From a virus, in IMG/VR virus record IMGVR_UViG_3300020447_000001, positions 1 to 64,000 of that record: DNA of 64,000 nucleotides. One strand, given 5' to 3'. Positions within the stretch are counted from its first letter, which is position 1; every line of letters begins with the position of its first letter. This document shows, piece after piece, positions 1-64,000 of this stretch. Below the pieces are notes generated by a model. The model saw only the letters and a list, made by a program, of their open reading frames with translations, was not told where the DNA came from and made no database searches. The position numbers were made by a program, and so were the translations under genes.

Positions 1-1698
1 TTAGCAAAAAATGACCGGTTTACTGTTCCTGTAACTGGCGTAAAAGACGCCGCTATTCAGACTATTGAACTTGCGGATGATATTGATCCTCTTGTCGACC
101 CAGACGCTTCTGGGGGAGATGAGGTCGGTATCGAGCTGTATATTCGTGAGGCCACGTTGGAAATTCCTCAAAACATTTTAGGAAGCGCTCCAAACACTAA
201 CTGGCAACAGTCTACGACTGAAATTACGCTTTCAAGTAATATTCTGGCGTATGATGATACTTATACTGATGGTGGTGTTCCAGTTGCGATACCAGTATAT
301 AGTTGTGCCAGTTGCTACTACGGTAAAACGTATGTAACGTATCGAGCATGGCTGGCTGATAAAGCTCACTCCGTTTTCAGCATTAGTGATGTTGGCGATA
401 TCGACGACATTTCTGGCACATTGACACCAGATAATCCGTTGAAATGGGGAGTGTATAAAGCACTTGCTAATAGCAACAACACTCCTGTGCTTTACACTGC
501 TGTAGTAGAGCCTTCTGATGCAGACGATTGGGACGAAGTTTTGGACCTTACGCAAGCTCGCGACGATGTCCATGCCATGGTGCCTTTGACTCGTGATCCT
601 ACTGTCCTAGGTTTGTACCAAGGGCATGTCGGGGCAATGTCTACTGAATCGGCAGGTCTTTGGCGGACTGCTTGGTTTAACCTACAGGGCATCCCGGAAA
701 TTCCAATTGTTTCCACGGGATCAACTGTGCCAGGGCATACGCAAGCCACAACTAGTGATGGCGAAGAATGCTTGGCCGTATTTGAAGACGATCCTAACTC
801 TGTAACAGTAGAATATACGCTAGTTCGTAACGAAGCGGGCGGCGAATCTACTGTTAACGCTAAGTTCGAAACTAACGGTGTTCGACCGGGAGATATTGTT
901 CGTACGCTCTATGATCCTGACAATTTTGGTAACTATTCTTATCAGGAGTTTGTTGTTGATACGGTTCTATCGGAACAATCACTCTTGGTGAAAACAGGTC
1001 CGGATCAGGCAATTGAAACCGCAGCTAAGATTGAGATTTGGCGTACTTTAAATCTCACCGAAGAGGCGACGGAAATTGCTAAGGACGCGGGAGCTTACTA
1101 CGATCGTCGTATTATGGCTATTTGGCCTGACGAGATTGAGTCGTCTGGTACGATTCAAGCAGGTTATTACTTGTGTGCGGCGTTAGCTGGTCTTACGTCT
1201 GGCGTTTTGCCCCACCAGGGTCTGACACGATTAGGCGTTTCGACCTTCTCTGACGTTCAGCGTACAACGAGATTTAGTAAATCTCAGCTGGATACGATGG
1301 CTCTTTCCGGAGTTTGGATTGTTATGCAAGCTCCTGACGGGAATATCTTTACTCGTCATGCTGTCACCACTGGTAATTACTCTGACATTAATCAACGGGA
1401 AGAGATGCTTACCCGAAATGTCGACTCGATTAGTTATCGGTTTAAGGACTACTTCGAGCCGTTCATTGGTGTAACTAACGTTACTCCTAGTATGGAGGCG
1501 GTGCTTCGAGCCGGGATTAGTACCTTAATCCTTGTTTTGCAAACGGAGCGATTTACTGTCAATCTCGGCGGACAGCTTATTGATGCTGATCTTACGGAGT
1601 TCTCAGTGCATCCGATTTTCAAAGATCGCTATGTGGCGAAGTTGGAAATAGAAGTTCCGTACGCGTTAAATAACTTTGAAATCCACTTGATAGTATGA
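1..1698 (+). CDS. Contractile tail sheath protein (5'-truncated, C-terminal part)
   Basis: Frame +1 is open from base 1. The C-terminus (HAVTTG...EEMLTRNVDSISYRF...FIGVTNVT...EIEVPYALNNFEIHLIV) has the layout of a sheath C-terminal domain, and a tube-like gene follows directly. Confidence 0.85.
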   Translation, partial: LAKNDRFTVPVTGVKDAAIQTIELADDIDPLVDPDASGGDEVGIELYIREATLEIPQNILGSAPNTNWQQSTTEITLSSNILAYDDTYTDGGVPVAIPVYSCASCYYGKTYVTYRAWLADKAHSVFSISDVGDIDDISGTLTPDNPLKWGVYKALANSNNTPVLYTAVVEPSDADDWDEVLDLTQARDDVHAMVPLTRDPTVLGLYQGHVGAMSTESAGLWRTAWFNLQGIPEIPIVSTGSTVPGHTQATTSDGEECLAVFEDDPNSVTVEYTLVRNEAGGESTVNAKFETNGVRPGDIVRTLYDPDNFGNYSYQEFVVDTVLSEQSLLVKTGPDQAIETAAKIEIWRTLNLTEEATEIAKDAGAYYDRRIMAIWPDEIESSGTIQAGYYLCAALAGLTSGVLPHQGLTRLGVSTFSDVQRTTRFSKSQLDTMALSGVWIVMQAPDGNIFTRHAVTTGNYSDINQREEMLTRNVDSISYRFKDYFEPFIGVTNVTPSMEAVLRAGISTLILVLQTERFTVNLGGQLIDADLTEFSVHPIFKDRYVAKLEIEVPYALNNFEIHLIV

Positions 1699-1709
1699 TT
1701 TTAATGGGG

Positions 1710-1739
1710 ATTTCTGGGGGAGTAATTTCCCCCAGAAAT
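1710..1739 (+). terminator. Hairpin after sheath gene
   Basis: Perfect 12-bp inverted repeat atttctggggga / tcccccagaaat with a 6-nt loop, followed by a short T run. Confidence 0.55.
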
Positions 1740-1815
1740 TTTCCTCTCGCTTTGAGTATTATTAAGTTCAACCGTCGCGGGAATGAGTCCCCGACTTATT
1801 TAGGAGAATTTTAAT

Positions 1816-2328
1816 ATGGCAGATTCAGTGTTTACTAGCTCGGCTAATAGCGTGGCCGGAACATTTTCAGTTAATAATGGCGGCATGGCCGCTGGCTTAA
1901 ATGTTCCACTTGGTCTCGTTACTAATGTTGGCATTAACTATTCTCAGTCAATTAACCGCCTTTTTGATATGAATATGGATTTTAGACCTGCTAATAATTC
2001 ATCGCCTATGTATTATGTCGGAGGCAGGGCTCAGGGTAACGCCACCATCGGTAGAATTCTGGGACCAAAAGGTGACGCTGACGATTACTGCGCATTTTAC
2101 AAAGAGTACGGTAATGTTTGCGGAATCAACGAGTCGATTTTGTTCACGTTTAAAGCGGACGATGCTGAACGTCAACCGGGCGGAGCGGGATCAACATGTA
2201 ATAAACGTGATATGAAGTTTACTATTATTGATCCGCTTATGACTAACATTGGCATCACCCAAAACGCTAATGATGTAATCATTAACGAAAACGTGACTCT
2301 GATGTTTGCAGATTTGAAATGTGGATAA
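1816..2328 (+). CDS. Tail tube protein
   Basis: 170 aa, directly after the sheath, with RBS ggag. Contains the tube-like motif VGINYSQSINRLFD...YYVGGRAQG. Confidence 0.75.
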   Translation: MADSVFTSSANSVAGTFSVNNGGMAAGLNVPLGLVTNVGINYSQSINRLFDMNMDFRPANNSSPMYYVGGRAQGNATIGRILGPKGDADDYCAFYKEYGNVCGINESILFTFKADDAERQPGGAGSTCNKRDMKFTIIDPLMTNIGITQNANDVIINENVTLMFADLKCG

Positions 2329-2348
2329 TAGTACTAAAGCGAGAGCTT

Positions 2349-2365
2349 TAAATAGTACAATTTAA
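2349..2365 (+). promoter_or_regulatory. Conserved motif TAAATAGTACAATTTAA (candidate phage promoter)
   Basis: Identical 17-mer at 46468-46484 and a 15/17 match at 35019-35035; all three sit at gene junctions. Confidence 0.5.
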
Positions 2366-2371
2366 GCATTA

Positions 2372-2411
2372 AACCGGCCCCTGGCACCTGTTTTAGGGGC
2401 AGGGGCCGGTT
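2372..2411 (+). terminator. GC-rich hairpin after tube gene
   Basis: 12-bp arms aaccggcccctg / caggggccggtt followed by aattttg. Confidence 0.6.
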
Positions 2412-2449
2412 AATTTTGGGTAATTAATACCCATTAACCGCACCGAAAG

Positions 2450-5212
2450 GTGAGTATTATGAGCGATTCCAGCGTAGATCCTCCGCAATTTCAGACTAAC
2501 GATGTCTTAATTGACACTCGTGATCCGGCAACGACAGAGCAGGCCAGTAAATCTGAGCGAACTGTTGATCCCCGGCAGCGGAACGTAGCTACAGCTTCTG
2601 ATCCTCTTGGTACGGGTTCTACTTTCCGTACCGCTTTTCAAGATACCGTCTTCTTTGTCGGTAAAGTAGTGGCTGCAATCCCGTATCTGCATCATTACAA
2701 AGTGCAGGTAGCAGGAGGCCCTACCGTTGAAGCTATTTTGCTGGGTAATTCTTCTTCTGTTTCAGTAGGTGCTAGATCAGCTACGTTACTTCCCCCAGGC
2801 TCGCATGTTTGTGTTTATAAGCCGCCGGGTTATGCTCTGCACATTATCCTAGGTTGTATGCCTGCTTTAAGCACTAACGATAAATATAATGTTGCACAGA
2901 TATTGCAGCTAGGTAGTAACAGTCAAGTAAGGTCTCAAGACGGTTATCGTCAACTTACAAAGCTTAAGAATAACGGGGGAATTAACCATTTCGGCGCTGG
3001 TCGACCGTTAGACGGAAATGCGTTTGAGCATAGTATTGTCACAGAGACAGGGGTCAGTCTTTTAATAGATTCGTATCAGGCTGCGTTAAGCATCAACGAA
3101 AGTTGCGGCATATTTTTAAACTGGTGGGATAGCCACACGAGGATATCGGGGCAGCAACTTGACATTCAGTCGTACGCAGACCATATCATGCAGCGATACG
3201 ATGAAGGCGAAAACTTATACGTTCGCGGTGGAATTACATACCCGTGGGAAGCTACGGGTTATTACAAACACGGAGAAGACTTTACTAAAGAGAATAAAGC
3301 AAGTGATTATCAAACTAAGAAGGATAAACCTTTTGGGTTCTACGATTTGAAGGAGGGTGAGTTTGATTTAGCGCCTATTTATCGTTACATGGAATATGGA
3401 GGTTATTTAGGTCAAGGGTATACTCGCATGCTCATGAAGCCTGCGAAAGAAGACGGTAAACGTCAATTCTCAAAATCAGACGATCCTGACTATGGTTTAT
3501 GGCAAGAATCTATTGCTCTAGATGGTAGTTACACGATGCGGTCGGCTAAGAGTGTTTACATCGGTAAATACATTCTTATTCCGATTCCAAAACGTGAAAA
3601 AACACCAGAAGATCAAAAAGACAGCGATGACGCTAGGGAAGATAACTACAAATTCAGCGGTGAGTTCGGCGGTGGCGATGAGCATAAGGTAAAGGATGTT
3701 AAAGCAGAGGGCGACGACGCCCATTTACGTCGTGTTAGCGGTGTTCTTGACCTGTTGACTTACAATTACAACTGGAAGAACACTCACCCGTTTTTTTATC
3801 ACAAGAAGGACTATAAATTTTTCGAGGAGAGCGATTTAGACAAGATGTCGAAAGCGCAAGTCAGTTTAAATTACGGTAGTCCGCAGAAATACGGGTATTT
3901 GAAGGAACCTGAAAACAAACAGCTTAAGATAGACGACCGTTATAACCAAGTTAAGTACTATCAAAGCATGTCTTATCTTACATTTCTGGAAGATGGGGGT
4001 GTTGCGTTAGGCGATGGTTACGGATCGCAGATTTCAATGACAGGCGGCAAGATGCGCTTAGAAGCACCGCTCGACATTATGATATTGCCTGGAGCTCGGT
4101 GTGTCACATTATGTGACGAGGCGTATATTCGCGCAAAGAATAACATTGAATTTTCTACCTCAGAGAAAGACATTCGATTTAAGGCCGAAAAGAACATGCA
4201 GTTCTTAGCTGGCAATAGTGGTTCGGGAGGGATGTTATTTGAGTCTAACTCTTCTGGCTCTGCTCAGGTTTACCAAGACCTCTATGGTGAGCAGGTTTAT
4301 GCAAGCGGAATAGTTTTCTTGGCTAAAAAGTCGGATATCGGGGTCTTGTCAAAAAATGTCTATATACGTAGTGGTGCGGCGGAACAAAAGGGAAGTATTA
4401 CGTTAGATTCCGCACAGGGCGAAGAGGATTTAGTTTGTTATTCTCGTATGACAAATATGTTTAACAGCAAAGGCGTAAACATCTGGCATTCACCTCAAGG
4501 CGAAGAAGGCGGAACTTTTGATGCCAGCCACCGCTTTGCAAAAGACTGTAGTATGATTTCCGGGCATGTTCTTATTGATAAATGGATGATCAGTAGGAAA
4601 GGCGGCCTTATAACCGAAAAGACGATAGGCGCTAATGCTAGTATCATCGCAATAAAGAAAATGGCGCAACAAGGCGGTGGGATGGTTGGCGATAGTAAAG
4701 ACGCAGCGGGTGATATTATAAAAGCTATACAAATGTGCGACACGGGAATGAATACACACAAAGATATGGGAGAACCTATATGGAAAGCAGTGTTAAAACA
4801 GAAGTGGTATCAAAGTCCCATGTTTTTAGGCAACAAAGAGTTGATTACAAAGTATCTAGGGTTTTCTTTTAATGACCGTAAGTCCGGCCCAGGTTTTAAT
4901 CTTGATGCGCAATGGGGCTTAATGGAATCAAGGTGGCAACAGTACGTTCGTTTAAAGCTTGCTAGTGGTGGTACGCAATGGACAGAAAAGAAAGTTATGT
5001 ATCAGGGCTCTGAGCTTTATCCATTCCCAGGCAAAAAACTATGGAAACAAGATACAAAATTCGTGGAGCTGGAGAAATTAAATTTGTTTGATAAGGACAA
5101 AAAACACGCTAAAGACAGAGAGTCCTCAAAGGACAAATACGAAGAACCAGAGTTAGGAGAGTTCAAAGAGAAGGTAGCGGACGGTAATTACAAAATAAAC
5201 AGTTCAAGTTAA
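2450..5212 (+). CDS. Baseplate central spike (gp5/GpV/VgrG-like: OB-fold plus beta-helix region)
   Basis: N-terminal OB-fold-like GKVVAAIPYLHHYKVQV...LPPGSHVCVY; later short-strand repeats (KMRLEAP..AYIRAKNNIEFST..IRFKAEKNMQFLAG) typical of spike beta-helices. Confidence 0.65.
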   Translation: MSIMSDSSVDPPQFQTNDVLIDTRDPATTEQASKSERTVDPRQRNVATASDPLGTGSTFRTAFQDTVFFVGKVVAAIPYLHHYKVQVAGGPTVEAILLGNSSSVSVGARSATLLPPGSHVCVYKPPGYALHIILGCMPALSTNDKYNVAQILQLGSNSQVRSQDGYRQLTKLKNNGGINHFGAGRPLDGNAFEHSIVTETGVSLLIDSYQAALSINESCGIFLNWWDSHTRISGQQLDIQSYADHIMQRYDEGENLYVRGGITYPWEATGYYKHGEDFTKENKASDYQTKKDKPFGFYDLKEGEFDLAPIYRYMEYGGYLGQGYTRMLMKPAKEDGKRQFSKSDDPDYGLWQESIALDGSYTMRSAKSVYIGKYILIPIPKREKTPEDQKDSDDAREDNYKFSGEFGGGDEHKVKDVKAEGDDAHLRRVSGVLDLLTYNYNWKNTHPFFYHKKDYKFFEESDLDKMSKAQVSLNYGSPQKYGYLKEPENKQLKIDDRYNQVKYYQSMSYLTFLEDGGVALGDGYGSQISMTGGKMRLEAPLDIMILPGARCVTLCDEAYIRAKNNIEFSTSEKDIRFKAEKNMQFLAGNSGSGGMLFESNSSGSAQVYQDLYGEQVYASGIVFLAKKSDIGVLSKNVYIRSGAAEQKGSITLDSAQGEEDLVCYSRMTNMFNSKGVNIWHSPQGEEGGTFDASHRFAKDCSMISGHVLIDKWMISRKGGLITEKTIGANASIIAIKKMAQQGGGMVGDSKDAAGDIIKAIQMCDTGMNTHKDMGEPIWKAVLKQKWYQSPMFLGNKELITKYLGFSFNDRKSGPGFNLDAQWGLMESRWQQYVRLKLASGGTQWTEKKVMYQGSELYPFPGKKLWKQDTKFVELEKLNLFDKDKKHAKDRESSKDKYEEPELGEFKEKVADGNYKINSSS

Positions 5213-5231
5213 TTTTTCAGGAGAAGGTTAG

Positions 5232-6188
5232 ATGGTCGACGAGAACTATAAAGCAGATAGCCCTGAGTTAGAGCTAAATGCAAACATCGATGAGTCGAAA
5301 CTTACTGATGATGAGCGCAAGATGTTAGCAGATTTAAAGACTTCCAGAGCTGAAAAAGGAATTCAGCCGCCAGCAATGGCAGACGTTCAGATGGAAGATT
5401 CAATTGTAAGACAGTCTGAGCCTACAACAACAATAATGGAACCTGCGTCACCGGAGAAAGTCGCAGAAAACATATCGTCTCCTTTTCCTACAACAGCTAA
5501 AATAGGTCCGGAGGCGATAGATGCTGCTCCTCCGCCTTCCTCAGCAGAAGCTTCTCCTTTACTAAAGTCGGAAGAGGAGGGGGATGACGCAGAAGTTGAT
5601 GCTGGAACAGAGGCGTATTTAGAAAGTTGCCCGCATTGTGGGTGGGATTTAGCTCAGCCAACAATAGTGGATCCTACGCCTGACGAAAAGATGGGCTTTT
5701 TACATAGTGTATTGGGGCAGAAAACTTTTATTCAACAGTATGATTTATTCGGCGGCAAAGTTGTTGTTCGGTTTAGAACGTTGACCACTAAAGAAATGGA
5801 TGTGATATACAATTTTGTTTTTAAACAACGAGAAACGGGTGTTATCACAACTATTCAAGATTACTGGGAAAAAGTAAATCGCTACAGATTATATTTACAG
5901 TTAGTCCATTTGTCGGCTACTGACGGTAGTTTTACCCATACACTTCCAGAGTCATATAGTCGTGAAACAAACTCATACGCTACTGATTTTTGGCAGTTTC
6001 CGGCTTATGACCCGGAAATGGGTTATTTAGAACAAATCGAAGAGAAGGTACTGACAGAAGTATTAAGAACGGAAACGATACAACGAACGATTTCAACATA
6101 TTGTGCGAGATTTAATCGGTTAGTCTCTAAATTGGAGGTAATGATAGATAGCTCGGATTTTTGGAACGAGACAGAGCAGCAGTCCTAA
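5232..6188 (+). CDS. Putative tail assembly chaperone (G-like)
   Basis: Upstream of the tape measure gene; acidic disordered N-terminus, then a VVVRFRTLTTKE core; ends just past a G_GAT_TTT slippery site. Confidence 0.6.
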   Translation: MVDENYKADSPELELNANIDESKLTDDERKMLADLKTSRAEKGIQPPAMADVQMEDSIVRQSEPTTTIMEPASPEKVAENISSPFPTTAKIGPEAIDAAPPPSSAEASPLLKSEEEGDDAEVDAGTEAYLESCPHCGWDLAQPTIVDPTPDEKMGFLHSVLGQKTFIQQYDLFGGKVVVRFRTLTTKEMDVIYNFVFKQRETGVITTIQDYWEKVNRYRLYLQLVHLSATDGSFTHTLPESYSRETNSYATDFWQFPAYDPEMGYLEQIEEKVLTEVLRTETIQRTISTYCARFNRLVSKLEVMIDSSDFWNETEQQS

Positions 6189-6700
6189 CGGTTCGGTCGG
6201 CTGCAAACGGTATTATTAACTACCAAGAAGCCGACATAATGGATCGAGGGTGGTGGCGTCGATGGCGGATATTATTAAACGCATTGTCGTCGCAAGAGGA
6301 TAGAGAGTTGTTAGATAAGCTTTATTCTTACCACCTGGCTCTTGTCTCGAATTCAGGACTGACGCAAGACAGTTTTAAATCCACACAAAAAAGTGCGAAA
6401 GATAACTTTGAAGAAATATCAGTATCTATGCGTCCTTGGACAGGTCGTAGTGCTGAGGAGAAGTTAAGTCAGGAGAAGGAGCAAATAGAAGCAGATTGGA
6501 AATACTACTTTGGTTGGGATATGAACGATCCTGATGAAGTAGATAAGTATGTTAAAAAACGAGAAGAAATAGCAAAAGAGCATGTCGAAGCGGAGGCACG
6601 GAGAGCCTCTGAAAACTTTGAGGGCGAGACTAGGATGATTGCTACGCAGGAACGAGTACGTCAACGTAGAGCTAGTGCGTACCAGTCTAGCCGGAAATAA
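6161..6700 (+). CDS. Putative tail chaperone extension (T-like, -1 frame of upstream gene)
   Basis: -1 frame relative to 5232..6188. The frame opens at 6152 just before the slippery heptamer; only a TTG start lacking a well-spaced RBS. Abuts the tape measure gene. Confidence 0.6.
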   Translation: MERDRAAVLTVRSAANGIINYQEADIMDRGWWRRWRILLNALSSQEDRELLDKLYSYHLALVSNSGLTQDSFKSTQKSAKDNFEEISVSMRPWTGRSAEEKLSQEKEQIEADWKYYFGWDMNDPDEVDKYVKKREEIAKEHVEAEARRASENFEGETRMIATQERVRQRRASAYQSSRK

Positions 6701-9700
6701 TTGCAAGGAAGCAATATTGTGCAGAATCCGTACCAGCAACAAATGATGCCATGGAATATGGGTTTTCAGAATCCATATAGCCCTAATCAAGGGCAAGATC
6801 TTATGCTGTTGCAGCAATTGTCACAAGGATTTTCTCCTGTGATGACAATGCCTCAGCAGCAAATGCGAACAGGATTCGAACAGTTACCGGGTTTTAACAG
6901 CCCCGGTTTAACAGGTTTCGCTCTTAATCAGTTTGTTGCTCCAATGTTGCAGCAACAAATGTCTCGTCAGGGGATGGTTCCAGGAGGAATGTCTTCTCAA
7001 AACATGCTGGACTATATGCAAAACCAGCAATTTCAAACCCAACAACAAGATATGCTGCGTCGTGTCGCAGGAGACACTACACAAGCGGGCGTAGTGGATT
7101 TCTTTCGCGGTGCTGCTGAGATGTCTGGTCGTGAGTTTGATGCTCCTCAGCGTTCCGCTGCTCGTCAGGTGGGCTCTATGGCGGCTACGTTTGCCCCGTT
7201 GTTGGCGCAAATCATGCCAGAGCAGTTGGACGCCATGTCAGGCCGCAAGGGCTCAGCGGTCGTTATGGCTCAAAGGATGAGCAACACTAACCGATTTAGA
7301 GTAGACCCTGTCACAGGACTTATGGGTTATGACCCAGAGTCGACTGAACAGCAATTTCGTTCGTTGTTCGATGAGATGTATTCCGACCAAAACATGGCTA
7401 ACATGCGCGGTGTGCGTGCTGGCGAGGTCGGAGGTATGTATCAAGAGCTTTCCAAGCGTGGAATGATTGCCCGAGATTCTCGGCCTACGCATTTACGCAC
7501 AGCAGAAGCAGCGTCGAATGTTTGGGCTACAGGAGGAACTGAAGCACAAAATCGTATTCGGGATGTATTGGGCGATGATGCTCCTATGACTGAGGGAGGC
7601 GGCATCGATTTTAGTAAGTTATCTCCGGACCAAATGACTAAGTTACGTAATCAGACAGATGTTTCTACGCAGTTGCGATCTTTCGATTCTGACAAGATTA
7701 AAGGGTCGTTAGAGGGTTATGTCGATATTGTCAGCACCATGAAGGAGATTTTTGGTGAAGCTGGCCAAGCAAACGCTCCAATGTCTAAGTTGATTGCTAG
7801 CCTAGAGACACTTACTCAAGGCGGTTTGACCCAAGTCAATCCTGGTCGCTTGAATGAGATGGTACGTACAACTACGCAATTGGCACAGACGTCAGGAATG
7901 TCAATTGACGCTGCGTTAATGTTGCAACAGCACTCAGCAGGTGCACTGCAAAATCGCGGTATGAACCCGATAATGGCGATGCAGATTACACAAGGAGGTT
8001 TAGCTTTTGGTCAGGCTATGGGCGCGCAAGGTGCATTTGCAAATCCTGCTTGGGGCCTAGGCAATATGGATCAAAACCGGCAGCTAGATGTAAATTTACG
8101 AGCTAATGCAGCCGCGAGTCCGTTAGTTAACGCAATGGGGGCTGTTACGCGAGCTGGGCAAGAAGCCGGAGGCTATGACGAGGGCTCGGAAGCTTACGCA
8201 TTAGACGCAGCGATTAAAGCTGGTCGTACTTCTTATGTGAATCCAGCTACGGGCAAGACAGTACAACTTAGCGGTTTAACCCCTGCTGGAATGATGGATA
8301 TCATGGCAGCAGGAAATGAAGACATAAGCCGACAGCAGGCTCGTCAATATGTTAACCAAACAGCGGCTAATCAAGAAAGCATCTTTGAGCATGATACAGC
8401 TAATCTTGGCCGACAGTTGCAAGGCGCTCAGATCGGTAGAAACTTATATGAACGTACAGCTCGTAATACGGCAAGAAGTTTCCTTACTGCGGAAGGTTTA
8501 GATGCAGGGATGGCGGATGATATCGGTGTTGCGGTTAGCGGTGCTATGCAGGGTATGACAGCAGAAGAACGGACAAATAAGGAAAAGCGTACGCAAATAA
8601 TGGCTGACGCCATTATGGAATCTAGCGGAGGAGCAATATCTGAGCAAGATGCTCGCATTCAGGCTGGGTTGATGTGGGGGAATATGGAGGAAAGGGTTAG
8701 CGGGCGATTTTCCGACCCACGTTACAGGGGTTACGGAAGTATGCAAAATCTTATGCTTCAGCAGGACCGATCAACTCAATCGTTGTCAGTGTTACAGAGG
8801 AAAATGGGGAAAGTTGACGCAAGAACTAAGAACGCTTTGGGAGGTCTTACGGGCGGATCTTGGATGGGTAAGTTGGTGGGAGCGGTGCAAGACGCAAAAG
8901 AAGGTGGAGAGGGAGCAGCAATTTCAGACGTTTTGGGCAAGGCTGTTGGCGGCGTACGTGCAGAAGAAATAAGGGAGTTGATGGAACCTGAGCTTGTTTC
9001 GTTAAATGCAAGTAGAGAAAAAGTTAAAACCTTAACACAAGAGTTGCAAAATTCAGAGGAAGGGCCAAATAGAGACCGCATTGAACAAGAATTAAACGAA
9101 GAGCAAGCTTTGCTGGAGAGTAAATCGAATGAGTTAAGGACCATGGCAGAAGAAAATGGTTTGCTTGATCAAGAAGCTGCGTTAGATCTTACTGATATTC
9201 AAGAGCAGGAAGAGGCGCAAGCAGTAGTTGCAGATAATCGCCGAAAGGTTCTCACCTTAGATCCAGACGACCCAGACTCAAGAACATTAGATCCTGGAAA
9301 TGCAGAAGACCGGAAAATTATCGAAGGACGTATGGAGATGTTAGAGGCGGGTGGGGGTGGCGCTACCATGCGTCGCGCTGAAAAGGAACTCCGCGCAAAA
9401 AATAGAGAGTTACTTGAAGGAGCGGCACTTGATCCTCGTTTTATGAAAAGGGCAGGCGGTCGCGGTCTTCGAGCTATACAAGAGATGGAAGCGGCAATGC
9501 GAACGCAGACACGTTTATCTTCTTATTTTGGGGGAGATGCTGCACGTCAAAGCACAGGCCTTGTAGACAAAGAAGGGCAGGCAGATCGACTTGAAAATTT
9601 AGTTTTAGCAGAAGAAAGGTCCTTGTTTGATAAAGAGGGGCAGCTTGATCCTAGATTTAAAGGCACAGACGTTGAAGGTTTAACACGTTCTGAGGTTATG

Positions 9701-10939
9701 GCGCAAACGGAAGAGGGCCGACAGCACCGCGTTAATCTTGGTGCTGAGCATGTAAGAATACAGCAAATGGAAGCTAATCGGGCTGTTGATTCGGCAACAA
9801 AACTCTTTAAAGGTGCTTTGACCGCTGAAGGACGGGGATTTCTTTTGACGCCGTCTGGGGAAGTGCTTGATGCTTTGGGTATACCTAGGGACGCAGAGCT
9901 AGAAGGAGAGGAATTGGAACAGGCTCGTAATCTTCAGGGATATCGTAATGTTGCAATGGGCATAAAAGAAACAAAAGATATGTCTGTTGAGGGCATTAAA
10001 GAAATTGCTGACACGGAATGGGAAGACGAAAGCACAGAAGAAGGAAGAGCAGCTAATAAAGCTAAGGCAGAAGCACTTGCAGAGAAACACGGACTACCGG
10101 CAGGTTCTGAGTCTGCCGTTAGGAAGGTAGGCAGGCTTGGAAAACGTATGGGAGTAGTGGGTCGCTTAACCAAAGAAGATGACTCGTCTATCGCTAAGAT
10201 AAAGAGACTAGAGGGAAAACTTAATTGGGAGAAAGTTAGAGAGCACGGCGGAACAGATACCGAGAAGTACCAAGAGCTGCAATCAGAACTTGACGCAGAG
10301 AAAGCAGCGTTAGGAGAGCGACACGAGGGGCATACGGGGGATGAAATTCTTAAAGCACATGCCGATGTAGAGGAAGAGGGTGCGCGTCTTCAACAAGAGG
10401 CCCAAAGAATTACACAGTTAGATAAAGGCGGCGCGGTGGGCGAGCTAGGAGCCTCCTTAGGTTTAGGGGAAGAAGGCGTTAGGAAATTACAAGAAGATTT
10501 TGGTAGTTATGGTCAAACAGACGAAGGAAGCAATATTCTTAAAGATATTTCTATAGCGGCCAAACAATCTAGGGACATTATCGGTAAGTCTGGTTTAGAG
10601 GATAAGGCAGCATTTAGCCTTATTGAACAAGCTAAGGATAATAAATGGACAGCGGACAAGTTAGCTAGTGAAATGGGTGAGGATGTTTCGGCTGATCAAG
10701 CACAGCAATTGTTAACGCACGGAACTACACTCAAACGTTCAGGTATGTTAAGTGGCTTGGCTAAGGGGTTAAAGGGTGAAAAACTTCAGGAGCATGTGTC
10801 TAAAGAGTTAGCCTCCATGGAAGAATCAAAAATGTCCTCAGAAGATTTAAAAGAAAAGGTAATGCAAATAAGAGGGACAGTAACACTTAAGGGTCAAACG
10901 TTAACGTTATCGGAAGTAGAAGGAACACAAGGGCAATAG
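6701..10939 (+). CDS. Tail tape measure protein
   Basis: 1412 aa, A/Q/G/M/E-rich and predicted mostly helical; lies between chaperone-like and baseplate genes. Exact start uncertain (TTG 6701 or ATG 6743). Confidence 0.8.
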   Translation: MQGSNIVQNPYQQQMMPWNMGFQNPYSPNQGQDLMLLQQLSQGFSPVMTMPQQQMRTGFEQLPGFNSPGLTGFALNQFVAPMLQQQMSRQGMVPGGMSSQNMLDYMQNQQFQTQQQDMLRRVAGDTTQAGVVDFFRGAAEMSGREFDAPQRSAARQVGSMAATFAPLLAQIMPEQLDAMSGRKGSAVVMAQRMSNTNRFRVDPVTGLMGYDPESTEQQFRSLFDEMYSDQNMANMRGVRAGEVGGMYQELSKRGMIARDSRPTHLRTAEAASNVWATGGTEAQNRIRDVLGDDAPMTEGGGIDFSKLSPDQMTKLRNQTDVSTQLRSFDSDKIKGSLEGYVDIVSTMKEIFGEAGQANAPMSKLIASLETLTQGGLTQVNPGRLNEMVRTTTQLAQTSGMSIDAALMLQQHSAGALQNRGMNPIMAMQITQGGLAFGQAMGAQGAFANPAWGLGNMDQNRQLDVNLRANAAASPLVNAMGAVTRAGQEAGGYDEGSEAYALDAAIKAGRTSYVNPATGKTVQLSGLTPAGMMDIMAAGNEDISRQQARQYVNQTAANQESIFEHDTANLGRQLQGAQIGRNLYERTARNTARSFLTAEGLDAGMADDIGVAVSGAMQGMTAEERTNKEKRTQIMADAIMESSGGAISEQDARIQAGLMWGNMEERVSGRFSDPRYRGYGSMQNLMLQQDRSTQSLSVLQRKMGKVDARTKNALGGLTGGSWMGKLVGAVQDAKEGGEGAAISDVLGKAVGGVRAEEIRELMEPELVSLNASREKVKTLTQELQNSEEGPNRDRIEQELNEEQALLESKSNELRTMAEENGLLDQEAALDLTDIQEQEEAQAVVADNRRKVLTLDPDDPDSRTLDPGNAEDRKIIEGRMEMLEAGGGGATMRRAEKELRAKNRELLEGAALDPRFMKRAGGRGLRAIQEMEAAMRTQTRLSSYFGGDAARQSTGLVDKEGQADRLENLVLAEERSLFDKEGQLDPRFKGTDVEGLTRSEVMAQTEEGRQHRVNLGAEHVRIQQMEANRAVDSATKLFKGALTAEGRGFLLTPSGEVLDALGIPRDAELEGEELEQARNLQGYRNVAMGIKETKDMSVEGIKEIADTEWEDESTEEGRAANKAKAEALAEKHGLPAGSESAVRKVGRLGKRMGVVGRLTKEDDSSIAKIKRLEGKLNWEKVREHGGTDTEKYQELQSELDAEKAALGERHEGHTGDEILKAHADVEEEGARLQQEAQRITQLDKGGAVGELGASLGLGEEGVRKLQEDFGSYGQTDEGSNILKDISIAAKQSRDIIGKSGLEDKAAFSLIEQAKDNKWTADKLASEMGEDVSADQAQQLLTHGTTLKRSGMLSGLAKGLKGEKLQEHVSKELASMEESKMSSEDLKEKVMQIRGTVTLKGQTLTLSEVEGTQGQ

Positions 10940-10941
10940 AT

Positions 10942-11430
10942 ATGTCTGCATCTGTATATACAGCAACACCAGTTGGTACTGTAAATAAACTTCCGGACGA
11001 AACAAGGTTCGCTACCTTTGCTTTAATAAAACCGGAACCCAGCATATCGTTTGAAATACATAAAGCAATAATAACGAGCTGGGTTTTTAATGAAAACGTT
11101 AACGTACAGTTTACGCACACTATGGGTAACGATATTTATTTAAATGTTTTTGGCAATAGGATGGGTACTCTTTCGATTAATGGCCTTTCGTTTAATGCAG
11201 TAGGTAAACAAAAAAATTGTGACCCCGGACAGAACCACGGCATAGTAGATATTATCAAATGGTATCGCGATAACCGCGTTTCAAACCCCAACGGTCCCGG
11301 TAGAGTAAAAGTAGTACTTGGGGGAGGTGAAACAGTAGAAGGGTATTTGATTGGCGCTTCGTATCGCGCAAATGACCCTGTAAATTACACGGTGGAATAT
11401 TCTTTGCAATTAGCTGCAATCCCTAAATAA
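10942..11430 (+). CDS. Tube-fold baseplate protein (tube initiator, gp48/gp54-like)
   Basis: 162 aa directly after the tape measure; NVNVQFTHTMGNDIYLNVFGNRMGTLSINGL resembles tube-initiator folds. Confidence 0.55.
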   Translation: MSASVYTATPVGTVNKLPDETRFATFALIKPEPSISFEIHKAIITSWVFNENVNVQFTHTMGNDIYLNVFGNRMGTLSINGLSFNAVGKQKNCDPGQNHGIVDIIKWYRDNRVSNPNGPGRVKVVLGGGETVEGYLIGASYRANDPVNYTVEYSLQLAAIPK

Positions 11431-11432
11431 TC

Positions 11433-12215
11433 ATGTTTAATCACGCACGTAATTTATTGATAAATATTTCTGGGTCTAATAACCCTGGACCGGATTACCT
11501 CGGGGAAGAGCTTGTACCGTATGAATATTACGCTCGTTCGCTAAGTACTCCTTTACAAAACATTCGGCATCAACTGTTTGGAGCTGATCCGGACAGAGCT
11601 ATGCTTAATTATCGTGCTCATCAGTTGCTGTCCACGATAGAGAAAACCTCTTTGCAGGAGTTTGTTACAGATTTAGACAACCGCATTACCTATCAATTCG
11701 GCAAAGACCATGCTTTAGCACTTCACGACACGTGGAAACCAAAAGTATTACGAGTGGGCGGGGATCTTTCTAATGAATTAACCGTTACTGGCACCCCAGT
11801 TCGTCCCGATTATACGGGCCGACTTTATTATCAATTTTCAGTAGATTTGTCCGGAACGGCTATCACGGTGTCACGAGAAACACCACCCATAAACGCTGAA
11901 AGCACTAACTATTCGTTAACTAACAGTCTTTCACCTGCTTTTGATTTGCTTTACACGGGATACAGCATACACGTTAATACTACAAGCAGTTTAGTCTCCT
12001 GGTCTATTTCAGGTTATTTACGGCCTCAATTATCTTTTGACGATATTGTCCAATCCCTCGACAAGGTAGGGGAACCTACATTAGTAGCGCTATTTGGAAC
12101 AGAAAACGTTGAACCATGGAATACATTTAAGAATCTATGGTACGACAGTCCAGACGTAATATATCGGATAGGCGCTATAACTTTAGCTTTAATTTATAGA
12201 ACAAACGAAGCGTAG
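11433..12215 (+). CDS. Hypothetical tail/baseplate protein
   Basis: 260-aa ORF tightly packed in the tail operon; no recognised motif. Confidence 0.6.
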   Translation: MFNHARNLLINISGSNNPGPDYLGEELVPYEYYARSLSTPLQNIRHQLFGADPDRAMLNYRAHQLLSTIEKTSLQEFVTDLDNRITYQFGKDHALALHDTWKPKVLRVGGDLSNELTVTGTPVRPDYTGRLYYQFSVDLSGTAITVSRETPPINAESTNYSLTNSLSPAFDLLYTGYSIHVNTTSSLVSWSISGYLRPQLSFDDIVQSLDKVGEPTLVALFGTENVEPWNTFKNLWYDSPDVIYRIGAITLALIYRTNEA

Positions 12216-12224
12216 GTATGCACG

Positions 12225-13997
12225 ATGGTAAAGTCCGATGGTACTGCACTAGTACGTTTTTATGATGCTCCTAACCCTGAAGCGGCATCACAGCCGACGC
12301 TTTATCTAAAGATAGAGGGTGTAGGAAAATTTGCGGTAATGCAATACAGCTCTACTTTTGCTAAGAACGAAGTGCCTACTGCTACATGTGTTTTAGCTAC
12401 TGGAACTTCAGTGAGCGGTAATACATCAACAGGAATTCCAGAGGAGTTAGCGGAAAATCTTGACGGAGCGGAGCTTACTAAGGCAGAAGTTTTCATGCGG
12501 TTTGGTGAGGGCTCGCGTTGGGAAGGGTCGACGACCAGGGAATGGCCAACAGCCGAAGAATGCATCTTTGAAGGTTATTACGCAGGCTTATCGTATGCTC
12601 GTGTTGGACCTCAGGTGCAAATGACAATTAATCTAGTACATCAGTTAGTGGATTTAACTTTTGGTAGTTTAATGACTGGCTGGCAGCATCCGTCTAACCC
12701 AGCTAATTTTTTAGAACCTGCGGTTGCTCCACTGGTGGGTGGTACAGGAGGTGATTGTGTATCGGCAGATGCTGGAGGAACGCAAGGTAGTTGGACAGTA
12801 GGAACTTTTATGGATACTGTGTCAGGCGGCGGGTCGTCAGATTTTGGTGAAGCTATTCTTATGGCGCTTTTGTGCCTGACGTCACAGGACGTATTTAAAA
12901 CGGATTGTTTGGGCGAAACCCTACCCGATCAACCAAATCAAGCCGCAGCTGAAGTATTAAAAAACATGGGTTCAAAAACCGGTGCTTTGCGGCCACCGTT
13001 AGATACAGACGGATTTTTGAATGCTATCGGTTACTACCTGGGTGCCATTATCGAGGATCAAAACGGGTTAACTTACTGGGACTATCTTGTAGGTAAAGTG
13101 TGTCCTGACTTTGCAATGTCTGTGATTCCATTCCCAAGTAAAAAAAGTGGTCCTGAAGGAATGTATGCTTATCTTGCCCCTGATAATCCTGGTTTAAATA
13201 CAGAATATAGAACACTTTATCTGGAAGACTATACAAACTTTAATCTTAAGGCACGAATGTGGAAACCGCTTTACGCCGTTGGCGTTATGAGCGCAGGAGA
13301 TAATCTTTCGGGGGCGGAGTGTGGCGCTAACGAGTGCCTTCCAGATGGCGGCGCTTTATGTGTAGGCGGTGTGTTCCCAGCTCCTGGTTCGTTGAAAAGA
13401 CAACTAGGACAGTATTTATTAATTCGTCAGCCAGAATGGCTTAAACATCTTAATTTAAACAGTGGTGCTGTGAGGGAATTCGGGGATACCGGCAAAGGAG
13501 CACACGACGCTATAGAGGCAGAGGCTGAACTTAAACCTGACGCGGACAAGGAACCGAAAGCCTTAAATACAAAGCGCAGTGAAGTCTTGGACATGTACGC
13601 GAAGATGTATTATGTGAGCAACGCTATAAACGGGCGTGGCGGGACATTTGACACTAAGTTTCGTTACGATATTGCCCCCGGATCTATTTTAAAGCTAGAT
13701 AAAGGCTTACACCCCAATCACACTCGACACAACGGTACAAATACATACAAAGAGTTACCGGGCACAGTCTATGTACAGGTAAGTCGAGTTACTCATAACG
13801 TAAACGCCGAATCTGCCATGGCCAAGACTTCTTTCGACTGCGTGCATCTTCGCACTGAGAAAGAAAATGACGCGGGTCAGCCCGAAGGACGGTATTCCAT
13901 AGATGAGCATGTGTTTTTGAAAGGCGCAGAAGGCCCTTATAAGGGTATATACTTAATTGAAAATTGGGGCATATGTCATGGTCCTTGTATGGATTAA
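12225..13997 (+). CDS. Baseplate hub protein (gp27/GpD-like)
   Basis: N-terminal YSSTFAKNEVPTATCVL and C-terminal GTFDTKFRYDIAPGSILKL...VQVSRVTHNVN...KTSF fit the hub beta-barrel pattern; position in the tail operon agrees. Confidence 0.6.
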   Translation: MVKSDGTALVRFYDAPNPEAASQPTLYLKIEGVGKFAVMQYSSTFAKNEVPTATCVLATGTSVSGNTSTGIPEELAENLDGAELTKAEVFMRFGEGSRWEGSTTREWPTAEECIFEGYYAGLSYARVGPQVQMTINLVHQLVDLTFGSLMTGWQHPSNPANFLEPAVAPLVGGTGGDCVSADAGGTQGSWTVGTFMDTVSGGGSSDFGEAILMALLCLTSQDVFKTDCLGETLPDQPNQAAAEVLKNMGSKTGALRPPLDTDGFLNAIGYYLGAIIEDQNGLTYWDYLVGKVCPDFAMSVIPFPSKKSGPEGMYAYLAPDNPGLNTEYRTLYLEDYTNFNLKARMWKPLYAVGVMSAGDNLSGAECGANECLPDGGALCVGGVFPAPGSLKRQLGQYLLIRQPEWLKHLNLNSGAVREFGDTGKGAHDAIEAEAELKPDADKEPKALNTKRSEVLDMYAKMYYVSNAINGRGGTFDTKFRYDIAPGSILKLDKGLHPNHTRHNGTNTYKELPGTVYVQVSRVTHNVNAESAMAKTSFDCVHLRTEKENDAGQPEGRYSIDEHVFLKGAEGPYKGIYLIENWGICHGPCMD

Positions 13998-14023
13998 ACA
14001 AACTAACCAACTCACAGAGTGCA

Positions 14024-14746
14024 ATGGATTATTTAGAACCAGAATATAAAGACGCTTACGAAAGCTGGACTCAGGATGATACTCCAGAGGGCAATGCAGC
14101 TATGCTCAAAGCAGTAGATCCGATCGTGCAAAAAGGTGTAGCGATGTATGGGGGCGGTCAGAGCCCATTAACCAAAAGTCGAGCACGCAAGCTTGCGCTG
14201 CAAAGTTTGACTAATTATGACAGGGGACGTTCTCGATTGCAGAGCCATCTACTGAATCAAATGCAAGGGTTACGTCGCATTTCGCAGCAACAACATGCGG
14301 TTATCCACGCGCCTGAACGTGTGATGCTTGATAACCATAAACTGCACCGATACACACAAGAACTTCAGGACGAACTTGGGCGAGAACCCAGCGACGGCGA
14401 GTTATCAAATAAAGCTGGTGTGTCATTGAAAAGAATCAAATACGTGCGAGAATGGCAACCTGGATTAACTACGGGACAGCTTGCGGCAGCAGACCCAGAA
14501 GGTTCCCCAGGCGTTAAATCATTAGACCAAAATAATAACGCTTGGTTGGAGGTTGTTTACGATAGCCTTCCCCCTATAGACCAGAAAATTATGGAATGGT
14601 CTTTAGGGCTACACGGCCACGAGCAACTTTCTAATAAAAAGATTGCTTCAAAATTGTCGCGTAGTCCTGGCGCTATTAGTCAACGCAAGGCAAAGATTCA
14701 GCAACTTATAAGGCAAGAGGAATTTCTCTCGCCGTTTATGGGGTAA
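14024..14746 (+). CDS. Sigma-70-family RNA polymerase sigma factor
   Basis: Region 2-like YDRGRSRLQSHLLNQMQG, region 3 LQDELGREPSDGELSNKAGVS, region 4 LPPIDQKIMEWSLGL...LSNKKIASKLSRSPGAISQRKAK. The ORF track starts at 13964 (overlapping the hub gene); ATG 14024 is more plausible. Confidence 0.85.
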   Translation: MDYLEPEYKDAYESWTQDDTPEGNAAMLKAVDPIVQKGVAMYGGGQSPLTKSRARKLALQSLTNYDRGRSRLQSHLLNQMQGLRRISQQQHAVIHAPERVMLDNHKLHRYTQELQDELGREPSDGELSNKAGVSLKRIKYVREWQPGLTTGQLAAADPEGSPGVKSLDQNNNAWLEVVYDSLPPIDQKIMEWSLGLHGHEQLSNKKIASKLSRSPGAISQRKAKIQQLIRQEEFLSPFMG

Positions 14747-14748
14747 TC

Positions 14749-15213
14749 ATGAGCGAACCTAAATCATCACAAAAGTCATCGGTATCAGATATTATAACCT
14801 CTCTCATAGACGAGCTAACGTCACAGGCTAAAGACGAGGCAAAAGATCGCAAGCAAAACAAGCAAGTGAAATGGAAAATGCCACTTAAGAAAGACTGGGA
14901 CGGCGACATTTTTAAATGGGAAAAGATGGATAAACCGTTTGATTCTAAAAAATCTAACGATGAGTTGAAAGACGTTGTTAAAGACCCTAAGAATCCAGGT
15001 AATGTTGGAGACCTAGTTAGTACAATGACTCAGATCGAATATTTAGCCATGGCAGAGCGCGCATTTAGAGCAAGACATACCATGACTTTCCCTAGAAATA
15101 TTGCGCACGCTACTGCAAGACAAAATGGATTTAGTAAGGACAAAGGTCCGTTTAAAATGTCAGTTTTAAAGTATCTAGAAGACATTAGTAAGATGAGCGC
15201 GGGGGATCTTTAA
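14749..15213 (+). CDS. Hypothetical protein
   Basis: 154-aa K/D-rich ORF, translationally coupled to both neighbours. Confidence 0.6.
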   Translation: MSEPKSSQKSSVSDIITSLIDELTSQAKDEAKDRKQNKQVKWKMPLKKDWDGDIFKWEKMDKPFDSKKSNDELKDVVKDPKNPGNVGDLVSTMTQIEYLAMAERAFRARHTMTFPRNIAHATARQNGFSKDKGPFKMSVLKYLEDISKMSAGDL

Positions 15214-15698
15214 TGGCAGAGCAATACGCAACACTTACCGATTATATAGGCAGAACTGTTGATATTGCTGCCTTTAAAGGCTGGAAGGTTAATTCACACG
15301 TTAAGGTAACGCAAGCGCTAGTAATGCCGGGTAAGAGCGGCGAGCTAATAACTGGCATTGAAAAGTTAATTCAGCGGTACACCATCGAATTACTCACTGA
15401 ACAAGGCACGTTAGTTTATTTACCGAATAGAGGGACTGGGTTTATTACGTCTGCTCGGCAGGGGTTTTGGCGCACAACAGCTGACGTACAAGATGCGTTT
15501 AGCTTAGCGTCACCAGACATGTCCCGTAATTTACGGGGCGAAGAAAGTACAAGCGATCCAGATGATGAACGGTTTGACTCTGCAAAGTTATTAGCCGTCT
15601 CGTTACTTGGTGACGAGGTTACAATGTCTATTAAGATTACTAGCTTAGCTGGATCTACATTTACGGCTGTACTACCGATTACAGTAACACCGTTCTAG
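15213..15698 (+). CDS. Baseplate wedge protein (gp25/GpW-like)
   Basis: 161 aa with LITGIEKLIQRYTIELLTEQG..LPNRGTGF; directly precedes the BplJ-like gene. Confidence 0.7.
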   Translation: MAEQYATLTDYIGRTVDIAAFKGWKVNSHVKVTQALVMPGKSGELITGIEKLIQRYTIELLTEQGTLVYLPNRGTGFITSARQGFWRTTADVQDAFSLASPDMSRNLRGEESTSDPDDERFDSAKLLAVSLLGDEVTMSIKITSLAGSTFTAVLPITVTPF

Positions 15699-15708
15699 GG
15701 GATGCATT

Positions 15709-17361
15709 ATGGTAACAGAACTTTCAAGCTTATCACAGTTGGACGCTACTAAAGTTGCAACGTTATTAACGCAACTGACAGAAGAAGTACAAGAGGATAA
15801 TGCCGACCTAGACGTAAAACGTGGTGTGTTTCACGACACAGTACTGTATTTTCATGCCGTATTGGAAAGCGCCATTCGCGATAATTTAGATCGCTATCAG
15901 ACTGGGCGTAGCTTGAGGCAAATTGAATTAGATCCCGCAGTCGCTGACGCTGATACGGTGAACGACATACTCTCAAACTGGGGTATTACAAGAAAGGAAG
16001 GAACGCAAGCCAAAGGAACTGTTGTCATAGTAGTTAGCGAGTCTACAAGCGTAACAATTTCTTCGGGTGCTACGTTCGAAGCTAATGGAGTAGTGTTCTC
16101 AGCGGACAATAGTTACACCTCCACGACTAACACAGCGTCTACGACAGAGAACGATAGGTTACTGACGGAATTAAGCGACGGAAATTACATGTTTACAATT
16201 TTTGTCACAGCAAATACCGACGGGCCAACGGGTAAATTAAACGTCAATACTGTGGTTGTACCTAATAATCCAATTTCAAATTATGTCACAAGTTATGCTG
16301 CTTCAGATTTTTCAGATGGTATAAGCACAGAAACAAACGCAGAATTAATGCAGCAACTGCAAGACGGCATATCTGCGAAAGCGTTATCTAATCGAGTTAA
16401 CATGCGTGGGTTATTGCGGTCGCTATCGCAATTTGCTTCGATTACTAATCAATCTATCGTCGGTTATGGTGATTCTGAGATGTTACGGGATCAGCACTCT
16501 ATTTTCCCGATTAGTTACGGTGGACGTGTCGATTGGTATATACGAGGAGAAGTTGATTTAAACACCGTCGGACTAACAAAAGAAGCGACTTTAATGAGTA
16601 TTGATACGTCTACTGATCGTGGTACGTGGCAGTTTACCGTGCTTAAAGACGATGCGCCTGGTTTTTATGAGATTCGTAGTATTCTTCCGTACGGTGTCAC
16701 TCCGGTCGGCACAGAAACGTTTTCTATTACCAGTGAAATACGTGATGTGGACTTAACTGGAACGGGCCTCATCCCAGACATTACTATCCAGCAAGAAGGG
16801 TCTTTTACTTCGTATCAAACAGCCACAATTCAGTTCCTCGATACTGAGACAGATACGACTGCATTAGCGGTTGGCGACAAAAAGAATTATTCCGTAACCG
16901 TAACAGGAAGTGGGCACACTAAAGAATTACAAGACTATTTTGGAAGTCGAGATGCTCGTTGTTTTGGTTCAGACATTCTTGTGAAAGCGCCTGTGCCTTG
17001 TTTTGTGCAGATATCAATGACAGTTAATAAATCGTCTGGCGATGCTGACCCCAATACTGATGACATGAAAAATGCTATTGCAGCTGTTGTCAATGGAACG
17101 GGGTTTATAGGGCGTTTAGACGGCTCTAGAATATTAGAAGTAGCTAATGCTTACATTCAAAACAATATTAGTATTACACAGCTAGATTTAATAGGACGTA
17201 TTTTTACACCTGATTACACAAACGTATGGATTCGCAGTAATGACAGTTTGGTGATACCATCTACCGCTGGTAGTATGGTATCAGCTAAGACGGTTCAATT
17301 TTTTATTGAAGTTGAAGATATTTCGGTCAATATGCAGACCAGCATACCGACATTTAGTTGA
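15709..17361 (+). CDS. Baseplate J-like wedge protein (gp6-like)
   Basis: DLDVKRGVFHDTVL, NWGITRKEGTQAKGTVVI, FSDGISTETNAELMQQL: typical BplJ architecture. Confidence 0.8.
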   Translation: MVTELSSLSQLDATKVATLLTQLTEEVQEDNADLDVKRGVFHDTVLYFHAVLESAIRDNLDRYQTGRSLRQIELDPAVADADTVNDILSNWGITRKEGTQAKGTVVIVVSESTSVTISSGATFEANGVVFSADNSYTSTTNTASTTENDRLLTELSDGNYMFTIFVTANTDGPTGKLNVNTVVVPNNPISNYVTSYAASDFSDGISTETNAELMQQLQDGISAKALSNRVNMRGLLRSLSQFASITNQSIVGYGDSEMLRDQHSIFPISYGGRVDWYIRGEVDLNTVGLTKEATLMSIDTSTDRGTWQFTVLKDDAPGFYEIRSILPYGVTPVGTETFSITSEIRDVDLTGTGLIPDITIQQEGSFTSYQTATIQFLDTETDTTALAVGDKKNYSVTVTGSGHTKELQDYFGSRDARCFGSDILVKAPVPCFVQISMTVNKSSGDADPNTDDMKNAIAAVVNGTGFIGRLDGSRILEVANAYIQNNISITQLDLIGRIFTPDYTNVWIRSNDSLVIPSTAGSMVSAKTVQFFIEVEDISVNMQTSIPTFS

Positions 17362-17403
17362 TGAATCCGTTTTAATTACCATTTCCGTCAAGGAGGATAT
17401 GAA

Positions 17404-17619
17404 ATGGCAGACGTAAAAAGTAATAAGTTCACGCTTTCGAAAAAGGATTTTTCGAAACTTGGCTATGGATTAGGGGTCGCGTGTGCAGGAGCTGCGCTTA
17501 CTTATTTAACTGAGTGGGCGACGACAACAGATTTTGGGGAGTACACCCCGCTAGTAGTTTGTGCACTATCTGTTTTTGTGAACACATTACGAAAGTGGAT
17601 GACTAACACTGAAACGTAA
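17404..17619 (+). CDS. Small two-TM membrane protein (holin-like)
   Basis: 71 aa, two hydrophobic segments, basic C-terminus, strong RBS aaggagg. Confidence 0.55.
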   Translation: MADVKSNKFTLSKKDFSKLGYGLGVACAGAALTYLTEWATTTDFGEYTPLVVCALSVFVNTLRKWMTNTET

Positions 17620-17629
17620 GGAGAATTTC

Positions 17630-18166
17630 ATGGGACTCACGCGAAAAGAGTGGATTGCTACTCTTTTAGGACTAGGATTAGTTTTATATGGAGTAGGAGG
17701 CTATCTAACTTCCCAAGCAGCTGACGCCGAGATGAATTTAAATTGGTGGGCGCAAGTTGGGGGAGTAACAGGCCTAGGAAGTGTAATTTTGCTGTGGGGA
17801 TTAAAGCGGTTCATTTTTGAAACCGGTTTAACTCCAATCGCAGTTATTAACAAACCAGAGAGTCGCGTTCGCGTTGTGCCTAAATCTGACGGGATTATCG
17901 ACAACCAAGAGCAAAGAGATTTAGAGGCGCTTCACCATATGGCTGCTCGTATGCGTGGAAACCCTCAAGGTTTGTCTCTTTGTCGTCAGCTACACGATTG
18001 TTTGTTTGAGCTACACCACGGGGCTATTGTTGTGGAAGAAGGTCACTCTGTAAGCTTCAAATCGTTTCTTGAGACAGATGACCGTGGAACTCGTTTGCAA
18101 CGGTCGAAAATGGTTGCGGAACCTTCTCGTGAAAGTACGGACGAAGATCCCAGAGGAGTGCTATAG
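17630..18166 (+). CDS. Membrane protein (two N-terminal TM segments)
   Basis: Hydrophobic WIATLLGLGLVLYGVGGYL and WWAQVGGVTGLGSVILLWGL segments followed by a soluble domain. Confidence 0.65.
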   Translation: MGLTRKEWIATLLGLGLVLYGVGGYLTSQAADAEMNLNWWAQVGGVTGLGSVILLWGLKRFIFETGLTPIAVINKPESRVRVVPKSDGIIDNQEQRDLEALHHMAARMRGNPQGLSLCRQLHDCLFELHHGAIVVEEGHSVSFKSFLETDDRGTRLQRSKMVAEPSRESTDEDPRGVL

Positions 18167-18219
18167 CGGCGTAATACTGGTTAAGCAAGGACGTTTCATT
18201 AAGCAAGGAAGGCTTACCA

Positions 18220-18693
18220 ATGAGATACCCATTTTTATTGGTTTTATTGTCATTGTCTGGATGTATTTACCCTACGGTAGATAGTTTAAAACCTAAACCC
18301 GATATAAAAGTAATCCCTAATGTCAGCATAGATTTTGAGTTACCCCCGCCGGAGCTCAAAGCACTTGTCGCACCTTTACGTGGCATAGTTACGGACAAGA
18401 AAGATGCGTTAAAGGTGGCTAACTTTTTCTTGGAGTTTGCTGACGTTATTAAACGAGATAAGGATGTAATAACAACAACAGCTATGATTCGAGAAGGGTT
18501 TATACGTGCCGAAAAATTGATGCTGCAACGAACGGCAATGGTGGGAAAGTACCCTGGGTTTGGGGCAGCAAAAGACAATGTACTAAAAGAAACCCTTGGT
18601 CTTGAAAGTGTAGCATTGGACGACGAGAAACGCGAAGAAGCGGTTAACTCGTTTAAAGCTATTGCTTGGGCAGTAGGAGGGGACGATGGCTAA
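18220..18693 (+). CDS. Lipoprotein
   Basis: Signal peptide MRYPFLLVLLSLSG|C with an LSGC lipobox. Confidence 0.7.
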   Translation: MRYPFLLVLLSLSGCIYPTVDSLKPKPDIKVIPNVSIDFELPPPELKALVAPLRGIVTDKKDALKVANFFLEFADVIKRDKDVITTTAMIREGFIRAEKLMLQRTAMVGKYPGFGAAKDNVLKETLGLESVALDDEKREEAVNSFKAIAWAVGGDDG

Positions 18694-19627
18694 ATTTCCT
18701 AAGAACCCTACTCCAGCGGAGCTTCGTCGTGCTTATGCTGACGGGTTTTGTGGCTCGCAGTGCGATCCCAAGGATGTTGCAAAACTGTTAGGGGAGTTGC
18801 CGCATCCTCTTTTCGGCGCTTCCGCTTACGAATTAGACGGTAGCGGCGAAGGGAAAGTGTCACTGCCTTTTAAGTCGTTGTTAAAGTTTGATCCAGGTTT
18901 TGGTCCTGATGAAAAGCAAACCACTGGCGATTGTGTCAGCCATGCCACTCGGAATGCAGTGGATATTACGCGGTGCGTGGAAATTGACGTAAAAAAAGAA
19001 TCGGAATCCTTTATTGCCCGTGGGGCTACCGAGGGTATATACGGCTCTCGGGGGCATAGCGGTCAAGGTATGTCATGTTCGCGTGCAGCTCGTTTTGTGT
19101 CAGACGAAGGCGGTATTTTAATAAGGAAAAATTACGAAGGTGTCATTGATCTCTCGACATATGACAGTTCAATCGGCTCAAAGTGGGGACGCCAAGGTGT
19201 TCCCGATAATGTTGAGAAAATAGGACGTAAACATCAAGTTCTAACTGTTTCGTTAATATCTACGATTGCGGAAGCTAAGGATGCTTTAGCAAATGGCTAT
19301 GCGATTTCGGTGTGTTCAGGGCATGGATTTTCGTCACGTCGTGATGATAACGGCTACGCAAATAAAAAAGGCGGGTGGTCGCACGCGATGGCCTGGATCG
19401 GAAATAACGATACGAAAGCTAATGGCGGTCCTGGTTTCTTGGTTCAGAATAGTTGGGGAGTTTGGAATGGTGGAGGTACTTCGTACGATCAGCCTCCCGG
19501 TAGTTTTTGGATTGACTATAAGAACGCAGAAAGCATGCTAGCTGCACGAGGGTCTTGGGTGTTTTCAGATGTAGATGGATTTCCACCTAGAAAACTGCCA
19601 GACTACGGCGGCTCATTATGGGGATAA
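18686..19627 (+). CDS. Papain-like (C1) cysteine peptidase
   Basis: Catalytic motifs QTTGDCVSHA (Q, C), WSHAMAWIG (H) and LVQNSWG (N) in C1A order. Confidence 0.85.
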   Translation: MAKFPKNPTPAELRRAYADGFCGSQCDPKDVAKLLGELPHPLFGASAYELDGSGEGKVSLPFKSLLKFDPGFGPDEKQTTGDCVSHATRNAVDITRCVEIDVKKESESFIARGATEGIYGSRGHSGQGMSCSRAARFVSDEGGILIRKNYEGVIDLSTYDSSIGSKWGRQGVPDNVEKIGRKHQVLTVSLISTIAEAKDALANGYAISVCSGHGFSSRRDDNGYANKKGGWSHAMAWIGNNDTKANGGPGFLVQNSWGVWNGGGTSYDQPPGSFWIDYKNAESMLAARGSWVFSDVDGFPPRKLPDYGGSLWG

Positions 19628-19631
19628 TATC

Positions 19632-20126
19632 ATGAGCAAATTTATGCTAAGTTTTGTTCTTCCAGTAATCATAACAACCACTTGGTTTCCACCGTTTGAT
19701 AGTCGTGCTGAGGTTGTCCCGCTACGAGACTGGGCACCTGTAATTTCTACACAATTGATGACGGTGTCTTTTGTGGAAGAAGAGGTAAAACCTGATATAC
19801 CGGATCTAGTGCCTAATGAGGATCCTGCAAAATGTCCTTGCAAAGGCACAGGTAAGATAACACACGGCGACGGGCATCAAACTGATTGCCCATTTCACGG
19901 TAACCAAGATTCTACTAGTGATGCAGAGTTACCAGTTTGTCCGCTTAATGCGGAAGGAGAGTCTGCACATAAATGTAAATGTGACACAGATGAAACGTAT
20001 TGTAACTGCAAAGAGGTGCACGGAAAATGCTCGTGCGCAGCCAGGGGTCCAGCTACGAAAAGTCAAGACTCAGATGAGTCCCCGCGTAGAAATCGGAGAT
20101 CCCGTTTATTTAGGGGGAGAACATGA
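19632..20126 (+). CDS. Exported Cys-rich protein
   Basis: Hydrophobic N-terminus from ATG 19632; CPCKGTG...CPFH and CKC/CNC/CSC clusters. Confidence 0.6.
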   Translation: MSKFMLSFVLPVIITTTWFPPFDSRAEVVPLRDWAPVISTQLMTVSFVEEEVKPDIPDLVPNEDPAKCPCKGTGKITHGDGHQTDCPFHGNQDSTSDAELPVCPLNAEGESAHKCKCDTDETYCNCKEVHGKCSCAARGPATKSQDSDESPRRNRRSRLFRGRT

Positions 20127-20467
20127 ACATAGTTACGCCGTCCTACGGGTTAGGGCCTAAATTGCCTGCTATCGAAGGCGGGGAAGAAATTGTTGCGGAG
20201 ATAGTACAAAAGGTTACTGCTCTCCTAAGTGCTCAAGGGCTTGAGCTAGGCAAGTTTGCTAAAATTAAAGGTGACGACGCTATTAATTTAAAAATCACTG
20301 CGCACCCTTCGGACGGGAGTTTACGTGTGGAGATATTAAGTCCGCAGCCTCGTTTAAACCTTATGGGCTGGTTAAAAAGCAATATTAAAGGCGTTATAGT
20401 TACGCCGAAATTGTTAAAAGTCGAGATGAATGGATTTCCCGACTTGGAGGTGGAAATTAAATCATGA
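20123..20467 (+). CDS. Hypothetical protein
   Basis: 114 aa, ATGA-coupled to neighbours. Confidence 0.6.
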   Translation: MNIVTPSYGLGPKLPAIEGGEEIVAEIVQKVTALLSAQGLELGKFAKIKGDDAINLKITAHPSDGSLRVEILSPQPRLNLMGWLKSNIKGVIVTPKLLKVEMNGFPDLEVEIKS

Positions 20468-20841
20468 GCAAGCCAAAAGATTACGCTTTAAACACGGTTC
20501 AGGACTGGGTGTGTTCTGAACTAAACTACGGTCGTAGTGGTATGCGAGCTAAGATTGCAAAAGGATCATCTTCGAAAGCACTAGAGTGGTGGGCTAAAGA
20601 GGGATTTTTGCAGTTTGGCGCTATTCGTGCAGATGGCAGTGATGAAGTTAAATACAACGCAAGAATTGCGTGTCGTACATTTGTTAGATCTAATTATCGG
20701 TACGGTAATCCATTAATAGCGATTATTTTCTCTATTATTATTCAAGTGGTTATTAGTGCGATCGCTCAAATCATTATCGATTGGTTATTCTCGGATACTG
20801 AGGGCGCAGAATATTACGGGAAAATTTATAACGTTGATTAG
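20464..20841 (+). CDS. Hypothetical membrane protein
   Basis: 125 aa with a C-terminal hydrophobic stretch LIAIIFSIIIQVVISAIAQIII. Confidence 0.6.
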   Translation: MSKPKDYALNTVQDWVCSELNYGRSGMRAKIAKGSSSKALEWWAKEGFLQFGAIRADGSDEVKYNARIACRTFVRSNYRYGNPLIAIIFSIIIQVVISAIAQIIIDWLFSDTEGAEYYGKIYNVD

Positions 20842-20843
20842 AC

Positions 20844-22400
20844 ATGGCTAAATACACGTACCCTAATAGTGATTTAGATAAAGCAGACAAACTTCTTAGC
20901 GTTATAGGAAGTTATTGGTCTACTACGTATCTAGGGATGGACTTTTTAAGCGATGTGTTAAAGTCTAAAGCTGGTTTGACGGCACAAACTTGGCTTAACT
21001 TCATGGAGCTTATAGCGTCTATTTCTCGCTTTTCCATACCAATTTTTCACCGCGAAAATTGGTATCCTATTGTAGTTAAAGAGTCTGAAGTTAATTCTTT
21101 TGATACTTTAGTTCCAGATTATATAACTGGATCATCTAATACTTACAGCCTCGGTACGAGTTTGTCTTACGGCAAACCGGTTTCTGCTGACGGTTATTAT
21201 GCCATTTCAACACCCGAAAATTTTAAATCGGTTAGAAATATACTAAGCGGTATCGCTAACCCTTCTGTTATTTGGGTAGACGGCATGGACTACTGGATGC
21301 AAGAGGACGGCATCCTAATACTTAGAAACAACCCGTTTGATGGTGACTTGTTTCCTATAAAAGATATTTTTGTTGGCGGAAAAGTCACTGACCGAGAATG
21401 TATTATTTGGGCATATTCCGGGGAGTGGGACTTTAACACAGTTTACCAGCAGTTTGGATACGCGCTTGAAACGCATATGCAATCTAGCGAAGGCTACTTA
21501 GAGATTATAAACGCTGTTCTGGATGCACTTACTGGAGGAACAAAAGCGAAGGACCTGCAATATGCTTGGTCTGCCATCACCGGTATTCCATTGACATTGT
21601 CAGAATCGGAAACTGTGGAACTTGTGGCAAATGACGCACGGTCAAAAGTAATTGTAACAGACAAAAACGCCTACAAATTCCCCCCAGGATCGGCAGCTAT
21701 TGTGGGTGTTGGGGACGTGGTTTATGCAGGAGACGCTCTTGTCGATACCCTGCAAATCTATGAATTTACTAACGGTTCAGTTCCAGCCTCCCTGACAGGC
21801 CTTGTTATGGGGCCTGGGTTTTTGTCCTTAGGGTTCTTTAGCGAATTAACCTTCGAAAACAAGGATGTTGACGTTGTAGTTGAAGAGAATGTCGACGGAT
21901 ATACGAAGGTTTCGTGGCCGTTGGGTGGATTTATTGAGGACGCTAACAAATTCTGGAAGGATGTCCACGATAAAGGCGTTAAAGAAGGCAAAACGTTAGC
22001 AATGTATATGGACATTCGTCCAGATCCTCAATATCAGCCCACAGCGATAAATTTGCCAGAAACAGTGAACCCGTTGGAGTTCCTTTCGGAGAACTTTCTG
22101 AGGTACAATACCTTCTTGGTCAAGATTAACACCCGATACCTTGGGAAAGACAAATTACCCTCTATTCCAGCGAATTTACTGCGAAAAATAATTCCTCCGC
22201 AGACTGCAATGATTGTGCTGGTAGAATTGGTTCAAAAAGACAATCCTGTTATTATGGAGGGTGCTGGGAGTGCTATTAAGCCAGGATACGAAGAAACATT
22301 TTCCTCTTTTCCTTGCATGGTGACTGGAGAAGCTATCCTTGGGACTTCCGGGATTGAGGAAAGAGTCAAAGTTTACCTGATTTCAGGTCGATGCCAGTAA
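20844..22400 (+). CDS. Probable baseplate wedge/peripheral protein
   Basis: 518 aa; ALTGGTKAKDLQYAWSAITGIP and C-terminal LLRKIIPPQT resemble GpI/gp7-like wedge subunits; precedes the fibre genes. Confidence 0.5.
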   Translation: MAKYTYPNSDLDKADKLLSVIGSYWSTTYLGMDFLSDVLKSKAGLTAQTWLNFMELIASISRFSIPIFHRENWYPIVVKESEVNSFDTLVPDYITGSSNTYSLGTSLSYGKPVSADGYYAISTPENFKSVRNILSGIANPSVIWVDGMDYWMQEDGILILRNNPFDGDLFPIKDIFVGGKVTDRECIIWAYSGEWDFNTVYQQFGYALETHMQSSEGYLEIINAVLDALTGGTKAKDLQYAWSAITGIPLTLSESETVELVANDARSKVIVTDKNAYKFPPGSAAIVGVGDVVYAGDALVDTLQIYEFTNGSVPASLTGLVMGPGFLSLGFFSELTFENKDVDVVVEENVDGYTKVSWPLGGFIEDANKFWKDVHDKGVKEGKTLAMYMDIRPDPQYQPTAINLPETVNPLEFLSENFLRYNTFLVKINTRYLGKDKLPSIPANLLRKIIPPQTAMIVLVELVQKDNPVIMEGAGSAIKPGYEETFSSFPCMVTGEAILGTSGIEERVKVYLISGRCQ

Positions 22401-22434
22401 AATAACGATATAAGGCCGTTAAAGGACTAACAGC

Positions 22435-23031
22435 ATGGAATTTATTTCGTCAAATCAGTTGAAAGGCCGAGTACGTTGTTACGAAGCTCCTACGGACGAT
22501 ATTGCTACTTGGACACCTATCACAGATTGGGATTCAAACCTAGTTGTTTACGAGTGGGGCTCTATCGTCGGTCATTTGCTTAACGGTTCTGGTGTTAACT
22601 ACAGTGTTGGCGGCATGTATCTTGAGTATCTAAATGGCGGCAGTGCTGTATCCCCAACTCCGTCTTTAGGGCGTGACCGTTCAGTTAGTTATTACAATAA
22701 TTTAGCTGGCCAAACTGACCATGATTATCTAAGAGTACCTCTTACCGCTACGCAATTGTTGTCGTCTGACAATGATTTGTTTCCCAACGGTAATCAGTGC
22801 GTATTTTTTGCACGAAGTGCGGGTACTTCTGGCGTTCACGGTAAACCGTTTAGTGACACTGCCAATACAGGCGGTTCGATGATGTTTGGAGCTTCTTTGG
22901 TAGCGTTTGTTGATGATACTGACGCCACGCAAGATTTGATACTTAGTTCTTTCTATTTTGCTACTTCTGATCAACAACTTAAGCTAGCAACTAGTCAGAT
23001 AGGCATTGAGTGGGAACTCACATTGCAATAA
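22435..23031 (+). CDS. Probable tail fibre attachment/collar protein
   Basis: 198 aa with SNLVVYEW...VGGMYLEY and a terminal IGIEWELTLQ; located between wedge and fibre genes. Confidence 0.45.
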   Translation: MEFISSNQLKGRVRCYEAPTDDIATWTPITDWDSNLVVYEWGSIVGHLLNGSGVNYSVGGMYLEYLNGGSAVSPTPSLGRDRSVSYYNNLAGQTDHDYLRVPLTATQLLSSDNDLFPNGNQCVFFARSAGTSGVHGKPFSDTANTGGSMMFGASLVAFVDDTDATQDLILSSFYFATSDQQLKLATSQIGIEWELTLQ

Positions 23032-23043
23032 GGACGCTCAAGG

Positions 23044-25467
23044 ATGAGCTTAGAACGATTTATAAAGTATATTCAAGAGGGGGAACCAGTTGCTCCTGGT
23101 ACGCCCAATCGCCCTCTTCAGCAATTAGATCAAAACATCAAATATCTTAAGGATATTATTGATGCCGCTCACCTTGGATCTACCGTATATGCCCGTGAGC
23201 AGACCGTAGAATCTACGCTCGAAGTAGGAATGCCGGTCTACTGGAATACTAGTAACGGACGTTTTGAAGCGGCTATAGCAAAGACTGAGACTGACCCAAC
23301 TACGGGTTATGTTAGATCAAGCCCCGCCTCTGAGGTGTGGGGCATTATTGCGATAAAGCATGAAGCAAAGAATGCCGATATTTTGTTGTTTGGTTATGCG
23401 ACTATCGACATTAAAGCCGCTACCGGTTCTAGCGGGGTGGTTCCCGCAGGAACGTATTATCTGTCTGGTGTAAACGAAGGTAAATTGATACTTCAAAAAC
23501 CAGCAATTACAGCCCCGGTTCTACGGGCAGATGGTTCTGGAAATGTTTTTGTTAATCCGTCGTTTGTTGATTTTCTAGATAACCATCAGCACTTCAAATT
23601 TGATTTGTTAATGGAGCCTGCCGGAACTACATTTCCGCCTTACGTAGGTTTCTTCACTGGCGGTTATATGCCCGACCGGACTACCCCGTCCCCAGTAATT
23701 AATCCTGTAATACACACAATTGGTAACGCAGACTCAAGTTTACGTGGGTGGTTACCAGCTGACGATGCTGTGTTTGAAGGCAACGCACCGGACGGTGCAA
23801 AATTTGGCTATAACTTGTCTGCGGAGCCCCAGCTTGATAATCTGTTTCCGCCAATTCCTTTGGAAAGTGTTGATGTTGAGCTACAACGTCCGTCCATATA
23901 TGACTCTATGGGCAGTGTGCAGATTGACATAACTGATGCGTTTAATAAGGCGGATAACGGCAATGTTACTTATTCTGTCGCCTCTGGCTTAACGCGATCT
24001 AAAACCTTTGAAGTTAATCTGCTTAATTCGTCTGGCGGAATTGTAGGGGCATCACCAGAACTTGGCGATACTATCCTTGTAAATACAATGCCCACGCAAG
24101 GCGCCGCATTGGGAGGCGAACATGCAGGCATTGTTTACAAGGTATTTTTGTCGCCCGCAGGTAACCCTGGAGACTCTCCGGTCGTAGAGTTATGCGTTAC
24201 AAATCCCACAACCTCGACAATAAATTTCCCGGACGCTGGCGTACATGTACGACTTACAGTCATAAAAGATAAGAAGAATTGGAAGATGATGACGATGTCC
24301 AAGCAGGTGCTTGATGACTTCGTCAAAATTGATCGTTACGGTATTTGGTGGATGAAGAATTGCTATGATCAAGTACCGTGGCCCACTGAGCTTGATTCTT
24401 TCGCTTCTGCGGATTCTGAATCGTATCCTGATTGTCCCAGTTCCTCTGGGTCTCAAATGCGGCTGTACTTTACGAAAGTAAACTTTGCCACTGATCATGC
24501 TGTCGTTAGCAGCTTAACGTCAGTTGACAGTAGAATCAAAGTCTACTGTGCTGGCAGTACAACCACTCGAGAAGTTGGCGATTTAGACATAGACTTGGAT
24601 TTCAGTTTTGCTACGACAGAAAATGTATCTGGGCATCAAGTACTAAAATATTTAGATGCGGATACGGCTATAATTAAACGAGGACCAGTAACTGAAGGAA
24701 TTTACTCCACGACGCCTGGAACAGTTACATTAATAAGTGACAATACCGCAACCGATACAGCGGTTGTTGGTGGTGTTGATCAGGCTGTTTACCAAGGTAT
24801 AGTGGGTATTGGATTAACGACAGCGCCATCTCAAATTTTAGCGTCACAATTGGTTCGTTTAGACGGTGTTACGGAAGAACACACACCGTTGCTTTATTTA
24901 GGTATGAATCACGAGTACTCTACCTCTTACGTTGTTAAGTTTGAGGTACCTTCTGACGCGCCTGAGTATTCTTTTCTTTCTTTTAGGCTTAGACTGATTG
25001 GACGTGTAATTGGTACATTTCCAAAGTTATCAATTAAATACGAGGTGGCCGCAGAGCCGAGTAGCTCCCCCGCAACAAATACGGGGTATACAAGAACATT
25101 AATCGCAGTACCAAGCACAACTGGCGGAATAATTGATACAACGACCGAGTATACCACACAGGCTCCTAATGAGCGTTTTGGTGTTTTATCTCAATCTGGA
25201 ACAATGATGACGGCGGCAACTGTTAGTGCAGTTGATGTAAGCATTTTAACGTCTGACTTAGCTTATGGAACCCACCCCTTGACTCCCGTCAAGTATGGAG
25301 TTGGATTTGGTGTTAGCCCCGGTGATATTGTTTATATAACTGTTTCCAGAATAATTACCACCGATCAACTAGATGACTACGTAGGTGAGTTGGGCATTAT
25401 TTCTCAAACAGGAGTTCTTAACAGGCCCGTAACAGAATCGCCTTGGTATCCCCCGGACCCGACATAG
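23044..25467 (+). CDS. Probable proximal tail fibre/baseplate protein
   Basis: N-terminal IQEGEPVAPGTPNRPLQQLDQNIKYLK is typical of fibre-attachment N-termini; 807 aa, beta-rich. Confidence 0.55.
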   Translation: MSLERFIKYIQEGEPVAPGTPNRPLQQLDQNIKYLKDIIDAAHLGSTVYAREQTVESTLEVGMPVYWNTSNGRFEAAIAKTETDPTTGYVRSSPASEVWGIIAIKHEAKNADILLFGYATIDIKAATGSSGVVPAGTYYLSGVNEGKLILQKPAITAPVLRADGSGNVFVNPSFVDFLDNHQHFKFDLLMEPAGTTFPPYVGFFTGGYMPDRTTPSPVINPVIHTIGNADSSLRGWLPADDAVFEGNAPDGAKFGYNLSAEPQLDNLFPPIPLESVDVELQRPSIYDSMGSVQIDITDAFNKADNGNVTYSVASGLTRSKTFEVNLLNSSGGIVGASPELGDTILVNTMPTQGAALGGEHAGIVYKVFLSPAGNPGDSPVVELCVTNPTTSTINFPDAGVHVRLTVIKDKKNWKMMTMSKQVLDDFVKIDRYGIWWMKNCYDQVPWPTELDSFASADSESYPDCPSSSGSQMRLYFTKVNFATDHAVVSSLTSVDSRIKVYCAGSTTTREVGDLDIDLDFSFATTENVSGHQVLKYLDADTAIIKRGPVTEGIYSTTPGTVTLISDNTATDTAVVGGVDQAVYQGIVGIGLTTAPSQILASQLVRLDGVTEEHTPLLYLGMNHEYSTSYVVKFEVPSDAPEYSFLSFRLRLIGRVIGTFPKLSIKYEVAAEPSSSPATNTGYTRTLIAVPSTTGGIIDTTTEYTTQAPNERFGVLSQSGTMMTAATVSAVDVSILTSDLAYGTHPLTPVKYGVGFGVSPGDIVYITVSRIITTDQLDDYVGELGIISQTGVLNRPVTESPWYPPDPT

Positions 25468-25520
25468 AAACAAGTACGTTTATTTAATTATTACGCCATT
25501 AGAATATAGCCGAGGTATGG

Positions 25521-26474
25521 ATGCCTCTATCAACATGGAATTTAGAGTGGTTAAATCACAACAGCCAACGAAAATACCCCCTTGCAGATGATGCAAGTAG
25601 GTATGACAGTGGGGCTGATGCTTCGTTTCGAATTCCTGACGACTTTATAGTGCAAATAGATCTACCTATTCATAGCGCTATGGAGATGGATCCCTCAGGA
25701 TTTTTTATTCGTCAAATTGTGGCTACCGGCACGGGCTACTCAATTGTTGTTGCTTTTCAACAAAGCGCAGTATCAGCAGTTGATGTAGCAGCAGCACATA
25801 TACCTATTTCTTCACACACAACGGAGTATAAAACGTACGCGTTAGGCGGAATTGAACCTTTTGACGATACAATAGGAAAGATAACTATTAACAGTCTTGC
25901 TGGTATTTCTCTTCAACCAGCAGGGCTATGGAACTTCACTCGTGCTGGTGCCGGTTTAACTCCGGATGCCATCCGTCCTATTATCCAGGGCGTGCAATCC
26001 ATAAGTGTCGCTCAGAGTGCTGGCATATCTAGTAATAAACTTTACGGCGATATAGAGCTGATAGCCGGAGATAACATCGAGCTTATTGTAGACGGTCAAG
26101 AGGTATGGATTAGTGCAATTGACGGTGCAGGAACTGTTGCTACATGTGAGTGCGAAGGAGATGCTGCGGCTCTTCCGTGTATAAAAACAATTAATGGAAT
26201 ACCCCCTAATAATGAAGGGCAAATGTACTTGGTAGGCGACGATTGCTTAGAGTTTTCTTCAAGCGAAAATGCAATTGAGGTCGCTGATAAGTGTTGTGCT
26301 CCCTGTTGTGGCTGTACTGAGCTAGAAGCCATAACGAAAGATTTAGAGAGATTTCTCCAGCAACAATCGAACTTAGAGGTATTTGTAAAAGAATTGAAAA
26401 CGTCTGTAACTGAAATGAATATTACGGTTCTCGGCTCGCGACTTGGCGATCGAGGATGTATTACCTGTGAATAA
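25521..26474 (+). CDS. Virion fibre-associated paralog A (W-x-N-x-N..R-x-YP family)
   Basis: EWLNHNSQRKYPL, LYGDIELIAGDNI, CIKTINGIPP, CCAPCCGC, coiled-coil end. Confidence 0.55.
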   Translation: MPLSTWNLEWLNHNSQRKYPLADDASRYDSGADASFRIPDDFIVQIDLPIHSAMEMDPSGFFIRQIVATGTGYSIVVAFQQSAVSAVDVAAAHIPISSHTTEYKTYALGGIEPFDDTIGKITINSLAGISLQPAGLWNFTRAGAGLTPDAIRPIIQGVQSISVAQSAGISSNKLYGDIELIAGDNIELIVDGQEVWISAIDGAGTVATCECEGDAAALPCIKTINGIPPNNEGQMYLVGDDCLEFSSSENAIEVADKCCAPCCGCTELEAITKDLERFLQQQSNLEVFVKELKTSVTEMNITVLGSRLGDRGCITCE

Positions 26475-26485
26475 GGAGAAAAAGG

Positions 26486-26809
26486 ATGGCATTAAGCCCT
26501 GAAGACAAAGAAATCTTGGATCCGTTCATGAATGATCTTCGTGCGTTGTGCGGAGAGATGAGTCGAGTAGCGGGTAACGCTAGGCTTCTGAACGATGCTT
26601 ATTTAGCGACAACTCAAGCAATCATAGACGGTTTAGATGCTGGAGAAGTCGTGGAAAATGCATCTGGTCTGGCTGGCACCACTGATCTAACAAAGGAAGA
26701 AATTCTGACGATGACTGCCTTTTTAGCCCAAGTACCTGCGATGAGTACTGACATTATTCGTCAGCTGTTTACAAAAGCTGTTGGTACCAAGAATATGAGT
26801 TCTTCTTAA
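26486..26809 (+). CDS. Hypothetical protein
   Basis: 107 aa, RBS aaggaga, TAATG-coupled to the next gene. Confidence 0.65.
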   Translation: MALSPEDKEILDPFMNDLRALCGEMSRVAGNARLLNDAYLATTQAIIDGLDAGEVVENASGLAGTTDLTKEEILTMTAFLAQVPAMSTDIIRQLFTKAVGTKNMSSS

Positions 26810-27954
26810 TGACTATAAATCGAAACGAATATTATGTTCGTCCTGTAAATGGTAATGATAGCACTGGCGATGGACTAAGCCACGCTACTGCGTGGTTAAC
26901 CACAGTGCATGCGATGGAGACTATTACCATCGATCTTACTGATGGGGACAGGATTAATATTTGTGATGAAGGGACCGATACTCTTACGGGGATATTACCG
27001 TTTTCGACTTATGGTAGTCATACAAATAACGCAGCTGGGATAGTTTTCGAAGGCTATACGGCTACAGCTGGTGACGGAGGCATATTCACCATTGATGGAA
27101 ACGGTTATCCGATTACGCCTAACTTGACTGATGGTGATTTCATAACCTTTCAGAACGGTAAAATTACGAATTGGGGCCAATGGGGTTTCGCTTGTCAGAT
27201 AGACGATTATTGTTTCTTTGTAAACATGGAATTTGACGGAACAAAATCAGGTACGAATTGCTCTAAAGCTCTATCTCTTGGATCGTATTGCCATATAACC
27301 GGGTGTAAATTTCACAATCTGTCTGACACTAGCGCGGGTTGTATATATGTAAATACAGGAGGACATATAGTCAACAACTATATCGAAGCTTCTGCAAATC
27401 CGGTTGTGCGGCTTTATACCGGCTTGTTTGTAACTGGAAATATAATAATAAATTCTCGCTCTTCTGCCAGTGAATGCATTGAGTTTCGAAATGGCCGCGA
27501 GGGTTCCGTCAGGAATAATACGTTGATCCGTAATGGTGGTGGCACAGGACAAGCTATTGGCGTTTATCATACGGATGCCATATATTCTTCCCAATTAAGT
27601 GTTATAAATAATTACATTGAAGGTTATAGCGGCGTCGGCGCCAAAGGAGTTTATGTTACTTCAGGTGCGGGAAACAATTATGTCTCTAATAACTATTACC
27701 ATAATTGCACTACCGCAGAAGATCTTTCAGGGTCAGCCATATACGAACGAAAGGGACCGACAATTCTTAGCCCGGATTCAGGTCTCATAGACTGGGCTAA
27801 CGGTGATTTCCGCCCGGTAAAAGCCTTAATTGGTGAAGCAGAAACATCCCAATTTTTAACGACAGGTACAACGCGTTCAGTAGACGTTGGCGCAGTCCAA
27901 CGTGCTAGGGGCGCAATTGGTGGTCCAAATATGCAAGCGGGGAGAGCTCGATGA
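26809..27954 (+). CDS. Right-handed parallel beta-helix (pectin-lyase-like) protein; possible tailspike/depolymerase
   Basis: YYVRPVNGNDSTGDGLSHATAW start, then repeated strands (HITGCKFHN, HIVNNYIE, FVTGNIII, SVRNNTL, SVINNYIEG, YVSNNYYHN). Confidence 0.7.
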   Translation: MTINRNEYYVRPVNGNDSTGDGLSHATAWLTTVHAMETITIDLTDGDRINICDEGTDTLTGILPFSTYGSHTNNAAGIVFEGYTATAGDGGIFTIDGNGYPITPNLTDGDFITFQNGKITNWGQWGFACQIDDYCFFVNMEFDGTKSGTNCSKALSLGSYCHITGCKFHNLSDTSAGCIYVNTGGHIVNNYIEASANPVVRLYTGLFVTGNIIINSRSSASECIEFRNGREGSVRNNTLIRNGGGTGQAIGVYHTDAIYSSQLSVINNYIEGYSGVGAKGVYVTSGAGNNYVSNNYYHNCTTAEDLSGSAIYERKGPTILSPDSGLIDWANGDFRPVKALIGEAETSQFLTTGTTRSVDVGAVQRARGAIGGPNMQAGRAR

Positions 27955-30758
27955 GACAAGTTAAAGTAGGTTCAGAAGACATTACAACATATGTAATGCT
28001 TGTAGACGAAGTAGACGGATCCCCGAAGACTGGAATCGGGAATACAGCTGTCACTTGCCAATACACTCTCAACCAATCTACTGCTGCAACGCAATCTACT
28101 GGCCAATTTCTCCTGCATCCGGGGAGTTCGCATGTAGATTATGGATTTGTACAAGTTGATGCTACTAATTCGCCAGGATTATATCGGGTGGATTGGCCAA
28201 ATACTGCATTTGCTTCTGGTGATCAAGTATCACTTGCTGTGACTGGTTCTGGTTTTCATCCTGCTATAGAAACGGTCCAGCTTGTGGCTGCTGATGGATC
28301 AGACCTCGCAGCAGTTTTAGAGGACACAATAGATATCCAGTCTCGTATTCCAGCCGCACTGGTTGGCGGGCGGATTGACGCGAGCGCTGGAGCGATTAGC
28401 GCGGATGCCACAGCAGCGGATAACCTGGAAGCCATGCTCGATGGGACTGGCGGTGTAACGCTGTCTCTCGGGCAACTAGCAATCGTAGCGAGCAGCAACG
28501 ACGATGCGATCATTGCCGCTGGCTCAGGGACGGGGCATGGCATCATATCGACTGGAGGCTCTACGGGAATCGGGTTTGAGGTTGTCGGTGGCGGAACCAG
28601 TGGCGATGCAATCAAAGCGAGTGCGACCGATGGACACGGCATGTACCTCGCTGGTGGCACGAGCAACGAAGGGTTCGAGGCTGTTGGTGATGGAACAGCA
28701 GCGGGCATGACCGCCAGAGGAGGTTCCTCTGGTGACGGACTGTACGCTACTTCGGGCTGGAACGGCGGGGAAGGAATTTATGCATATGGCTTGTCTGTCA
28801 CATCGGATGGGCTCAAGGCGTCAGGGGGTGGTGCTGGGAAGGGCATCCGCGCTGACGAGATTGACGACATTCTAGAGGACACTGGAACTACGCTTCCAAC
28901 AACGCTTGCCACCATAGACGGCGAAGTCGGTGACATTCTAGAGGACACTGGCACTACGATTCCAGCGAGGTTACCTAGTGCATTAGATGGTGGTTTTATA
29001 AAAAGCAAACCTATGGCAATACATGATGTTGTTGCCGCAAAGCTTGGAACTTTAGCCATTGGAACCGTAAATGTCGTTACTTCAAATACATCGTTTACTG
29101 TAACTGGCGGCTTTTCGTCGCTGGATAATGTTTACAATGGGCGCACAATTGTCATTGAAGATGCCAACAATTCGTTACAACGGCAGCTTGGCGTTGTTAA
29201 AGACTATGTGGGATACGAAAAGATTGTAGAGTTAGAGATTGATCCTGGTATTTTTACGATATCTAGCACAGATATTGTCTATATGTTAGCTACGCCGCAC
29301 GTTACTGCTATTGCAGACGCAGTATGGGACGAAGACCTTGATCCTGCTCACATTACTGCGGGGACTGCGGGTAAAGCAGTGATAGACATAGAAGTGGACA
29401 CGGCAGAGATTGGAACTGCTGGCGATGGACTGACTGCTGTTTCGAATCAGGTATGGTCAGCAAGCGTACATCCTGGGTCCACGGGAACCGGACTCAAGCT
29501 TTATGACATTAGCGTAGATACCGCAGAGATTGGCACAGCAGGAGATGGCCTGACTGACTTGGGTGGCATGTCCGCTGGCATGAAAGCTGAGATCACAGCC
29601 CAAGCGTGGGACGTTACTGCTTCTTCCTATACTGCCGCCGGTAGCATGGGAAAAATTATGAACAACATGGAGGCAGAGCATGACGATAATACATTGATGT
29701 TGCAAGCAACTATAGCTGCTTATTCGTCAAACACTGAGTTTATTGTTGACAGCGGCAGTACCGTTAATGACACGTATCTTGGCTGCACAATAATTATAAG
29801 AGACGCTAGTGATGCTTCAGTGAAAGCGGTAGGCGTTATTTCTGATTACCTTGGCGCTTCAAAGACTATCACGTTATCTTACGACCCAAATCCGCTTTTT
29901 ACCTTTGCGATTGGTGATAGCGTAAATATCATTGCTGTGCCAAATAAAGTATCTCCTGCTACGCAAACTCAGCTGATAGCTTCAGTGTGGAGTGAAAATA
30001 GTGTTGGATACCCGCTTCCCGGTACTTTCGGTAATATTCTTCGTCACTTAGGCGACGATCTTAATTCGTTGTTATTAAGTACAACTATAGCCACTTACAC
30101 ATCGCAAACGTCATTCGCTCTCACAGCGGGTAGCTCTCTTAATGGTGCGTATGTTGGCTCCACAATAATTATAACCGACCACAACGATGGCGAAAAAGCG
30201 GTATGTATTGTTTCTGCTTATGTTGGCGTAACAAAAACTGTCACGTTACAATATAACCCCGCTAACACCTGGACGTTCGAAGCCGATGACATTGTAAATA
30301 TTATTGCAGCGCCAAGCCAGTTACATTCTTCTATCCCAACCACAATATCGCAGTCTGTATGGACGTCAAGTGTGAATGCTGGTTCCACGGGGACCGGTTT
30401 AAAGCTTTATGATATCAAGGAAGATACAACGAGCCTTTTGACTGACACAGCTACTCTTAAAAGCAGAACGCCAATACATCCGGTAAAAAATGTAGCCCTA
30501 GCTAATTTCCCGTTTTTAATGGTATCTGACGTTGATCATGTATCACCAGTAGCAGATCTAAGCAGTATCACGGCAGAACGTGCTATTGATAACGGTTCAT
30601 TTAGCGCTATAGCCAGCGCAGTTTCAGTTATTGGCAACGGGATGTATAGAGTTGACCTATCTGCTTCCGACATGAATGGAGATACCATCACCCTTCGTTT
30701 TTCTGCGACGAGTGCTGACGATCGTTTAATTATTGTACTAACCCAACCTAAAGAATAA
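27951..30758 (+). CDS. Long modular tail-fibre-like protein with internal repeats
   Basis: 935 aa; Gly-rich beta-solenoid segment; three T.SF.l..GS.....Y.G.TI.I.D...V.DY.G..K..L..P domains; duplicated DTAEIGTAGDGLT, ILEDTGTT and GSTGTGLKLYDI motifs. Confidence 0.65.
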   Translation: MRQVKVGSEDITTYVMLVDEVDGSPKTGIGNTAVTCQYTLNQSTAATQSTGQFLLHPGSSHVDYGFVQVDATNSPGLYRVDWPNTAFASGDQVSLAVTGSGFHPAIETVQLVAADGSDLAAVLEDTIDIQSRIPAALVGGRIDASAGAISADATAADNLEAMLDGTGGVTLSLGQLAIVASSNDDAIIAAGSGTGHGIISTGGSTGIGFEVVGGGTSGDAIKASATDGHGMYLAGGTSNEGFEAVGDGTAAGMTARGGSSGDGLYATSGWNGGEGIYAYGLSVTSDGLKASGGGAGKGIRADEIDDILEDTGTTLPTTLATIDGEVGDILEDTGTTIPARLPSALDGGFIKSKPMAIHDVVAAKLGTLAIGTVNVVTSNTSFTVTGGFSSLDNVYNGRTIVIEDANNSLQRQLGVVKDYVGYEKIVELEIDPGIFTISSTDIVYMLATPHVTAIADAVWDEDLDPAHITAGTAGKAVIDIEVDTAEIGTAGDGLTAVSNQVWSASVHPGSTGTGLKLYDISVDTAEIGTAGDGLTDLGGMSAGMKAEITAQAWDVTASSYTAAGSMGKIMNNMEAEHDDNTLMLQATIAAYSSNTEFIVDSGSTVNDTYLGCTIIIRDASDASVKAVGVISDYLGASKTITLSYDPNPLFTFAIGDSVNIIAVPNKVSPATQTQLIASVWSENSVGYPLPGTFGNILRHLGDDLNSLLLSTTIATYTSQTSFALTAGSSLNGAYVGSTIIITDHNDGEKAVCIVSAYVGVTKTVTLQYNPANTWTFEADDIVNIIAAPSQLHSSIPTTISQSVWTSSVNAGSTGTGLKLYDIKEDTTSLLTDTATLKSRTPIHPVKNVALANFPFLMVSDVDHVSPVADLSSITAERAIDNGSFSAIASAVSVIGNGMYRVDLSASDMNGDTITLRFSATSADDRLIIVLTQPKE

Positions 30759-30817
30759 CTCCGTAATTATGACGGTTTACGAGCAACAATTACAAAGGTT
30801 AATCAGTTGGGTTCGAA

Positions 30818-33103
30818 ATGATTCACACTTATGGTTCTAACGGAAATTATCATGGTTTTCAAACGTTAGCGTTTGAAGACTTTGGATTTCATTATCAACC
30901 GCCAGACCCAACACCACCTCGTGCCCGTCATTCGATTGGTGTAAATCAACCGCCCAATGGCGGTAATGATTACCCTTTTGTACGGCCCTCTCCTGACGTT
31001 TATTTTTTGTTGGGGGACTTCTACTTATCGTACGCAGACGACACTTGTTCTTATGCGTATCCGTTTCGTATTGAATGGATGTATGGGTTTGGAACAAGGC
31101 AATACTCAGAGTCGGGTTCAGAAGTAGATCCTCTGCCAGGGTACCCTACGCCAACGCACGAGTACGATATTTTAGTCAAAGACGCTAATAATGTTACTGT
31201 GTTTGATTCGACTGTAGTTGGTACTGGTGACGATGCAGATAACGTATCTCCATTTAAATGGAGTGAGTGGTATTCTAGGTATGTCGTTATCGAATGGACA
31301 GATAAAAGTAAAGACATTGTATGTCGATGCACTAAATTTATCGGGTGGGATTCCTACTCCACTGATTACCAGGAGTATGACGAATATATTGTTCCGGTTT
31401 ACAGTACGGGTACAGTAACGGATATCGCAAATTCCGGAGGAAAAACTAAATTAACAGTCACATACGATCAATCTGGTGCTCTGCTTCAAGTAGGTGATGT
31501 GGTTTATGTTAAAGAAACTGACGTTCCGGGTTATAACGTAGCGCACACAGTTGTTACTGAGCTTGGAGGGAAAATAACTGACACCACAGGCGATACTATC
31601 TCGCCAATTTCCGTTATTTCTAACAACCATGGTCTTTCCACAGGCGACCAGGTTTATATCAACGATGTTGAAGGGAATACGGCTGCTAATGGTACTTTTA
31701 TTGTCACAAATCTAGAACCGAACGTTTTTACTCTTGATGGCTCTACTGGAAACGGAGCATATACTAAAGGCGGGACGTGGCGAGCACCAACAAAGGTTGT
31801 TACGGATATCGCGTATTCCCAGGCAATTACTACCGCTGGTATTTGGCAGGATCCAGGCGGTATTTTAGATCCAAGAACTTACAACAAACTTCCTTTAAGG
31901 GTACGCAGTCTAACAGTAAGAGGAATATATGGCGATCTGGGAACTGTTCTCCAAGGCAATATATCTTTTCATTCTAATTACAACATTGAACTACAGGATA
32001 ATCCTGCGTCCATCGGGTTTATAGATTTTAACGCAGAAGAATTAGGCTTTGATTCCGGTAAGCCTGTTATTGAAGGTTCGCGTTTAGTAAATCGCATAGC
32101 TATTAATTCAGAGCCAGGGCTAGGTACCGGTACTTTTCCAAGTTGTAACCCGGATGACGTCCAAGCTCCTTTGCGGCGTCTAAATAACACAAAAGCCGAC
32201 GATACACAAAATATAACTTTGGATTCTGGTGTTGACTGTATTAGGCTACAACGGCCTGTGACGTTAGTAAATGATTGTCCTCGTCAGTTTGAGTTTGACG
32301 CAACAGTCACACCCGACGGAGCGATCACTAACCGGTTTGTTAACGATTGTGTGTCGTGTTGCGACTGCGATTATTTTGCACGCACGTACCAAGGTTTAAA
32401 GCGACAATGGAATGCTTATCAAGTAATTGCGGACGATACTATAGAAGCGAGGGATCAGTTCGAACAAAATGTTACGCGATGGAATTATCAAAAAGAATGC
32501 CGGGAAAGTAATCCGGTTATGTTGATAATTCGTGTATTGCCAAATTGTACTGTAGATGTAGGAGTAACTTTTGGTAATACAAGTGGATGTTGTTTAGTTG
32601 ATGTTCATATGCGATTAACGTTTGAATACTATAACGGTTCTGAATGGGTGATATACCCCACAGACGATTTGTGTGACGAAGGTATTATCCGTTCTATGGA
32701 TGTTAAACTGACTCAAGATCGAGGTGAAGTAAAGACCGCTGTGCCGATTGGTAAGTTCCCCGTTATTGACATTCTAGCAGACTATTTACCGCCATCTGCC
32801 ACGTTCCAAGTTGCAGCTAAATTATGTTTTCCTGGGTGTATACCCGCATCCCAATTTCGATGTCACGTACATATTTGGTGGGAGCACACAATAAACTCCG
32901 TACATCTAACGTGTGATTATCCCGATGCAATAACTGTTGATGCCAGCGTTTTAGCTATTTGGAGCGCCACGTCTATGGACGTGCCGCCTTATGATATTAC
33001 TTACGCGGTATCGTCGCCTACTAAAGATTTAAACACTTCAAGCGCGTTTTGTACCTCTGACAATGCAAGTTGCGAAAGGCCGCCGGAGTGTAGCATTGGT
33101 TGA
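30818..33103 (+). CDS. Virion fibre-associated paralog B with nested beta-barrel modules
   Basis: NDYPF, LQGNISFHSNYNIEL, PLRRLNN, CVSCCDC motifs shared with paralog A; NHGLSTGDQVYI...NGTF module. Confidence 0.55.
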   Translation: MIHTYGSNGNYHGFQTLAFEDFGFHYQPPDPTPPRARHSIGVNQPPNGGNDYPFVRPSPDVYFLLGDFYLSYADDTCSYAYPFRIEWMYGFGTRQYSESGSEVDPLPGYPTPTHEYDILVKDANNVTVFDSTVVGTGDDADNVSPFKWSEWYSRYVVIEWTDKSKDIVCRCTKFIGWDSYSTDYQEYDEYIVPVYSTGTVTDIANSGGKTKLTVTYDQSGALLQVGDVVYVKETDVPGYNVAHTVVTELGGKITDTTGDTISPISVISNNHGLSTGDQVYINDVEGNTAANGTFIVTNLEPNVFTLDGSTGNGAYTKGGTWRAPTKVVTDIAYSQAITTAGIWQDPGGILDPRTYNKLPLRVRSLTVRGIYGDLGTVLQGNISFHSNYNIELQDNPASIGFIDFNAEELGFDSGKPVIEGSRLVNRIAINSEPGLGTGTFPSCNPDDVQAPLRRLNNTKADDTQNITLDSGVDCIRLQRPVTLVNDCPRQFEFDATVTPDGAITNRFVNDCVSCCDCDYFARTYQGLKRQWNAYQVIADDTIEARDQFEQNVTRWNYQKECRESNPVMLIIRVLPNCTVDVGVTFGNTSGCCLVDVHMRLTFEYYNGSEWVIYPTDDLCDEGIIRSMDVKLTQDRGEVKTAVPIGKFPVIDILADYLPPSATFQVAAKLCFPGCIPASQFRCHVHIWWEHTINSVHLTCDYPDAITVDASVLAIWSATSMDVPPYDITYAVSSPTKDLNTSSAFCTSDNASCERPPECSIG

Positions 33104-33149
33104 TACCCGTAGATAAGTGCACTGATAAACTACCCGTTGAGTTTTAATT

Positions 33150-35012
33150 ATGGCTGTTGTAAACCAAGATTGGTACAACTTAAATGAGTCGCGGCCTTAC
33201 CCGTTGGCGGATAACGCTACCGCTTTAGATAACGAAGGTAATTTTCTTCCGTCAAATATTATCACAGATTTACGTGTACGATGGCCGGATTGGGCCGGAA
33301 CATACGCCTTTATAGGTTCTGTTGCTGTTTCACCTAGCATAGCTACTGTAACTATTTTAGTAGCAACAAGCCTTTCTAGCGATTCTTCTTATATTCCAAT
33401 AGCTGTAGTTTCCGTTCCACTAGCAGATTTTCAAGAGGGGCGACAGTACTCTCTTGAATCTATGTATCCCGGTGCTTTTGGGTACATAACACTTGGATCG
33501 GGCATAACGGCGAATTATAGCGGTCGGTTTTTAGGCCCGGCTCAGACACTTCTAACTTCCCGAGCAGCAAAGCCCCACCCCGGACTACCGGTTACAAGTT
33601 TAAATAAGCTTAATGACCAAACCGCACTGACTGGTTTAATTAATTTACGTGCGGAATCTCCCCTTTTTATTACTAAAGAAAGGCGGGTCATTGATGGCGA
33701 TTCCAAGGACGCGATTGTATTTTCAATAACTGAAGACGCTAGTAGAATTACTACCGAAGACGCAATAGAAACAGTACTTCAGACGTTAGCCGGGAATTGC
33801 GGTAAAAGACCAGAGTCAGGTAACTGCGGATCTCCCGAGCCAATTGAGTTTGTTAATTCAGTTGGTCCTGATTGTAACGGATTGCTTACGCTGGAATTTA
33901 CTGGTTGCGCTGTAGTGGGCCGTAATGTATCAGATTTAAATACAACTAATTACGATGACGATACTATTATTGTAGATTGCACTTCTGATATTGAAGATAC
34001 CTGCGCTCCGCCGATTTTACCCCGATTGTCCGACGGTAGATTGCCTAGCGAATATACTCCTGTTACGCCAGATCCTCCGGAACCACCTCCTCCGCCACCG
34101 TCTACACATGAGAGTGTGAGTGCACCGTTTAAATCTCCAATCTCACTACCCTACTGTGAGACTTTTGAAGACGACGTAGCGGACAATTTCTTTGACGTAG
34201 GTGAAGTTCCTAACTCAGCAGTGGCGGGTGCATGGAAATTCGAAGTAGCGACAAGTCCGGAAGACATTTGTCGTGATGAATCAATTGACGCGTCAGAATC
34301 TATAATACGATCAGGCAGTTATTCAACTAATACCGAAACGGGCGTTACATCTCGTAACATGTCCGTTTGGTATAGAGACATTGTTTCCAATCCCAATAAT
34401 TTTCCAGATACAAATCAAACGGTTTACCGCACGTTTACGACAGACCTAAGAATTGTAGTGAATTCTACAGACACACCATTAGTAACAACAGCACATCCAG
34501 ATAATGTCCAACAGAACGGTGGACTACTAGTAAATTATCGAATTAATCCTGCTACAGGTGGTCAAACGTTTTGGACGGCTTACGTAGAGACTAGTGTCAC
34601 TCCAGCGTCAGGCACGTTTGGTATTTATTATTATAACGGTGTGCGGTTGGTCAAACTTACGTACCCCAGCGGTGGGTATGCAGAAATGACTGGGCAAAGC
34701 TTATATCCAGATGTTTGGTACCGATTAACATTAGATGTGTCTCTAGAACGAAATACTCACGCAAATAGAAACGTAGTGTTGACGTCGACATTAACTGGGC
34801 CGTTGTCTTCATGGTCGTCTGAACCAGAAACACCGCAAAAACTTACTATAGGTTCTGTGCTTGTGCCTGTTAACGAATACGAAAATGAAGCGACGTACGG
34901 CGACGACGGAGAATCAGGGTTAGCCGGTTTTTACGCCCGCAAATCGGCAACACAGTTTTCCGCCTGGAAAGTAGAAGATAATCGTAGCAGTCCATCACAT
35001 TTGTACTACTAA
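33150..35012 (+). CDS. Virion fibre-associated paralog C
   Basis: DWYNLNESRPYPLAD, LTGLINLRAESPL, PIEFVNSVGPDC; Pro-rich linker, then a beta-sandwich/lectin-like C-terminus. Confidence 0.55.
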   Translation: MAVVNQDWYNLNESRPYPLADNATALDNEGNFLPSNIITDLRVRWPDWAGTYAFIGSVAVSPSIATVTILVATSLSSDSSYIPIAVVSVPLADFQEGRQYSLESMYPGAFGYITLGSGITANYSGRFLGPAQTLLTSRAAKPHPGLPVTSLNKLNDQTALTGLINLRAESPLFITKERRVIDGDSKDAIVFSITEDASRITTEDAIETVLQTLAGNCGKRPESGNCGSPEPIEFVNSVGPDCNGLLTLEFTGCAVVGRNVSDLNTTNYDDDTIIVDCTSDIEDTCAPPILPRLSDGRLPSEYTPVTPDPPEPPPPPPSTHESVSAPFKSPISLPYCETFEDDVADNFFDVGEVPNSAVAGAWKFEVATSPEDICRDESIDASESIIRSGSYSTNTETGVTSRNMSVWYRDIVSNPNNFPDTNQTVYRTFTTDLRIVVNSTDTPLVTTAHPDNVQQNGGLLVNYRINPATGGQTFWTAYVETSVTPASGTFGIYYYNGVRLVKLTYPSGGYAEMTGQSLYPDVWYRLTLDVSLERNTHANRNVVLTSTLTGPLSSWSSEPETPQKLTIGSVLVPVNEYENEATYGDDGESGLAGFYARKSATQFSAWKVEDNRSSPSHLYY

Positions 35013-35037
35013 GACTTTTAAATAGTGGAATTTAACG

Positions 35038-35922
35038 ATGCCCAGCCAAATACGACATCCTGAGTGGCGACCGTCGTTAGAGGGTACGAAGTACCCGTTT
35101 GCCCCTGGTTCGTCTCTAGTAAACAGTGACGGAATATCCCTGCCTGAATCAGGGCTTATTGACGCTCATCTCTACCCGATTGGCGGTAAAGATGGAATTT
35201 ATATGTCTCAAATAGTGATCACTTATGACTACGTTACGTTTCATATTGGAGACAGCGAGAATTTATCTATTGCGTCTGGAGCAGTAGGTATGAATTCTCT
35301 CCTAGCTTCGCCATTAGATAAGCGTGGTGTTATTATACAGCTTTCAGATGGGCATAGTCGTCCTGCTGGTGTTTTAGTTGCTAGCGCTATTGGAGTAGCT
35401 GCTTTCAGTACTTTAGGTCTTGGGACGCATGAATTTCTACAGGCACAGACTGAGTTCGTAACTACAGTATGTATGCCTACTCCTGAAATTGGCGTGCGGG
35501 GTGTAGTTTTGGAAGACGGTTCAATTTTGCCAGAACTACACACCGACGATTTGTGGTTTGTAGGTGGAGATGGTGTTATTTTATCCTACGAATTGAGTAC
35601 CGCTAAAGTTAAATGTTCATCCGCTTTGGATACTTTCCCAGCTATTCGTGTCGACATAGTAGGAGATCCTTTGGCGCTTCGGAAACTTTGTGCGACGGCT
35701 TCTGGTTATGAAACACCCGCGTTTATAAAAACAATTCGTGTTCAAAATACAGTTGACGGTTGTAACACAGAGCAATTTGATATTAATTTAAAAGAACGGG
35801 ATGGGAAATTATTTATACAAGGAAACGACGACTTAGCTGCCCATACGTCATTACGTATTAATACCAGTGCTGAGGGGTCTATTGAAATATCTATTGCCGG
35901 ATCACCTAATTACGAAGTCTGA
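35038..35922 (+). CDS. Virion fibre-associated paralog D
   Basis: EWRPSLEGTKYPF, LPESGLIDAHL, DLWFVGGDGVIL, FIKTIRV. Confidence 0.55.
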   Translation: MPSQIRHPEWRPSLEGTKYPFAPGSSLVNSDGISLPESGLIDAHLYPIGGKDGIYMSQIVITYDYVTFHIGDSENLSIASGAVGMNSLLASPLDKRGVIIQLSDGHSRPAGVLVASAIGVAAFSTLGLGTHEFLQAQTEFVTTVCMPTPEIGVRGVVLEDGSILPELHTDDLWFVGGDGVILSYELSTAKVKCSSALDTFPAIRVDIVGDPLALRKLCATASGYETPAFIKTIRVQNTVDGCNTEQFDINLKERDGKLFIQGNDDLAAHTSLRINTSAEGSIEISIAGSPNYEV

Positions 35923-35940
35923 CACGTAGGAATTATAAAA

Positions 35941-37278
35941 ATGGCACGTCCTGGTTGGTACAACGATAACGTAAATCGGTCCTTTCCGTTTTTAGAAACG
36001 ACTACAGGCGAATATTATCTTGAGTCACAGGCCGTTTCAGCTATGTCAGGTGATTTGATCACCCCAATAAGCATTTACTCTCCGACTCACGGGTTAGAAT
36101 CCGGCTACGAAATTGTAATCAGCGGTTCAACAGGAAATACCGCAGCTAATGGGACATGGACAATCACTAAGCTAGATGAGAATAACTTTTCGATCAACGA
36201 AACCGGGAATGGAACTTACGAGGCGTACGCAGAGTGGAGTTTGCAAAAGCCGCCGTCAATGAGATATCTCCCGAGTTATTACGTTGTTGATTGTGGGTTT
36301 ACTCTAGGTGGTAACGCTTCTTTTCCTGTGAACACTAGCCGTAGACTTCCCGCAATTGAAAACCTAGAGGCGGCAGTTTACTTAAAAAGAGTTTATCGTG
36401 CTGGCAATGAAGTTACTTTTGAGTTTCGTTGTACAGACCCCCAGATCAACGAGAAATATCCTCTAGTATTTACAAGAGATATTACTGTCCACACTGAGTA
36501 TGACGTAGAGTATGCAGACAGTGATTCTCCGGATGCTCCTGACAGCACTAGCGAGTCTGTGCCTGCTAGTTGCCAGATGCCTTTTTGGAGCGGCTATCTC
36601 GTCACAGGCGATATGGCTTTAATCGCTGCAAATCTGCCGGACGGGGAAAGTATAACCGCGCTAGATTGGGCTTTAACTGCAAGCAATACCCCTGTCGAGG
36701 CGCAAGAGGCTGTAGTTGAGCCGTCTGTTATTCAGAATTTATCTCGTGCAGTTGTATCTGGGATAAACATTGCGAATGACGATCGAACTAGAGCTACTCC
36801 CCCCAACATGAAGACTGAGGACGGGGAAGATACAGACGGTTGTGAGCCTTTTGAATGGCCGTTTGGCCTCATACCAGACGGATATTCGTATGTAACAGAA
36901 CAATGTCTTACGGGGGATGTCCGTTTTAAACCCGGATATAACGCAATAATAGTTTCAGATGCGACTAGTAACACAATTACGTTTCGTGCCGCATTAGGTG
37001 CAGGCGAAGGTCAGCCATGTAATCACGAAACAAAACTATTTCCTGAGGAAACTGGACCTACTTCAGCAGGCAATACTTGGGATAATAACCTGCTAGAAGG
37101 AGGTCCAATTTGTAAGGAGGTGGCGAGATCTGTTAATGGAATCGGTGGTCCGCTTATAAATTTTGTGGGCGGGCAGGGAGTCAGTATTGTTCCAGACCCT
37201 AGTAAAAATAAAGTAACAATTGATGTAGATCTAACAAGCATGGATTTATGTCAATATAGTACATATTCTGTCGGTTAA
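35941..37278 (+). CDS. Virion fibre-associated paralog E
   Basis: GWYNDNVNRSFPF, inserted THGLESGYEIVI..GNTAANGTW module, LTGDVRFKPGYNA, ARSVNGIGG. Confidence 0.55.
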   Translation: MARPGWYNDNVNRSFPFLETTTGEYYLESQAVSAMSGDLITPISIYSPTHGLESGYEIVISGSTGNTAANGTWTITKLDENNFSINETGNGTYEAYAEWSLQKPPSMRYLPSYYVVDCGFTLGGNASFPVNTSRRLPAIENLEAAVYLKRVYRAGNEVTFEFRCTDPQINEKYPLVFTRDITVHTEYDVEYADSDSPDAPDSTSESVPASCQMPFWSGYLVTGDMALIAANLPDGESITALDWALTASNTPVEAQEAVVEPSVIQNLSRAVVSGINIANDDRTRATPPNMKTEDGEDTDGCEPFEWPFGLIPDGYSYVTEQCLTGDVRFKPGYNAIIVSDATSNTITFRAALGAGEGQPCNHETKLFPEETGPTSAGNTWDNNLLEGGPICKEVARSVNGIGGPLINFVGGQGVSIVPDPSKNKVTIDVDLTSMDLCQYSTYSVG

Positions 37279-37293
37279 CGAAGAGTTCATATT

Positions 37294-39393
37294 GTGGCTA
37301 CATCCACCGAATGCCCACAAGGCAACCAAACTCCTGTATTTGACATTGAAAAATGTCAAGTTCCGTGCATATTCCCTATTCCCGACGGGACATGGGGTAA
37401 TTTCTGGTTGCCGCAAGGACCTGAGCCTATATTTGACTTTGAAGATCCTGTTCAAATTCCACTAGCGCCGGATATTCCATGTCCTGTGTTTACCGTGGGT
37501 TCCCAAGCTGATGTTTTAGTAAGGGAAGTTACGTTTGTATGCGCAGACGGCGCACAAGGTGCTCAAGTAGCGGGAAAGCTTGAAGTTACACTTACCAAAG
37601 AAGATTGTTGTGCTTTTGACCTAGATTTTGATTTAGAGATACCGTGCCCGGTACTTTTGCCGCAAGTCACAGTTAGTTCGACCACATCGCCCTATCCCAC
37701 GGCTTCGAGTGGATCAGCGGCATCGACTTGGGCTTCTCTTACAATTTTAAGTTGCGGTAGCGGTGGCGCTCAAGAGCAACAAGAGATGAGCGGTTGTGCG
37801 TTCGACTTGGGGCTAGAAATAAATTTCCCGTGCCCATCTATTTCTGGTAGTGGTGCGGGCTCAACAGAAATAGTAGAGGTCGGCGAAGAATCAGCAACAT
37901 TACTTGTTACCAAAGAAGACGAATGTACGCTTGATTTTAATTTAGACATTAAATTTCCGTGCCCCACAATCGCCCTTACCCCGACATCTTCAACAACGGC
38001 TGGTTATCCTGGCGTATTTACCATTGAAGAGGGGGCAGGTAATAACCCAGCCAATTGTGAGTTTGAGTTTGACTTAGAAATTAAATTTCCATGTCCCGCG
38101 ATAACTAAAGGGTCACAAACTAAAAGTGTTGTTGAGATTGGAAGTGAATCTGCCAACCTTGGCATTTCTAAGGGCGGTAGCTGCGACTTCACCTTCACGC
38201 TCGACATTAAATTTCCATGCCCGAAAATTCAAGTTACTCCGGGCGCTGGCGGCACTGGGGGAACAACGTGGCCGATAGTACCTGCTACACAGAGAAAGGC
38301 ATTGCTCACAGTCTCAAAAGGGGATTTTGGAACTGATTGCGACTTCAATTTCGCGCTCGATATAAAATTTCCCTGCCCTAAAATCGATACGTCGGCAGCA
38401 TCTAACAACGCGAAATGGTCTACGGGGGCCGGTAAAGCTGAAATTACGATGCCAGACGAGGGTGAAGGCGACGAAGATTGTGCGTTTGACATGGAATACG
38501 ATATTCAATTTCCATGTCCCACCTTTGAGAAGCATATAGTCACCGTCCTCCCCAATCCGGAAGAGGGACCACCTACTGCCTACATTCAGTTCTCTCGGCA
38601 ATCCACATCTACAAAATGTGAATACGGCTTTACATTTTACATTAAATTTCCTGTTGTGGGACCACAGGGACCAACTGGACCAGCCGGTCCACAGGAGGGA
38701 GCTACCGGATTTACAGGCTACACCGGATTTACTGGGTATACCGGATTTACTGGATATACCGGATATACCGGATTTACTGGATATACTGGATATACTGGAT
38801 ATACAGGCTACACCGGATTTACTGGAGCTACCGGACCAACTGGATATACCGGATTTACTGGATTTACTGGATTTACTGGATTTACTGGATATACCGGATA
38901 TACCGGATTTACTGGATATACTGGAAAGACTGGATATACCGGATTTACTGGAGCTACCGGACCAACTGGATATACCGGATTTACTGGATTTACTGGAGCT
39001 ACCGGACCAACTGGATATACCGGATTTACTGGATTTACTGGAAAGACTGGGCCTACTGGACCAACTGGATATACCGGATTTACTGGATTTACTGGATTTA
39101 CTGGATTTACTGGAAAGACTGGGCCTACTGGACCTACTGGGTTTACTGGATTTACTGGGTTTACTGGAGCTACTGGGTTTACTGGATTTACTGGGTTTAC
39201 TGGAGCTACCGGACCTACTGGAGCTACTGGATTTACTGGATTTACCGGGTTTACTGGAGCGACAGGCGGTGACGGCGGCTATGACTGCGTCGCAGTTATG
39301 AATTGTATCAGTAATGGTGAAACCGGACCTGCGGTTTTATATTTGGATATCAATGGTAATATCTCTTGGAAGTCTGTCTCCGCATGCCCCTAA
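37294..39393 (+). CDS. Collagen-like fibre protein: 8 Cys-rich repeats plus Gly-X-Thr collagen domain
   Basis: Eight C-x-F-x-F-x-L-x-I-x-FPCP-type repeats, then 4 G-P-X triplets and 63 uninterrupted G-X-T triplets. Confidence 0.85.
38698..39264 (+). repeat. 9-bp degenerate tandem repeat encoding (Gly-X-Thr)63
   Basis: Units such as ggatttact, ggatatacc, ggagctacc. By my count X is F28, Y16, A8, P8, K3. Confidence 0.95.
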
Positions 39394-39407
39394 GTGTGTT
39401 TAAGCAA

Positions 39408-40311
39408 TATGCCTTTGTGGTTAAACGACAATAAGATAGTAATTGATTCCTCTGGCTATCCCATTGATTGTGCTCATTGTCCTTGTGACGATATTCCCGA
39501 TGTAGATTGTGAGCAGTGTTCGTATTGGGACACGGATCATTATGTACACACCGCAAAGGAGAATTTAACTTTAACCTATACTGGATTTAGCGAAGGCAGC
39601 TGCGGCTTCCCACAATCAACTGTTCCATCGGTAACATGTAGTTCTGTTCCGGTGGAGTCAGATTGCCCAGCCAGTTGCGCTGCTATGAATAGCTCTTGGA
39701 CACTAGAACATGGGCGTTTCGCAAACGACTGCACATGGTGTGTACCGCATGACCTATGTACGATAAGCACGTGGCCTGGAATTAGCGTATTCGCCCATCA
39801 TTTTTTTGATTCCTCGTGTCTTTACTTCTCAAGCGCTCTAGGTGGTTCGAATGATTATGTCAAGCTGATCCTACAGCTAAATGGGGCAGATTACTCATGG
39901 CATATCCGCTGGGAAAAAGTTGTTGCCCGGCCTGGTCCTCCGCATTATGACCCAGGTTGTCTGGGGCCTGATTATTTCTTCAACTGGTGTGGTGCTGCGG
40001 ATGGTTTGTGTAGCCCACATTATAAACCTGATTGTTCTCAAATGGGAAACGGGGACTGCGCCGTATTTACGGCTGCTGACCTAGCGAGCATATACTGGTT
40101 CGGGATATATTGGTCTCCATCCATCTCGATTCCTTTCGAAAACGATGTTTACACTTGTTCTTTTCCTGGTGGCGATTGCCCCTGCGATGTCGGCTGGGCT
40201 GGCTCTGTGATACCGGCAAGTGGTCCCGGAGCACACCACACGCTCAACCATCAGATAACTACAACGTCGCTACCTGGATCTAGTATTACCGCCACTATTA
40301 CAGGCTGGTAA
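39408..40311 (+). CDS. Cys/Trp-rich putative virion protein
   Basis: ATG 39408 gives MPLWLNDNKIVIDSSGYPIDCAHCPCDD; many Cys throughout; follows the collagen fibre gene. Confidence 0.65.
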
Positions 40312-40317
40312 TAACAT

Positions 40318-42402
40318 ATGCGCAATAAATACCGATTAATTCTTCGACATCGCTGGGCTCTAGGCGATACGGTATTATTAACTTCCCTTGTTCGAGATAT
40401 TCACCGCGCACATCCAGGTGAGTACGAAATTAAAGTTGAAACAAACTGGTCTCCTGTGTGGACTAACAATCCCCATGTTACTAGTTTCGAAGAAGCCGGA
40501 TTACCGCGAGCACAACGTATTGAAATAGGATGGGGAGACGGCATTAAGTGGAATGGGTATGCAAAGTTTAACGATAAGAAAGAAATGCGGCACATTCTAG
40601 CTTGGTATCATTACGATTTTACTCGTAAGACTGGTATCGAAGTTCCTGTTACCGACCCACGCCCTGACTTACATCTATCGCCTGCTGAAATTAAACCACG
40701 AGTGCAAGGAAGATACTGGGTCATACTATCAGGCGGTAAGCTAGATCTCACTAATAAACATTGGCATGCTCATAGAGTGCAAGAGACTGTAAACAGGCTA
40801 AAATCCTACGGATTACAGTTTGTCCAATGTGGTGCTACTCACAGCAGACATATCCACCCTCCATTAGAGGGTGTTTTAAATCTTGTAGGTAAGACAGACA
40901 ATGTTAGAGATTTCTGGAACGTCGTACTTCATTCTGAAGGCGTTATCTGTCCGGTGACAGGAGCTATGCATATTGCAGCAGCGTTCAATCGCCCATGCGT
41001 AGTTATTGCGGGAGGCCGTGAAGAGCCTTGGTTTGAAGCTTATTGTGACAATTTCGAAGCTTTCGGTCCTTCGGCTAAACCCGTAGTAATGCCACATAAA
41101 TTCCTGCATACTATAGGTTTGTTGGCTTGTTGTGACATTCAGGGGTGCTGGAAAAAACGAGTTATCCCTGTTGATCAATCGGATTTGTCTAGCAAAGCAC
41201 ACACTTTATGTCGTCAACCTGTGCGACCTGTGAATACACATGCTGTGCCAAGGTGCATGGATTTGATAACTGTGGATCATGTAGTGGAGGCTGTAATGGA
41301 CTATTACGATAAAGACGTATTGCCGCCTATTGGGGAGCCTAAGGGAGCATACCCAGACATTGTACCTACAGAAAATACCGCAGCTCCCACTACTGAAAAA
41401 CCAGTAGTAGCTCCAGAAGCTCCGCCTAACATTGTGGTTCCAACAGTAGAATTGCGAGAAGCTCCAAAAATATCCGGAGGCCCCGTTCTTCTTAGAGATC
41501 CGTCAGTTCACGCTAAAACACAACGTCCGGATCAGCAAATGCATCCGCAAGAGGCACAGTTGCAGTTAAATAAACCTCCTCTTAAAGCAAGAGCTGCGGT
41601 CTCGGAGCTTGATAATCCAATTATTGGCGGTCGGTACACAGTATTTGTATTGTGTTACGGTGATCATGTTGAGTTAGTAAAACGTTGTATTGATAGTATC
41701 TTAGAAACAGTACCAATACCTAGAATTGATTTACGTGTTGGAGGCAACGAATTAGGCCCTGCAACTATTCAATATTTGCAAACTGTTCCTGCCACTAAAT
41801 TATATCTTCACGCAGAAAATGCTAAAAAATATCCGCTAATGCGTGAAATGTTTTTTGATCCAAGTCATCCAGTTAACACGTCATATTTGCTGTGGTTTGA
41901 CGACGATGCTTATGTTGTAGACCCCCGTTGGTTATCTTTATTGACGTCAATGATTGTTGGCGGACATAACCAAGATTATCGGCTATATGGCAATAAAATG
42001 TTTCATGACATTAACGCATATAATACAGAAGATCACAATCCTTTACGTTGGTTCAGACATGCCGATTGGTTCACTGGAATGCCGTTACGTACCAGGGGTT
42101 CAGAGAGATTAGCTCCCAACGGTAGTGTCATAGATTTTGCTGTTGGTTGGTTTTGGGCTTTAGACGCCGTTTTAATGAAGACAGCGAATATACCCGATAA
42201 GCGCTTAAATCATAACGGAGGAGATATCACTATTGGAGCACAAGTACATCAGGCGGGATATAAAATACAACAATTTAATAAAGGTAAATCGTTAATCAGT
42301 ACGCCTAAAAAGGAAGAAGGCGGACGGCGTGTAGGCGGTTATGAGGAATCTTTTCCGTGGGTAAACCCTAAAAATGTATTTCAGCGGACATTTACGGTAT
42401 GA
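40318..42402 (+). CDS. Two-domain glycosyltransferase (GT9-like GT-B plus GT2-like GT-A)
   Basis: N-terminal ALGDTVLLTSLVRDIH...VICPVTGAMHIAAAFNRPCVVIAGG (heptosyltransferase GT9 pattern); Pro-rich linker; C-terminal VFVLCYG..KRCIDSI...LWFDDDAY (DXD, GT-A). Confidence 0.85.
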   Translation: MRNKYRLILRHRWALGDTVLLTSLVRDIHRAHPGEYEIKVETNWSPVWTNNPHVTSFEEAGLPRAQRIEIGWGDGIKWNGYAKFNDKKEMRHILAWYHYDFTRKTGIEVPVTDPRPDLHLSPAEIKPRVQGRYWVILSGGKLDLTNKHWHAHRVQETVNRLKSYGLQFVQCGATHSRHIHPPLEGVLNLVGKTDNVRDFWNVVLHSEGVICPVTGAMHIAAAFNRPCVVIAGGREEPWFEAYCDNFEAFGPSAKPVVMPHKFLHTIGLLACCDIQGCWKKRVIPVDQSDLSSKAHTLCRQPVRPVNTHAVPRCMDLITVDHVVEAVMDYYDKDVLPPIGEPKGAYPDIVPTENTAAPTTEKPVVAPEAPPNIVVPTVELREAPKISGGPVLLRDPSVHAKTQRPDQQMHPQEAQLQLNKPPLKARAAVSELDNPIIGGRYTVFVLCYGDHVELVKRCIDSILETVPIPRIDLRVGGNELGPATIQYLQTVPATKLYLHAENAKKYPLMREMFFDPSHPVNTSYLLWFDDDAYVVDPRWLSLLTSMIVGGHNQDYRLYGNKMFHDINAYNTEDHNPLRWFRHADWFTGMPLRTRGSERLAPNGSVIDFAVGWFWALDAVLMKTANIPDKRLNHNGGDITIGAQVHQAGYKIQQFNKGKSLISTPKKEEGGRRVGGYEESFPWVNPKNVFQRTFTV

Positions 42403-42779
42403 ATACACGAGTTGGTAAAAAGTTGATTTTAGAGCATAATGTTGTGTATCAAATGTTCTCTGACCCATTGTTTTGGGAAAAAGTGCCAGAATTGCTGGAT
42501 ATGAAAGACGAAGGTGAATTAGCACACTATTTAGCGTTGGATAGGTTTTTCAACCCCCGAGAAGTAGCACCAGGATGTATGGATTGCGCTACCATAAAAA
42601 CAACATTGCAGCCTATTTTAAATAAACTCAGCTTACAAATCGCACAATGGATAGACGAGTCACCGGAAAAGACAGAGAATTTAGTTTCTTACTTAACTAA
42701 ACGTTTAGGCTACCGACCCGAATCAATTGTTATGCGATTAGAAAATAAGGCGGGTAAAACTCGTACTGTTGAATTTTAG
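42399..42779 (+). CDS. Hypothetical protein (CxxC)
   Basis: 126 aa, PGCMDC, ATGA-coupled to the glycosyltransferase. Confidence 0.6.
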   Translation: MNTRVGKKLILEHNVVYQMFSDPLFWEKVPELLDMKDEGELAHYLALDRFFNPREVAPGCMDCATIKTTLQPILNKLSLQIAQWIDESPEKTENLVSYLTKRLGYRPESIVMRLENKAGKTRTVEF

Positions 42780-42790
42780 GAGAGGTAAGG

Positions 42791-43246
42791 ATGGCTACTC
42801 GCCGAATACGATTAACCAAATATGCTGCGGAAAACGTTAACTACTCGTACTACGGGGCCTACCGCATGAAAGTTGCGGTTACGGACGTAGAGGGGGATGA
42901 TATTGATAAATACATCTTCATTTATCAGCGTCACCCGGACAGTCCGTATACGAATGCTAGCCAAGATGAATTTTCAGCCGTTTGCGGCCCCAGTCAATTT
43001 GCAACAATTCCCGCCGGTGCTCCGGATGCTAATCAAGGGTGGCCTTTCTACAGATTAGATTACGTTGAACTTGATTTCATGTCAGTTAATCAAGCGGATC
43101 AGGCATGGGAAGATATTAAGGTTGAGGTTAGTAAATTAGTTGAAGGCATGGGTAAGTTGACTGCTTTGGTTGCGGTAGAAGACGTTTGGTTTCCGTCCGC
43201 ACCTCCGGCTTCTTCGCAGTCTGAGTCCGCGTCTGATTCGTTGTAA
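42791..43246 (+). CDS. Hypothetical protein
   Basis: 151 aa with RBS gagg/aagg. Confidence 0.65.
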   Translation: MATRRIRLTKYAAENVNYSYYGAYRMKVAVTDVEGDDIDKYIFIYQRHPDSPYTNASQDEFSAVCGPSQFATIPAGAPDANQGWPFYRLDYVELDFMSVNQADQAWEDIKVEVSKLVEGMGKLTALVAVEDVWFPSAPPASSQSESASDSL

Positions 43247-43252
43247 TTATTA

Positions 43253-43585
43253 TTGGAGCAAACAATGGCAGTTGATCCTAGTGTACCGGTAAGGAAACTT
43301 GTAATCATGGAAGACGGTATGATTATTGGATTATCTAATAATCATCAATTTGTGACTGCCTTTCCCTTTTTAGCCCCACTAAAGAAATTAACTAACGCAC
43401 GTGTTGGCGGTTGCGGTAAATGCAATTCAGCTGCTAAGCAACGTGTTCAACTACTAAACTCGGCTAAGATGGCAATCATAGGTCTAGGACAAGACAAGAA
43501 AGACCAAATGAAGAAGCTCATGAATGCTAATAAGATACAGGTTAAATACCTGGCTGGACGAGAAGTCAAGACGCACGAGTTCTAA
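43253..43585 (+). CDS. Hypothetical basic protein (CxxC)
   Basis: 110 aa, GGCGKCN; last gene before the promoter-like element at 43600. Confidence 0.6.
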   Translation: MEQTMAVDPSVPVRKLVIMEDGMIIGLSNNHQFVTAFPFLAPLKKLTNARVGGCGKCNSAAKQRVQLLNSAKMAIIGLGQDKKDQMKKLMNANKIQVKYLAGREVKTHEF

Positions 43586-43599
43586 CATGCCTATTTAAG

Positions 43600-43641
43600 C
43601 ACCTAAATTCTTGGCATTATTGCGTCATTATATAGTGAAGG
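43600..43641 (+). promoter_or_regulatory. Conserved promoter-like element, copy 1
   Basis: cacctaaatt..tgg....ttgcgtcatta.tata.tgaagg, matching 47019-47060; followed by the hairpin gaagga-taata-tccttc. Confidence 0.55.
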
Positions 43642-43670
43642 ATAATATCCTTCAGCGACCTCAACGGTCA

Positions 43671-43748
43671 AGCCTTACGAGTGGTATGTACATCCGCTTG
43701 TGAGGCTTTTTTATTACATGTACTTTTTGCAAGCAAGGAGCTAGTAAC
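43671..43748 (+). repeat. Intergenic cassette element (hairpin + TTTTTTATTACATGTACTTTTTGC + AAGGAG), copy 1
   Basis: Related elements at 44307, 44965, 45737, 47079, 47453, 48088, 48277, 51071 and 57307. Confidence 0.8.
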
Positions 43749-44315
43749 ATGTTAGTAATTCATTTTTCAAATCAATCCGCTCATTGCATCTTCGGGGGCC
43801 TCGGCATTGACGGGCCCTGGACTTATGAAGAAGACGACAACGACTACACCACTGACTATTTGCTGCCCACGGGAGAATTTTTGATCCTGAGCAATGTTCG
43901 TCATAAGTGGTTTCCCGAACTTAGCCATGGGGAAATGATTTGGCAAACGGATCATTGTCATATGTTTTGGGAACGCGTACCGCGTACGCCGAAGGAAATC
44001 GTGGACAGCTTAGAGTCTCTTTTTAGTACCTCGTACACGGACGATAGCGGTGTAACACACACCTGGACGAAGAACATTTACACTGTGTCGGAGCTTGTTG
44101 TTTTGGGCGTCCAGCAACGAATCCGGAACGGTACACTGTGCGACAAGGATGTGAAAATCATTCTGTATCGTAGTGACACGCCGGAGTGGCGTAGTGGCAA
44201 ACACATGCAACTGAATAAGAAAGGTGAGTTCGTAGATTACTGGCCCGGAGGCCTCGCCCTGCAAATCTATGAATTTACTAACGGCTTCGAAGATTTTGCC
44301 TGCATAGTCCCCTGA
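43749..44315 (+). CDS. Protein with stand-alone DUF3696-like C-terminal domain
   Basis: IYTVSELVVLGVQQRIRNGTL...VKIILY...MQLNKKGEFVDYWPGG resembles the C-terminal module of ABC/AAA_21 ATPases (..THSE.ii..l...G.i..wP.GF). Confidence 0.55.
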   Translation: MLVIHFSNQSAHCIFGGLGIDGPWTYEEDDNDYTTDYLLPTGEFLILSNVRHKWFPELSHGEMIWQTDHCHMFWERVPRTPKEIVDSLESLFSTSYTDDSGVTHTWTKNIYTVSELVVLGVQQRIRNGTLCDKDVKIILYRSDTPEWRSGKHMQLNKKGEFVDYWPGGLALQIYEFTNGFEDFACIVP

Positions 44316-44365
44316 ACATACAGGGGGCTTTTTTATTACATGTACTTTTGCAAGGAGCTAATAAC
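44307..44365 (+). repeat. Intergenic cassette element, copy 2
   Basis: gtcccctg-aacata-cagggggc ttttttattacatgtacttttgcaaggagctaataac then GTG. Confidence 0.8.
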
Positions 44366-44956
44366 GTGTCGACTTACAATTCTATGAACGAGTTCTACGA
44401 AGACCACTACGAAGACCAAGAATCTTTTGATGCAGACAACGAGCAAAAAGGAGAAGGCATGGAAATTCTAAAAAAGAGAGTTGTTGTACACGAGCGTGGC
44501 GCACAGAAAAAGATCGTAGAGACTATATTTGACGCAGACTTTCGTTATGACGACCTCGGGCTCGAAGGAATTGTTAATGCCAAGCAAACTGCCGGCATAA
44601 CCGGCAGTAACGCTCTATACGAAATCGATTGCGTACTGGGCGCTGATCATAAGGGTAAAGGTTACACCCAAACTTACGAGGTGGAGAGCCTAAGACTTCA
44701 GCTGGGTGAACGCAGCCTTACAGCGTTGCTGATGATTCTTTCGAAGATGCAAAAGTACGCACATTCCAACCTCCCGCAAACCGACGATGAGCTGGCCCAG
44801 GACGATAGTGCGGATGTGTGCGCCCGCAAATTTTCAGGGGCTCGTTTTCATGTTTCTCCAGAAACGCTTGATGCAACTGTTCATCCAGACCACATAGATC
44901 GGAAGGCGAGACAGAATTTGGCACTAACGGTCAAACTGAGTGAACGCCAAGCCTAA
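44366..44956 (+). CDS. Hypothetical protein
   Basis: GTG start 8 nt after aaggag; in frame with track ORF 44348..44956. Confidence 0.65.
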   Translation: MSTYNSMNEFYEDHYEDQESFDADNEQKGEGMEILKKRVVVHERGAQKKIVETIFDADFRYDDLGLEGIVNAKQTAGITGSNALYEIDCVLGADHKGKGYTQTYEVESLRLQLGERSLTALLMILSKMQKYAHSNLPQTDDELAQDDSADVCARKFSGARFHVSPETLDATVHPDHIDRKARQNLALTVKLSERQA

Positions 44957-44964
44957 AACACCGT

Positions 44965-45012
44965 GCCCCCTTCGGGGGGCTTTTTTATTTACTTTTTTGC
45001 AAGGAGCTAATT
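44965..45012 (+). repeat. Intergenic cassette element, copy 3
   Basis: gccccc-ttcg-gggggc ttttttatttacttttttgcaaggagctaatt then ATG. Confidence 0.85.
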
Positions 45013-45216
45013 ATGAAGATTGAAGTCGATGGTGTTCTCGTTTCAGTCTGTCAGTCATGCCTGGACGGAGAACACAAGAGTTATGGTGAGGATCATCGCA
45101 ACGGCCCACCGGAACGTTGCGACTGTAAAAATATACTGGACGACAAAACACAGTGTATGTGTAGTCCAGAGTGGCCTGAATTAATGACAGCAATTCGCAT
45201 GCAAGAAAGGAGCTAA
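45013..45216 (+). CDS. Small Cys-containing hypothetical protein
   Basis: 67 aa, CQSC/CDC/CMC, strong RBS. Confidence 0.65.
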   Translation: MKIEVDGVLVSVCQSCLDGEHKSYGEDHRNGPPERCDCKNILDDKTQCMCSPEWPELMTAIRMQERS

Positions 45217-45218
45217 TT

Positions 45219-45509
45219 ATGCCCATGGACTTTCCGAATATGGAATCGCTAACGCGGCGTGCTACGCAGCGAGATTTCCGTCAGCCCCACGAGGGCGAGA
45301 CAGAGGTCCAGTATCGAGAGGCGTTCGCGGATTTCATGAAGGACATTGATCTTGTCGAAAGTCATGAGATTCGTGGCGGGTGCGGGTGGGACAGAATGAC
45401 TGATCAGCAAACTACTGAGATGCTGGTCGATCAAGTTGGCGGTAGGGAGAAGTTGCTTAAACTCTTCGCAGATCTCCAAGGAGGAATCAAAGGACAAAAG
45501 GAAGAATGA
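45219..45509 (+). CDS. Hypothetical protein
   Basis: 96 aa with aaggagctaattATG start context. Confidence 0.65.
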   Translation: MPMDFPNMESLTRRATQRDFRQPHEGETEVQYREAFADFMKDIDLVESHEIRGGCGWDRMTDQQTTEMLVDQVGGREKLLKLFADLQGGIKGQKEE

Positions 45510-45730
45510 TGAAAGTAATGTCTGACGGTCAGAACGTTGTAGAACTGTTCTCGGTGCTACTCACTGAAGGAGAAGCACTAGAGTTGATCGAGGGTTTGAG
45601 TAGGCAGCTTAAGCGTCGCAAAGACTTCAAATTTTCTGAATTCGGACGCCTTGAGGTCCAATCAGACAGCGACGAAAGCGGCGAAAGTTTCGCCGCCCTC
45701 ATACACTTCCCCACTTGGGCTGGCTCGTAA
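45506..45730 (+). CDS. Hypothetical protein
   Basis: 74 aa, ATGA-coupled. Confidence 0.55.
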   Translation: MMKVMSDGQNVVELFSVLLTEGEALELIEGLSRQLKRRKDFKFSEFGRLEVQSDSDESGESFAALIHFPTWAGS

Positions 45731-45736
45731 CATCGT

Positions 45737-45790
45737 GCCCCTTCGGGGGCTTTTTTATTATATGTACTTTTTTGTAAGAAAGGAGCTAAT
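45737..45790 (+). repeat. Intergenic cassette element, copy 4
   Basis: gcccc-ttcg-ggggc ttttttattatatgtactttttt..aaggagctaat then ATG. Confidence 0.85.
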
Positions 45791-46474
45791 ATGAGTGACC
45801 CTTTAGGGTATATCACTGAACTACGAAATTCACTCGATTCGCCAGTCGTGAAATCGGTGTTCGACAACACCGTAGTTCCTTTTGAGGAGCTAGATGAAGA
45901 CGCGAAAGCTACACTTTACAGTATGGTGTCGGCGTTAGGGTTTATCCGCCTATACGGCATTGATGTGCCGGTGGATGTTGCTATTCGGCTGGCTACTTTC
46001 TCTGTCGCCTGCGTAGCTACAACTATTGAATTCCACATGATTCACGCAGTGAAACATAGGGCGTACGGGCTTATGTCAGAAATAACGGATATGGCGCAGT
46101 CGTTTCCGGAGCGGTTTGACGAGGACGATTTGGAAGAAGGCGAGATTACGAGTATTTTTCACCTGCTCATGGAGTTATGGGCAGTCCGCGCGGCCAGTTC
46201 GCGCTTGGTACCACCAACTAGCGGGAAATTGTTCTGGGTGCCAGCTGAGATCGTGTTGGATACCAAGCTCCATAACAAAGGCCTAAAGGAGGTCCTGTCT
46301 AGCGTCACGTCACTTCCGCTTTTTGACAACTGGCGGAAAATGCTGGTCAAGCCATATTGTGATGATCTGCCTTGGTGGCTCGACGGGACTTTGGAAAAGG
46401 TCGCGAAGAAAATTGGCGATGACATTGACGATGATGAGGTGTACTCATTGAAACGCATTGGGAGTAGTAAATAG
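45791..46474 (+). CDS. Hypothetical protein
   Basis: 227 aa following a cassette element. Confidence 0.7.
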   Translation: MSDPLGYITELRNSLDSPVVKSVFDNTVVPFEELDEDAKATLYSMVSALGFIRLYGIDVPVDVAIRLATFSVACVATTIEFHMIHAVKHRAYGLMSEITDMAQSFPERFDEDDLEEGEITSIFHLLMELWAVRAASSRLVPPTSGKLFWVPAEIVLDTKLHNKGLKEVLSSVTSLPLFDNWRKMLVKPYCDDLPWWLDGTLEKVAKKIGDDIDDDEVYSLKRIGSSK

Positions 46475-46500
46475 TACAATTTAACAGGGAGGGACTAGTG

Positions 46501-46641
46501 ATGATTTCACGGATGATACTTATCGTTTTACTTCTGTTCGCTTCGGGATGTGCAACCACCACGAACTTCACTGTGAAGCAAGTGGTCCCGGAGCATCACC
46601 TGTCGTGGGAAGTTTGCCACGGTGTTACAAGGACTTGGTAA
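46501..46641 (+). CDS. Small lipoprotein (46 aa, missing from ORF track)
   Basis: MISRMILIVLLLFASG|CATTTNFTVKQVVPEHHLSWEVCHGVTRTW; lipobox FASGC; RBS ggaggg; directly follows the TAAATAGTACAATTTAA motif. Confidence 0.65.
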   Translation: MISRMILIVLLLFASGCATTTNFTVKQVVPEHHLSWEVCHGVTRTW

Positions 46642-46653
46642 GGAGGACAACTC

Positions 46654-47025
46654 ATGAGCGAAGAAGAGTATGTTGGTTTTAAAGGAGTAGTAGAGTATCT
46701 AAAAGGTGGAGTCCCCGGCGCAGGAAAAAGTCACGCCATTAAATGTGTTGCTGGAGAATATAATAAGGTCGTTGAGACTGACAAGAACTTGTCTCGGGCG
46801 ATTGACATGCTGGAAAAGTGGGCGGGAAAAGGAGGCCGATTCATTCTGTTATATGAACAGCTCAGGGAAGAAGGCCTGAATCAGGAAGAGGCCATGAAAG
46901 TGGTCAAAGAAGAAGTAGAGATTCAAAAGTTAGAAGCAAAGGGCATGACTCGGAGTGATGCCCAGGGGGTGGTGGAGCTTAACGATCCAAATCACCCAAG
47001 TAACAAGGGACGCAAAAACACCTAA
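46654..47025 (+). CDS. Mini-protein carrying condensed fragments of the AAA ATPase (Walker A)
   Basis: VGFKGVVEYL, GVPGAGKSHAIKCVAGE and ETDKNLSR match three blocks of 52588..54486; RBS aggagg. Confidence 0.7.
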   Translation: MSEEEYVGFKGVVEYLKGGVPGAGKSHAIKCVAGEYNKVVETDKNLSRAIDMLEKWAGKGGRFILLYEQLREEGLNQEEAMKVVKEEVEIQKLEAKGMTRSDAQGVVELNDPNHPSNKGRKNT

Positions 47026-47060
47026 ATTTTGGGTGTTTTTGCGTCATTATTATATGAAGG
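47019..47060 (+). promoter_or_regulatory. Conserved promoter-like element, copy 2
   Basis: Matches 43600-43641; overlaps a 14-bp perfect inverted repeat (47009-47022 / 47032-47045); followed by the hairpin gggaatcc-tta-ggattccc. Confidence 0.55.
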
Positions 47061-47078
47061 GAATCCTTAGGATTCCCA

Positions 47079-47479
47079 GGCCCTTTATCGGGCCTTTTTT
47101 ATTACTTTGGCAACTAGCTGCCGAAGGCCTGCTCGGGCGCGGAGTATATACAGTTTAAATGCCAGTCCCTAGGTCCTGGCTGTCCGTGTGACCATTAGGC
47201 GAGCCTCTGAGCTCAAGAGCACGGAGCAGCAGCATGTGAAGAGAAATCATGCTGCAAATCTTCAACACACGAGATCGACCGTGGTAGGAATGACAGCGTA
47301 AAGCTGCCTTCCACGGGGGATGCTGTACGACGTAAGTGCCCGTGAGGAAATGTACTCCTCTATGGCCAAACGTGCAGATAATGGAAGTGTGCTCTGGGGT
47401 CGCCAAGCTGGGCGTTAAACGTAGCTAGTGTGACACTTCTTTTACTTTCACTGGCCCTTTATCGGGCCTTTTTTATTAC
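47079..47479 (+). repeat. Identical 27-nt direct repeats (47079-47105, 47453-47479) flanking a non-coding cassette
   Basis: ggccctttatcgggccttttttattac occurs twice exactly. Confidence 0.9.
47113..47439 (+). ncRNA. Candidate structured ncRNA (unclassified)
   Basis: No + strand RBS or ORF; 5'/3' closing stem actagctgc/gtagctagt; at least 7 internal hairpins; crossing long-range pairings. Confidence 0.5.
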
Positions 47480-47501
47480 CTTTTAGCAAGGAGAGCTTGA
47501 G

Positions 47502-47780
47502 ATGAAAGTAGCAATATTTGGGAGCCGAGGATGTTGTGGATACAAAGTGACCGTAAGCGAGGATCGGTTGGAAGCCACGCTGGAGGCCATTAGGGCGGCG
47601 GGAGCGGAAGATATTTCGCACCTCATTAGACACACTAGTGAGCCGTGTGACGATCCCGTGCTCAATGACAACAAAAAGCTTGTGCCACTTCCACGCTATG
47701 TCGCCCACACGTGGGCTGACATCTCTTTCACATGTACGGAAGAGATTTACGACCGCCTGAAAGATGGCGGAACATTTTAG
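47502..47780 (+). CDS. Hypothetical protein
   Basis: 92 aa after a cassette element with aaggag RBS. Confidence 0.65.
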   Translation: MKVAIFGSRGCCGYKVTVSEDRLEATLEAIRAAGAEDISHLIRHTSEPCDDPVLNDNKKLVPLPRYVAHTWADISFTCTEEIYDRLKDGGTF

Positions 47781-47925
47781 CCTGATGGGCTTGAGTTTAC
47801 GCTGCGATCGTGGAGATGACACCTGTAAGTCCTTCAAAGTATGGCTGTAGTGGAGCTAGAAACGATCCGGAAGTCTTAGCTAGTCTTGCGGGGGATACAA
47901 CGGGTAAGGCTTTATCCCATGCTTT

Positions 47926-47963
47926 GTCGCGGGTGTTGCAGGGTTCGACTCCCTGCCGTGGCA
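47926..47963 (+). other. tRNA-like T-arm/acceptor element
   Basis: caggg-TTCGACT-ccctg T-arm followed by ccgtggc-a, pairing locally with gtcgcgg; I could not build a full cloverleaf. Confidence 0.4.
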
Positions 47964-47982
47964 TCTTTTAGGGGGGGCAAAT

Positions 47983-48069
47983 ATGAGCGGAAAAAGAGCT
48001 GGATGTATTTGGGTAGCAATAGAACTGACGATTTTCGTTATCGTTTTGTTGTACTTTATGACACTTTAA
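47983..48069 (+). CDS. Tiny hydrophobic peptide (28 aa), pilin-N-terminus-like
   Basis: MSGKRAGCIWVAIELTIFVIVLLYFMTL; G-rich RBS. Confidence 0.45.
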   Translation: MSGKRAGCIWVAIELTIFVIVLLYFMTL

Positions 48070-48137
48070 TTATTATTCTTTTCATACCCCGCCCCAGGAA
48101 AATCTTCTTGGGGCGGGTCTTTTGCAAGGAGAAAGAT

Positions 48138-48257
48138 ATGCGTCGTTCTGGTTATGCGCTTCCGGAAGCAATTATGGGTGTGATACTGGTAACTTTGGTA
48201 TTCACCGCAGGCATAGGCGTATACCGCCTTGTCTGCACGGTTCTCGGAAGTCTCTAG
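48138..48257 (+). CDS. Prepilin-like peptide (39 aa)
   Basis: MRRSG|YALPEAIMGVILVTLVFTAG: class III signal pattern (basic, G-1, aromatic+1, E+5, hydrophobic helix); preceded by a hairpin and tttgcaaggag. Confidence 0.65.
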   Translation: MRRSGYALPEAIMGVILVTLVFTAGIGVYRLVCTVLGSL

Positions 48258-48338
48258 TTTAAGTTTTTAATGTTGTAGCCCGGTAGCGTCTTCGGATTCT
48301 ACCGGGCTTTTTTTATTCCTAATTCGAAAGGATCGAAA

Positions 48339-48695
48339 ATGTGTACTCATGAGAAAGGTACTTGTGTACGTTGTGCGACAGAGGAGCAGGTTGAAGCCGA
48401 AGCACGGCTAGGCGAACGTCTAGACTCCCACACTGCGAAGTTTATGCTGCGGAATCTCAGCAATGGCGTTCCGGCCACCGTCGATCGGTTTATAAAGTCC
48501 CCAGCCGTCGTATTGGAGCCTTTGCTGCCTACAGCTAGCTTGGCCAATGGTCAAGCGAGCTTGCCAAACGAGGCCCAGCCGCTTTCTAGTTTTGTATCGG
48601 CAGCTAGAGAACAAAAGCACATTTCTGATCGCACTGTGCGAGCAGACGAGTGGTGGGACAAAGTCCAAACGGAGAGAGGAGTAGGGGTAGCATGA
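48339..48695 (+). CDS. Hypothetical protein (N-terminal C-x-H...C-x-x-C)
   Basis: 118 aa after a hairpin element, RBS aaagga. Confidence 0.55.
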   Translation: MCTHEKGTCVRCATEEQVEAEARLGERLDSHTAKFMLRNLSNGVPATVDRFIKSPAVVLEPLLPTASLANGQASLPNEAQPLSSFVSAAREQKHISDRTVRADEWWDKVQTERGVGVA

Positions 48696-48976
48696 CAAAG
48701 GCAACTACTAATGGAAGAGGTTTGTGTCTAAGCCAGACCTCGAAAGAGGACGTGATCGTGCGTCCATCCCAAGACTTCTTGGTCGCATATTTTACGTGCG
48801 ACATGAACCTCTCACGAGAGGAAGCAGAAGCAGAAGCAAGTAAGTTAATCTTGCTCCAAACGTTACGGATAAAAACAATTGGAGCCCGAACAAAGCAGCT
48901 TTTTCAGGGGGAGAAAGCCGTACAGGTAATTAGAGTTCCTGCCGGAAAAGATGTTGTAGAATTGTCCCCGGTTTAA
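48692..48976 (+). CDS. Hypothetical protein
   Basis: ATGA-coupled start at 48692 (MTKATTNG), in frame with track ORF 48650. Confidence 0.55.
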   Translation: MTKATTNGRGLCLSQTSKEDVIVRPSQDFLVAYFTCDMNLSREEAEAEASKLILLQTLRIKTIGARTKQLFQGEKAVQVIRVPAGKDVVELSPV

Positions 48977-48999
48977 CTATTTTTGCAAGGAGAAAAAGA

Positions 49000-49242
49000 A
49001 TGGCTACGCAGAAGAAAAAGGCTACAAAAAGTTCGTTCGTAAATGGTGTAGAGACTGGCGAGGAACTTATCCAGCAAACGGCTGGGATTCTTGTTGGTGT
49101 TACTAAAGTGTTTGTAAATACTACTGTGGTGGCACCACTGCGATACGTCGCAACTGTCGCTCAGGCATCTCTTCCAGTTAAGTCGAGTGGGAAGCGGCGA
49201 AAACCGTTTTCGTACACACCACGACGTAATCGAGTAAAATAG
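49000..49242 (+). CDS. Basic hypothetical protein
   Basis: 80 aa; tttttgcaaggag start context; K/R-rich termini. Confidence 0.65.
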   Translation: MATQKKKATKSSFVNGVETGEELIQQTAGILVGVTKVFVNTTVVAPLRYVATVAQASLPVKSSGKRRKPFSYTPRRNRVK

Positions 49243-49333
49243 GGCAATGCCAAGAGGTATTGTCGTCCTGCATGGAATCGCGGATAAACTGTAAGGAACA
49301 TTTCCCCAGTTTGCTACGTTCCATGCAGGACGA
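49243..49333 (+). other. Tandem long hairpins in intergenic region
   Basis: ggcaatgcc-aaga-ggtattgtc, then a 15-bp perfect inverted repeat tcgtcctgcatggaa / ttccatgcaggacga with an inner aaactg/cagttt stem. Confidence 0.7.
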
Positions 49334-49397
49334 GAGGTTTGTAATATGTTACATTATTGTACCTTACCTTTAGCTATCAGTGAAAAGGAGACATTAA

Positions 49398-49712
49398 ATG
49401 TCCTTAAAAGTAGTAGAGTCAGCGTCAAAGATAACTTCAGATACTACCGCAACTGTTGTTGTCGAAAGTGATTTGCGAGACGGCAAAGCTCATTATGAGC
49501 TAGAACTAAAAGGCTGGGAAACGGCAAGAGACTGGGCGAACAAGAACGGTATCTCTAGTCCGGGTCTTGGCAATACTACACAATCTCCGTACGCAGTAAA
49601 TCATAAAGGCGAAGAGATCGGAACTGAACAATACAATCTTCCGCCAGAATCCCCTGAGCGGCAGGCTACGGCATATCGTATAGATGTTACAGTGCATGGC
49701 CGTATGCGATGA
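49398..49712 (+). CDS. Hypothetical protein
   Basis: 104 aa, RBS aaggag. Confidence 0.7.
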   Translation: MSLKVVESASKITSDTTATVVVESDLRDGKAHYELELKGWETARDWANKNGISSPGLGNTTQSPYAVNHKGEEIGTEQYNLPPESPERQATAYRIDVTVHGRMR

Positions 49713-50170
49713 CTGTTGATCAGTGGCGAAAATGTCTAACAGTTCTAGACGAGAGCCAATCTAAACGGCTGCTCAAAAGTTTAGACATTATTGTTTCACC
49801 AGAAGATGAGTTAGAGCCCTTGGTAGGACTAAAGATGGCCGTGGCAGATTGGGTCTCGCATCTGGGGTTATTCACGGACGCACAGATATACCAACTATTA
49901 TCTGCTATTGACAATCCGTTAAAATCTCTCGCAAATACACTTAATGATACAGAAGTTCCTGTGTTTACTTTAGTGATATGTGATGGTCGTTGGGCGTCAT
50001 GCTCCGGTAAAGAACGTTTCTTTGATCTGCAAGAGTACGAAGAAGTAGAGCAATTACCCGAGTATAGTATTACACATATTATGTGTGATGTGACGCAATT
50101 ATACGCTAGAATGGAATATCGCGTTAATCGCATGGGGAAGGGCAAGGAAGCTCCGGATGTTAACAACTAA
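49709..50170 (+). CDS. Hypothetical protein
   Basis: 153 aa, ATGA-coupled. Confidence 0.65.
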   Translation: MTVDQWRKCLTVLDESQSKRLLKSLDIIVSPEDELEPLVGLKMAVADWVSHLGLFTDAQIYQLLSAIDNPLKSLANTLNDTEVPVFTLVICDGRWASCSGKERFFDLQEYEEVEQLPEYSITHIMCDVTQLYARMEYRVNRMGKGKEAPDVNN

Positions 50171-50927
50171 AGCTGCAAACTTGTTAATGCGTTCGGCTAC
50201 GTCAAGAGCTGCGACGCCCAATACACGTGCGGTTTTACGGTCTTTTCTAGGATCGGACGAGACGTACGCCACAGTTCTGTTATTACTATTAACAGACAAG
50301 TACGGTCATGAAGCTTTAGAATGGTCACCGTCCACTATTCGAATGCAGCTGGAAGAAGATTTTTCCGTTACGTTACCAGACAGTAATTTGGACAAGCTGA
50401 TGTCTGCAATTACTGTTGTTACCACAAACTATTTCTACCAGGACCCCATCAGATTTGTAGAGTTGTGTAACATCTTTAGCGGCGATAGCGCAGAACACGA
50501 TGAATTTGATCCTGCGGATGTCTCTGAAATTCTTTGGGGCATCTCAGAAGCATTTTTGTTATGGCCACCGGAACAAGAAGATGCTCCTTATGACACACAC
50601 TTCTCTAAGGAAATAATTGAGTACATACGACAAACACTTACTGAAGAGGGGTTCTTAAAGGCCCCTGATGTATTAAACGTATCCGGGCTAGACGAAACAT
50701 CGTTTGTTCGAGATACATGGTCAGATGACCCGGAAATGTACCAGGCAATTTATGAACTCCAGCAACAAAAAATGGACGACATGAAAATGTTCTTGTACAA
50801 TAATTTCCGTGATTTACACGAACAATTACGGGTCCTTCCAATTGAGGAGGGGGATAAGGAAGCGTTAATGAAACGAATTTCAGCTGGAGAAGAACATGTC
50901 CAATCCAAATATACCGCCGACCCCTGA
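50157..50927 (+). CDS. Hypothetical helical protein
   Basis: 256-aa ORF with natural composition. Confidence 0.65.
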   Translation: MLTTKAANLLMRSATSRAATPNTRAVLRSFLGSDETYATVLLLLLTDKYGHEALEWSPSTIRMQLEEDFSVTLPDSNLDKLMSAITVVTTNYFYQDPIRFVELCNIFSGDSAEHDEFDPADVSEILWGISEAFLLWPPEQEDAPYDTHFSKEIIEYIRQTLTEEGFLKAPDVLNVSGLDETSFVRDTWSDDPEMYQAIYELQQQKMDDMKMFLYNNFRDLHEQLRVLPIEEGDKEALMKRISAGEEHVQSKYTADP

Positions 50928-51051
50928 TAACTACGACGACGAAGAGTCTTGGGCCTACGAGTGGGATGATGCGTGGGATGACGTGTTAGACACGCTGGAA
51001 TTCGAAGACGAAGAAGAGGACGAAGGCGAGGACGAAGGCGAGGATTTTTAA
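50896..51051 (+). CDS. Extremely acidic 51-aa peptide (candidate DNA mimic; missing from ORF track)
   Basis: MSNPNIPPTPDNYDDEESWAYEWDDAWDDVLDTLEFEDEEEDEGEDEGEDF; 24 D/E, no K/R; RBS ggaga; followed by a terminator-like hairpin. Confidence 0.6.
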   Translation: MSNPNIPPTPDNYDDEESWAYEWDDAWDDVLDTLEFEDEEEDEGEDEGEDF

Positions 51052-51116
51052 TCCAAGAAATTTGGCATGAAGCCTGCACACCGTTTGGTTTGCGGGCTTT
51101 TTTTTATGGAGATACT

Positions 51117-51458
51117 ATGAGTGGAATAAACCGACGATATTTAAAAGCGATGGCTCAGAGGTTAGAAAAGGCAGGGTGGCTATTCACGTCAGAACCTGAG
51201 TTACCGAGAGAGTACGTGGTGGATCAAGCAGTCGAGTGCATGGGCGAGGAGTGGCAGGACAAAGCAGCTGTCGTTTGGGGAGTGGATGACATTCTTACAG
51301 CAGCGCACCCAGCCGACACGCCCGAATGGATGACTAAGAACGAAGCTACTGCAATTCTTTGTGAGGCAGTAAACCAACACGATCCAACACAGGGTATTAC
51401 CTGGGATATTATTGAGGCGTTAATCCAAGAGTTTAAAAACGAAAAGGAGAAGGTATGA
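51117..51458 (+). CDS. Hypothetical phage protein
   Basis: ATG 51117 after a hairpin and ggag; AVVWGVDDI...EATAIL...HDPTQGITWDII. Confidence 0.65.
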   Translation: MSGINRRYLKAMAQRLEKAGWLFTSEPELPREYVVDQAVECMGEEWQDKAAVVWGVDDILTAAHPADTPEWMTKNEATAILCEAVNQHDPTQGITWDIIEALIQEFKNEKEKV

Positions 51459-52195
51459 GTCATGTATCAGCTGGAAAGTATCCGGTCACAGATCTTGCGG
51501 CATTACTTCAGGCAGTGAAAGGGATGCCTGAGTACGGCATAGATGGATGTCCAGAACTCGAGCTAGTTAAACAAAACACGTACAAATGGTTCGGTAGTAT
51601 TGTGGGTGATTCTGCGCCTACGCCGGTCTACCAGCTCCAGGCCATGATCTACATGGTTAAAGATCTGGGGCTTTCGTGGGAAGAAGTACGAGAGTTAGCA
51701 AAAGGTGCTGGGGTAGAATTACCTGAAAGTCCTCTTCAGATTGAGGAGAATCCACTCGATCTGAATGAGACTCGCAAGCTCCTTCAAATAGCACAATTTA
51801 AGGAGGCGTTCGACAAGCAGAACGAGAAGATTGGTAAGGATGCTGAGTATGTTATTCGCTACAAGAAGGAGCACAGTAGAAGCTCCGAATCATACGAGAT
51901 CGGTGTGATCGAACATCCTGTTCGAAAAGGTGAGTATTGGTTGAGTGCCGACTACTGGCAAAACGGCCAGGGGTTGATGCGCGCCAAGGGTTTAGGCGGA
52001 GTGGTTCATGAAAGAAAAATGGAAGTTGGTCCCGACGGTAAAGAGACAGAAGTCGTTACCACAGAGTGGGGACAAGAGCTGAAGCAACGATATACCGCAG
52101 CGGCTACGGCCAACATAGCTAAACAAGCTGGAAGAAAGGTTAAGTCTGTTGAAAAGTTGCCTGACGGTAAAATATGTGTGGAGACAGAGGAATGA
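51455..52195 (+). CDS. DUF1257 (Ycf35)-like protein with internal insertion
   Basis: N-terminal MSHVSAGKYPVTDLAALLQAV and C-terminal ELKQRYTAAATANIAKQAGRKVKSVEKLPDGKICV match the ends of DUF1257. Confidence 0.7.
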   Translation: MSHVSAGKYPVTDLAALLQAVKGMPEYGIDGCPELELVKQNTYKWFGSIVGDSAPTPVYQLQAMIYMVKDLGLSWEEVRELAKGAGVELPESPLQIEENPLDLNETRKLLQIAQFKEAFDKQNEKIGKDAEYVIRYKKEHSRSSESYEIGVIEHPVRKGEYWLSADYWQNGQGLMRAKGLGGVVHERKMEVGPDGKETEVVTTEWGQELKQRYTAAATANIAKQAGRKVKSVEKLPDGKICVETEE

Positions 52196-52401
52196 CTTTT
52201 AAAGATCGGTACGTGTGGTTGACCGTTAAAGGCATTGAATTTTCAGCCAAGTTAGATGACAAGGGTGTTGTAGTGGACGCTTGGGAGGGCGATGAGTGTA
52301 TCGCATCTACCTGGAAAACATACCCAGAGTTTGGCGTAAGAGCTATGTTTTTCGATTCGCACGTACAACAACCTCTAAAGGAGGAAAAAGATGAGTCGTA
52401 A
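52192..52401 (+). CDS. Hypothetical protein
   Basis: ATGA-coupled start at 52192 (MTFKDRYVW). Confidence 0.55.
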   Translation: MTFKDRYVWLTVKGIEFSAKLDDKGVVVDAWEGDECIASTWKTYPEFGVRAMFFDSHVQQPLKEEKDES

Positions 52402-52591
52402 GAAAGTATTGATAACGATTGCGAAAAACGGGGACATAGAAAGTATTCAACCCGTAGGATATTCGGGACCAAATGCCTGTTACAAGGCTACTGAACCGTT
52501 TGATAAGGCGTTAGCTCCTAATACTAAAACAGACAAAAAGACACCGGACTATTATAAATCCGAAGCAAACAAATTGAGGGAGACAGAATGA
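52391..52591 (+). CDS. DUF2997-like protein
   Basis: KVLITIAKNGDIESIQPVGYSGPNACYKATEPFDKAL...KTPDYY. Confidence 0.75.
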   Translation: MSRKKVLITIAKNGDIESIQPVGYSGPNACYKATEPFDKALAPNTKTDKKTPDYYKSEANKLRETE

Positions 52592-54486
52592 GTAAACTAA
52601 CTACTGAGCTAAACGAAGCGCAGGCGTGCCACGAAAGCGCAATTGTTATTGAAACAACTGAGCCAAGAGAAGTGGAGAATGAGATTCGGGAATTGGTGTA
52701 TAGTCAAAACAAATCGGTAGACGATGCCGACAAATCAGTTTTATTGGCTATTCATGATCCGGTTAAAGGGCTTTGCGATTCTGAGGGAATGCCGTTCAAT
52801 GGCGGTGCAGGAGCACAAGACCCTGAGTTAGCAAAGCTAGGTATTGTGCCACAAGCACAGGGCGCTGAAGATGCCCTAACCGCAGTCCAGTTCTTTATGG
52901 ATATAGCACAGGAGCGACTTACCCGGCTAGAGAATGACGAAGCTCAACCTGGGGATAGTTCGCTTCAGATTCTGATGCTGAAGTACTTCGATCGTCAACT
53001 AATGCCTAACGGGTCAGACTCAAACGCTGATCCAATATTATTGACGGCAATTGACCATCTATGTCGCATAGGTGCTCAAGTCAACGTATGCGCAATTTTG
53101 TTAACTCAACCCGGAGCAAAGCTTCCAGCTGAGTTCATTGAGTACTGTGCAGTTATTGATCACGAGCTTCCTCCGAATGATGTGAGAGAACTCATCATTG
53201 AGGATCTTGTTGAGACGTGTTCGTTTGCTTCGGACATATCTAAAGAAGAGATAACTGCAACTATAAAAGTCACGAGCGGCTTGAGTTACTCAGGTACCGA
53301 ACGAATTGTAGCGAGAAGTCTTACTAAGCATAAGGGTTTGAACCCATCCGCTATGTTGCGGGAGAAAGGAAAACAGTTAGCAAAGCGAGACCTGGGGTTC
53401 TGGTGTGCTGACATGGACCCCTTTGTATTGTGGCCCGTTCCGGATAATGAGTTTAACCAATACCGCGAGGTTATTTGTCTGGCGGAGGAAACTCATCAGA
53501 TGAATTCTCAAGTTCCAGACGGTCATGTTAGAGCCCGTGTTCGATATTTAGATGAGGAGATTAAAAAGGAACACTGGCTTGATCCAATGCCTCTCGTAGA
53601 CTTCGAATCGCAATTTCGCCCTGAGCGAGATTATTTCAGTTACAAAAACTGGATTGGGTTTGAAGGCGTTAAAGATTATATGCGTAGGGGCGCAGGTACG
53701 GTGCAGCCAGATCGTTGCCATATGAAGGGCATCTTGTTTGTTGGCGTTCCTGGGGCTGGTAAATCCTTCGGTATTAAGTGTACCGCAGGAGAACTAAAAA
53801 TGCCCGTTACCTCAATTGAATCGGGTAAGTTGTTTAGCATGTGGCAAGGTGAGACTGACAAGAACTTGTCTCGTATGCTGAAAACTATCGAAGCGATTGG
53901 GGGAATGCTCGCTATTGACGAATACCAACGATTCATCAGCGAAAAGAAAGATAGTTCTGGTAAGTCATCTGGTGACGGAGGCACCGGCGAGCGAGTATCT
54001 GGAGGTATTCTAACTTGGCAGCAAAACCAGAACGGCGTGTTCATTTTTGGATGTGCTAACGATATCAGTTCTATCCCGTCTGCGTTTACAAGGTCCGGGC
54101 GTTTTCAAAGCACCTTTGTTGTCGGTTTTCCTGGTCGTAAGGCTAAGGATAAAGGCTGGGAAGGGTATAGAAAACGTCATTGTCTTGAGCAACAGGAGCC
54201 GCCAAACGACGAAAACTGGACCGTCGGTGAGATTGCAGAATGCTGCAAGATTGCCGAGCAACAGCGCCTTTCCCTTAAAGACGCAGAAAAGTACGTCAAA
54301 CGCGTCTATAAGGGAGATGGTAAAAAGGAGCAAGACGCTTTATTTGAATGGGCAGAAGACGCTGATTGCATGTGCGTAGAAACTGGCGAGAAGTTTGTGC
54401 ATCCGCGCAAGCAGAAAAGAACTAAGTCAGCTAGTTCTAAGCCCACTACTCGTGCACCTCGTCGAGGTGTCAGAAAGGTTGATTAA
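52588..54486 (+). CDS. AAA+ ATPase (Ycf46-like)
   Basis: Degenerate N-terminal domain; Walker A GVPGAGKS, Walker B LAIDEYQR, sensor GCAND, second region of homology PSAFTRSGRF. Confidence 0.9.
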   Translation: MSKLTTELNEAQACHESAIVIETTEPREVENEIRELVYSQNKSVDDADKSVLLAIHDPVKGLCDSEGMPFNGGAGAQDPELAKLGIVPQAQGAEDALTAVQFFMDIAQERLTRLENDEAQPGDSSLQILMLKYFDRQLMPNGSDSNADPILLTAIDHLCRIGAQVNVCAILLTQPGAKLPAEFIEYCAVIDHELPPNDVRELIIEDLVETCSFASDISKEEITATIKVTSGLSYSGTERIVARSLTKHKGLNPSAMLREKGKQLAKRDLGFWCADMDPFVLWPVPDNEFNQYREVICLAEETHQMNSQVPDGHVRARVRYLDEEIKKEHWLDPMPLVDFESQFRPERDYFSYKNWIGFEGVKDYMRRGAGTVQPDRCHMKGILFVGVPGAGKSFGIKCTAGELKMPVTSIESGKLFSMWQGETDKNLSRMLKTIEAIGGMLAIDEYQRFISEKKDSSGKSSGDGGTGERVSGGILTWQQNQNGVFIFGCANDISSIPSAFTRSGRFQSTFVVGFPGRKAKDKGWEGYRKRHCLEQQEPPNDENWTVGEIAECCKIAEQQRLSLKDAEKYVKRVYKGDGKKEQDALFEWAEDADCMCVETGEKFVHPRKQKRTKSASSKPTTRAPRRGVRKVD

Positions 54487-54488
54487 GT

Positions 54489-54725
54489 ATGATTTCTAGC
54501 GATCCTTTAGTGGGAACGTTGGAAGAGAAAGCAATCGAAAATCCCCACGAGTCGCAAGATGAGTGGGGATTTTTGCATTCTCCTCCGAAGTCAGTGAAGA
54601 TTATTTATAAGACCACGGCATACGCAGGAATGATAGTGGGAATTGCTTTAGCGTTTCCGCTCATCGCTGTATCTAGCGCTAAGAAGTGGTACGACAAAAG
54701 TAGAAAGGACAAATACGGTGAGTAG
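54489..54725 (+). CDS. Small single-TM protein
   Basis: AYAGMIVGIALAFPLIAVSS hydrophobic segment. Confidence 0.5.
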   Translation: MISSDPLVGTLEEKAIENPHESQDEWGFLHSPPKSVKIIYKTTAYAGMIVGIALAFPLIAVSSAKKWYDKSRKDKYGE

Positions 54726-56163
54726 TAATGAACAATGGGAGCCGTTTTTCAACGCGTATCCCGAGCAAAGTGACGATCTACTCTTACAAACGATGGAGGA
54801 AGAAATGGCAGAAAATGCACAGGAACCTACCCCACAAACACCGCAGGATGCAGTAGATAATTTGGGTGAAATTGACGTGGATCAAGCAGCGAATTGGGTG
54901 GGCAGTAATTGTTCATTCTTTTGTTATAGCATTAGCAGCCCGCCCAAAAGTCGGACGATTCCTAGGAATGAGATGGAAGTTATTGCGTCTGCTGCTCATG
55001 CAGATCCGGATGCAGTTCAAACTTCTTTGAAGATCTTTGATCCGAAGGAATTTCCTATTATCAAGGAGGGAGCGGCAGTACAAAAGCGCTTTGACGCGCT
55101 CATTAACAAATACGCAGTTCCGAAGCAAACACTTGTGCGGGGGTTAGCTGCAAAGACCGCAGAGGAAAATGGTGGTCTTAAACAAGTTGTAGACAACGAG
55201 CGCGATAAAGGACGTTATATGATTCTCAACGAGAACATTGAAACGTTCGTGACGCAGTTCGATGTGATTATGGCTTCTTACATGGATTGGGGGCAACGAT
55301 TGTTGCAACGATATGAAACCATTAAAGAACGCGATAAGACGCGATTAGCTGATTTCTGGTCGTTGATTCGCCATAAGTATCCGAGTCAAGCTTATGTGGA
55401 GTCAAAGATTCGTGTTCGCTCGCCCTCGTTTGAAGCAGCTAATCACATGCTGAGTACGACTCATTTGCCGCAAAGGATGCGAGAAGCATTAACTGAGCAA
55501 TATAAGTCCGAAGCTGCTTCGCAGGTTCAGGCTTGTTGTGAGGCTATGATGCAAGCGCTTCTGGATGCGGTGACGCTCGCCACTAAGCAGTTGGGACGAA
55601 GGACTCGAGTTAATCCTGCAATTGAGGATCCGGATTACGCCCATCTTCGAGATGGAGAAGTAGCTTTCTTTGAGAGTCACGAAGACGCCAAGGAAGATAT
55701 TCCGGAGGATTTTGTTCGTGTGAAAATCCAACTCGTTAAGACAGACGAGAACGGAAAGCGAACGAATAAGCGTGATCAGCAGGGTAATCCAGCGACGGAA
55801 GTGTTATTAATTCCCGAGGAAGAGTTTACTTCGCGTTTAAAGCCTCGCCAAACGAATGACGAGTATTGTCGCTTGTTCGACGGACAAATACAGGCTTTGA
55901 TTGATATGGGCGAGAAGCTGCATAAGTTCGAGGGATTGTTGGACGTAGGGAATAGCCCGTTGAAATCGTTTTCAGACCAAGTGCAAACTATCTTGACTGC
56001 ACATGGTGAATCTAGTTCGTCTATCACTAACAGCCTCAAAAATAGTGGATTACGACGAGATACTGTGCATGGTCAATTGTCTGATTTAAAAGGAAAATTG
56101 GCGGAGCAACTTACTATTCAAAGTAAGAAGAAAAAGGTAAGTCGACGTAACTTAGGCGTTTAG
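54718..56163 (+). CDS. DUF3150-like helical protein
   Basis: SAAHADPDAVQTSLKIFDP...GRYMI...HKYPSQAYVESKIRV pattern; next to the AAA/DUF2997/DUF1257 genes. Confidence 0.55.
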   Translation: MSSNEQWEPFFNAYPEQSDDLLLQTMEEEMAENAQEPTPQTPQDAVDNLGEIDVDQAANWVGSNCSFFCYSISSPPKSRTIPRNEMEVIASAAHADPDAVQTSLKIFDPKEFPIIKEGAAVQKRFDALINKYAVPKQTLVRGLAAKTAEENGGLKQVVDNERDKGRYMILNENIETFVTQFDVIMASYMDWGQRLLQRYETIKERDKTRLADFWSLIRHKYPSQAYVESKIRVRSPSFEAANHMLSTTHLPQRMREALTEQYKSEAASQVQACCEAMMQALLDAVTLATKQLGRRTRVNPAIEDPDYAHLRDGEVAFFESHEDAKEDIPEDFVRVKIQLVKTDENGKRTNKRDQQGNPATEVLLIPEEEFTSRLKPRQTNDEYCRLFDGQIQALIDMGEKLHKFEGLLDVGNSPLKSFSDQVQTILTAHGESSSSITNSLKNSGLRRDTVHGQLSDLKGKLAEQLTIQSKKKKVSRRNLGV

Positions 56164-56175
56164 TAGGAGTTTAGT

Positions 56176-56541
56176 ATGTCTCTAACTACTCGTGACATGG
56201 AGCATGCACGACAACGGGTAGCTGGTATGACTCCGCCTCAATTACTGACTAGACTAAATCGTATAACGAAGCCGGAAAAGTTGCATGCTTTTTCTGCCGC
56301 AGTTGCAGAGCATCTTGAGGCGTGTAACTCAGAGCGTGAGGTTAAAAGATACCATCGTGTACTTGTACGCATTGATGAACGTCGAGATAGCAATACGCTA
56401 GATTTAGAGTATTACCTAGGTAGATTTCAGGCAACAAAAATGCCCGAGAAACCTAAGGTTAAGGAAGTAATTGTTAAGCAACCAGTTATTCAACTACCTA
56501 AACCTAAGAAGAAGATAGCGAGGAGAAACTTAGGCGTATGA
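56176..56541 (+). CDS. Hypothetical protein ending KKKIARRNLGV
   Basis: 121 aa, RBS aggag; C-terminus matches that of the upstream gene. Confidence 0.7.
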   Translation: MSLTTRDMEHARQRVAGMTPPQLLTRLNRITKPEKLHAFSAAVAEHLEACNSEREVKRYHRVLVRIDERRDSNTLDLEYYLGRFQATKMPEKPKVKEVIVKQPVIQLPKPKKKIARRNLGV

Positions 56542-56846
56542 AGATCGTGATCGATAAGGACGCTACTGTCCATAAGATCTACGAAAAAGAATTTGATGAT
56601 GAGCTTGGTCTCACGCATCAACGGGCATCGCACGTTGAGCCGGTTAATCCGGTTCTTCGTGCGTTGTTCCATCTTATTCGTAGGTGGGTGCACGACACCA
56701 GCATCCTGGCAGACTTTACACGGCTATGGCCCTGTAAGTGGAGAGCCAGGATATTTGACGGCCCTACGTTGGGTCCGTTTAGCCGCAGGAGCGACGCCAT
56801 CGGGGCAGAAATTAAACACATTGAAAGACAGTTTTTGAAAGGGTAA
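56538..56846 (+). CDS. Conserved hypothetical protein (RASHVEP...GPTLGPF.RRS.A...E)
   Basis: ATGA-coupled; I associate this motif with AAA/DUF2997/DUF1257 loci of planctomycete mobile elements (recollection, not searched). Confidence 0.7.
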   Translation: MKIVIDKDATVHKIYEKEFDDELGLTHQRASHVEPVNPVLRALFHLIRRWVHDTSILADFTRLWPCKWRARIFDGPTLGPFSRRSDAIGAEIKHIERQFLKG

Positions 56847-56850
56847 CAAA

Positions 56851-57291
56851 ATGACAGTAACACTAGATGACGTAACAACAGCAGCACTAGCAAAGTATTA
56901 CACCAAGGAAAGCAAAAACATCGATGTTGCGCCTGGCGCACATACGATTGACGAAGAATTCTCCGTTCGTGTCGTTGGAACGATTGAGCGAAAGCCTGAC
57001 ACAGAAGCAAAGCCGCCTATGCGGATTCCAATCGCACATGTGTTAGCTGTGTTCATTGGAAACATCGATACCTACCATCCGGAAATTGCAGATGACGTAC
57101 GGGAGGATCTGCAAAAAACGTTGAAAGAATGCGCCACAAAACCAGAGCGTATAGAGAGAAACTATCCGGCTGAGCTAGCGATCACCAAAGACATGGTGGA
57201 CGATGCAGAAGCTTATTACAAGAAGCGTGTTGACGCTAAGCCCCGAAAAGGTGCGACGTCTTTCCACGGCAAAGTAACGGTTATCAGCTAA
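56851..57291 (+). CDS. Hypothetical protein
   Basis: 146 aa. Confidence 0.7.
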   Translation: MTVTLDDVTTAALAKYYTKESKNIDVAPGAHTIDEEFSVRVVGTIERKPDTEAKPPMRIPIAHVLAVFIGNIDTYHPEIADDVREDLQKTLKECATKPERIERNYPAELAITKDMVDDAEAYYKKRVDAKPRKGATSFHGKVTVIS

Positions 57292-57306
57292 TAACTAAAC
57301 TAGCTT

Positions 57307-57340
57307 ACGGGGGCGGCATATTAGTGTCGCCCCCGTTTTT
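57307..57340 (+). terminator. Intrinsic terminator-like hairpin directly upstream of an RBS
   Basis: acgggggcggca-tattag-tgtcgcccccgt-tttt, then ggagg and ATG 57351. Confidence 0.7.
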
Positions 57341-57350
57341 GGAGGTACAC

Positions 57351-58868
57351 ATGAGTTGGTTTGAAGTAGATCGAAAAGGGATGAGGCAGGTTAATCAGAG
57401 GATTGTTGATCGCCGTGGATTCGGCATCATGATGGGAGAGTTGTATCAGAATGTAATGGATACAGATGCGACGGAGTGTTTCATCACTACGACAAATCTA
57501 GAAGGACGTTCTCGAGTTGAGGTAGTTATAACAGACAATGGTCCTGGTTTTGCTCGTCTTTCGGACGCCTGGACAATGTTTGCACCGTCCATGAAGAAAG
57601 ACGATCCTACAAAAGCCGGTCGTTTCAACCTGGGCGAGAAGATGGTGCTATCGTTCTGCCACAGTGCGCAGATCGAGACGACGAGCGGTACTGTTGAGTT
57701 TAATGAGGATGATGACGATCGAAAACTGGATGTGCGACGAAAATACGCGGACGGTACTCGAGTTACGTTGGAGTTGATGTGTAATCAAAAACAGTTCGAT
57801 GAAATGCTGGATTACATACCTACACTTATTGTGCGTGAAGGATTACGTCTTTGCGTAAACGGCGCGGAGATACATCATCGCGAACCTATCGCAACGTGGG
57901 AAGAAACTATCCCTACCGAGATCGGAGAAGATTTACGGAAGAGCCGCCGTAAAACAGAAGTTCGTATCTATGAGCCTGAAATAGGCGAAGTACCTATGCT
58001 TTACGAAATGGGTATCCCCGTCGTTGAGACAGGAGATAAGTGGCATGTTTCTGTTGAGCAGAAGGTTCCTCTCAATACAGAGCGGGACAACGTAACGCCT
58101 TCGTTCCTGAAGGAAGTCCGCGTGTCTGTTGTTAACAACATGCACGAGCAGTTGGACGAGGAAGATACTCAAGCGGCGTGGGTCAATGAGGCTACGTCCG
58201 ATAAGCGTTGTAATGACGATGCATCTGAGACTTTTCGCATTAAGAAGTATGGCGAGAAAAGTGTGGCGTTTGATCCCTCCAACCCCGAGGCAAACGCTGT
58301 AGCCATGAGTGAGGGATACACGATTATCCCTTCGCGTGGTCTTACGTCTGGGCAGCGAGATAATCTGAAAGGCGCTGGAACATTAAGTTCGTCATCTCAA
58401 GAGTTTCCTACCGCAGGTGTAGGAGCGTACAGCGACGATCCTACATCTCCACCAGTGGAAGTACTTGCAGAGGATGACTTAACCGAAGCTATGGTGGAGG
58501 TTCGTCAGTACTCCAAGGTGCTTGGTATGGAGCTTTTGGGTGTGGCAATCAGCGTTAGGTTTGTCCGCATGAAGAGGTTCCCAGGAAAACCCTGGATTGC
58601 GGCTTTTGGGGCCAAACAATTGGACTTTAATGTCCATAAGATTGGTAAGAAAGCATTTGCCACAAAGTACGCAGTTGGAACCGAAAATCTAGACTCGCTA
58701 TTGATTCACGAGTTTGGTCATCATTTCGAGTCTGATCATCTTAGCTCTAAGTACCACGAAGCTTTGTGTAACTTAGGTGCGAAACTAAAGGCTGTGACTT
58801 TAAACCAATTGCAGGCCGCTCAAAAGGCTAATGACGACGGAGTCTCTTATGAGAAGGTACAGAAATGA
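57351..58868 (+). CDS. GHKL (HATPase_c) ATPase with C-terminal HExxH motif
   Basis: GELYQNVMD (N box), TDNGPGF (G1), GRFNLGEK (G2), GTRVT (G3); C-terminal LLIHEFGHH...SKYHEALC. Confidence 0.8.
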   Translation: MSWFEVDRKGMRQVNQRIVDRRGFGIMMGELYQNVMDTDATECFITTTNLEGRSRVEVVITDNGPGFARLSDAWTMFAPSMKKDDPTKAGRFNLGEKMVLSFCHSAQIETTSGTVEFNEDDDDRKLDVRRKYADGTRVTLELMCNQKQFDEMLDYIPTLIVREGLRLCVNGAEIHHREPIATWEETIPTEIGEDLRKSRRKTEVRIYEPEIGEVPMLYEMGIPVVETGDKWHVSVEQKVPLNTERDNVTPSFLKEVRVSVVNNMHEQLDEEDTQAAWVNEATSDKRCNDDASETFRIKKYGEKSVAFDPSNPEANAVAMSEGYTIIPSRGLTSGQRDNLKGAGTLSSSSQEFPTAGVGAYSDDPTSPPVEVLAEDDLTEAMVEVRQYSKVLGMELLGVAISVRFVRMKRFPGKPWIAAFGAKQLDFNVHKIGKKAFATKYAVGTENLDSLLIHEFGHHFESDHLSSKYHEALCNLGAKLKAVTLNQLQAAQKANDDGVSYEKVQK

Positions 58869-59005
58869 CATTTTTTGTGTACGCAGAAACAATGATTGCT
58901 TCGGATGCGGAATCGGAAGAAGACGCTAAGGAGGAGGCTCGACAAACGTTGATTGAGCGCCTGCTGAAAAACGAAGTTGAATGGCTAGTAGAGGAGGAAG
59001 AATAA
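58865..59005 (+). CDS. Small acidic protein (46 aa, missing from ORF track)
   Basis: MTFFVYAETMIASDAESEEDAKEEARQTLIERLLKNEVEWLVEEEE; ATGA and TAATG coupling on both sides. Confidence 0.6.
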   Translation: MTFFVYAETMIASDAESEEDAKEEARQTLIERLLKNEVEWLVEEEE

Positions 59006-59442
59006 TGGGAGCTGATCTTATTTTAACTTCACTTCCTCGTTGTCAACTTACTGACGAGAGGAAAGTAAAGATTAGAGAAGCAGTAGAAGGAGTACCCGAT
59101 AAGGAGGTCCTTGCATTTAATAGCGATTTTCGCTGCATGGAGTTATCGGACGAGAAAGATCCTTCTAGTTTAAGCGAGGAGGAACACGATAAGGAACTTG
59201 CCAAGGAAGTGCGAGAAGATATTCTTGAAGCCTGCCTTGAGATTTTGCGCGATGCTGACGAACCTCGAGATATGAGTACTATACGTTTTCCAGGAATGAA
59301 ATATGACGTCCTGATAAGCGGAGGTATGTCTTGGGGGGATATGCCTACAGACAGCTGCGACTTGTTTGACCGGTGTCAAAACTTTGAGCCTATTTGGGAT
59401 CTTCTTCAAGCATTTGCGGAGGAGGATTTTAAATGTCAGTAA
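59005..59442 (+). CDS. Acidic hypothetical protein
   Basis: ATG 59005 after gaggagg; MGADLILT...LISGGMSWGDMPTDSC. Confidence 0.7.
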   Translation: MGADLILTSLPRCQLTDERKVKIREAVEGVPDKEVLAFNSDFRCMELSDEKDPSSLSEEEHDKELAKEVREDILEACLEILRDADEPRDMSTIRFPGMKYDVLISGGMSWGDMPTDSCDLFDRCQNFEPIWDLLQAFAEEDFKCQ

Positions 59443-60122
59443 CAGCGGGTAATACCAAGCTGGGGAAACTCATTTGGTGTTGGTCGTTGCCTACGTTAGC
59501 GGCTATCTGTGTTGGATCCACAGAGGTCTGTAGAAAATTATGCTATGCAATGAAGGGCTTCTTTCGAATGCCCAGTGTGAAGGATGCACATTACAAAAAC
59601 TACCAAATGTCCCAAGAGAAGGACTTCTCGCAGTATATGAGTATGGCCCTGAGCAATATCTTTGCCAGGGTCGTACGCGTCCATGTAAGCGGGGACTTCT
59701 ATAATGAGGCCTACGTACGGAAATGGCTCAAGATCGTCCGTAGGAGGCCATATATTGCGTTCTATGCCTATACACGGAGCTGGCGTAGCGACGAGATACT
59801 TCCAGCGCTGAAAGAGCTGGCAAAAGAGCCTAATTTCTTCATGTGGTGGTCCTGTGACAAAGACACAGGGGCTCCGCCGCGTAGTAGATATGTTAGGCGA
59901 GCTTACTTAATGGAGAACGACGATGACATCGCTTCTTACAAGGTTGATCTCGTATTTCGAGACAAATGCAAGACAGTGATGAAATATGACCCGAAGGGCA
60001 ATCAAGTGTGCCCGTACGATAACGGGGTAACACTTACAACTTGCTCTAAGTGCAAGCTGTGCTTTACAGACGAGGTAATAGCTAAGAAAAAGCTCGTCGA
60101 GCTTAGCCCATCAGTCGTATAG
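59433..60122 (+). CDS. Gp88-like (degenerate radical-SAM-like) protein
   Basis: GNTKLG..WSLP...CVGSTEVCRKLCYA...VRVHVSGDFY...YAYTRSW. Confidence 0.75.
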   Translation: MSVTAGNTKLGKLIWCWSLPTLAAICVGSTEVCRKLCYAMKGFFRMPSVKDAHYKNYQMSQEKDFSQYMSMALSNIFARVVRVHVSGDFYNEAYVRKWLKIVRRRPYIAFYAYTRSWRSDEILPALKELAKEPNFFMWWSCDKDTGAPPRSRYVRRAYLMENDDDIASYKVDLVFRDKCKTVMKYDPKGNQVCPYDNGVTLTTCSKCKLCFTDEVIAKKKLVELSPSVV

Positions 60123-61286
60123 TTTAGCTAGAGCTTCTAGAACCTCTTGAGGAGGTCCTTCATGCGAAGCTGTTTTCCCGAAAGCCGGGTCTTGTCCAGA
60201 TTCTGCCAGTAAATGCTCTAGTAGTTCTGCGTCAGGGGTGGGCAGTGTATGTGCAATTTCAGCCATTTTTTCTGAATCAATCTCTAATCCGGTACAAACT
60301 TCATTAGCAAAATCAGAGCCAAACAAAGACTCTACATCGTCTTTAGCTAACTTGGCTAGTTGATTTTTATTATAGACACTACCGGTTTGAAGAGTGCACA
60401 ACTCTGCCTGCTCTGATGCAGCTTTAGTAAAAGTAACTTTGAAGATAACGTCTTCAGGGCGTTGGATATTATCTGTGTACTTGCCTTTGATATGCAACGC
60501 ACTATCGATAATATCGATTGTCTCCGCTAGCTTAACGAGCTCTGTTGGTTGTAAAGCAATACGTGCGTGATTTTTTACTGCTGAAGCTAGCTTAAGAATT
60601 TCTTCTTTATACGTAGCTTTTGTAGCTAAATTAGCACGTTGTTTAATCATAGAAATAACTTCGTCAGGATCGGGAATACCGTGTCCTGCTTGTTTTTCTG
60701 TATGCTCGCCCAATTGCTCCCCTAAGTTAGTACCAGTATTACCGGCCTTTTCCAGGATCTTTTTGGCAATAACATTCCGGTCTGAAAACGGTAACCGGTC
60801 TTGGTACTTATGCAGCCACTCAGCGGCTGCCTTAATGTTCATAGAGGAATTAAGCGGAAGATATCTTTCTTTACCTCCCCGATCGTCTACCCACACGTAA
60901 GCGTAGGAAGAATCGGGAAGTTCTTGTGAAATCAGGTCGTTTGCTTGTTTAACTAAAGCGTCGTAAGCGGGACGAATTCGCCAGTAATTAACGTAATTTT
61001 CTAGCCTAGATTCAATACGTTGCCGGTCTTTGGGGTGATATTCGGCCTTCTTTTCGTGGAAATACATTCCTGAAACCCATGTAGCAGCAGCGGTATGGCA
61101 CGCAAACTTTTGACGTACAGGATCTGCGTACGAATTAATAGCAATACCATCAGGATTCATAGTAAAATCTAAGTTGGCCTGCTTTACGAAGGCAGGAATC
61201 TCGTACAATTTAACCATACGAGCCAGTTCTTCGCGATTTGTATCGCTAGCTGCATCAATAATTAAAGCATTTGCTGAAGGCATCAT
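60111..61286 (-). CDS. Hypothetical protein, possible head-associated protein
   Basis: 391 aa; RYLPLNSSMNIKAAAEWL...DRNVIAKKILEKA resembles a DUF6582-like head module; recurrent K-x-A motifs. Confidence 0.6.
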   Translation of the reverse strand: MMPSANALIIDAASDTNREELARMVKLYEIPAFVKQANLDFTMNPDGIAINSYADPVRQKFACHTAAATWVSGMYFHEKKAEYHPKDRQRIESRLENYVNYWRIRPAYDALVKQANDLISQELPDSSYAYVWVDDRGGKERYLPLNSSMNIKAAAEWLHKYQDRLPFSDRNVIAKKILEKAGNTGTNLGEQLGEHTEKQAGHGIPDPDEVISMIKQRANLATKATYKEEILKLASAVKNHARIALQPTELVKLAETIDIIDSALHIKGKYTDNIQRPEDVIFKVTFTKAASEQAELCTLQTGSVYNKNQLAKLAKDDVESLFGSDFANEVCTGLEIDSEKMAEIAHTLPTPDAELLEHLLAESGQDPAFGKTASHEGPPQEVLEALAKLYD

Positions 61287-63540
61287 GAGTCTCCATCAGT
61301 TAACGTGGCCGGTGATTGCCCCTTCATTGGGGTTGCCACAAACAAATCCGGTATTTCCAGTACAGACGTTGTGCCCTCTGTGTGAGGGAGCATTGTCCAT
61401 ATATAAGGATAACAAAAGTGGCGAAGAATGGGCATACTGTTTGGATTGCCAGTGGTCTTCCTCCGCGCTGCAATTAGCTGCACATCTTTGGAACGTCCCT
61501 CTTTCAGTAGCAGTCGAACGTCTCGCAGAGTTACATAATACTAGCGTAACTGAGAGCGAGATTCAAACCTATATCAAACGATGTGTCTTAACCCACGAAA
61601 AAGCAAATAAGCTGTGGAATAAGGCACAAAATAATATAAGTCGTCCTAGCCCAGGGTTGTCTAAATTGAGAACGCACTTTGGGCTGAACATTGGTCAGCT
61701 GAGCATCTCTCGTATTGTAGACGGGCCTGCCCGCTTGTTTGGCATTATACACGTCGCCGATGTAAAACGTTTATGGGTATACGGGGGGAAGAATCGAGCC
61801 TATCGAAAGGCAGAGTTTTTCAAAGGCAAAGGGTGGGAAGATGTGCTGGTAATTCCGTACTTTAAGGCTCCCGGAAACGTGGCCAGTATTTTATTTGTAG
61901 GTAGAGAAGGCAAAGAAACCAGCGATCAAATTTTTCAGACTTACGCTAGGCGAGGAAGAAGTAGTAACTCAAGTAATGCGTCTTCTGGTTTTGCGGGACT
62001 GCATTCAGTTATTGATTATGATTGTGGTCACGTCATATTAACGAGCGACGTGTTAGCTAATTTCCGTATACAGACACGACATTTTTTAACTAGTGTAACT
62101 CCATTACCATTGGTTTCTTGGTACGACGATCCTGGTGGCGTTTATGCGTCTAACTGGGGTCTTTTTAGCGGTAAACGTTTAGTGTTCTGGGAGTGGGAAC
62201 CAAAAGCTAGTGTGTTGTATCAGTGCATGACAACAAACGCAGATTTGGTTATCAACGTTGGCCCTAAGAAATATGACGTACGAAACATTAGTCATTGGGT
62301 GCGGAATCAAAAATCTATGTTGGACATAGAGCGACAAGTTGTACGAGAGGCGAAACCATGGAAAAAAGCATTACGAAACTGGATTCGAACTAGAGACGCA
62401 ACGGAAGGACGAATTTCAACTTTATTGTTAGAATGTAACAATCTAAGCTCCAAGCTTGCGGAAGAAGTCCGCTCTGCAATTGGGTGGGAACGTACACAAG
62501 CTAAACATTACACACGTTCTGTTACGATAAATAGCAATACATATACTGATCGTGGTGGAGTGTGGTATCAAAACAGTACGGAAAAACCGTTATTTGACGG
62601 TAACATTCGTGTAGACCGTGTGATCGTTCGAGACGGTTGTTTACCGGAGTATGTGGGAGAAATATTTATACAGGATTCCGCAATGCCGTTTCGTGTGAAA
62701 GGGCGTACACGAGCTAAGCTAAATAAAGCTATCTGGGATGTTATTGAATCCTCCGGCTATTTTTCAGAAAGAAAAGCCCCTTGTGGTGTGGGGCTTATTC
62801 AATTGGCGTTGGCTTTTTATAAGCCTGACATCTGGAAAGGCAAAGACATACTTGGGTGGGACGGAACTGGCTTTCAGTTACAAAACTGTAAAATTGTTCG
62901 TGGCAAATACGAGAAGACTCCGCCAGAGTTATTTTCACATCAATTTGAGGGTCCAGCCGGTAGTTCCTACAGATGGCGTGCTGAAGTAGTAAGTTCATTA
63001 CTTCAAGCTACGTCCCTAGAGTCAACATGGGCGTGGTCTATAGTGTTCGGGTGTATCAACCAGATTTTGTCCCCTGTGGCTCAACATCCTGTGTCAAAAC
63101 TCGTGTTTGAGTACGATGAATATCATAATACAGCTTTTACACGTATCTTGCGTTTGTTGGGTGTTCCAACTACCACAGAATTTTGGAAGCACAATTGGCC
63201 TGCTATATCAATAGAAAAGCCGACCCGACACCAAAAATTTAAAGCTGTTACTGTATCGTCACAAGACGAGATAATAAAAGGCAGAGGTATCTATCTAATT
63301 AAAGCGCCTTCTGCCCACGAATTGCGACCTGTAAATATTCCTACAGCGTTTAGAACTGTGATTCCAAACTTTTTAGCGTGGTTTACGCTACAGGACTTTG
63401 CTACTTGCTTTAACGAGCAAAGTTCGTGGGAAAAGCAGACGTTGAGTCTTGTGCAGAAATGGGCCACAGAGAGAGAAATTAAAAAGCTATTTCCTGTGTT
63501 TCAAGCGGCAATACAACTCACTCGTCCTCCCAATCATTAA
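61285..63540 (+). CDS. Zn-finger primase-like protein (CHC2-type N-terminus; TOPRIM apparently degenerate)
   Basis: CPLC...WAYCLDC followed by ALQLAAHLWNVPLSVAVERL; DVLVIPYF..PG...FVGR resembles the DnaG RNA-polymerase domain start. ATG 61285 chosen over the track start 61174. Confidence 0.55.
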   Translation: MSLHQLTWPVIAPSLGLPQTNPVFPVQTLCPLCEGALSIYKDNKSGEEWAYCLDCQWSSSALQLAAHLWNVPLSVAVERLAELHNTSVTESEIQTYIKRCVLTHEKANKLWNKAQNNISRPSPGLSKLRTHFGLNIGQLSISRIVDGPARLFGIIHVADVKRLWVYGGKNRAYRKAEFFKGKGWEDVLVIPYFKAPGNVASILFVGREGKETSDQIFQTYARRGRSSNSSNASSGFAGLHSVIDYDCGHVILTSDVLANFRIQTRHFLTSVTPLPLVSWYDDPGGVYASNWGLFSGKRLVFWEWEPKASVLYQCMTTNADLVINVGPKKYDVRNISHWVRNQKSMLDIERQVVREAKPWKKALRNWIRTRDATEGRISTLLLECNNLSSKLAEEVRSAIGWERTQAKHYTRSVTINSNTYTDRGGVWYQNSTEKPLFDGNIRVDRVIVRDGCLPEYVGEIFIQDSAMPFRVKGRTRAKLNKAIWDVIESSGYFSERKAPCGVGLIQLALAFYKPDIWKGKDILGWDGTGFQLQNCKIVRGKYEKTPPELFSHQFEGPAGSSYRWRAEVVSSLLQATSLESTWAWSIVFGCINQILSPVAQHPVSKLVFEYDEYHNTAFTRILRLLGVPTTTEFWKHNWPAISIEKPTRHQKFKAVTVSSQDEIIKGRGIYLIKAPSAHELRPVNIPTAFRTVIPNFLAWFTLQDFATCFNEQSSWEKQTLSLVQKWATEREIKKLFPVFQAAIQLTRPPNH

Positions 63541-64000
63541 CAGTTATTGGTTGGACTGCCTGCTTTACTTCATCTCCCATTGATACATTTTCATACTCAG
63601 CCAGATTAGGCCATTGTCCTGACATGTGGCAAAGCATCATAGTACCCATATTGACTGCCTGTGCAAAATCATCAGGACCAGCTGGGTCTCTAAGAATTTG
63701 ATACCGATCTCTGCCAAATCCTGTTTCTGACTTATCTTCAATGAGATAAAGAAAATCATGTAGCAATCCAGGCTCACCAGAACTTATATAATCGTAAGTA
63801 AAGAACCTGAGAACACCAGATTTAATAAATTGACAGGTGTAACTAAGACTTCGAGCTTTCTCCATATTAAAGTGTTCACGAGGATGGAGCGAGGTTGCAG
63901 GCTTAAACTGAAGAACATTGCCTTTTGCAGGTCCCGTATATGCAATCGGTATGATATTAGCCAGCGGCAACCCTGCGTGATTCATCACGGTTTCTCGAAT
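63518..64000 (-). CDS. Probable terminase large subunit, C-terminal nuclease domain (runs off the window)
   Basis: Frame open to base 64000 (IRETVMNHAGLP...); ends with RNase H-like LLHDFLYLIE...PAGPDDFAQAVN. Confidence 0.5.
   Translation of the reverse strand: MRETVMNHAGLPLANIIPIAYTGPAKGNVLQFKPATSLHPREHFNMEKARSLSYTCQFIKSGVLRFFTYDYISSGEPGLLHDFLYLIEDKSETGFGRDRYQILRDPAGPDDFAQAVNMGTMMLCHMSGQWPNLAEYENVSMGDEVKQAVQPITVNDWEDE

Follow-up and report, generated by a model that had tools for sequence, protein, structure and literature searches.

A 347-nt cassette (positions 47106-47452), lying between identical 27-nt repeats, is by sequence comparison a laterally exchanged, terminator-bounded, untranslatable module that has recently moved between related phages. 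Lateral exchange is argued from three observations: a close relative lacks precisely this cassette, a more distant one has it among other neighbours, and its core is identical there where the neighbouring genes differ by 11-25%. What is selected is perhaps an untranslated + strand RNA, a reading to which we give somewhat less than an even chance. Positions are those of the window, a stretch of 64,000 nucleotides at the start of a 116-kb IMG/VR virus record; the record is estimated to be about half complete.

The source phage is an uncultured marine myovirus, the record encoding a tail sheath, and near-identical DNA occurs in marine and seawater metagenomes of 11 studies. It has no close cultured relative, since its fusion of a UDG-like domain to a family A DNA polymerase is at most ~26% identical to any cultured match (the best cultured-phage matches are only ~24-26% identical). 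This fusion is an 1158-aa protein (L014 8293-11766, genome 92293-95769) with the UDG-superfamily domain at residues 153-307 and the polymerase domain at residues 789-1091. Almost all genes of the window and of the whole record are on the + strand, as are all genes neighbouring the cassette and both of its terminators.

The cassette belongs to a run of small genes at ~43.6-48.3 kb of the window. In front of each small gene there stand a GC-rich hairpin and a T-run, in many cases the word ATTAC, then a short leader and finally a ribosome-binding site of the AAGGAG type, and this junction consensus (hairpin/T6/ATTAC/leader/AAGGAG) was found at 43707, 44329, 44981, 47095 and 47469. The parts of the cassette and its flanks are as follows.

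47009..47045, + strand: hairpin h1, with 18-nt arms and a loop that holds the stop codon of a 123-aa gene; first part of the junction module
47059..47077, + strand: hairpin h2, a 9-bp stem with 1 nt between the arms, conserved in both relatives; second part of the junction module
47079..47105, + strand: terminator T1, repeat copy 1 (5-bp GC stem, 6-nt loop, T6, ATTAC)
47106..47158, + strand: variable leader, containing both substitutions relative to the more distant relative (47126 and 47150)
47159..47452, + strand: invariant core of 294 nt, non-coding, with no ORF or family
47161..47180, + strand: predicted local hairpin, pair probability 0.97-0.98
47229..47255, + strand: predicted local hairpin, perfect 8-bp stem with 11-nt loop, p = 0.99
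47279..47316, + strand: predicted extended hairpin of three stacked helices, p = 0.93-1.00
47344..47360, + strand: predicted local hairpin of 5 bp, p = 0.98
47453..47479, + strand: terminator T2, repeat copy 2, followed by the standard leader, SD and ATG of a 92-aa gene
47155..47406, - strand: open frame judged spurious, 83 aa from a TTG start (89 codons stop to stop)

An initial annotation made from the sequence alone had described a non-coding slot between identical repeats and closed by a terminator, and this description holds: the repeats at 47079-47105 and 47453-47479 are identical to one another and unique to that pair in the window, and both, T2 included, were scored as intrinsic terminators. 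Hairpin h1 has a diverged second copy at ~43579-43640, and is itself identical in the more distant relative despite a different upstream gene there. The whole h1-h2-terminator module occurs twice in the window (43579-43717 and 47009-47105), and the marine metagenome contigs show at least four sequences joined to it upstream and three downstream, all different. It looks like a recombination and regulatory unit of this phage group. A third copy of the junction word (TTAC-TTT, at 47437-47448), T-rich and hairpin-less, is found within the cassette close to its 3' end. It comes after an 8-bp stem whose loop measures 42 nt (47383-47390/47433-47440), and may be a degenerate junction module.

Two relatives were compared in detail: L002, an IMG/VR contig ~95% identical in the compared region, and L004, a more distant JGI metagenome contig. 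L002 is without exactly 347 nt and one 27-nt repeat, so that the h1-h2-terminator module runs directly into the leader of the 92-aa gene. One terminator copy is left at this empty site and the breakpoint falls within the 27-nt repeat, as would be expected if the two repeats had recombined. Judging from this contig the cassette is dispensable, since it is absent there. Alignment of L002 3990-4500 with window 46640-47700 shows that the contig also lacks the first ~60 codons of the 123-aa gene; it is further missing 30 nt in frame within the 92-aa gene, and 12 and 4 nt in a tRNA-like region downstream. Going by these alignments, the region around the cassette is one that turns over fast by deletion.

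L004 does contain the cassette, with 2 differences in 347 nt, and the order of genes is changed: a homologue of the 92-aa gene, which in the window stands after the cassette, there stands before it and is followed by the h1-h2-terminator module, the cassette, and then a different, Cys-rich 58-aa gene. The homologue (L004 1755-2078) is 107 aa long owing to a ~15-residue tandem duplication in which PYPRFVTHT appears twice. Homologous coding stretches are 75-89% identical between L004 and the window. The differences are unevenly spread, with 7 in the 97 nt of h1-h2-T1, 2 in the 53 nt of 47106-47158, and none in the 294 nt of 47159-47452 (Fisher p = 5e-5 for the core versus the junction module).

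The core is likewise kept in contigs of three other marine studies, with 0-4 differences; one contig is identical and another has 1 difference in 304 nt. In the contig from the third study, 80 other letters replace 47104-47158 (joint 47103/47159), while 47159-47461 is kept save four adjacent bases. These four (47237-47240), in the loop of the 47229-47255 hairpin, are the sole core variation seen. As the core is intact both with and without its own leader, and the modules are variously joined, the travelling unit is best taken to be the 294-nt core plus terminator, and the same comparisons mark the junction modules as the places of cutting and pasting. On these alignments very recent transfer explains the uniformly identical core as well as constraint does.

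Searches for further copies were made in several collections. An INPHARED blastn search with the cassette gave no match. Pattern scans of IMG/VR with the core and module found only the already known relative, as did scans with four neighbouring proteins, while a scan with the terminator added two unrelated phages that share only a look-alike terminator. The scan of JGI metagenome contigs returned one locus, L004, and that of GTDB genomes six chance matches without further similarity. No diverged homologue of the cassette was thus found in IMG/VR, JGI metagenome contigs, GTDB genomes or INPHARED, nor any paralogue in the whole 116-kb genome and all loci (nhmmer and blastn).

The earlier claim that the + strand has neither ribosome-binding site nor ORF was borne out. 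There is no + strand ORF of at least 45 aa within 47106-47452, stops occur in all + frames, and the SD is destroyed. The first 14 nt of the leader after ATTAC are those of a standard coding-cassette leader, but the GG of the SD has become CT and no start codon follows; one metagenome contig is common to 47055-47113 and then continues into an intact SD and ATG. With SD lost and start codon lacking, the cassette occupies a slot of the coding type that has been made untranslatable. The two changed SD bases also make two pairs of a 9-bp closing stem, a post hoc observation on a stem that is unstable in some contexts. No frame of the cassette has a Pfam match. An alternative genetic code was considered and rejected: the neighbouring genes end in TAA or TAG, and the + frames contain all three stops.

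The minus-strand ORF (47155..47406), put forward earlier as a frame that might prove conserved and coding, did not turn out so. It has no SD, no homologue of similar length among 5.8 billion protein clusters, and only repeat-inflated chance matches of any length among 1.8 billion representatives; these are tandem repeats in unrelated long proteins, hitting differing parts of the query. Its codon score (-0.063 per codon) lies among those of the 134 antisense open frames of at least 80 codons in the 116-kb genome (-0.087 +/- 0.115), as against 0.06-0.21 for most real small genes nearby. By sequence criteria the frame is judged spurious and behaves like any other antisense frame of that kind. Antisense capture of a host gene was rejected too, the minus-frame translation having no true homologue of any length. 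Taken over all its frames, the cassette shows none of the usual marks of a protein gene (a start with ribosome-binding site, homologues, genome-like codon usage).

Known RNA families gave equally little, in agreement with the earlier failure to recognize any. The Rfam covariance-model check was negative: at gathering score no Rfam 15 family matched anywhere in the window, and at E <= 10 none covered the cassette within 46900-48100, where there were only weak partial matches at its edges (for example SAM-V on the minus strand, whose 17.9 bits fall short of the threshold of 41). Neither GOLLD nor ROOL, as represented in Rfam, matches the cassette in sequence or structure, and ARAGORN found no tRNA or tmRNA gene in the window. 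An RNase P-like RNA was rejected, the sole resemblance being a GAGGAAA-like word at 47344 with no model match.

The cassette folds no better than the ordinary phage DNA of its genome. Against 465 native 347-nt windows of the same genome its GC-corrected MFE residual has z = -1.0, and 14% of those windows fold better; the native window with extreme folding is the upstream one bearing the h1, h2 and T1 hairpins, not the cassette. Against dinucleotide shuffles the core gives z = -1.6 on the + strand and -2.0 on the - strand, and the cassette with flanks and terminator -2.4 and -3.2, respectively. The cassette has 13 helices of 7 bp or longer that contain no more than one G-U, versus 8.8 +/- 2.7 in dinucleotide shuffles, 12% of which reach 13. 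The highly structured novel RNA that had been proposed is thus not supported, as native windows, shuffles of the core and the helix count all place the cassette at background.

The helices listed in the initial annotation are all present in the sequence, several of them needing G-U pairs that are possible on the + strand only; their number, though, is within chance and the long-range ones are mutually exclusive. In the partition function only the four local hairpins listed above (47161-47180, 47229-47255, 47279-47316 and 47344-47360) are well defined, and only 17% of bases have a partner at p > 0.9. The probability of the long-range helices varies with the assumed 3' end of the RNA: p for the closing stem (47113-47121/47421-47429) drops from 0.80 to 0.18 once the terminator is included, and the proposed ggagtata/tgtactcc pairing has p = 0.00. 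As modeled, then, the global fold of the cassette RNA is ill defined. The initial annotation as a whole is thus partly supported: its cassette slot stands, while its central proposal of a highly structured RNA is neither refuted nor shown.

One further pairing concerns the terminator. A 9-nt stretch of the leader (47123-47131) is complementary to 47463-47471, the 3' half of T2, and in the equilibrium ensemble this pairing beats the terminator hairpin, whose probability falls to 0.22. A possible anti-terminator was set aside: the substitution at 47126 in L004 would break one pair, and the partners are 340 nt apart. The complementarity may be chance.

The promoter-like element reported upstream was not recovered. 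A consensus scan of 46475-49213 on the + strand, which includes every junction, found no sigma-70-like site. A sigma-70 promoter in the h1-h2 module was also sought by eye and rejected, there being only a 5-of-6 -10-like hexamer between h1 and h2 and no -35.

How might such a unit move, and what would it do? We suggest that phages acquire the cassette, lose it or shift its place through homologous recombination at the hairpin/T-run junction modules, whose repeated copies separate all cassettes of the region. The cassette would be transcribed from the + strand along with the early genes beside it, or else from a junction promoter that escaped recognition, and transcription would end at T2 to leave an untranslated RNA of ~300-375 nt. 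This RNA would consist of local hairpins in a row, with no single compact fold, and it, not a protein, would be the cargo under selection, perhaps as an accessory early-infection RNA (for example a regulator, or a decoy against a host function) that some lineages can dispense with. Some function is favoured because the core is sharply bounded with zero differences and is retained across surveys. Our estimate for an RNA is held down by the lack of a structure signal and of any diverged homologue found. In its fullest form, the proposal is that the cassette represents a new phage RNA family, an early untranslated transcript of ~300-375 nt traded via junction repeats because the RNA is advantageous (e.g. 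as decoy or regulator); this we regard as possible, though rather unlikely.

The main rival to RNA cargo is neutral or decayed cargo: a former small protein cassette that lost its ribosome-binding site, start and frame and is spread by recombinogenic junctions, any RNA being a by-product. The leader, recognisable as that of a coding cassette with two SD substitutions, is what such decay would leave, and one + frame does span nearly the whole cassette with only two internal stops and a stop cluster ~30 nt before T2, although by our estimate from stop-codon frequency two or fewer stops in one of three frames arise by chance in ~40% of such sequences. Two + frame pieces have mildly positive codon scores, and long antisense frames like the minus ORF are typical opposite + coding DNA (134 in 116 kb), yet no frame has a protein or Pfam match. 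Background-level structure and absence from the close relative L002 also suit inert DNA. Useless DNA, however, is rapidly deleted from phage genomes, whereas at least five sequence sets, drawn from several studies of 2014-2025, retain this core intact; and decay needs many substitutions, yet all copies are in the same state, 0-4 bases apart. On balance we think decayed cargo unlikely, while still worth serious consideration.

The other explanations are weaker. A DNA-level cis element rather than an RNA gene (a platform for binding, a site of replication or recombination, or a sequence that acts as target or confers immunity where co-infecting phages compete) would account for full identity across loops and stems alike, for identity boundaries that are sharp at 47159 and 47452, and for the absence of a strand-specific structure signal (the strands being equal, z = -1.6 and -2.0). 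The core, however, has no iterons, AT-rich unwinding element or internal repeats, its packaging with leader and own terminator is that of a transcription unit, and L002 dispenses with it; we judge a cis element improbable. A non-autonomous transposable element mobilised in trans, whether MITE-like or of the palindrome-associated IS200/IS605 type inserting 3' of TTAC, is suggested by the left boundary after TTAC, the second motif (TTTTAC-TTT) at 47437-47448, the 9-bp inverted repeat near both ends (47113-47121/47421-47429) and the different neighbours in L004. But TTAC is part of every junction module there, cassette or no cassette, the inverted repeats lie 7 and 23 nt inside the ends rather than at them, and end hairpins of the IS200/IS605 kind would have to be alike, which these are not. 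Nor is there a second copy in the 116-kb genome or a transposase adjoining the cassette, and the empty site in L002 is what recombination between repeats leaves behind, neither a clean excision nor an unfilled target with a single copy of a duplication. A MITE proper was rejected, as the inverted repeats are not terminal and the empty site equals one terminator copy; transposition of any sort strikes us as very improbable. Equally far down we would place hidden coding, by the 83-aa minus-strand ORF or a + strand micro-ORF of 10-32 codons. The minus frame of 89 codons covers most of the core and a 32-codon ATG frame starts at 47320, but neither has a Shine-Dalgarno sequence at usable distance, the minus ORF has no homologues and scores in codon usage as spurious antisense frames do, and the remaining genes of the region are all on the + strand.

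Among known systems, the closest parallel is found in T4-type phages, whose PeSL (promoter-early stem-loop) elements are mobile regulatory cassettes (Arbiol et al. 2010, PMC2839356; Comeau et al. 2014, PMC4122927). In these, repeated promoter/stem-loop motifs in hyperplastic regions give rise to indels, replacements and mini-circles, and the cargo is described as ORFs and ORFans (PMC2839356, PMC4122927). The likenesses are that (i) short motifs repeated between genes carry a terminator stem-loop and have the SD of the following gene as their end; (ii) these motifs cluster in a hyperplastic region made up of small genes whose function is unknown; (iii) close relatives differ by indels and replacements with breakpoints in the motifs, as here in L002 and L004; and (iv) direct repeats flank single cassettes. 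T4-type cassettes can recombine out as mini-circles; no T2-T1 joint was seen in the contigs examined. In contrast to PeSLs, no sigma-70 -35/-10 pair was found in the junctions by consensus scan, the phage is not T4-type (its family A DNA polymerase is fused to a UDG-like domain), and the cargo has no ORF. By analogy, the cassette region appears to work like a PeSL system without being filed as a member: three defining features are present, and membership is withheld because no sigma-70 promoter was found and the phage is not T4-type. Were the new RNA family real, this would be the first PeSL-like shuffling system to trade an RNA gene instead of an ORFan.

The cassette also resembles a moron in separating two genes that adjoin each other in a close relative, in having its own terminator, and in a composition that differs from its surroundings (52% G+C in the core against about 45%, or 42-50% over the window). 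Morons, as described by Hendrix and colleagues, are independent promoter-gene-terminator units between genes that are adjacent in relatives; here, in contrast, no promoter was identified and the payload is not a protein gene.

Variable phage regions are usually read as collections of small unknown proteins. New here are the presence and absence of the cassette, its relocation, the 100% identical 294-nt core and the SD-altered leader. An untranslatable cassette kept base for base across ocean surveys suggests that shuffling systems may also trade RNA genes, and if so, gene-centred annotation overlooks part of the phage accessory repertoire. If the cassette is inert, it is a clean natural example of junction repeats moving and deleting DNA regardless of what it contains. 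In both cases, the cassette-bearing and cassette-free forms of the locus make up a natural deletion pair.

Phages also carry stable RNAs of unknown function, such as the T4 species 1 and 2 RNAs (rnaC and rnaD) beside its tRNA cluster, and GOLLD and ROOL are large phage-associated RNAs with Rfam families. Like all of these, the cassette is a non-coding unit in a phage accessory region, and it lies near a tRNA-like element (47926-47962); it differs in matching no Rfam family, and its RNA product is putative. The element is a minihelix (47926-47962, wider region 47781-47966) in which an acceptor-like stem is joined directly to a canonical T-arm. It scores 26.3 bits (E = 0.0085) against the mascRNA-menRNA model, under the gathering score, and ARAGORN calls no tRNA there. 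The minihelix is identical in L002 and has two copies in L004 (3138-3246 and 3928-4033) at 77-81% identity. In the T-stem, one L004 copy has a compensatory change from G-C to A-U, while a G-U stands in the other; conservation is less clear for the acceptor stem.
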